From the IMG/VR virus record IMGVR_UViG_3300041405_000400: a stretch of DNA of 20,000 nucleotides; one strand, given 5' to 3'. The notes under the pieces are model-generated. The model had not been told where the DNA came from, ran no database searches, and saw only the letters and a list, made by a program, of their open reading frames with translations. The DNA comes from an uncultured virus (IMG/VR IMGVR_UViG_3300041405_000400) (Duplodnaviria > Heunggongvirae > Uroviricota > Caudoviricetes). This document shows positions 1 to 20,000 of the stretch, piece by piece (within the stretch, counting starts at the first letter, position 1; each line of letters starts with the position of its first letter). The translations under genes were made by a program, and so were the position numbers.

Positions 1-112
1 CCCAGCCTGGAACCTCTTGCATGCTTTCTTCAACAGCATCCATGGTGCTTTTGCAGGTGTATGGCAAAAGCTCGCCAAGATCGTTCACAACAGCGGCGCA
101 GAGTTTATTCAT
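1..112 (-). CDS. Hypothetical protein, N-terminal part (runs off the window)
   Basis: ATG at 112-110 with GAGG RBS (117-121 on minus). Reads MNKLCAAVVNDLGELLPYTCKSTMDAVEESMQEVPGW... with no stop before the window edge. Not in the ORF track. Confidence 0.6.
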   Translation of the reverse strand, partial: MNKLCAAVVNDLGELLPYTCKSTMDAVEESMQEVPGW

Positions 113-129
113 AATATCCTCAAATATGG

Positions 130-151
130 AAAGCGCCCTCTTGGGCGCTTT
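130..151. terminator. Intrinsic terminator hairpin downstream of chaA
   Basis: AAAGCGCCC-TCTT-GGGCGCTTT, a perfect 9-bp inverted repeat 15 nt past the chaA stop. Confidence 0.7.
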
Positions 152-166
152 ATGTTAGCTCTTATT

Positions 167-1336
167 TTATAGGCCCATGAAGCAGAGCATTATGAAGGTC
201 ATAAAGAGCACAAAGTGCGTCATACCTTCGATGGCATTCGTTTCGCCATCACTAACGTTCATGCCTGCTACTACCAAGGTTACAGCGAGCATCAGCCCTT
301 GAGCGGGACTAAGCGCCATATTAATATCTTGATTATTGATAAGTGCAATAACCTCAATAACCGGCACTGTTAGGATGACTGTACACAGGGATGCACCGAG
401 TGCCAAGTTTATCACGACTTGAAATTGGTTTTTCATTGCTGCACGCATGGCGGTCAACAACTCAGGACTGGCGGAGATACCTGCAACGACCAGAGCAGAA
501 ACAATAGGAGGCAGGCCTGTTCCTTCAATACTAACACCCATTGTTTTGGCCATTATTTCTGCAAGAACGCCTGTCCAAATTACACCCACTCCGATCATGA
601 ATATTGAAAGTTTTGTACTTTCGTACTCGGAATCATCAGGACTATCTTCGATTTTTTCGCCAATGAATTTTGCATGCTCTGCTCGTTTCTTTGCCTCATG
701 TTTTTCATAGCTGTAATGAAAGAAATAGCTATGTTCTTTTGTTTGGAGCCTTAGAAATAGGGCATACAGCAAGACCATCGTACAGATAGTGAATACTGAA
801 TATGCCTTCCATTGACCGCCTGGAATGAATGCTGGAACAGCCATTGAAACTGTAACTGCGGTAATAATCATGACAACGTAAACACGACCGGAATCATGGT
901 TATAGATTTGTTCTCCATGTTTAAGCCCGCCAACTAGCGCTGCAATACCCATGAGAGCATTCGTATCCACCATCACCGCTGAAAAAATAACATCGCGAGC
1001 CAACGTAGGTGATGGAGAATGCTGCATAACGATTGCCAAAATGACAACTTCGACCAGCACTGCGGCAAGGGTCAAAATCATGGTTCCGTAGGGGTCTCCT
1101 ACTTTTTCAGCAAGCACTTCGGCGTGGTGTGCAATCCGAACTGGTGTAGCAATAATCGCGCCGACCAAGACGATTGTAGCTATCCCCGAAAATACCTTTC
1201 CATGGCTGATCAGCATATGCTCCATCGGATATGCGATCAGTGCCAATAGCGCGGATAGAATAATCAACTTCTCATTGATGATTCGTTGATAAATCGATGG
1301 TGCTACCCCCAGGATAGGGGTGTTGGCGGTATGCAT
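167..1336 (-). CDS. chaA: Ca2+(Na+,K+)/H+ antiporter, CaCA family (ChaA-like)
   Basis: 389 aa, about 10-11 hydrophobic segments. Family motifs HAEVLAEKVGDPYGTMILTLAAVLVEV, GGLKHGEQ, PELLTA and LALGASL, plus an acidic central loop. Confidence 0.9.
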   Translation of the reverse strand: MHTANTPILGVAPSIYQRIINEKLIILSALLALIAYPMEHMLISHGKVFSGIATIVLVGAIIATPVRIAHHAEVLAEKVGDPYGTMILTLAAVLVEVVILAIVMQHSPSPTLARDVIFSAVMVDTNALMGIAALVGGLKHGEQIYNHDSGRVYVVMIITAVTVSMAVPAFIPGGQWKAYSVFTICTMVLLYALFLRLQTKEHSYFFHYSYEKHEAKKRAEHAKFIGEKIEDSPDDSEYESTKLSIFMIGVGVIWTGVLAEIMAKTMGVSIEGTGLPPIVSALVVAGISASPELLTAMRAAMKNQFQVVINLALGASLCTVILTVPVIEVIALINNQDINMALSPAQGLMLAVTLVVAGMNVSDGETNAIEGMTHFVLFMTFIMLCFMGL

Positions 1337-1359
1337 TTTATGTCCTTTGTGTTGGATGC

Positions 1360-2400
1360 TTACTTGGATTTTGTGTTTTCGTATGCGGTTTTGATGTCTG
1401 CAACAATCGTGTCTTGATCGGTGTTCATGACATAGCCTTCAAATTCACTCTTTGAAGCAAATCGCGCTTTGAATTGGGTGATGAAATCACCCAGCTCCTT
1501 GCGCTCATAGCCAGTGATCTCACTGATCAGATGGCCATTGAATTTTTGCTGGCAGTCCTTCTGGCGTTGAATATCCGAAAAGATCGCGTCAAACTCAACC
1601 CTGGCAGCCGGGAATAGCTGCCACAGGTTTTCCCTCAGCGCCTGACTGTAGGGAAACCAGTTAAAGCGCTTGTGTTTTTCCGGGTGAGCATCCACCCATT
1701 CAATGAAATTCATGTAGCCTGGGCGCTTGAGAACGCCTTTGCGGTCGGCCTCGTTCAGGCGATCAAGACTGAAGACTTTAGGGTGAAAGCCTTTCCACTC
1801 GGAGAAAAATTCGTAGATTTCTTCAAGGTTGTTGAAGCCTTGGCTCCAGCGGTCAGCATCCAGGCACAGGTACTCCAGAGCGACTTTGAAGTCTCGGGTG
1901 AGCATCACCCTTCCCAGCTTGTTAGTGCCTTGCTTGACGCTGTAGGAAAGCCCATTGATGCCGATGCTTAGGCCCATCCGCGACGTGACTCGCAACAGAA
2001 TGGTCGATACGTCATTCCACGACAGGTAGCTCACCGCAAATTGCAGTGCTTCGTCCTTTACGCAGATCAGATCAAGCTGATAGGCCTTTTCACCGTCGAG
2101 CAGTACGCAGTTCGCCATATTGCCGAATTTGCGAAACTCGATCTTTTCAACGCCCAGCTCTTTGGCCAGACGATTCACCAGCTTGTCCAGATTGCCACCA
2201 AAGCTGTCATGCGGCACTACGACATCGATATCGCCGTGGTCAGTCTTGTCCCGGCAGCTTGGCACCAGCACCGCTGATTCGGTAGAACCCAAAGACTTCA
2301 GGGCCGCGTTGATGGCCTCCAGCGCCTGAGTGGACACACGCTCGTACGTGGCTTGATCCAGTCGGGAAACGCCGTATTTTTGAAGTGCCTTGCCGCCCAT
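1360..2400 (-). CDS. Pol-beta-superfamily nucleotidyltransferase-like protein (phage/megaplasmid type)
   Basis: 346 aa starting MGGKAL. Has PSCRDKTDHGDIDVVV (DxD metal motif) and a third acidic site in YQLDLI. The C-terminal KFNGHLISEITGYERKELG is helical. Confidence 0.65.
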   Translation of the reverse strand: MGGKALQKYGVSRLDQATYERVSTQALEAINAALKSLGSTESAVLVPSCRDKTDHGDIDVVVPHDSFGGNLDKLVNRLAKELGVEKIEFRKFGNMANCVLLDGEKAYQLDLICVKDEALQFAVSYLSWNDVSTILLRVTSRMGLSIGINGLSYSVKQGTNKLGRVMLTRDFKVALEYLCLDADRWSQGFNNLEEIYEFFSEWKGFHPKVFSLDRLNEADRKGVLKRPGYMNFIEWVDAHPEKHKRFNWFPYSQALRENLWQLFPAARVEFDAIFSDIQRQKDCQQKFNGHLISEITGYERKELGDFITQFKARFASKSEFEGYVMNTDQDTIVADIKTAYENTKSK

Positions 2401-2432
2401 TGGGTGACTCCGAATGCTTGATTTAGTCTGCT

Positions 2433-2460
2433 ATTATACCCCTCCATCATTTTTTGTCAA
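2433..2460 (-). promoter_or_regulatory. Sigma70-type promoter for the nucleotidyltransferase-chaA unit
   Basis: Minus strand TTGACA (2460-2455), 16 nt, TATAAT (2438-2433). Confidence 0.75.
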
Positions 2461-2573
2461 TGCCAAAAACATAATGAATGGGCTGTCAGCGAGCATTTCA
2501 AATCAGGAGTTGTCTTTGAATGGGCACATTGAGCAATGTACCCCTGTATTCAGCGCTGCCTTTATGATTCCGA

Positions 2574-3680
2574 TCAATCAAACGCCCCGGCGCGATAGAG
2601 TCTTTCCAAATTATGGGCTGACCTAAGGTGCTTCTCCGTGCGATTCAAGAAGCTGCTGATGGAACCATTTCTCAGTGAAAAGCAGCAGTCTGGCCGCACA
2701 TGACGCTGGGTAAGCATGCTGGTTGAGGTGGTGGTAATCAACACCTGGGCAGTTGACTCAAGCGCACGCTGAAAAGTAGACCCAGAGGCTAGATGATGAA
2801 GACCATCCATGTCATCGATGAAGATGAACGATGCCTGCTTGCGCTCTGACTCAGCTGTCTTCATCCAGAAAAAGAAGGTGATCAGCGTCCTTACCCCAAC
2901 TGACGTGTTGCGCAGCAAATTCATGGTTTGGTTGCCGATTCGCTGCCCTATGAATGCTTCGCCGTCCAAATTTTCTGCGGTCAAGCGGTAGCTCAGCCCG
3001 CACTCACCCAGGAACGAGACTAGCTCATCGAGCCAGCCATTTTTCAGGATAGCGGCGCCAAGGTCTCTTTTCCCCTGGGTAAACCCAATGTAAGAATTGA
3101 CATCGACCGCGCTGAAATACAGCATATTTTCTACGGAGCTGATAAATTTCTTAAAGCATTCATTCGCTGGGTTTTTTTCGAGCAGCGAGTTTTTGTGAAT
3201 GTATGAGGCGATTGAAATGGTAGAGCTGGAAAGATCTCGCTTCAAGTGCTCGGCACCATCTGCGAGGATGGTGGCGTTTCCACCAAAACGGCGATCAACT
3301 TCCGCGTAAAGGCCCCCATCGATTATTATGCGTTCGTACACGAGATCTCCTGATGCTGAACGAGCGTACGCATAGGTCAGATCCTGGTGATCAAATCGGA
3401 ATTGATAGGTGAATTCCATCATCTCAGTCCCACTGCCGAGGCTCATGTCAGAATCGTGGCTGCCAATTACGTGACTATTCGTAAGGTGGCGAGTCAGGTC
3501 GAAAATCGCCATTCCCAAAGCGGTTTTTCCTGCACCTGAGTTGGCGAGGACAATGCCAGTCTTCACCAGCCGATTCGTAACCGACGCCTCGCTGAAATCT
3601 TGGCGACCCACAGCGCCGAAGTCCAAAAACAACATTTCATCAAAGCATCGAAATCCGGTCACGCTGAAATAATGGAGCAT
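2574..3680 (-). CDS. ABC-superfamily/AAA_21 (AbiEii-like) ATPase with degenerate motifs
   Basis: N-terminal FSVTGFRCF, Walker A-like ANSGAGKT, signature-like SVGVR, Walker B FIFIDD, QVLITTT, RPDC and C-terminal LRSAHNLERLYRAGAF. Confidence 0.8.
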   Translation of the reverse strand: MLHYFSVTGFRCFDEMLFLDFGAVGRQDFSEASVTNRLVKTGIVLANSGAGKTALGMAIFDLTRHLTNSHVIGSHDSDMSLGSGTEMMEFTYQFRFDHQDLTYAYARSASGDLVYERIIIDGGLYAEVDRRFGGNATILADGAEHLKRDLSSSTISIASYIHKNSLLEKNPANECFKKFISSVENMLYFSAVDVNSYIGFTQGKRDLGAAILKNGWLDELVSFLGECGLSYRLTAENLDGEAFIGQRIGNQTMNLLRNTSVGVRTLITFFFWMKTAESERKQASFIFIDDMDGLHHLASGSTFQRALESTAQVLITTTSTSMLTQRHVRPDCCFSLRNGSISSFLNRTEKHLRSAHNLERLYRAGAFD

Positions 3681-3724
3681 AGCTAGATTCTCAAGATTTT
3701 ATGGCATTCAAAAAGTGTTGCCTT

Positions 3725-3754
3725 ATGGTACGCATCCAAATGACACATTGTCAA
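3725..3754 (-). promoter_or_regulatory. Possible sigma70 promoter for the ATPase gene
   Basis: Minus strand TTGACA (3754-3749), 18 nt, TACCAT (3730-3725). Confidence 0.45.
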
Positions 3755-3803
3755 TGTTATTGACTGCATTTGAACTCTAGGTTTTTGGAAGGCTGCTGCT
3801 GAC

Positions 3804-4607
3804 TCAGGGCTTCCCAGCTCCGTTAATGTAGGTGTCGTAAGCTGCCAGAAACCCAGGTCGATACTCGGCAACATCGCCTTGTAGGTGGTCTTCAATTGTA
3901 TCTTGTATCTTGGCATTCCAAAGCATATCGCGATAAGCATTGGAAAATTCATAGGCCAAAAACATTCTATTCACACATTTGAATTTTTCAATGTCGTAGA
4001 TCAATTCGCCAACGCTGGTGATATGGGTGATCGCCACCCTATTCCCGTTGATAAGTTCAATGGTTCGAGGCTTAGTTAGCTTCCCAATTTGCAGCCTAAC
4101 AGGTCTATGCATTTCTTCTTCAGAAAACTCATAACCCCAATCATAACGTTGGCCGCTTTTGCTTTTAATTTTATTTATTTCAGAAAATTTGAAGTTCTTT
4201 TCAGTTCGTTCCATACCATCAATATCAAACCTGAAGTACTTCGAGTTATGTTGCTTCTTCTCTACCCAAAATAGTCGATTCACAAGCTCTGCCAAAACAG
4301 TTTCATTCCGGTAATTTTTGACATGTTCTACAGTGTCAAAATCCGTTAGAAATTCAACCGTGTGCCGTGGATTGTTGAGCCATTCGTTGGTGGGAGTGGT
4401 AATCGTTCGGGCATCTACAGGCGAATAGCTACCGGCTTGATTGGTCTCAAAACTTAGAATGATCCCGTCTAGTCCGTTATTCTGATAGACATCGTTTTTC
4501 TCGGAAGTGTACCAAGTCACCGTTTTTTTGAATGGGTTACCATCCTTAAGACTTGTGACTTTAATGGTCGTTGCTGGAGGAATGTCACGTACGTCTGAAA
4601 TTTTCAT
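3804..4607 (-). CDS. Hypothetical protein (AT-rich gene)
   Basis: 267-aa ORF with GGGA RBS. Visibly more AT-rich than its neighbours. No recognisable motif. Confidence 0.75.
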   Translation of the reverse strand: MKISDVRDIPPATTIKVTSLKDGNPFKKTVTWYTSEKNDVYQNNGLDGIILSFETNQAGSYSPVDARTITTPTNEWLNNPRHTVEFLTDFDTVEHVKNYRNETVLAELVNRLFWVEKKQHNSKYFRFDIDGMERTEKNFKFSEINKIKSKSGQRYDWGYEFSEEEMHRPVRLQIGKLTKPRTIELINGNRVAITHITSVGELIYDIEKFKCVNRMFLAYEFSNAYRDMLWNAKIQDTIEDHLQGDVAEYRPGFLAAYDTYINGAGKP

Positions 4608-4620
4608 TGGCGATCCCTGA

Positions 4621-4824
4621 TTAGCAGAAGGGTGCTATCGATGGAATATCGAAATGGATTGGACTGTCAGACGATGGGCTGCCGGTGCTTTTCTTCTTAT
4701 CTGACTTTTTCTTCTGGTTTTTTTCGGAGGCGATTTTGCTCGACGTGGTGTTGGTGTAATTGCTTGAAGTGCCAGATGGTTCAGGTACATCAAAACCGAA
4801 ATCAATTTCCATGGTTTGTCTCAC
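4621..4824 (-). CDS. Small low-complexity Ser/Lys-rich hypothetical protein
   Basis: 67-aa ORF (the start may be the internal Met in MEIDFGFD) that ends 13 nt before the next start. Confidence 0.45.
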   Translation of the reverse strand: MRQTMEIDFGFDVPEPSGTSSNYTNTTSSKIASEKNQKKKSDKKKSTGSPSSDSPIHFDIPSIAPFC

Positions 4825-4905
4825 TGTGTTATTAGGAATTCATGTGATTGGGCATGAGTAACGGAGGGCGCAACAATTAATTATTGTGAGCCCCAATACG
4901 TGGAC

Positions 4906-5097
4906 TCAGGCATTATCTTTGGATGGGTATTGCTTGTTGAAGGCGGCAATCATCGCCTCACTGCCCTTCTCAGCTAGCAATTTTCTCGCCCCCAACAAAA
5001 CTGGATCATCATCCTGGACGACAGAAGGGATCTCAAGCACGGTGTAAGGCCCGCGTTGTACGGCCTTGATCATTGCTTTTGGTTCATTATTTTCCAT
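4906..5097 (-). CDS. Hypothetical protein
   Basis: 63-aa ORF whose start overlaps the stop of the upstream ORF, suggesting translational coupling. Confidence 0.65.
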   Translation of the reverse strand: MENNEPKAMIKAVQRGPYTVLEIPSVVQDDDPVLLGARKLLAEKGSEAMIAAFNKQYPSKDNA

Positions 5098-5518
5098 AAC
5101 TGGCCCACGCAGGTTGAATCGCGATGATGGTGTAGTGGCAACTCAAGGCGTCACCGATGGAGTGTGAAAATGCGCGCCATCCTTTACGGTTGGAGCCATC
5201 GTGATCAGGCTCATCGCCGTAATCGGTTTCTTTCAACCAGATTGTCGCCAGTTGTGCTGCGCCAAAAGGATTGATGTCTCGGCCAAGTGGTTCTGAATGC
5301 CGGTCTTCATGCCAGAGAAAGATCATGGTAGGCACGCCATCGGCGTCCTCAATCAACCGTGTCATGTGATCGTTGGTGGGAATACCGAAGTGTCGGGTCT
5401 TCTCCTTGAGCTTGGCATAACGAACGTGAGCCGCTTTGCCGCCCGTCATGGCCAAGCGGATGACCAATTCAAGTTCTTGGTCGCCGATTGAGGTTACATC
5501 GATAGAAAGGTTATCCAA
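5087..5518 (-). CDS. Hypothetical protein, phage-like
   Basis: 143 aa, TTG start with AGGT RBS. The C-terminal PDHDGSNRKGWRAF...IIAIQPAWASYGK looks like a conserved family motif. Confidence 0.7.
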   Translation of the reverse strand: MDNLSIDVTSIGDQELELVIRLAMTGGKAAHVRYAKLKEKTRHFGIPTNDHMTRLIEDADGVPTMIFLWHEDRHSEPLGRDINPFGAAQLATIWLKETDYGDEPDHDGSNRKGWRAFSHSIGDALSCHYTIIAIQPAWASYGK

Positions 5519-5547
5519 TGGAGCTACCTGTTCAATGTGAAGAAAAT

Positions 5548-5576
5548 AAAAAAAGACCCGTCAGTGCGGGTCTTTT
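5548..5576 (-). terminator. Intrinsic terminator of the large ncRNA candidate
   Basis: AAAAGACCCG-TCAGTG-CGGGTCTTTT hairpin, with a 7-nt U tract on the minus strand (5554-5548). Confidence 0.85.
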
Positions 5577-6100
5577 GGTCGAAGCCTTCCCGCCAGCTTC
5601 GTATTTTATCTAACATTCAGTCCTTCAGGCGTCTTAGCGGCTACGCCACCATTGGATCGGCTGTCGTTCTGGTGTCGCGGGTAACTCTGTTCGCGCATAG
5701 AGGCTTTGCCGACTCCGGCTCCGCCTTTGGGTATCGCTACTTGAAGCTGATTAGTGCCTCCGACAACCAAGATTCCGGTCTCTCAGTTGTTTTCGAGCTT
5801 CGAATTCCACAGGAACATGTGGATTTAATTCGACTGGGGCGTGACACGCAACAGGTCAAAACCTGCTGGATCATCTCTCTGCTATCCTGCGCACCTTCGA
5901 CTCACAGGAGTGGTAGTCCCTCTGACCGCATTTGCCAGAGCCTATCTGCTAAACACATGGAATCATCCAGGTGTTGCTGGTCTGCTAGGTCAGCACAGCG
6001 TTGACCTCATTACCACTCCCAGCCGTCGCCATGGAGTTTACGACCCTTGGCAGGGATTGACGGCAAAACATCCAGCCATCAACCATCTGTTTCCTGCTTG
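5548..6100 (-). ncRNA. Large (~550 nt) structured non-coding RNA candidate
   Basis: Own promoter (6107-6135) and terminator (5548-5576). No minus-strand ORF of 60 aa or more. More than 12 complementary segment pairs, including long-range 5865-5871/6070-6076, 5907-5915/6011-6019 and 5617-5627/5742-5750. Confidence 0.75.
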
Positions 6101-6106
6101 GATTAC

Positions 6107-6135
6107 AATATATCGCTCAGAACATCGCCTGTCAA
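6107..6135 (-). promoter_or_regulatory. Sigma70-type promoter driving the large ncRNA candidate
   Basis: Minus strand TTGACA (6135-6130), 17 nt, TATATT (6112-6107), with an AT-rich UP-like tract at about 6138-6162. Confidence 0.75.
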
Positions 6136-6223
6136 TGTTTATGTTTTATTATTTATAAAAATCTGCGATTACGTTGCATCGCGAATAGCGTCTGGTCTTT
6201 AACCATGGCGACTGCTTGAACGC

Positions 6224-6577
6224 TTATTTCTTTTCAGGATCGCAGAAGCTGGCAACTTCAATGTCATAATCGCCAGTTTTTTCATTTTTGACGATGGATT
6301 TCAGATACTGCTGACAATACACAGGTCTGTCGTTCTGGGTGGAACGGATCTTATACAGCTTCAGACGTTTTCCGGCCACGTCTCCCTCAATAAAAGAGAC
6401 GTTATTCAGTGCGGGAGCGCTGTTAATTTCTAGCCCTGGGGTGGCGGGTGCCAATGCAGGTGTTGCTGCTTGAACTTCAGGTGCCTGTCGGTTCTGATGA
6501 GCACAGCCGGATAATGTGAGCACCAAAAACGCGGCACTTAGGATTGTGATTGATTTTGAACTGCGTAAATTTAACAT
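6224..6577 (-). CDS. Putative lipoprotein
   Basis: Basic N-terminus, hydrophobic stretch and lipobox LSGC, followed by an Ala/Pro linker. GAGGA RBS. Two further Cys could form a disulfide. Confidence 0.8.
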   Translation of the reverse strand: MLNLRSSKSITILSAAFLVLTLSGCAHQNRQAPEVQAATPALAPATPGLEINSAPALNNVSFIEGDVAGKRLKLYKIRSTQNDRPVYCQQYLKSIVKNEKTGDYDIEVASFCDPEKK

Positions 6578-6601
6578 CTTTATTCCTCTAAGTTATTTGT
6601 A

Positions 6602-7198
6602 CTACATTCCGCTAATTACGAAAAGTGGATCGAAAAATACCGTTCTGATTTTGTAATCGATGTGTTCGTCATACAAATGTCCCAAATAGATCGGGCTGAT
6701 TTGATTGATGACCGTATGCAACTGCTTGATGTGCTCAAGGCCATTATTTTTTACATCGTCTGGCAATTCCCAGGCAGTCGCGATCTTGATGAACGCTGCT
6801 TCTGTTTGGGTTTGATCGCAAAAAAGAGGAATGCCATGAGTTGACTCAACTATTTGTTTGTTGAGCCAGCTGAAAATATCGGATTGTGATTCCGTGTCAG
6901 TATTCGTGGGCTTGGGGTGCTGATACTGAAGCCAGAAGGTTGAAATCAGGCTACCGTTGTCGATATGCATATCTAGACACAGACTGTATCGCGTATCAAA
7001 AAGCGTGATCCCATCACCATCAAAGCGATCAAGATTTTTACTTTCGCCCAAAAACATATCCAAGGTGAAATAGCTGCAACTATCTTCATCCAAATCGGTG
7101 GAACTGGTGCCTTTCAGTGAATCAAAAAGCGCTTGATGATCATTGATGAGCATTCGAAGATATTGATGTGCAGACATTCTGGACTTCATGTGACCCAC
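6602..7198 (-). CDS. Hypothetical protein
   Basis: 198-aa acidic ORF (the start may be a downstream Met). No confident family assignment. Confidence 0.7.
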   Translation of the reverse strand: MGHMKSRMSAHQYLRMLINDHQALFDSLKGTSSTDLDEDSCSYFTLDMFLGESKNLDRFDGDGITLFDTRYSLCLDMHIDNGSLISTFWLQYQHPKPTNTDTESQSDIFSWLNKQIVESTHGIPLFCDQTQTEAAFIKIATAWELPDDVKNNGLEHIKQLHTVINQISPIYLGHLYDEHIDYKIRTVFFDPLFVISGM

Positions 7199-7225
7199 CT
7201 TGGGTTTTGGTATTTTCGTGGTTAC

Positions 7226-7250
7226 AAAAAAGCCCCATTACGGGGCTTTT
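7226..7250 (-). terminator. Intrinsic terminator
   Basis: AAAAAAGCCCC-ATTAC-GGGGCTTTT, with a U6 tract on the minus strand. Confidence 0.8.
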
Positions 7251-7308
7251 GGGACGAGCGGCATGTTGTCATGGTGTAGCAGACAGATGCTCGTTCAGCA
7301 CTGTGTGA

Positions 7309-7608
7309 TCAGGCAGCACTCGACTGGGAGTTTTGAGCAAAGATTTCACGAACACGACCCACGATGGCCTGAGTGAAATGCTTCAGCGGCTGATCCTTGT
7401 AGGCATCTGCCAGCGGCATGCCATCGGCTTCCAGGCCCAGCGAGACGGACAGGCCGGTGTAGAACTTGCGTTCCTTCTCTTCGGACATGCCGTAGGTGGC
7501 TTGCCAGTATTGACGGCCAGCCATGATGTCTTCGACGATGGTGACTTCTTTTGCTGAGGCGTTGCGGTAAAATTCACTGGCGCGTTGTTTGTCGGCAGCA
7601 GATTTCAT
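7309..7608 (-). CDS. Hypothetical protein
   Basis: 99 aa, AAGGGA RBS, GC3-rich codon usage. Has its own promoter and terminator. Confidence 0.8.
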   Translation of the reverse strand: MKSAADKQRASEFYRNASAKEVTIVEDIMAGRQYWQATYGMSEEKERKFYTGLSVSLGLEADGMPLADAYKDQPLKHFTQAIVGRVREIFAQNSQSSAA

Positions 7609-7733
7609 GTAGTGTTCCCTTGAGCGGATTCTGTAATGGTAGCGTCAGGATATTCTGACGCATGATTGGGTAATTCGTTGTCTTCCGATGTCAGCGGGAT
7701 GGCTCTATCTGCCTTCTCGCCTTTCGTGTTTCT

Positions 7734-7762
7734 AGTATATTAATACCAGGCCACACTGTCAA
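7734..7762 (-). promoter_or_regulatory. Sigma70-type promoter
   Basis: Minus strand TTGACA (7762-7757), 17 nt, TATACT (7739-7734). Confidence 0.75.
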
Positions 7763-7789
7763 CAGCATATTTCCTATTATTCGATATTA

Positions 7790-8572
7790 TTATTCGACCT
7801 CGCCGATCAGTTGTTCGAACGTGTAGAGGATGGCATCTTCGTTCCGGTACAGGCCGTGATCGATGTAACGGTTATTGGCTACACGAAATGGCCCACCGTC
7901 TTGCTGCGGGACAATTGAATGGCCACACACAAGGTACGGAATGCCGTCTGTAATGTAAGCATGCGATTCAGCATCCTTATTCAGCTCGGCGGCTTTGATT
8001 TTTGTGCGGCCCCATAGGCACTGGTGCAGCAGGTCGCTGTTTTGAGTGCTTAGAGATGATACAAAGTCCCATGGCAGTTCTTGCAGCATCACTGCCAACT
8101 CCGTCCAACTGGAGCCCATAGGCACCTCGCCATGAATGAGGCCGAGCAGTGGTGTCCCGTCATGATCCTGGTATTCGATGGCAATTGGAAGATACTTGAT
8201 CGTTTCGATGAAGTCTTCAAGCACTGCTCGTTTCTGATTCTCGATCCACTCTCCCCCATTGTTGTAGGAGATCCTGGAGTCTTTATCTTCACGGGAGTAA
8301 TCGTGCATCAACACCTGACGGGCTGCGTGGGAGGTTACGCAGTCGTGATTACCCTGAACCGCAAGAGCCCACCCCTCCTTAAGCAAGTCCGCGATACGAT
8401 GGCTCTCTGGGCCTCTATCGCATAAATCCCCTGCCAAAAACAGCCGGTCTTTGGATTTATCAAAACCAACACGTTCGAGTGCTTCTTCAATTTTAGTGAT
8501 ACACCCATGCGCATCACCTGACCAGTAATCAGTCCCTTTGGTGTTGCGTTTCACTTCCATGAATTTCGTCAT
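7790..8572 (-). CDS. PPP-family metallophosphoesterase (lambda NinI / PphA-like Ser/Thr phosphatase)
   Basis: Motifs GDAHG, GDLCDRGP, GNHD, IHG and CGHS. Also FDKSKDRLFLAGD and NGGEW, typical of the PphA/NinI subgroup. Confidence 0.9.
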   Translation of the reverse strand: MTKFMEVKRNTKGTDYWSGDAHGCITKIEEALERVGFDKSKDRLFLAGDLCDRGPESHRIADLLKEGWALAVQGNHDCVTSHAARQVLMHDYSREDKDSRISYNNGGEWIENQKRAVLEDFIETIKYLPIAIEYQDHDGTPLLGLIHGEVPMGSSWTELAVMLQELPWDFVSSLSTQNSDLLHQCLWGRTKIKAAELNKDAESHAYITDGIPYLVCGHSIVPQQDGGPFRVANNRYIDHGLYRNEDAILYTFEQLIGEVE

Positions 8573-8587
8573 TAATTTAAACCCTGA

Positions 8588-9130
8588 TTATTGCTCGCCG
8601 GTAAATTGTACGGCACCCCAGCAGAAGGTCAATGCCAAAGCAAAGGCGCAGGATTGTAGTAGCCATGCGCAGCCAGACACTAGCACTTGCTGGCGTCTCA
8701 ACCGGCGCATTTCATCCTTCGTGGCCTGAATGATCTTGCTGGAAAAGCGATTTCCCCGATTACAGAGGACACGGCACGAGTCCTCTACTTCGCAGCGTTG
8801 CACCTTGGCCATGACAGCGTACAAGCCTGAAAGGCCAACGACTCGATAGTAGGTTCGAGGGCCAACCTTGGCGGACAGCGTGTCTTTAATGCTCAGCAGG
8901 TTTCCACCAGCCATCCTTGTCATTGATGCCGCCACTTCTTGTGCTTGTGAGGCTGTCCGATACCACGAGGTTTCAATTGGTTCGTCGATGGTCAGCTTCT
9001 CGCCTTGGGTCAGTACAAATGGCCCGTCTGAAATCATGAAGTGCTTACCGACGATGCGAGCATCGTCAAATTCATCCAGCGGGGGCTGCTCTGCCTGGGT
9101 TACTGCTTGTACTGCGTTGAGGGTCATCAA
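8588..9130 (-). CDS. Hypothetical protein with C-terminal transmembrane segment
   Basis: About 180 aa. A basic run RRLRR is followed by the hydrophobic VLVSGCAWLLQSCAFALALTFCWGAV. Confidence 0.7.
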   Translation of the reverse strand: MMTLNAVQAVTQAEQPPLDEFDDARIVGKHFMISDGPFVLTQGEKLTIDEPIETSWYRTASQAQEVAASMTRMAGGNLLSIKDTLSAKVGPRTYYRVVGLSGLYAVMAKVQRCEVEDSCRVLCNRGNRFSSKIIQATKDEMRRLRRQQVLVSGCAWLLQSCAFALALTFCWGAVQFTGEQ

Positions 9131-9140
9131 AAAACCATGG

Positions 9141-9638
9141 TTAAATGTAATTGAATGTTTTTAGTGCGTAGACGGCGGAAGCGATTGGAACAAGCAGCAC
9201 GCACGCCTCGATCAAACGAAAGCCAAAGACCTGCGATTTTTGTACGTCAACAATTTGCTTCATGAGTGAAGGTGTCCACTCAAGCAAATTTCTTTTGTGC
9301 TCTTCCAGGTACTCGCTCGCTTCACGGGCTTGGGCCTCAGTCCCCGTGCGCTGTGTAGAGCAGATCGAGATGGTGGCGCTGGCGCGATAATAGTGCCAGA
9401 AAAAAAGCACTACTTTTGTGTTCAATGTATGATCGCTAAAGGCGTTGGCGCGATACCTTTTGCCTGTTTCGAATACATATTCCCAGGCACCGAAAAGGTT
9501 GCGGCGCCACGGAGACTGAAGCACGGTGCTGCATTCGATTCTCTGCCCCTCCGGCACCACCAGAGGGTCTTCATGCGTGACGAGACGTGCTTCGCTCTTT
9601 TTCCAAAATACAACTGTATCGGGCGCGCTTTGCGTCAT
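9141..9638 (-). CDS. Hypothetical protein with C-terminal transmembrane segment
   Basis: 165 aa with C-terminal hydrophobic LIEACVLLVPIASAVYAL. Tightly packed in an operon. Confidence 0.7.
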   Translation of the reverse strand: MTQSAPDTVVFWKKSEARLVTHEDPLVVPEGQRIECSTVLQSPWRRNLFGAWEYVFETGKRYRANAFSDHTLNTKVVLFFWHYYRASATISICSTQRTGTEAQAREASEYLEEHKRNLLEWTPSLMKQIVDVQKSQVFGFRLIEACVLLVPIASAVYALKTFNYI

Positions 9639-9665
9639 AGTGAAAAATCCAGGCTGGGCGGCTGA

Positions 9666-9872
9666 TTAAGGTTCGTACTTTTGGGTAAAGTCGTTGTTGT
9701 CCAGCGCCCATTGAGCGGCTTCGCGGGTTTGGTAGTATTCTTCCGATTCGCGAGAGCATGGCCCTGAATCATCAAAGGTGCCGATGTAAAAGCCAGCCCC
9801 GCTTTCGAGGACTTTGAGCGGTAGCCGCTGTTTCAGGAATTCGTAAGCCAGTTTGCCATGAGGAACGTGCAT
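9666..9872 (-). CDS. Small conserved plasmid/ICE-type hypothetical protein
   Basis: 68 aa with GAGG RBS. The motif PLKVLESGAGFYIGT...GPCSRESEEYY resembles small proteins I recall from Proteobacterial ICEs and plasmids. Confidence 0.8.
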   Translation of the reverse strand: MHVPHGKLAYEFLKQRLPLKVLESGAGFYIGTFDDSGPCSRESEEYYQTREAAQWALDNNDFTQKYEP

Positions 9873-9902
9873 GTCGTAAACACCTCAATAATTTATATAG
9901 AT

Positions 9903-9931
9903 ATTATACCAAGAAACGCCATCTATGTCAA
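9903..9931 (-). promoter_or_regulatory. Consensus sigma70 promoter
   Basis: Minus strand TTGACA (9931-9926), 17 nt, TATAAT (9908-9903): a perfect consensus. Confidence 0.85.
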
Positions 9932-9984
9932 TTGTGCTGACTTGAGTGGCGCTATTTAATGTGCCTTTGTGGCAAACTTGGCGA

Positions 9985-10548
9985 CTACAGCAGGCCTCGG
10001 AAGGTCAGGCTGATTCGTGGGCCGCACACAGCAGAGTGCTTTGGAATGCGGTGCAGATCCAGGTGCTGCATGCCAGCGGGCATTTCCAACAAGCTGCCGG
10101 AGGCCAGACTGATCTTCACCACTTCAGCCGCTTCACCTTCGGGCACACGAGGTGGCCTTGGCTTGAACCACAATTCGCGGACGGCGCCAAAGCTGTACAC
10201 CAGGATCGGGCGCGAGTGGTCGATGCTTGGGCTATCATCGGCGTGCCAGCCCAAGTGGTTATGCTGGTTTTCGTACCCATTGATGAACAGCGCTTCAAAC
10301 TTGCAGCCGTACTGCGCCTCAGCTTGAGCCTGAATGCCTTTGCAGATCTCATCCCACACCGGATTGGGGGTATACGTCCGTGCGTATGCGCCTTCACCAT
10401 AGGTATACGGCTCACCCTTGTCGCTGAAGAAGACTTCTTTGCGCGGTGCTTCGCGCTGTTCCCATGGTAGATTTTTCCACAGGTGATCGAAGATCTCGGC
10501 GGCATTGGCAATCGCGTTGGGGGTGTAGATCGGCATCGTGGGCTTCAT
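9985..10548 (-). CDS. alkB: AlkB-family 2-oxoglutarate/Fe(II) dioxygenase (ALKBH2/3-like)
   Basis: HxD motif (LGWHADD), distal His (HRIPK), RISLTFR, YTYG lid and LASGSLLEM. Start placed at MKPTM (10548) because a promoter lies inside the longer ORF-track extension. Confidence 0.9.
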   Translation of the reverse strand: MKPTMPIYTPNAIANAAEIFDHLWKNLPWEQREAPRKEVFFSDKGEPYTYGEGAYARTYTPNPVWDEICKGIQAQAEAQYGCKFEALFINGYENQHNHLGWHADDSPSIDHSRPILVYSFGAVRELWFKPRPPRVPEGEAAEVVKISLASGSLLEMPAGMQHLDLHRIPKHSAVCGPRISLTFRGLL

Positions 10549-10600
10549 GTGTTCATTCCGTTTCTCGTGAGATTCCGTTTGTTGGAGTATCTGAGCGAGG

Positions 10601-10629
10601 ATTATAGCAAGCCTGCGACATTCGGTCAA
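10601..10629 (-). promoter_or_regulatory. Sigma70-type promoter for the alkB-like gene
   Basis: Minus strand TTGACC (10629-10624), 17 nt, TATAAT (10606-10601). Confidence 0.7.
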
Positions 10630-10747
10630 TGTCATTTACACTTCAATATTTTGTATTGGTGTACTCGCTGCTGGTCGAAATCATCAGTTCAGAATTGTGC
10701 CTTGACTGTCGCGCCAGCGCACCCAGCAGCACCGCTTGATACGTAGA

Positions 10748-10921
10748 TCATAGCGAGATCACACGATTAAGTAGCTCTTCAGTGACTTGGCTGTCTCGGT
10801 TCAATTTTCTCTCTCGTTTATCGACTTCCAACATACGTCGATCACGCTCTTCTTGACGTGCTGCACGCTCTTCAGGCGTAAGCTTCGCCCGAGCCTGCTC
10901 GATAAGATCTTCCAGTGTCAT
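10748..10921 (-). CDS. Small helical hypothetical protein (57 aa), paralog of 11002-11217
   Basis: Not in the ORF track. GGGGAG RBS. Sequence MTLEDLIEQARAKLTPEERAARQEERDRRMLEVDKRERKLNRDSQVTEELLNRVISL. Confidence 0.8.
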   Translation of the reverse strand: MTLEDLIEQARAKLTPEERAARQEERDRRMLEVDKRERKLNRDSQVTEELLNRVISL

Positions 10922-11001
10922 GCTTCTCTCCCCCAGGCATTGGTTATTGTGTACCGATAATACAAAACGCCCACCATGAAGCTCGGCGCGTTAAAACTAC
11001 A

Positions 11002-11217
11002 TCAAATGGTGCAGACTTTTCTCAGCAGCTCTGCCGTAGGCTGTTTAGCGGCAATCCGTTTCTCGCATTCGATGCTCCATTGGCGAATGCGTGCATAACT
11101 TTCTTCACGGTTTTTTTCATTACGCAGAGTGATTTCGGCTGTTTCTTCCGGAGAAAGTTCACCGGCTTCGTACTTCTGCATTTTAATGGACAGATCGATC
11201 AGTGCTTTAAGGGACAT
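11002..11217 (-). CDS. Small helical hypothetical protein (71 aa)
   Basis: AGGTG RBS. Shares MxLxxLI, L(S/T)PEE and TxELLx(K/R)V motifs with 10748-10921. Confidence 0.8.
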   Translation of the reverse strand: MSLKALIDLSIKMQKYEAGELSPEETAEITLRNEKNREESYARIRQWSIECEKRIAAKQPTAELLRKVCTI

Positions 11218-11306
11218 GCTTCACCTATTAGTAGATGATCATTATACCGCTGATTGAGTGCTATTTGACAACAATAGACCTGTTCCTGCTGTTGCAAGGA
11301 AAAGTC

Positions 11307-11330
11307 TATGGCGCCACGCAGGGCGCCATA
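11307..11330 (-). terminator. Terminator-like hairpin
   Basis: TATGGCGCC-ACGCAG-GGCGCCATA, a 9-bp stem 8 nt after the stop of 11339-11944, followed by a short U run on the minus strand. Confidence 0.55.
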
Positions 11331-11338
11331 TCGAGGGA

Positions 11339-11944
11339 TCAATGCTGGGCTTTTAGATGGCCAGCCTTAACGATCTGGGTTTGCGCACCCTGTATGGCTG
11401 CGTTAAGCTTTGCAGCTTGTTCCAGCTCGATTGCGGATTGCGCTTTGAATGCCTCCACGACAAGCTTACATCCCTCTTCCATGTCCTCTTCGAGGCATTG
11501 AAGCATGTATTCTGACGGCAGATAATTGCCAATCAGGACTGGCTTTAGCAATGCGTCGAATTTTACCCGCACACCTGTGGTTTTTTCGTAGTGATCGGCT
11601 GCCTTTTTTGCCTTCATTGGGGAGACTTTAACTTGAATGTACGTCGCATTGCTCTCCTGATCCTGTTGTAGGCCAACGCGAATATGCAGCAAGGTGTAGT
11701 CAAAACCTTTGGTCTTAAGATAGCCGGTCTCAACAACCACGCGGGCGAGATGTAGCTGTTCGGGAGTCGCCACAAGGCGCTTCGAATCAACCATTCCGTT
11801 TCTCCAGCCGTGATAATAGCTGCGGCTACGGTCGCTCCCAGGTTCGGCCTCCCCTTTGTATCCGGCCTGATACCCTTCCAGCATTTCAGTCTCATCGAGA
11901 CTGGAAAGGTCTTCAATGGTTGCTGCGGATTGAAATTCGCTCAT
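11339..11944 (-). CDS. Hypothetical protein with N-terminal ribosome-modulation-factor (RMF)-like motif
   Basis: EGYQAGYKG...RSYYHGWRNG matches the RMF-like pattern GYxAG...W/YxxGW, followed by an unrelated domain of about 130 aa. Confidence 0.6.
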   Translation of the reverse strand: MSEFQSAATIEDLSSLDETEMLEGYQAGYKGEAEPGSDRSRSYYHGWRNGMVDSKRLVATPEQLHLARVVVETGYLKTKGFDYTLLHIRVGLQQDQESNATYIQVKVSPMKAKKAADHYEKTTGVRVKFDALLKPVLIGNYLPSEYMLQCLEEDMEEGCKLVVEAFKAQSAIELEQAAKLNAAIQGAQTQIVKAGHLKAQH

Positions 11945-11997
11945 GTGTTGTCTCTCGTTGCGTTATCCGGCCAGTATCAGCCATTGGTCTTGGTTGA

Positions 11998-12348
11998 TCA
12001 AGCCGGGTTGGTTTGAAGAAATTGTTTCTTCTTGCGGTCGTATCCTACTTTTTCATAAAACTCGAAGATGGTGCCACTCTCCTCGTGCGGGTACTCGGCA
12101 TAGCGATTTTCAAAACCCTGAAGCTCATCGCGCTCATATTCTTTCTGGAAGATCACTTCATAGCGAAAAGGGGCGGCATGAGCTGCCTTACTTGAGCGGG
12201 CCAATTCGTTGGACCAAAAGGCGTGAGTACTCATCATGTGCTGATAGCCGCCCTTCTCACTCCGACCAGGGTTGACAATGTGATGGATTTTTACCGGAGT
12301 TTTGTCACGCCACTCCAAAATCCAGTATTGCTCCAGCGCTGAATTCAC
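11998..12348 (-). CDS. Hypothetical protein
   Basis: 116 aa. The GTG start overlaps the upstream stop (GTGA coupling). Confidence 0.7.
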   Translation of the reverse strand: MNSALEQYWILEWRDKTPVKIHHIVNPGRSEKGGYQHMMSTHAFWSNELARSSKAAHAAPFRYEVIFQKEYERDELQGFENRYAEYPHEESGTIFEFYEKVGYDRKKKQFLQTNPA

Positions 12349-12701
12349 GCAGTTGCTTCCTCTGTCATGGATGGGGCTTCATTGCCGATGGCAATGGCAA
12401 CCGAGGTTTTTTCGCCGTCACGTTCGGCTCGATACGCTTTAAGCTTCACTGCCAAAGGCTCTTTGCGCTCCAGGCAAAAGGTGATGAATCGATCACGAGG
12501 CACCGCCAATCGTACAGGCAGCGGTAGCGCCTCATATGCCCCTTCAAAAAGGGAAATAAGGCCAGCATCGTCTGCGGGGCCGTTCTCGACCATCGCGAGC
12601 ATTTTGGGAAACACCACATTTTCAACCGATGCCCAGTGTTTCTCTAGAAATTCTGCTGGATTGGCAACGTTTGATAGTTTGTCTGCGATCTTTGAAAACA
12701 T
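12345..12701 (-). CDS. Hypothetical protein
   Basis: 118 aa with a strong AGGGGG RBS. Confidence 0.8.
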   Translation of the reverse strand: MFSKIADKLSNVANPAEFLEKHWASVENVVFPKMLAMVENGPADDAGLISLFEGAYEALPLPVRLAVPRDRFITFCLERKEPLAVKLKAYRAERDGEKTSVAIAIGNEAPSMTEEATA

Positions 12702-12727
12702 GATCTTCCCCCTATTATTAATTGCTT

Positions 12728-12755
12728 ATTATATTATTCTTTTAGTATTTTGCAA
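12728..12755 (-). promoter_or_regulatory. Probable sigma70 promoter (leftward member of a divergent pair)
   Basis: Minus strand TTGCAA (12755-12750), 16 nt, TATAAT (12733-12728). Confidence 0.5.
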
Positions 12756-12806
12756 CCATTTGAGTCGAATGTGATCCTGCTTTTTCCATCAAATTTGTTT
12801 GTGTTA

Positions 12807-12835
12807 TTGACACCCTGTTCAGGCTTCGATATACT
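12807..12835 (+). promoter_or_regulatory. Sigma70-type promoter (rightward member of a divergent pair)
   Basis: TTGACA (12807-12812), 17 nt, TATACT (12830-12835). Confidence 0.75.
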
Positions 12836-12862
12836 CGCTGAAACTCTCAAGGCCCTCTCATT

Positions 12863-13720
12863 ATGTCCGTATTTATCGCCAAAGACCTCGGCCTTCAAGT
12901 CGTCAGCAATCTCGATTTCATGGCCCGTCCTGGTATCTACTGGAGATGGTGTAGTGCCATTTTTTCTGGCCATAGCTTCGGCACAGCATTTGGGCCAAAA
13001 CACTGTTTTTTCCAAGCCGGTTTCCATGATTTCGCTCACTGCATTGACTTCATTATGCGTGGAAAGCAGGATCGTGTGACTAGCAATGGCTTGAACTTTC
13101 ACACACCGTGGCAGTTCGTGAATCCTGTGTTTGGTCATATGGACGGCGAGCCTAAAACCTCGCAAATCACACGTTGTGAAGCGCGTGTGTTTGCGCTTCA
13201 GGCCTACTTCATGAACAGGGAGATGGGGTTCATCATCGACTCATTGGATTACGATGATGAGAGAACCCTGCGTGAAGCGGGTAAGCTGTCTCATCTGCGT
13301 GAGAAATCGCAGGAAGAGTCTGTGGAATGGAACCGCTCCTACTCGCTAATCCAGGCGGTTTCCATTGAGGAGTACGCTCGGGACAAGGGTGAGCTGGAGT
13401 TTATCAAGTGGAAGGATTCAGAGGTGTTCCTGAGTGAATACGGTTTTGGTTATAGCTCTGGTCTGAGCTATAAGGAACGCTCGGGCCGCTGGAGGGAGTG
13501 CTTCGTCAATTTGATTATCGAAGAGTACAACCGTTTCCAAAACCCGTTTGTAGAAAAGCGTATCAGCCGCGCTGTTACAGCTCTGGGGGAGCGCCTGCGG
13601 CGTTTTCATAAGACCCATGGTTTCGTGCCAACCGATGATCATTTCGGTATTCGCCACGCAGGTATCGATACGCAGAAACCTGCATCAACCACCATTATTT
13701 TGGAGGCTTACAATGCCTGA
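12863..13720 (+). CDS. Hypothetical protein, possible zincin-like (HDxxH) metalloprotein
   Basis: 285 aa directly downstream of a promoter. Has FHDFAH and a downstream CEARVFALQ. Confidence 0.7.
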   Translation: MSVFIAKDLGLQVVSNLDFMARPGIYWRWCSAIFSGHSFGTAFGPKHCFFQAGFHDFAHCIDFIMRGKQDRVTSNGLNFHTPWQFVNPVFGHMDGEPKTSQITRCEARVFALQAYFMNREMGFIIDSLDYDDERTLREAGKLSHLREKSQEESVEWNRSYSLIQAVSIEEYARDKGELEFIKWKDSEVFLSEYGFGYSSGLSYKERSGRWRECFVNLIIEEYNRFQNPFVEKRISRAVTALGERLRRFHKTHGFVPTDDHFGIRHAGIDTQKPASTTIILEAYNA

Positions 13721-13952
13721 TGGAAATATTCGCGTCTGCGTCCTTCTTCATCCAGAGGCATCAATAGAAGCTGGCGATGTTGTTCGGGGCATTGCTCCAC
13801 AATACTACTTGGACGACATGCATAAGGCCGCTGCGGCTTGGGCCTGCAAGGAACCAATCGCAAGTGTGTACGCCGCCCAGGCTGTCTTTGAAAAACTGCA
13901 ACGGGATGGTTTCCAGCTTCGATGGCACACGCTGGGGCCTGACTGCAATTGA
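13713..13952 (+). CDS. Hypothetical protein (79 aa)
   Basis: ATG at 13713 with GGAGG RBS (13702-13706), overlapping the upstream stop. Reads MPDGNIRVCVLLHPE... Confidence 0.7.
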   Translation: MPDGNIRVCVLLHPEASIEAGDVVRGIAPQYYLDDMHKAAAAWACKEPIASVYAAQAVFEKLQRDGFQLRWHTLGPDCN

Positions 13953-13970
13953 TATATTTTGTCAGCATGA

Positions 13971-13999
13971 TTGACATTGCATTCACTTGTCGCTATACT
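13971..13999 (+). promoter_or_regulatory. Sigma70-type promoter
   Basis: TTGACA (13971-13976), 17 nt, TATACT (13994-13999). Confidence 0.8.
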
Positions 14000-14033
14000 G
14001 TTCCTATCAAATACAGGAACAGGAGTGACGCGC

Positions 14034-14684
14034 ATGTCTATCATTCGCTTTGATTTTGATCGCACGGGTAGCGCAGAGCGTTCGCATGGATATGGTGCTT
14101 GGCCAGAGGGCGCATACTGCCCTGTAGGTAGCTCCAATCTTGTCAGCGAACGTGAGCAGCGCTGCGGCGCCCTGGTACTCTGGGATGAACACGTCGGCCT
14201 GTGCCTGTCTGACTATGAGCGTAATGGCTACGATGACTCTGATTTCTTCATGGAGATCTGGAATCCTGAAGCTCAGGCCGTTGAGGCCATTTTGTTTGCA
14301 ACCACTCGTGGATGGACGTACCCAAGCTATGGAAGTCGTCCAGACGCCACGCCTGAGGTGCGGGAACTGGCTGCCCAATGGCGGGAGCAACAGCGTCAGC
14401 TGGCTCTAAAACAAGAGCGTAAGGCGCGTGCGGAATTGGTTCGTAAGAAGCGTGCGCTGCTGTGGGAGCTGGCCAAGCGTCACGGTTTTTCGTTCTCGCG
14501 TATTCGCAAGCTGACGCGCACTGAGCCGGAGCCCCGTGCAGACGCTGTGGTGGCGCTGCTCAAAAGCCAGAAGTTGCGCTCCCCCTTCCGCATCAACATG
14601 CAAGATCAGTTGGTAAAATGGCTGAAGGACAGCGCGCCGAAGTATCCATCACCATTCAGCTTCAAGCAGTGGGAATACGTGTAG
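14034..14684 (+). CDS. Hypothetical protein (216 aa), phage-like
   Basis: ATG at 14034 with AGGAG RBS (the ORF-track TTG start falls in the -35 box). Contains ERNGYDDSDF...ATTRGW...DATPEV followed by a basic helical domain. Confidence 0.8.
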   Translation: MSIIRFDFDRTGSAERSHGYGAWPEGAYCPVGSSNLVSEREQRCGALVLWDEHVGLCLSDYERNGYDDSDFFMEIWNPEAQAVEAILFATTRGWTYPSYGSRPDATPEVRELAAQWREQQRQLALKQERKARAELVRKKRALLWELAKRHGFSFSRIRKLTRTEPEPRADAVVALLKSQKLRSPFRINMQDQLVKWLKDSAPKYPSPFSFKQWEYV

Positions 14685-14701
14685 TATCTCTGCTGACGAA
14701 G

Positions 14702-14725
14702 AGCCCTCCCTAGGAGGGCTTTTTT
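14702..14725 (+). terminator. Intrinsic terminator
   Basis: AGCCCTCC-CTA-GGAGGGCT followed by TTTTT. Confidence 0.85.
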
Positions 14726-14816
14726 GTGTCTGTGATATTTGCGGTGAGTATCATGCCTCATGATTCATTAATATCGTGTAAACTATCGGTCTCAAAACAA
14801 TAATTCTGGAACTTTC

Positions 14817-15182
14817 ATGATCATAAATACGCATTTGCGGGAGTTGTTTCAAGCAAGAGTTCTCAAGAACAGCAAAGATCCAGGCGCCAACGAGATGTGG
14901 GTTTGGCGAAGTCTAAAGCTGTTCGATATCGCAGTTGAGGTGGCCGAAGCAACTTTGAAAGAGGGGGAATTGCTATCAGAGTCTCATATCGTCAATAGTG
15001 CAAAGCTGGAGGCGTTGGTGTCGTTTGCTAATCGGCAAGGTGGCCAGGATGGACAGTTGTTTCGGTATTTAAGCGATCTTCCAGGATTTGAGTGGGATAA
15101 GCCATTGGGTGCAGAGACGGAGCGCCAGCATATTTATCTCCTTACACTCGTACAAAATTTTCTAATGATCGAAAATTCTTAA
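14817..15182 (+). CDS. Stand-alone DotL/IcmO/TrbC-like all-alpha domain protein (one copy)
   Basis: MWVWRSL...YLSDLPGF...ERQHIYLL resembles the MWxxRA...YLxxLPG...EQHG(F/Y) segment of type IVB coupling proteins. Confidence 0.6.
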   Translation: MIINTHLRELFQARVLKNSKDPGANEMWVWRSLKLFDIAVEVAEATLKEGELLSESHIVNSAKLEALVSFANRQGGQDGQLFRYLSDLPGFEWDKPLGAETERQHIYLLTLVQNFLMIENS

Positions 15183-15195
15183 TCGGAGTTATATC

Positions 15196-15939
15196 ATGCA
15201 GGCTAACGAGAATTTTAAGAGCCGCTGTAGGGAGCTGCTGCACCTCAGCATCGAGGATAAAGAGAGCGAATCTCAATGTATGTGGATGTACAGAACGCTT
15301 CAGGTATTTGAGGCTGCGGTCGAGATAGCGGAATCACGCTTGAAGGATGGTGAATTGTTGTCTGAGCAACTCATTATTGAAAATGCATCCCTATCATCAT
15401 TTGAAGCATATGTGAGCGGTGTTGGAGGCAAAAACAATAAGGTGTTAGATTATTTAAATGGTTTGCCGCTCTATTACCTTGAGGGATTTAACGCGTCGGC
15501 GGCTATGCATCATAAATTCGCGATGATGGCGCTGGAAGATTTTTTGCTCCCCGGTAATGATGCTCGTAAAAAAGTCTGTGAGGCTAATGCCAAATTTGCT
15601 GAGTGGTGCAAAGAGACGATCACGAACACTTTACTAAAAGACGATGTAGGCCAGATGTGGGGGCCGCGAGCCATAATGCTGATTGATGCCTCAATGGAAA
15701 TTCTAGGCGAGCCTCAAAGAAAAGATTGCGTTATTACCATGACTGACATAATTGCATGTCTGCAAATACCTGTTATGGCTATTTATGCTCTCATTCATCC
15801 TGATTCAATAGCATGTCGATACCTTGATGGTTTGCCTGGATTTGAGCATGGTGTAGAGCCAGGATATGAGACGATTCGTGAACATCAGTATACGTTGGTA
15901 GGCTTAAAGTGTTTGCTTGGAGCGAGCGCATCGGCATAA
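15196..15939 (+). CDS. Protein with two tandem DotL/IcmO/TrbC-like all-alpha domains; paralog of the upstream gene
   Basis: Repeat 1: MWMYRTL...AVEIAESRLKDGELLSE...YLNGLP...HHKF. Repeat 2: MWGPRAI...YLDGLPGF...REHQYTL. GGAG RBS. Confidence 0.6.
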   Translation: MQANENFKSRCRELLHLSIEDKESESQCMWMYRTLQVFEAAVEIAESRLKDGELLSEQLIIENASLSSFEAYVSGVGGKNNKVLDYLNGLPLYYLEGFNASAAMHHKFAMMALEDFLLPGNDARKKVCEANAKFAEWCKETITNTLLKDDVGQMWGPRAIMLIDASMEILGEPQRKDCVITMTDIIACLQIPVMAIYALIHPDSIACRYLDGLPGFEHGVEPGYETIREHQYTLVGLKCLLGASASA

Positions 15940-15946
15940 CGAAACG

Positions 15947-15972
15947 AAAATGCCCGCAAGAGTTGCGGGCTT
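15947..15972. terminator. Terminator between convergent genes
   Basis: GCCCGCAA-GAG-TTGCGGGC stem with an A run on the left and TT on the right. Confidence 0.7.
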
Positions 15973-15988
15973 ATCATGGGGTAATTAA

Positions 15989-16543
15989 CTAGCCTTCCGT
16001 GCCAGACAACCAACCCGGCTCAGTGGCTGTTGCCAGCCATTCACGTAGCGAGCCAGCATCTTTACCCGGCTCATCCTCGCTTCCCCAACGCTCATCTAGC
16101 AGTGTTTCACCGGTAAGTGTCACATCATACGGTTCATCATCCCCGACAAGCTCATGCATCAGCTCCAGGGCTTGCTCAGGCGACGTGGCGGCGAACCAGT
16201 CAGATTCCCCGACTTGATAGCAGCTCAATCCTGCCGGGTGGATCTGATCGCCCAAAAGATCCTTGTTTGTTGATTGGCGAACAACACGAACACTCCGAAT
16301 TTGACCCAGTGTTTCAAAGGCGTCTGGATCTTCGCGGTGCCAATCATTTTCGCCGACAAACGTAGCTCGATCCCAGCGCCGGGTGCGTACACCGTTTTGA
16401 AGGATGCAAACCATGTAGTTGTCTGTCGTTCTGTTTGCTTTAACGATGTTCATGGCGTTCTCAACGTCAGACGCTGAAATGGTTTTGTTTTCACCGCTGT
16501 TAGTGCGAACGGTCACTTCAATTTTTGATGAATCTGGCTGCAT
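15989..16543 (-). CDS. Hypothetical protein (probably two domains)
   Basis: 184 aa. The acidic C-terminal half reads YQVGESDWFAATSPEQAL...PGWLSGTE. Confidence 0.75.
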   Translation of the reverse strand: MQPDSSKIEVTVRTNSGENKTISASDVENAMNIVKANRTTDNYMVCILQNGVRTRRWDRATFVGENDWHREDPDAFETLGQIRSVRVVRQSTNKDLLGDQIHPAGLSCYQVGESDWFAATSPEQALELMHELVGDDEPYDVTLTGETLLDERWGSEDEPGKDAGSLREWLATATEPGWLSGTEG

Positions 16544-16559
16544 ATTTGATTCTCACGTT

Positions 16560-16790
16560 TAATGTTGCAGCTGTTGCGCGCTGTTGCGTCGGCGCCTGCA
16601 ACACCTGTCGTTGATATTGGGGTGATGCCCTGTGGCAGTGGGTGCGTGCCTGTGGTTTCGCTGGACGGGCTAGCACCATCCACTGTCCGCCGCTCGCAGG
16701 CCCTATCGGAGTCGTCCTGCACCCACTCCACAAGGCACCAAACCTCTGTGTTTGTATGTTGTCATCGATTGGAAACTGGCATTGCCCTCA
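16560..16790 (-). ncRNA. Structured intergenic RNA candidate with raiA-motif-like blocks
   Basis: A ~19-bp helix (16626-16645/16719-16737) needs a G-U pair available only on the minus strand. It encloses GCCUG/CAGGC and GGAC/GUCC stems and AGCGAAAC. A second hairpin lies at 16563-16570/16596-16603. No convincing ORF. Confidence 0.6.
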
Positions 16791-17324
16791 CGATTTGATG
16801 ACGCCTTCCATTTTCTGCATTGCAGTGAGGTACTTGATCGGATTGCCGTAGTACAAATCATAAATGCCTTTGAAAAATTCGATGTTCTGGTCTTGTGTCA
16901 TGAACACCTTCTTTGGCAAGTGAAAGGTATACTCGCCGCTGTAATCGAATTCGAGCTTGGTTTTTGCGGTCAGTCCAATAATCAGATGACGGATGATCGT
17001 TCTCGTTTTGTCGGCAACGCAGGCTGAGCCCTCATGGCGTTCCAGATTGTGGCGAAAATGACTTTCCACATACGAGTAATGCTTGAACAAAAACTGAACT
17101 TCATAATTTTGTCCAAAATAAGTGGTCAGCAAACCATCGACCATGTTGCCCAGGGGATAGATCAGCGACATGTAGAACAGGTCAGCATCCGTTTCTTCGA
17201 CTGCGTTGCACGCATACTCAATGGGCTTGAGGTGCTTAATGTGTTCGAATGTAGCAACTGATTCTGATTGAAAGCCTGTGAACAGCGCGTCCAGTACAGA
17301 GGCCACTTCCTCTTTCGCCAGCAT
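16788..17324 (-). CDS. Hypothetical protein
   Basis: 178 aa with AAGGA RBS. Confidence 0.8.
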   Translation of the reverse strand: MLAKEEVASVLDALFTGFQSESVATFEHIKHLKPIEYACNAVEETDADLFYMSLIYPLGNMVDGLLTTYFGQNYEVQFLFKHYSYVESHFRHNLERHEGSACVADKTRTIIRHLIIGLTAKTKLEFDYSGEYTFHLPKKVFMTQDQNIEFFKGIYDLYYGNPIKYLTAMQKMEGVIKS

Positions 17325-17365
17325 ATGAAACGTCCTTTTAGATAATTAGCTGCTTAATATATATG

Positions 17366-17397
17366 AAAAATGCCCTCGCTGCTTGAGGGCATTTTTT
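17366..17397. terminator. Bidirectional intrinsic terminator
   Basis: AAAAATGCCCTC-GCTGCTT-GAGGGCATTTTT, directly after the stop of 17402-18403. Confidence 0.8.
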
Positions 17398-17401
17398 GTT
17401 T

Positions 17402-18403
17402 TTACGATTTTAGCGCTTGAAGCGCCTCGTTCGTCATTCGAATGATCTCCAGCCGTTCAGGCGTTTCATCTTCCGGGTAACAATCGACCCGCAGGGTCTG
17501 TTTGCGAAATTTGCCGCCGTAGCCGAGGTGCCCACCAAACCGCCATTCGTGGGTTGGGATTTTGCCGCACATATTGGAAACAAAGGCGTCTCTTCGGTCT
17601 TCAGGCGCCCCGGCTTCTTCGACGAGCGCATCGTAGGCAATCTCAGCCTGACGGTAGCTCAGTGGCAACAGCCCATTGGCAGCGCCCAACTGATCATCGG
17701 CAAACTGTTGTGCGACGTGAAGCACCTGCTGACAACGATCCAGGTTCAGCCAATCATGCTCATTTTCATCCATCTCTCGCAGGCTGCCTTCCATGTCTAC
17801 CCAATGGGAAGAGTTTGGTGCTACGAGCTTGATCGCTTCCAGTTGATCGGCGATGTTTTCGGCCCCAAGGCCACCGGCATAGCCGCAGGATACAGGCAGA
17901 GGTGTCGGCCAGAAGTCAGGGCTAACGCCGCGTCCACCTGAAGCATCAAACAGCATGGCGTGGTTATCCAGCCCGCCCAGTGCTTCCCATAGCGAAGCAT
18001 TGGCTTCGTTATGCTGTGTGATAAAGGTCAATTTGGGGTAAGTGGAGATCAAGTCCCGAAGGGCCTGAATGTCAATCGGCTTGCGCGCCTGATTGAAGTT
18101 CAATTGAACGCGACCACCTCGATGGTTCACTCGAACAAGCAGCTCGGTAACGACCGGCTCTTTCTCCAGTAGATCCGTAACGCCCTTTCCGCATACGTGC
18201 ATCGCAACGTTCACGTAAAACGGCAGTGAGCTGAATGCGCCGTTCAGAAACTCTACCGATGGGTAACGTCCAGGCTGGCCCTGAAGTTTCGGAGAGTAGA
18301 GAAAGCCCCACTCTGCTGAACGATAGCGGGCGGACAGATCGGTGATCCTGGAGAGATCAGAGTGTTCATCAACACCAGTCAATGTGCAGAGAGTCAGTCG
18401 CAT
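17402..18403 (-). CDS. Phosphoribosylanthranilate-isomerase-like TIM-barrel protein fused to a small C-terminal domain
   Basis: Start at MRLTLCTLTG (AAGGA RBS). TrpF-like motifs LFDASGGRG, GYAGGLG and WVDMEG. Extra C-terminal domain EWRFGGHLGYGGKFR...DCYPEDETPER. Confidence 0.7.
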   Translation of the reverse strand: MRLTLCTLTGVDEHSDLSRITDLSARYRSAEWGFLYSPKLQGQPGRYPSVEFLNGAFSSLPFYVNVAMHVCGKGVTDLLEKEPVVTELLVRVNHRGGRVQLNFNQARKPIDIQALRDLISTYPKLTFITQHNEANASLWEALGGLDNHAMLFDASGGRGVSPDFWPTPLPVSCGYAGGLGAENIADQLEAIKLVAPNSSHWVDMEGSLREMDENEHDWLNLDRCQQVLHVAQQFADDQLGAANGLLPLSYRQAEIAYDALVEEAGAPEDRRDAFVSNMCGKIPTHEWRFGGHLGYGGKFRKQTLRVDCYPEDETPERLEIIRMTNEALQALKS

Positions 18404-18417
18404 GGTGTTGATCCTTT

Positions 18418-18726
18418 TTAAATGTTCATGTTGTAGCGTTGAATAACCACAACGTTTCGTTTGTTCTTGAAAATCAGCCGAGAAACCCCGCCGTTGAAGT
18501 GCCCGCAGCAATCATGCTCACAGTAGCAGGTTTGGCGAAAGTAATCGGCAAGGCTGCCTCGCAGAGTAAGGCGAGACGCGGAAAAGGAGGTAGGCAGTCG
18601 AATGTGAGTTACGATCATCTGACTTTCGCCATCGTCTTCCATACGCATTCCACCAGGAATGGCTTTGACGGTGCCGATGAAATTTTCGGCACCGTCACTC
18701 GTGTAAAGATGAGCTTTATATGGCAT
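18418..18726 (-). CDS. Hypothetical protein with a CxCxHDCCG cluster
   Basis: 102 aa, AAGGAGG RBS, first gene after the promoter. Contains CYCEHDCCGH. Confidence 0.8.
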   Translation of the reverse strand: MPYKAHLYTSDGAENFIGTVKAIPGGMRMEDDGESQMIVTHIRLPTSFSASRLTLRGSLADYFRQTCYCEHDCCGHFNGGVSRLIFKNKRNVVVIQRYNMNI

Positions 18727-18753
18727 TGCCTGCCTCCTTCTTCTGATGGAATC

Positions 18754-18781
18754 ATTATACCGAAATCAACGCAATTGTCAA
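18754..18781 (-). promoter_or_regulatory. Sigma70-type promoter
   Basis: Minus strand TTGACA (18781-18776), 16 nt, TATAAT (18759-18754). Confidence 0.75.
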
Positions 18782-18804
18782 TGTTAAAAACAACGCAACG
18801 TGCA

Positions 18805-19335
18805 TTAAACGCGTATGGCTGAGATTTCCCGACAAAGATTATTGACTGAGGTTTGCATGGCGCTGGCTCTCAGGCGCAGTTGATCCACTTTACCTTTGAT
18901 TTTTTCGTCACTGCTTCCGGCCATCTCCAGCAGCGTGACCAGAATTTCCTTGGCTTGTCGGTGGTTTTTGACATCCAAGAATTCGGTAGTCTGGTGCTTT
19001 AGAGCCCCGACCACATCAACGTAAAAATCATGTGCCTCTTGGCTGGAAATGTGTTTTGGCCATGTATCGTTTCGACCAAATCGCTCCATGAATTCCACAT
19101 CCAGTTTCAGCAAGTCAACGTCTGCGTGCAGGATCTGCATTTCTTCCGGCTTGAAATCCCCTACGTAACCCCAGGACATACCGGCATCGAGAATAAGTTT
19201 TCCGTTCTTGCGCTTGCAAATCCTGGTCGAGAAGTTGGTGTAATGAAGGCATTGGTTGAGCGTGACCGCCAGCGCGACGATCATGCCTTCTGCAATTGCA
19301 TTTCCTTCCCGATCAATGCCGTTTGGATTAGTCAT
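18805..19335 (-). CDS. Hypothetical protein
   Basis: 176 aa with GAGGA RBS. Confidence 0.8.
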   Translation of the reverse strand: MTNPNGIDREGNAIAEGMIVALAVTLNQCLHYTNFSTRICKRKNGKLILDAGMSWGYVGDFKPEEMQILHADVDLLKLDVEFMERFGRNDTWPKHISSQEAHDFYVDVVGALKHQTTEFLDVKNHRQAKEILVTLLEMAGSSDEKIKGKVDQLRLRASAMQTSVNNLCREISAIRV

Positions 19336-19381
19336 GATGCATTCCTCGCCTGAATCCCGATAAATTGAGTTGAGTCGAAAT

Positions 19382-19405
19382 AAAAAAGAGGGCCGAAGCC
19401 CCCTT
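19382..19405 (-). terminator. Intrinsic terminator of the ~270-nt ncRNA candidate
   Basis: Minus strand AAGGGGGC-UUCG-GCCCUCUU followed by more U residues, with a C(UUCG)G tetraloop. Confidence 0.85.
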
Positions 19406-19653
19406 AGGTGCGTAATATCAAATTCTGTACGGGCGAGCCGCTGCCGGAGACACGTCTTGGGCGCAAAGCACCATTGTTAAATGGCTGATCTGTTCAGTCG
19501 AAACAACTCCCTTTTCGAGAAAGGGTCTCATTCCCATGAGCCTAGAACGATGCACCTACTAGCACGCTTTCGCTTAAGAGTTGGTTACGTTCATTACGCC
19601 GTTACCATACAGCTAACTGATCAGAAACCTTGCCGAACTTCTACTACGCTTGA
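19382..19653 (-). ncRNA. ~270-nt structured non-coding RNA candidate with two predicted pseudoknots
   Basis: Own promoter and terminator, no credible ORF. Nested helices 19485-19490/19619-19624, 19504-19509/19578-19583, 19509-19514/19520-19525, 19527-19531/19536-19540 and 19542-19545/19559-19562. Long-range pairings 19405-19411/19552-19558 and 19410-19416/19593-19599. Confidence 0.7.
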
Positions 19654-19659
19654 GATTTA

Positions 19660-19688
19660 ATAATAACAAAACGGCAGCCTGAAGTCAA
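19660..19688 (-). promoter_or_regulatory. Sigma70-type promoter driving the ~270-nt RNA candidate
   Basis: Minus strand TTGACT (19688-19683), 17 nt, TATTAT (19665-19660). Confidence 0.65.
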
Positions 19689-19758
19689 TATTTACCTGAA
19701 ATTAAGGCGCCAATAGTCGTCAATGCGACATATGTCAAGTTTTTAACACTGACATTTG

Positions 19759-19787
19759 TTGACTATTTCACTAGGTATCGTTATATT
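19759..19787 (+). promoter_or_regulatory. Sigma70-type promoter
   Basis: TTGACT (19759-19764), 17 nt, TATATT (19782-19787). Confidence 0.6.
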
Positions 19788-19853
19788 TTCCCTTAGCGCT
19801 CTGTTCTGTGCGCCACCCACCATATTCGGAATTCCTCACAGTCGGAGCAATTG

Positions 19854-20000
19854 ATGCAGTGGTTCAACAACTGTAATTTCCAGTACAAATTTCAGATTTC
19901 ATTTTGCATGGTTTCCCTCATTCTGATCGGCATTTTTGGTTGGGCCTTCTGGGACAACGCAGAGAAAATGTCGATGAAAAGCCTTGATACTCAGCTCATG
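19854..20000 (+). CDS. N-terminus of a probable methyl-accepting chemotaxis protein or membrane sensor (truncated by the window)
   Basis: GGAG RBS. MQWFNNCNFQYKFQISFCMVSLILIGIFGWAFW... fits the MxWFxNxxxxxKxxxxF plus TM1 pattern of chemoreceptors. Confidence 0.55.
   Translation, partial: MQWFNNCNFQYKFQISFCMVSLILIGIFGWAFWDNAEKMSMKSLDTQLM

Follow-up and report, generated by a model that had tools for sequence, protein, structure and literature searches.

A very probable gene for a non-coding RNA of about 550 nt, outside the catalogued families, in DNA of an uncultured virus

We analyzed a stretch of 20,000 nt (20 kb), called the window below, from the uncultured virus of IMG/VR record IMGVR_UViG_3300041405_000400. 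The genes of the window are for the most part small and without an assigned function. On the minus strand, a promoter and a strong U-tailed terminator, both pointed out in a preliminary description made from the letters alone, were found to enclose an interval with no coding signal in any frame. The features of this interval and the gene behind it are as follows.

6136..6165, minus strand: A/T-rich, UP-element-like stretch directly 5′ of the −35 hexamer, as read from the sequence
6107..6135, minus strand: sigma-70-type promoter, TTGACA-17-TATATT (6135–6107), with 11/12 consensus matches
5548..6100, minus strand: predicted primary transcript of ∼550 nt, its ends (∼6100 and ∼5548) placed by the promoter and the terminator
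5985..6086, minus strand: ORF of 33 codons, stop included, with an AGGA Shine-Dalgarno sequence at 6095–6092, 5 nt before the ATG
6055..6084, minus strand: predicted 5′ hairpin, 10-bp stem 6084–6075/6064–6055 and 10-nt loop (mean pair probability 0.90)
5907..6019, minus strand: candidate multi-hairpin domain suggested by complementarity, a 9-bp helix 6019–6011/5915–5907 enclosing hairpins 5975–5952 and 5940–5920
5849..5868, minus strand: predicted hairpin with loop UUUG (pair probability 0.97)
5763..5790, minus strand: predicted 10-bp hairpin with CCGG inside an 8-nt loop (pair probability 0.94)
5545..5576, minus strand: intrinsic terminator, 10-bp stem (5 GC), 6-nt loop and a run of seven U (pair probability 0.95); hairpin and T-run occupy 5576–5551
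5087..5518, minus strand: gene for a 143-aa protein, with no promoter of its own, starting 30 nt past the terminator

Promoters of this quality mark unit heads throughout the window: all eight sigma-70 sites with at least 11 of 12 matches are located where a transcription unit begins.

18781, 9931, 2460, 10629, 7762, 12807, 6135 and 13971: sigma-70 sites with 11–12 of 12 matches, each at a unit head

By our own estimate eight such sites are roughly 30 times the chance expectation, which suggests that the region is transcribed at a high rate by the host polymerase. The interval had been described as a stand-alone gene with its own promoter and terminator, but the next gene follows closely and lacks a promoter. 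Between 6135 and 3991 the minus strand lacks any promoter site that matches at 10 or more of the 12 positions; thus, the genes 3′ of the interval probably depend on read-through of the terminator, and the unit is not strictly self-contained.

A codon-usage score (log-likelihood) trained on the 19 neighbouring genes was below zero in all six frames of 5548–6106 and above zero in the own frame of each of the 19 flanking genes (0.08 to 0.34). No ORF of 60 aa or more exists on the minus strand between promoter and terminator. The earlier statement that the interval has no credible ORF is nevertheless too strong; it overlooks the 33-codon ORF at the 5′ end, which has a good ribosome-binding site and is discussed below. 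On the plus strand, an ORF of 155 aa overlaps the interval. Among 5.8 billion protein clusters it had a single match, a 96% identical form of 109 aa that is ended by a stop codon arising from a change at 5866; a second form, of 115 aa, stops at the same place. The stop codon in the relatives indicates that the plus-strand frame is not maintained.

An index of sequencing runs showed 20 runs from 17 studies sharing part of 5400–6300, and eight of the 20 were RNA libraries; one of the DNA runs may be where the window itself comes from. Four runs were compared in detail, two of DNA (X2 and X3) and two of RNA (X6 and X13); the RNA contigs described here therefore come from two of the eight RNA runs. 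The other runs (X4, X5, X7–X12 and X14–X20) shared 19–51% of the sampled words and were left out as evidence on expression or habitat. The soil metatranscriptome X6 yielded one contig of 521 nt at depth 211, spanning 5569–6089 with five differences from the window. The peat metatranscriptome X13, from a separate study, yielded three contigs (5611–5956, 5927–6074 and 5927–6065). Depth was zero in both RNA runs in all other bins of 4500–7200; the DNA runs spanned the full 2.7 kb. Of the outermost contig ends, one falls 11 nt downstream of the predicted start and the other within the terminator stem. DNA contamination would cover the flanks as well, so that contigs free of flanks speak for an RNA origin. 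A discrete transcript had been predicted, and the confinement of the metatranscriptome contigs to the interval bears this out, the minus strand and the exact ends being those expected from the promoter and terminator; the contigs themselves give neither strand, true ends nor RNA level.

The interval is also strongly conserved. In DNA contigs of relatives, divergence from the window is ∼4–6% in the flanking genes and ∼1% in the RNA. Run X3 has 46 differences in 4501–6141 and 61 in 6208–7200; those listed within the RNA are at 5858, 5866, 5984, 6071 and 6102. The 559-nt RNA therefore has at least five differences, and the 2040 nt of flanking sequence have ∼102 (Fisher P = 1.6e-6). For X2 and X3 the RNA count of five is a lower bound; a share of sampled words of 0.51 gives an estimate of at most ∼7, with which P becomes 3e-5. 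The count for X6 is exact, five in 521. The best-conserved part is 5548–5857, with no difference among those listed for X2 and X3; here, the antisense-ORF protein P0014 is unchanged as well.

The X3 relative carries two larger changes next to the RNA. Just 5′ of the −35 hexamer, 1436 other letters replace 6142–6207, with the core promoter kept; the ends of this insert look like inverted repeats, and it may be a small insertion element. On the other side, a deletion of 28 nt disrupts the 143-aa gene that follows the RNA, with the RNA intact. Members of 92 and 42 aa in the protein cluster of this gene fit such a deletion and presumably correspond to the X3 relative.

We searched for known families at several levels. 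Rfam gave no match at gathering score in the whole window. With permissive filters applied to 5400–6300, the best match was the rimP leader (E 0.77), aligned to the terminator only; ROOL, GOLLD, OLE, HEARO, raiA, tmRNA, RNase P and introns were absent even at E up to 10. ARAGORN found neither tRNA nor tmRNA in the 20-kb window, which together with the Rfam models confirms the earlier impression that tmRNA and RNase P hallmarks are absent. In a full-text literature search, judged from its search results, we found no publication on such an RNA.

A search for homologs by BLASTN or nhmmer had been proposed. The sequencing runs provided near-identical relatives; none below ∼90% identity was retrieved. 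With the RNA as query, blastn (‘distant’ mode) of phages, Escherichia coli genomes and plasmids returned nothing beyond the window’s own lineage. Exact words (a 20-mer in viral contigs, a 23-mer in genome contigs) gave no homolog; a 20-mer in metagenome contigs hit 14 loci, rejected as chance matches in coding DNA with no further similarity. Nothing came from two neighbouring proteins used as bait in viral and genome contigs, nor from two larger proteins of the window used in viral contigs. BLAST against loci and whole contigs of relatives of the neighbouring genes, as well as nhmmer --max on 64 loci (1.02 Mb) of distant relatives, recovered the window’s own copy only.

Two covariance models gave the same picture. 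Model R1 found only the window copy in 76 sources, and had no hit in 46 whole records or in three further ones. The 46-record search left out 13 of 59 loci (L019, L045, L048, L069, L075, L078, L081, L084, L086, L087, L090, L091 and L092), stretches of which were covered by the search of 76 sources. Model R2 likewise found only the window copy, with none in 49 records. Both are single-sequence models built on predicted folds; therefore, these blanks are weak evidence. The genome of jumbo phage RaK2 showed no similarity to the RNA (nhmmer --max on 20 ORF-free gaps; R1 and R2 on the whole genome), the repeats among its ORF-free gaps being promoters and tRNAs. Since the phage and plasmid records searched contained no further homolog, the RNA may be of recent origin and limited to a single lineage.

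Two sequence signals were considered and dropped. A sponge for Rsm/Csr proteins was rejected, with 13 GGA motifs found and 12.4 expected. A triple UAGCAGA was rejected as a signal as well: its chance occurrence is ∼0.1 by our own estimate, and its first copy is altered in all four runs compared.

Taken together, RNA-library contigs limited to the interval, its conservation, the cut antisense ORF and the absence of an Rfam family indicate that the RNA gene is very probably real. We characterize it as very probably a non-coding RNA gene, discrete and expressed at a high level, from an uncatalogued family, and put the probability that a real RNA gene is present, with the RNA as its main product, at about 0.8. 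In this respect the preliminary description, which had proposed a non-coding RNA gene, either of a known large class or of a new one, is upheld: the locus looks like an RNA rather than a protein gene.

The claims made about its structure fared less well. The 559-nt RNA has a predicted minimum free energy of about −200.3 to −200.6 kcal/mol, compared with −178.8 ± 7.7 in 100 dinucleotide shuffles (z-score −2.85); a second run with 30 shuffles gave −3.1. As controls we took 12 non-overlapping windows of 556 nt from the same strand, between positions 1 and 13756: one had a z-score of −4.63 and two had −2.87 and −2.34. Folding beyond chance is thus present to a moderate degree only, and is matched or beaten by one to three of the 12 controls.

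All 13 pairs of complementary segments listed in the preliminary description do occur at the positions given there; nine of the ten pairs with equal arms are perfect, the tenth pairs at nine of 10 positions, and three pairs have unequal arms. Their proposed nesting into multi-way junctions is not favoured: with the helices enforced the energy is −176.6 kcal/mol, close to the shuffle mean and well above the free minimum of about −200. The helix thought to close the large domain (5865–5871/6070–6076) has two uncompensated changes, at 5866 and 6071, in three of the four runs (X2, X3 and X6). The thermodynamic fold shares the proposed local hairpins 5975–5952, 5940–5920, 5868–5849, 5790–5763 and 5601–5580; the long-range helices are absent from it. 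The candidate domain at 5907..6019 is the minimum-energy structure when this stretch is folded alone, not within the full-length RNA.

The relatives reached are all ∼90–99% identical and provide ∼10 variable sites, too few for covariation. Changes at 5858 and 6071 fall in hairpin loops; those at 5790, 5984 and 6000 turn a Watson-Crick pair into G-U; those at 5866, 5861 and 5961 each weaken a pair. In the hairpin 5849..5868, the relatives’ change at 5858 converts the loop UUUG to UUCG and the change at 5866 converts G-U to U-U. In the hairpin 5763..5790, the change at 5790, deduced from P0005, converts A-U to G-U. These few variants appear compatible with the modelled thermodynamic fold, and carry no statistical weight. 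The CCGG loop of this last hairpin (5780–5773) might, on the predicted fold, be followed as a lead to a homo-oligomer made of RNA only.

A diverged contig of X13 bears on the 5′ hairpin. Read by hand, from one contig and with the 3′ arm assumed unchanged, its 16 loose end letters would pair at nine of 10 positions with the 3′ arm 6064–6055, one G-U pair becoming A-U; the loop would shrink from 10 to 6 nt, and the change at 6071 falls in this loop.

We considered several other explanations of the locus. The first is a cis-acting leader or attenuator of the operon running from 5518 to ∼2574, in which the terminator would be the switch and the abundant RNA a terminated by-product. The layout is indeed that of riboswitch and attenuator leaders: promoter, putative structured leader, terminator and promoter-less gene, the 143-aa gene lying only 30 nt beyond the terminator with no promoter site as far as 3991. 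Moreover, GCGGG at 5593–5589 can pair either with CCCGC at 5681–5677 or with CCCGC at 5570–5566, inside the terminator, which could provide a choice of antiterminator. This alternative pairing, however, is only 5 bp long; Rfam gave no match to a riboswitch, T-box or leader family; one relative with an intact RNA has lost the integrity of the first downstream gene; and the RNA is 4–6 times better conserved than the genes under its supposed control. To our knowledge, 550 nt is also far beyond the size of known attenuators. We hold a leader to be unlikely; if it were one, it would be unusually long and unusually conserved.

The second alternative, somewhat less probable, is a small-protein mRNA or dual-function RNA that would encode the 33-codon ORF’s peptide (6086–5985) ahead of a structured 3′ part of 410 nt. 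The layout of this ORF resembles that of the protein-coding units of the window, and its codon score, +0.13, is inside the range of real genes. Its ATG stands 20 nt past the −10 hexamer; at the five other near-consensus promoters with a clear start, Shine-Dalgarno sequence and ATG are found 27–34 nt past the −10. As judged from sequence, the ORF may or may not be translated. On the other hand, it belongs to no protein family, with one marginal match (to a protein of 1227 aa) among 1.84 billion representatives; the frame is broken in the diverged X13 contig under either alignment tried by hand, while the 5′ hairpin appears to survive there; and the best-conserved part of the RNA is outside the ORF. 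A type I toxin mRNA, as a special case, is opposed by the peptide, which in our own reading has no hydrophobic stretch typical of such toxins, and by the plus strand, where no promoter for an antisense RNA was found.

Third, the transcript could be a remnant with no function of its own, e.g. a decayed gene behind a strong promoter. One could cite for this the restriction of homologs to one lineage and the unexceptional fold energy. Decay, though, predicts faster divergence than that of the neighbours, and the RNA diverges 4–6 times more slowly; besides, no frame retains a coding signal. We regard a remnant as quite improbable. Finally, divergent membership of an existing large RNA class (e.g. 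ROOL, GOLLD, OLE, HEARO or raiA), raised in the preliminary description for the first three, is very improbable: size, promoter-plus-terminator layout and mobile-element setting are alike, but none of these families matched even at E up to 10 and the window has no tRNA.

PHROG matches in the window include a PolX-like nucleotidyltransferase, a NinI-like phosphatase and AlkB. Relatives of the PolX-like protein were found in 28 phage records, mostly of jumbo phages, and in 63 plasmid records, mostly of Pseudomonas and Xanthomonas megaplasmids, with 23–32% identity among the 12 records listed; the family has 52 IMG/VR loci, all at ≤31% identity, and protein relatives at a shorter distance carry the labels Hafnia (63%) and Pseudomonas luteola (37%). 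A further protein has relatives on plasmids:

15989..16543, minus strand: protein of 184 aa, its N-terminal part a PilI domain of the plasmid thin-pilus family

The C-terminal half of this protein matches, at 67–71% identity, hypothetical proteins encoded by 317–483-kb Pseudomonas megaplasmids, and in pKF715A the matching gene is near the relaxase. This protein hints that the replicon is perhaps a megaplasmid rather than a phage. Proteins of the window are encoded on a contig of 442,984 nt, and the contigs that carry their relatives reach 1.14 Mb. Either a jumbo phage or a megaplasmid would fit the replicon; with a plasmid, the presence of the RNA in several RNA data sets would be more easily explained. 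The host is likely proteobacterial.

The family of the 143-aa protein has four homologs and five IMG/VR loci. In none of these five distant relatives did we see an RNA-like gap beside the family gene; the sole gap, in L018, holds small ORFs. All members of the family (A1; L017–L021) begin with MDNxxIDVTS and share a EPDHDGSNGKGWR motif that is nearly invariant; IMG/VR contigs that encode the family are as large as 347 kb. The 347-kb phage contig L018 also carries a permuted tmRNA of alphaproteobacterial type at 1497–1809 (Rfam, 108–114 bits). A neighbouring protein of 117 aa gave weak lipoprotein-like leads only (scores ≤0.88). The 368-aa protein (2574–3680, minus strand) is 30–34% identical to an ‘ATP-binding protein’ of small plasmids and of Vibrio ‘PE’ elements; the carriers are enterobacterial and Acinetobacter plasmids of 4–25 kb and PE elements of roughly 10 kb.

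Elsewhere in the window we saw a second promoter-terminator unit, of ∼270 nt (19386–19688, minus strand), with TTGACT-17-TATTAT at 19688–19660 and a terminator at 19405–19386. Its part 19532–19628 is 88–91% identical, over ∼87–97 nt and with ∼45 identical bases running, to an intergenic stretch of Pseudomonas jumbo phage Psa21, a phage otherwise unrelated to the window. The unit has no Rfam match and a fold z-score of −1.9; an exact-word search of IMG/VR returned one contig only, whose length (305,260 nt) and coordinates are those of Psa21.

Returning to the RNA gene, we propose the following course of events. The sigma-70 promoter, behind its A/T-rich stretch, would start transcription near 6100, and the 10-bp hairpin with its U-run would release most polymerases near 5548, leaving a 3′-end capped by the hairpin. 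The RNA, ∼540 nt long, would fold into a chain of local hairpins and accumulate far above the neighbouring messages, with the occasional read-through of the terminator supplying the promoter-less genes downstream. By analogy with ROOL and GOLLD, it may then be a stable RNA that acts in trans, in a structural or decoy role. The replicon itself would be a giant mobile element, jumbo phage or megaplasmid, of soil Gammaproteobacteria. This fuller statement, with an RNA gene whose stable product works in trans as a structural RNA or a decoy, has in our judgement slightly better than even odds. If it is true, the RNA offers a new handle on the manipulation of hosts by giant mobile elements.

One could speculate further that the RNA founds a new class, one of large and compact RNAs that resist RNase, carried by a giant replicon of rhizosphere Gammaproteobacteria and forming a particle with itself or with host proteins. 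A stable particle would explain why nearly identical stretches of ∼520 nt were recovered at high depth in soil and peat metatranscriptomes while the adjacent genes were unseen there; still, we consider this extension doubtful. Few products of microbial genomes are as poorly understood as the large structured RNAs of phages and plasmids, such as ROOL and GOLLD, of which very few classes are known. The present case has practical advantages: its likely proteobacterial hosts allow easy genetics, public soil and peat RNA data show a discrete product, and with a textbook promoter before it and a textbook terminator after it the RNA can be cloned and tested as is.

Three known systems invite comparison. 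Attenuators and RNAs of processive antitermination, such as put of phage HK022, likewise are structured RNAs that follow a strong promoter and precede a terminator and promoter-less genes; the RNA described here is 5–8 times longer, is better conserved than the genes behind it and matches no catalogued leader. RNAIII of Staphylococcus aureus, with 514 nt, encodes the 26-aa delta-haemolysin and regulates by base pairing. It resembles the present, putatively structured RNA in its size of ∼0.5 kb, in a short ORF close to the 5′-end and in having its own promoter and terminator; the difference is that the ORF here is not kept in the diverged X13 variant.

The closest likeness is to ROOL and GOLLD. 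As described in PMC12286853, they are encoded by phages or prophages, often beside tRNA islands; ROOL was studied at 659 nt and GOLLD often exceeds 800 nt, and in one strain ROOL can equal 16S rRNA in abundance. The RNA described here differs in that it has no tRNA island within the 20 kb, lies in a likely proteobacterial host, and has a predicted fold rather than helices backed by covariation, pseudoknots or an oligomer. Its replicon is phage-like, with the PolX-like protein and the other PHROG matches, or megaplasmid-like. ROOL and GOLLD share with it the size class, the non-coding nature, the mobile element and the lack of an assigned function, and the abundance of ROOL finds a parallel in the depth-211 contig of X6 (PMC12286853). 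Thus, although it showed no similarity to their covariance models, the RNA would by analogy work most like ROOL and GOLLD, which it resembles in size, setting, abundance and lack of assigned function.

What the first reader, a model, noticed from the sequence alone, without database searches (positions are those of the whole stretch)
19382..19688. Second independent ncRNA gene (~270 nt) whose 3' tail can pair into two internal regions (double pseudoknot)
Seen: a minus-strand TTGACT-17-TATTAT promoter and a UUCG-loop terminator enclose about 270 nt with no credible ORF. A core helix CUGAUC/GAUCAG (19624-19619/19490-19485) encloses CAACUC/GAGUUG, which closes a junction of three small hairpins. 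The 12 nt just before the terminator (5'-AUUACGCACCUA-3', 19416-19405) are complementary to two separate internal segments, GCGUAAU (19599-19593) and UAGGUGC (19558-19552, mostly the loop of the CUAG hairpin). Each match is 7 bp and the two overlap by 2 nt. Two adjacent 7-bp long-range matches are unlikely by chance in 270 nt. Inference: a compact, tertiary-folded RNA such as a ribozyme, protein scaffold or antitoxin RNA. I do not recognise the family.
Basis: partly seen in the sequence, partly recalled or inferred. Interest (0 to 1): 0.82.

Follow-up and report, generated by a model that had tools for sequence, protein, structure and literature searches.

The report
New folded RNA module, jumbo phages
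This promoter-to-terminator stretch of an uncultured soil phage encodes a real folded RNA of an undescribed family, whose 143-base core also sits just behind the nuclear-shell gene of two giant Pseudomonas phages; the proposed double pseudoknot is no better than chance, and the RNA's job is unknown.

Summary
The "double pseudoknot" is not above chance. An equivalent double 7-bp site occurs in 845 of 5000 shuffles, and natural variants and homologs do not keep it.

What holds up is a 143-nt three-helix module (window 19628-19486). It has a closing helix H1, a long arm H2 and a two-tier hairpin H3. The long arm is capped by an invariant stretch, CCAAC-N-CUUAAG-N-GAAAGCG.

- The module is the only part of the 20-kb window with DNA similarity to any GenBank phage record. 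That match is Pseudomonas jumbo phage Psa21, at 88-91% over 97 nt.
- A covariance model finds a third, diverged copy in phage phiHQ.
- In both phages it lies directly after the chimallin stop codon, inside a swapped-in non-coding cassette that close relatives lack.
- 23 of 42 model pairs keep pairing through changes on both sides.
- It matches no Rfam family, tRNA or tmRNA. The internal ORF is not conserved.

Best reading: a portable, highly expressed, structured phage RNA that acts as RNA. Its function is unknown. Interest is moderate.

The parts
19660..19688 (-). sigma-70-type promoter: -35 TTGACT (19688-19683), 17-nt spacer, extended -10 TG-TATTAT (19665-19660)
   Evidence: 10 of 12 consensus positions, TG present. 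Relative X8 has changes at 19673, 19674, 19678 and 19689 around the hexamers but none inside them. The start site near 19653 is inferred, not mapped.
19382..19653 (-). Predicted primary transcript, about 270 nt
   Evidence: Inferred from the promoter and terminator. One 219-nt contig from an RNA-seq library (X23) lies wholly inside it, at 19419-19635. This is only a weak hint of transcription.
19486..19628 (-). Conserved three-helix core ('module A'), 143 nt
   Evidence: The model built from this stretch alone finds Psa21 at 98.6 bits. The two-sequence model finds phiHQ at 27.9 bits, E 2.7e-6. 23 of 42 pairs changed on both sides and stayed paired. All three sequences give the same topology in independent MFE folds.
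19615..19625 (-). H1, 5' strand (UCUGAUCAGUU); pairs with 19499-19489
   Evidence: The A19621.A19493 mismatch becomes A-U in X8 and X23. C19619-G19495 is U-A in Psa21. 7 of 11 pairs covary.
19489..19499 (-). H1, 3' strand (GACUGAACAGA)
19597..19603 (-). H2, 5' strand (AACGGCG); pairs with 19552-19546 (CAUCGUU)
   Evidence: The C19598.A19551 mismatch becomes U-A in X2, X8, X23 and Psa21. G19600-C19549 is U.G in Psa21. phiHQ has AACCUG/CAGGUU. The window's own MFE prefers a different local fold.
19546..19552 (-). H2, 3' strand (CAUCGUU)
19563..19584 (-). Sequence-invariant cap of the long arm: CCAAC-U-CUUAAG-C-GAAAGCG-U-G
   Evidence: Identical in the window, Psa21 and phiHQ apart from the three N positions. 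It holds the palindrome CUUAAG. The surrounding distal-arm pairs do not covary (1 of 11).
19500..19534 (-). H3, a two-tier hairpin (GGAAUGA/UUGUUUC around CCCUUU/AAAGGG)
   Evidence: U19521-A19513 becomes C-G in X8 and X23. The sequence is entirely different but the architecture is the same in Psa21 and phiHQ. 10 of 13 pairs covary.
19406..19485 (-).
   Evidence: No similarity to the 3' regions in Psa21 or phiHQ. The tail can pair with 19599-19592, with 19558-19552, or, in the MFE, with the 5' leader at 19649-19642. None of these is supported beyond chance.
19382..19405 (-). Intrinsic terminator: 8-bp stem, UUCG loop, U run
18805..19335 (-). Downstream co-oriented ORF (176 aa, no known family). 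No promoter-like site lies between the terminator and its start codon.
   Evidence: No match in Pfam, PHROGs, PADLOC or the protein atlas. It is context only and is not shown to belong to the RNA.

Best explanation
The locus is a real, separately transcribed non-coding RNA gene of a large uncultured phage: a strong host-type promoter, about 270 nt of RNA, and an intrinsic terminator.

Its functional unit is not the proposed double pseudoknot. It is a 143-nt three-helix module ('A', 19628-19486) made of:
- a closing helix H1;
- a long arm H2, capped by an invariant CCAAC-N-CUUAAG-N-GAAAGCG stretch;
- a two-tier hairpin H3 whose sequence is free but whose shape is kept.

The module is portable. 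The same module sits directly after the chimallin (nuclear-shell) stop codon in the nucleus-forming Pseudomonas phages Psa21 and phiHQ, inside non-coding cassettes that their closest relatives lack.

Inferred mechanism: the RNA is made in large amounts early in infection, from a near-consensus promoter here and as the 3' UTR of the chimallin gene there. It works as RNA, with H1-H3 presenting the invariant cap and junction nucleotides to a partner, a protein or another RNA (possibly a second copy, through the CUUAAG palindrome).

Shown: the RNA-level conservation, the fold topology, the absence of coding potential and the accessory distribution. Inferred: the transcript ends, high expression, action in trans and the existence of a partner.

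My odds: real structured RNA about 0.9; partner-binding RNA acting in trans about 0.4.
For: Conservation:
- Of the whole 20-kb window, only 19532-19628 matches any of 50,697 phage records, namely Psa21 (88-91% identity).
- A model built from the window sequence alone scores Psa21 at 98.6 bits; the next best hit is 14.7 bits.
- The two-sequence model scores phiHQ at 27.9 bits (E 2.7e-6 in the loci, 1.3e-4 against its whole genome); the next best is 7.4 bits.

Structure:
- 23 of 42 pairs changed on both sides and stayed paired.
- 88.9% of cells are paired, against 28-37% when the partners are slid.
- Independent MFE folds of the three sequences give the same topology (z -2.09, -1.80, -4.52).
- Natural variants at 94-99% identity behave as the fold predicts: U19521-A19513 becomes C-G, A19493>U repairs an H1 mismatch, and C19598>U repairs an H2 mismatch.

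Not coding:
- 5 of 5 substitutions in the MGMRPF ORF are non-synonymous, including ATG>CTG at the start codon, and X2 carries a frameshift.
- The opposite-strand ORF differs at nearly every changed codon, and the sense frames of Psa21 carry stops.

Context:
- The upstream Psa21 gene is chimallin (Pfam PF25677, 1053 bits).
- The 367-nt Psa21 insert replaces 20 nt of phage D6, and the module is absent from the whole genomes of D6 and RVTF4.
- The phiHQ cassette replaces a different non-coding stretch that is kept in 56 phage records.

Expression hint: a 219-nt contig from an RNA library lies entirely within the predicted transcript.

Precedent: phiKZ makes UTR-derived ncRNAs from the 3' UTR of PHIKZ298 and from a 5' UTR fragment of p40 that ends at a premature terminator (PMC8545117, passages read).
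Against: - There are only three independent lineages, so no R-scape-grade statistics are possible.
- The alignment used for the pair counts was fitted to the model. For phiHQ a different H2 register (AACCUG/CAGGUU) is at least as good as the model's, so the H2 count of 5 of 7 is soft.
- The distal arm under the invariant cap does not covary (1 of 11 pairs) and is partly broken in phiHQ.
- The window's own MFE uses a different local fold in place of H2.
- No transcript ends are mapped. The RNA-library contig could be DNA carry-over and comes from a single study.
- In close relatives the RNA gene is not clearly more conserved than its flanks: 10 changes in about 269 nt against 13 in about 277 nt in X8 (my count).
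- No partner is known.
- Because the downstream gene has no promoter of its own, a role in cis is a live alternative.
Confidence: 0.45

Rival explanations
1. Cis-acting transcript element. The module is a leader or UTR device that controls what happens at the terminator downstream of it (attenuation, riboswitch-like sensing or RNA-mediated antitermination), or that sets the stability or processing of its host transcript. It would not be a trans-acting RNA.
For: - In all three cases it lies upstream of an intrinsic terminator that is followed by a co-oriented gene.
- In the window the 176-aa gene has no promoter-like site between the terminator and its ATG, so it depends on read-through.
- The phiKZ 5' UTR RNA of p40 has the same layout (PMC8545117, passages).
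Against: - The distance from the module to the terminator varies: 81 nt in the window, about 230 nt in Psa21 and about 330 nt in phiHQ. The intervening sequence is unrelated.
- The Psa21 terminator predates the insert, because D6 and RVTF4 have it too.
- The downstream genes are unrelated: an unknown 176-aa protein here and an RNA polymerase subunit there.
- No alternative pairing with the terminator was found.
Confidence: 0.2
2. Self-cleaving or otherwise catalytic RNA (a new ribozyme class) that processes the transcript it sits in.
For: - Invariant unpaired nucleotides are held by helices that are free to covary.
- It sits at a gene end or UTR in phages.
- Earlier notes of this scan report ribozyme-linked orphan RNAs in jumbo phages (unchecked).
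Against: - It matches no ribozyme family in Rfam, even at E<=10.
- No joints or preferred ends were seen, but only contigs were laid, and contigs cannot show them.
- There is no biochemical evidence.
Confidence: 0.1
3. One reading: a tertiary-folded RNA whose 3' tail forms two adjacent pseudoknot helices with 19599-19593 and 19558-19552.
For: - Both 7-bp complementarities exist.
- C19598>U keeps a U.G pair in the first helix.
- Psa21 has UAUUACG in its 3' region.
Against: - 845 of 5000 shuffles show an equivalent double site, and the duplex energies are within the shuffle range.
- U19406>C gives an uncompensated A.C mismatch in X2 and X8.
- By my estimate (no call), a shared 7-mer between an 81-nt and a 224-nt region is expected about once by chance.
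- phiHQ conserves neither partner segment.
- G19599-G19597 are also claimed by H2, which covaries.
- The MFE pairs the tail with the 5' leader instead.
Confidence: 0.1
4. Passenger or remnant of a mobile element, such as a degenerate group I intron or a non-autonomous IS200/605-type element with an omega-RNA, carried between phages with no function of its own.
For: - It is present or absent among close relatives, and both chimallin-linked copies join at the same place, right after TAAG.
- The window and Psa21 cores are 88-91% identical although the rest of the window has no DNA match to Psa21.
- The neighbouring module B has a stretch that, from recall, resembles the P4/J6 motifs of group I introns.
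Against: - No Intron_gpI match at E<=10.
- The helix order does not fit the group I topology: the H1 3' strand follows H3 directly.
- It does not interrupt any ORF; chimallin is full length, 1-627 of 627 profile positions.
- No TnpB above the cut-off and no Y1 transposase anywhere in Psa21.
- Covariation argues for selection on the fold.
Confidence: 0.06
5. A small protein gene: the 39-codon MGMRPFLEK ORF, or the 59-codon ORF on the opposite strand.
For: Both ORFs are open in the window.
Against: - 5 of 5 natural substitutions are non-synonymous, the start codon is lost in X2, X8 and X23, and X2 has a frameshift.
- Psa21 has a stop after 7 codons at the equivalent place, and its opposite-strand frame has no ATG start (alternative starts were not checked) and differs at most changed codons.
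Confidence: 0.02

Closest known systems
UTR-derived ncRNA candidates of phage phiKZ (3' UTR of PHIKZ298, about 100 nt; 5' UTR of p40, about 180 nt, ending at a premature terminator). Gerovac et al. 2021, mBio, PMC8545117 (passages read).
   Same: They are structured, ORF-less RNAs of a jumbo Pseudomonas phage, made either as the 3' end of an mRNA or as a promoter-proximal RNA that stops at a terminator before the next gene. These are the two contexts in which module A is found. Their function is also unknown.
   Different: They are simple two-stem-loop RNAs at other loci. No sequence or model relation was found. Module A is a three-helix junction shared across unrelated phages. Nothing about the PHIKZ054 (chimallin) 3' UTR turned up in term searches for 'PHIKZ054' and related words in that paper or in PMC8244752.
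GOLLD (RF01998) and ROOL (RF03087), large orphan structured RNAs of phages and prophages (properties recalled; both are in the Rfam copy searched)
   Same: They are phage-borne, intricately folded and of unknown function, and are often next to tRNA genes. Module B, the neighbour of A in Psa21 and phiHQ, also sits next to tRNAs in RP13 and in one IMG/VR contig.
   Different: Module A is 4-6 times smaller and matches neither model. The window has no tRNA.
Group I self-splicing introns of jumbo phages (Rfam RF00028; their presence in phiKZ-like RNA polymerase genes is recalled)
   Same: Insertions that are present or absent among close relatives, pseudoknotted RNA, and location next to an RNA polymerase gene.
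   Different: There is no model match, the helix order is wrong, no ORF is interrupted and no splice-site features were identified.
HK022 put RNAs and other RNA antiterminators (recalled, not tested)
   Same: This is a works-like candidate for the cis reading: a folded nascent RNA between a promoter and a terminator that could act on the transcribing polymerase.
   Different: put RNAs are about 70-nt two-hairpin elements. There is no sequence or structural likeness, and no evidence here of any effect on termination.
   Same: Small pseudoknotted RNAs linked to phage-host conflict.
   Different: Those are tandem repeats next to a toxin gene. Here there is no tandem repeat and no toxin or defence protein nearby.

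Membership tests
Any Rfam 15 family (4227 models) | Score at or above the family's gathering threshold | tested here: not met
   0 matches in the whole window. At E<=10 only two irrelevant weak hits appear in 19000-20000. Nothing relevant appears on the Psa21 element. In the phiHQ and RP13 loci only the tRNAs match.
tRNA / tmRNA | Cloverleaf or tRNA-like domain detectable by ARAGORN | tested here: not met
   0 genes in the window and 0 in the Psa21 and phiHQ loci. A D-arm-like local fold in the window is contradicted by Psa21, where it has a C.U mismatch, and by the covarying H2.
Group I intron | Match to the core model (P3-P9) | tested here: not met
   No RF00028 hit at E<=10, or at E<=1.
Group I intron | Interrupts a gene, with exons that join to restore it | tested here: not met
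   Chimallin is complete before the element (profile positions 1-627 of 627). The intron-less relative D6 ends at the same stop codon. In the window the module follows a promoter.
Group I intron | Helix order with P3 and P7 forming the core pseudoknot | tested here: not met
   The H1 3' strand follows H3 with no intervening strand. This compares the sequence with the recalled group I topology.
IS200/605 element or its omega-RNA | TnpB (or IscB) and/or a Y1 transposase in the same genome | tested here: not met
   In Psa21, PF07282 gives only a 15.7-bit hit, below the cut-off and with 3 internal stops. PF01797 gives no match. The window's own genome could not be tested because none is held.
Type III toxin-antitoxin antitoxin RNA | Tandem repeats of about 30-40 nt beside a toxin endoribonuclease gene | tested here: not met
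   No tandem repeat in 19200-20000. Neighbouring proteins have no Pfam or PADLOC match.
Riboswitch or attenuator leader | A conserved aptamer coupled to an expression platform that competes with the terminator | tested here: inconclusive
   A conserved structured domain lies upstream of a terminator in 3 of 3 cases. However, the linker length and sequence are unrelated (81 to about 330 nt), and no competing pairing was found.
Independent bacterial-type sRNA gene | Own promoter and intrinsic terminator, with no conserved ORF | tested here: met
   for the window. This is not met in Psa21 or phiHQ, where the element has no promoter of its own and starts 1-3 nt after the stop codon. Transcript ends were not mapped.
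New family 'module A' (defined here) | H1, H2 and H3 topology plus the invariant CCAAC-N-CUUAAG-N-GAAAGCG cap | tested here: met
   Met by the window, Psa21 and phiHQ. No hit in D6, RVTF4, PS119XW, RP13 or one 88-kb IMG/VR contig, all searched whole.

The most novel reading that the evidence does not exclude
Module A is one of a set of interchangeable, RNA-only accessory cassettes that unrelated jumbo phages trade. A preferred docking site lies immediately after the chimallin stop codon, where A+B, 'module C' or nothing is found in otherwise near-identical genomes. The cassette would be a new class of portable functional RNA, for example an RNA decoy or counter-defence RNA, or a new ribozyme. 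It would be produced at the very start of infection, riding on the most strongly expressed early transcript.
Probability: 0.2. Interest if true: 0.8.

Novelty: new variant of a known kind. Interest (0 to 1): 0.55.

Why it matters
Nucleus-forming jumbo phages shield their DNA, so much of their conflict with the host plays out at the RNA and protein level. Yet almost nothing is known about their non-coding RNAs. This finding gives a concrete, testable object:
- a 143-nt fold with an invariant 22-nt cap;
- natural 'with' and 'without' phage pairs (Psa21 against D6; phiHQ against PS119XW);
- a stand-alone version with its own promoter.

It also points to the few bases after the chimallin stop codon as a site where different non-coding cassettes have been exchanged. 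That could guide a search for further functional phage RNAs. If the RNA proves to be only a stabilising UTR structure, the result is ordinary.

Tried and rejected
Homolog hunts:
- IMG/VR was scanned with 8 patterns.
  - For module A, only Psa21's own record was real: 1 of 1, 1 of 38, 1 of 18, 1 of 30 (filtered by BLAST), 1 of 1.
  - For module B, one search gave 0 because my pattern was mis-specified and excluded even Psa21. It was corrected (1 of 1, Psa21). In one search, 2 of 30 loci were real (Psa21 and L151), judged by BLAST.
- JGI metagenome contigs: 0 loci, 27 loci, all chance (longest match 38 nt at 82%).
- Genome contigs: 5 loci, none with a model hit.
- Plasmids: no match.
- phiHQ's copy used as a BLAST query found only itself.

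Sequencing runs:
- The 20 unlaid runs with small shares are not used as evidence of habitat or spread.
- X9 covers only 19222-19405 and says nothing about the RNA.
- Parts of the stretch that a run does not cover are not interpreted.

Ideas dropped:
- A duplicated chimallin 3' end flanking the Psa21 insert. It was suggested by the MAFFT alignment but not recovered by BLAST.
- A tRNA-like D-arm (contradicted by Psa21).
- A mimic of a CRISPR repeat, and an RsmA/CsrA sponge. Both rested on recalled consensus sequences with no convincing match and were not tested further.
- An omega-RNA.
- An antitoxin RNA.
It is a consensus promoter followed by an ORF of about 70 codons that I read from the folded sequence (no ORF or translation call was run on it). 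Its fold z-score is -0.66, and its only DNA matches are to the promoter stretch of T5-like phages.

Neighbours: the 176-aa protein downstream has no informative relative.

My first shuffle test used a looser definition (773 of 5000) and was replaced.
Full report
WHAT IS AT THE COORDINATES

On the minus strand there is a TTGACT-17-TATTAT promoter at 19688-19660, with TG before the -10. An AAGGGGGC-UUCG-GCCCUCUU hairpin followed by a U run lies at 19405-19382. No ORF longer than 59 aa lies between them on either strand. The 279-nt stretch folds somewhat better than shuffles (-89.4 kcal/mol, z -2.36, 4 of 200 shuffles as good).

The window itself looks like the early region of a large phage:
- PHROG hits to a DNA polymerase, a NinI-like phosphatase and an AlkB-like protein.
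- Protein-level matches only to phages of 150-735 kb.
- Three perfect and five 11-of-12 sigma-70 consensus promoters.
- No whole genome is held for it.
- The one run holding the whole stretch is labelled rhizosphere metagenome and may be its source.

IS THE DOUBLE PSEUDOKNOT MORE THAN CHANCE? NO.

Dinucleotide shuffles contain 1.5 on average. In 845 of 5000 shuffles, two such helices share a strand of 16 nt or less with partners at least 20 nt apart. Duplex energies between the core segments and the 3' region are matched or beaten by 450 and 787 of 1000 shuffles in the window, and by 844 and 740 of 1000 in Psa21.

The minimum-energy fold pairs the same tail with the 5' leader (19649-19642) instead. 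The tail therefore has three possible partners, and none of them is distinguished by the data.

HOMOLOGS

Megablast of all 20 kb against 50,697 phage records finds one thing only. Window 19532-19618 matches Pseudomonas phage Psa21 at 90.8%; with blastn the match is 97-99 nt at 87.9%. Plasmids give nothing.

Pattern scans of IMG/VR, JGI metagenome contigs and GTDB genome contigs returned only Psa21's own record. The other 37, 17, 29, 27 and 5 loci were chance matches.

Laying four public runs on 19000-20000 gave:
- Two close relatives covering the locus, with roughly 1-6% of letters differing (X2: contigs spanning the whole stretch; X8: 19355-19930).
- One 219-nt contig from an RNA-seq library (X23, 12 differences) spanning 19419-19635 only. 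It lies entirely inside the predicted transcript. This is a weak hint of expression, from a single study, and DNA carry-over is not excluded.

A covariance model built from the window sequence alone, with my structure (R1), scored Psa21 at 98.6 bits over its full length; the next hit scored 14.7 bits. The two-sequence model R2 then found a third, diverged copy in Pseudomonas phage phiHQ (27.9 bits; E 2.7e-6 in the loci, 1.3e-4 against its 300-kb genome; next best 7.4 bits).

R2 found nothing in any of the following:
- the whole genomes of D6, RVTF4, PS119XW and RP13;
- an 88-kb IMG/VR contig;
- the HPP-Temi locus;
- 29 other loci.

Over the whole module, identity is 70% between the window and Psa21, and 44-49% to phiHQ.

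THE FOLD THAT THE COMPARISON SUPPORTS

The module spans 19628-19486 and has these parts:
- H1: 19625-19615 with 19499-19489.
- A long arm: H2 (19603-19597 with 19552-19546), then a distal part ending in the stretch 19584-19563.
- H3: 19534-19500, a two-tier hairpin.

On the three-sequence alignment, 23 of 42 pairs changed on both sides and stayed paired. By helix the counts are H1 7 of 11, H2 5 of 7, distal arm 1 of 11 and H3 10 of 13. 88.9% of cells are paired, against 28-37% when the partners are slid by 1-3 columns, and 0 of 500 shuffles reach the observed values.

That alignment was fitted to the model, so it leans towards the structure. However, independent single-sequence MFE folds of the three cores give the same topology (z -2.09, -1.80, -4.52). 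For phiHQ an alternative H2 register, AACCUG/CAGGUU, is also fully paired.

Within-clade variants behave as the fold predicts:
- U19521-A19513 becomes C-G in X8 and X23.
- A19493>U turns the A.A mismatch in H1 into A-U.
- U19626>A would add an A-U pair with U19488 to H1. This is my own reading; one search did not tabulate that pair.
- C19598>U, in X2, X8, X23 and Psa21, turns the C.A mismatch in H2 into U-A.

One change, U19579>C in X2, also breaks a pair in my distal arm.

51 of 147 columns are invariant in all three sequences. They are concentrated in AGUUA...CGACU at the base of H1 and in CCAAC-N-CUUAAG-N-GAAAGCG-N-G. The distal-arm pairs do not covary and are partly broken in phiHQ, so that region is conserved as sequence, not as helix. 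CUUAAG is a palindrome. That it mediates dimerisation is speculation.

NOT CODING

In the MGMRPFLEK ORF, all 5 natural substitutions are non-synonymous. They include ATG>CTG at the start codon in X2, X8 and X23, and X2 also has a 1-nt deletion in codon 22. The two changes that are compensatory in the H3 hairpin are F>S and K>E in the ORF.

The 59-codon ORF on the opposite strand differs from its Psa21 counterpart at nearly every changed codon. In Psa21 that frame has no ATG start (alternative starts were not checked), and the Psa21 sense frames carry stops.

GENOMIC CONTEXT IN THE OTHER PHAGES

In Psa21 the upstream gene is chimallin, the nuclear-shell protein (PF25677, 1053 bits, complete). 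The downstream gene is an RNA polymerase subunit.

Psa21 and its relative D6 (90% identity over the C-terminal 199 aa of chimallin that I used as query) are collinear up to TAAG, the stop codon plus one base. They are collinear again from the shared terminator onwards. Between those points Psa21 has 367 nt where D6 has 20 nt. RVTF4 is like D6. The module begins 1-3 nt after the stop codon and has no promoter of its own. The terminator belongs to the chimallin gene, not to the insert.

phiHQ and its near-identical relatives PS119XW and HPP-Temi are likewise collinear up to TAAG. After that point phiHQ carries the module plus about 165 nt more. The others carry a different non-coding stretch of about 165 nt ('C'), which matches 56 phage records at 83-100% identity (nearly all phiKZ-like, 54 of them over at least 80% of its length).

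So in two chimallivirus lineages the same spot holds alternative non-coding cassettes.

The sequence that follows the module in Psa21 and phiHQ ('B') has these properties:
- It is 73% identical between the two phages over 145 nt.
- Its stems covary, by my reading of the alignment.
- It recurs without module A directly 5' of a tRNA-Leu gene in Ralstonia phage RP13 and in an IMG/VR contig that carries six tRNAs in 1.4 kb.
- The window has no module B.

WHAT IT IS NOT

- No Rfam family.
- No tRNA or tmRNA.
- Not a group I intron: no model hit, the wrong helix order, no interrupted gene.
- Not an IS200/605 element or omega-RNA, as far as Psa21 can show.
- No tandem repeats and no defence or toxin protein nearby.

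In print, I found phiKZ UTR-derived ncRNA candidates (PMC8545117, passages). I found nothing on the chimallin 3' UTR there or in the phiKZ dRNA-seq paper (PMC8244752, passages). My literature searches were made, and supplements were not opened.

Earlier notes of this scan describe other orphan folded RNAs in jumbo phages. None shares sequence with this one.

HOW IT MOST LIKELY WORKS

Shown:
- an RNA-level conserved three-helix fold with an invariant cap;
- accessory, cassette-like distribution;
- placement behind a near-consensus promoter here, and at the end of the chimallin gene there. The phiKZ dRNA-seq paper assigns that gene both early- and middle-type promoter motifs (passages).

Inferred: the RNA is abundant early in infection and acts as RNA. 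The helices present the cap and junction nucleotides to a partner, a protein, another RNA or a second copy. I put this at about 0.4.

The main rival, at about 0.2, is a role in cis on the transcript that carries it: read-through of the following terminator, stability or processing. In its favour, the window's downstream gene has no promoter of its own. Against it, the linkers to the terminators are unrelated and of very different length, and the Psa21 terminator predates the insert.

NOVELTY AND LIMITS

This is an undescribed RNA family with three known lineages. It belongs to the broad, known category of orphan structured phage RNAs. The cassette behaviour at the chimallin stop codon is the less expected part.

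The limits are real:
- only three lineages;
- a model-fitted alignment;
- no mapped transcript ends;
- no function.

Noticed in passing
L001 about 3155-3310 (Psa21); L130 about 1495-1660 (phiHQ); L131 about 1405-1570 (Ralstonia phage RP13); L151 about 790-687, minus strand (IMG/VR contig): A second undescribed RNA module ('B') follows module A in Psa21 and phiHQ (73% identity over 145 nt). It also occurs alone directly 5' of a tRNA-Leu gene in RP13 and in an IMG/VR tRNA cluster. By my reading of the alignment it has covarying stems (for example AUGUGAAC/GUUCACAU, ACACAC/GUGUGU, AUGAUAC/GUAUCAU; CCCAGU/ACUGGG, CUCGAU/AUCGAG, CCAGAU/AUCUGG) and two apparent pseudoknots (GCAGG..GGUC with GACCUGC; loop ACGGU with the 3' AAACCGU). 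It has no Rfam match. A local likeness to the group I intron P4/J6 motifs is recalled only, and the helix order does not fit group I.
   Followed up: partly
L132 2095-2270 (PS119XW), and 56 phage records: phiKZ-like phages keep a conserved non-coding stretch of about 165 nt ('module C', 83-100% identity) immediately after the chimallin stop codon. phiHQ has A+B in its place, and D6 and RVTF4 have almost nothing there. This makes the site a hot spot for alternative non-coding cassettes. Rfam gives no hit apart from terminator-like weak matches.
   Followed up: partly
window 9640-9940, minus strand: A perfect TTGACA-17-TG-TATAAT promoter (9931-9903) is followed by an unannotated small ORF of about 70 codons with a ribosome-binding site (MHVPHGKLAYEF...), which I read by eye from the folded sequence. 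It is not an ncRNA (fold z -0.66). The promoter stretch is 91-94% identical to promoter regions of 268 mostly T5-like phage records.
   Followed up: partly
window, whole: The window has an unusual density of consensus sigma-70 promoters: three at 12 of 12 (18781, 9931, 2460) and five at 11 of 12. This is typical of a host-polymerase-dependent early region of a large phage.
   Followed up: no
window 2574-3680, minus strand: This 368-aa protein (phrog_38223) has full-length matches at 29.6% identity. In the phage collection the only matches are three Vibrio cyclitrophicus elements of about 10 kb named 'PE'.
   Followed up: no
L151 about 1200-800, minus strand: About 400 nt of ORF-poor sequence lies between a tRNA-Arg gene and module B in the IMG/VR tRNA cluster. 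To my eye it looks GC-balanced and stem-rich, and it may be a further structured RNA. It was not analysed.
   Followed up: no
L001 3086-3328 (PSA21_57): The annotated 80-aa 'hypothetical protein' PSA21_57 lies antisense across modules A and B of the non-coding insert. It is probably a spurious gene call.
   Followed up: no
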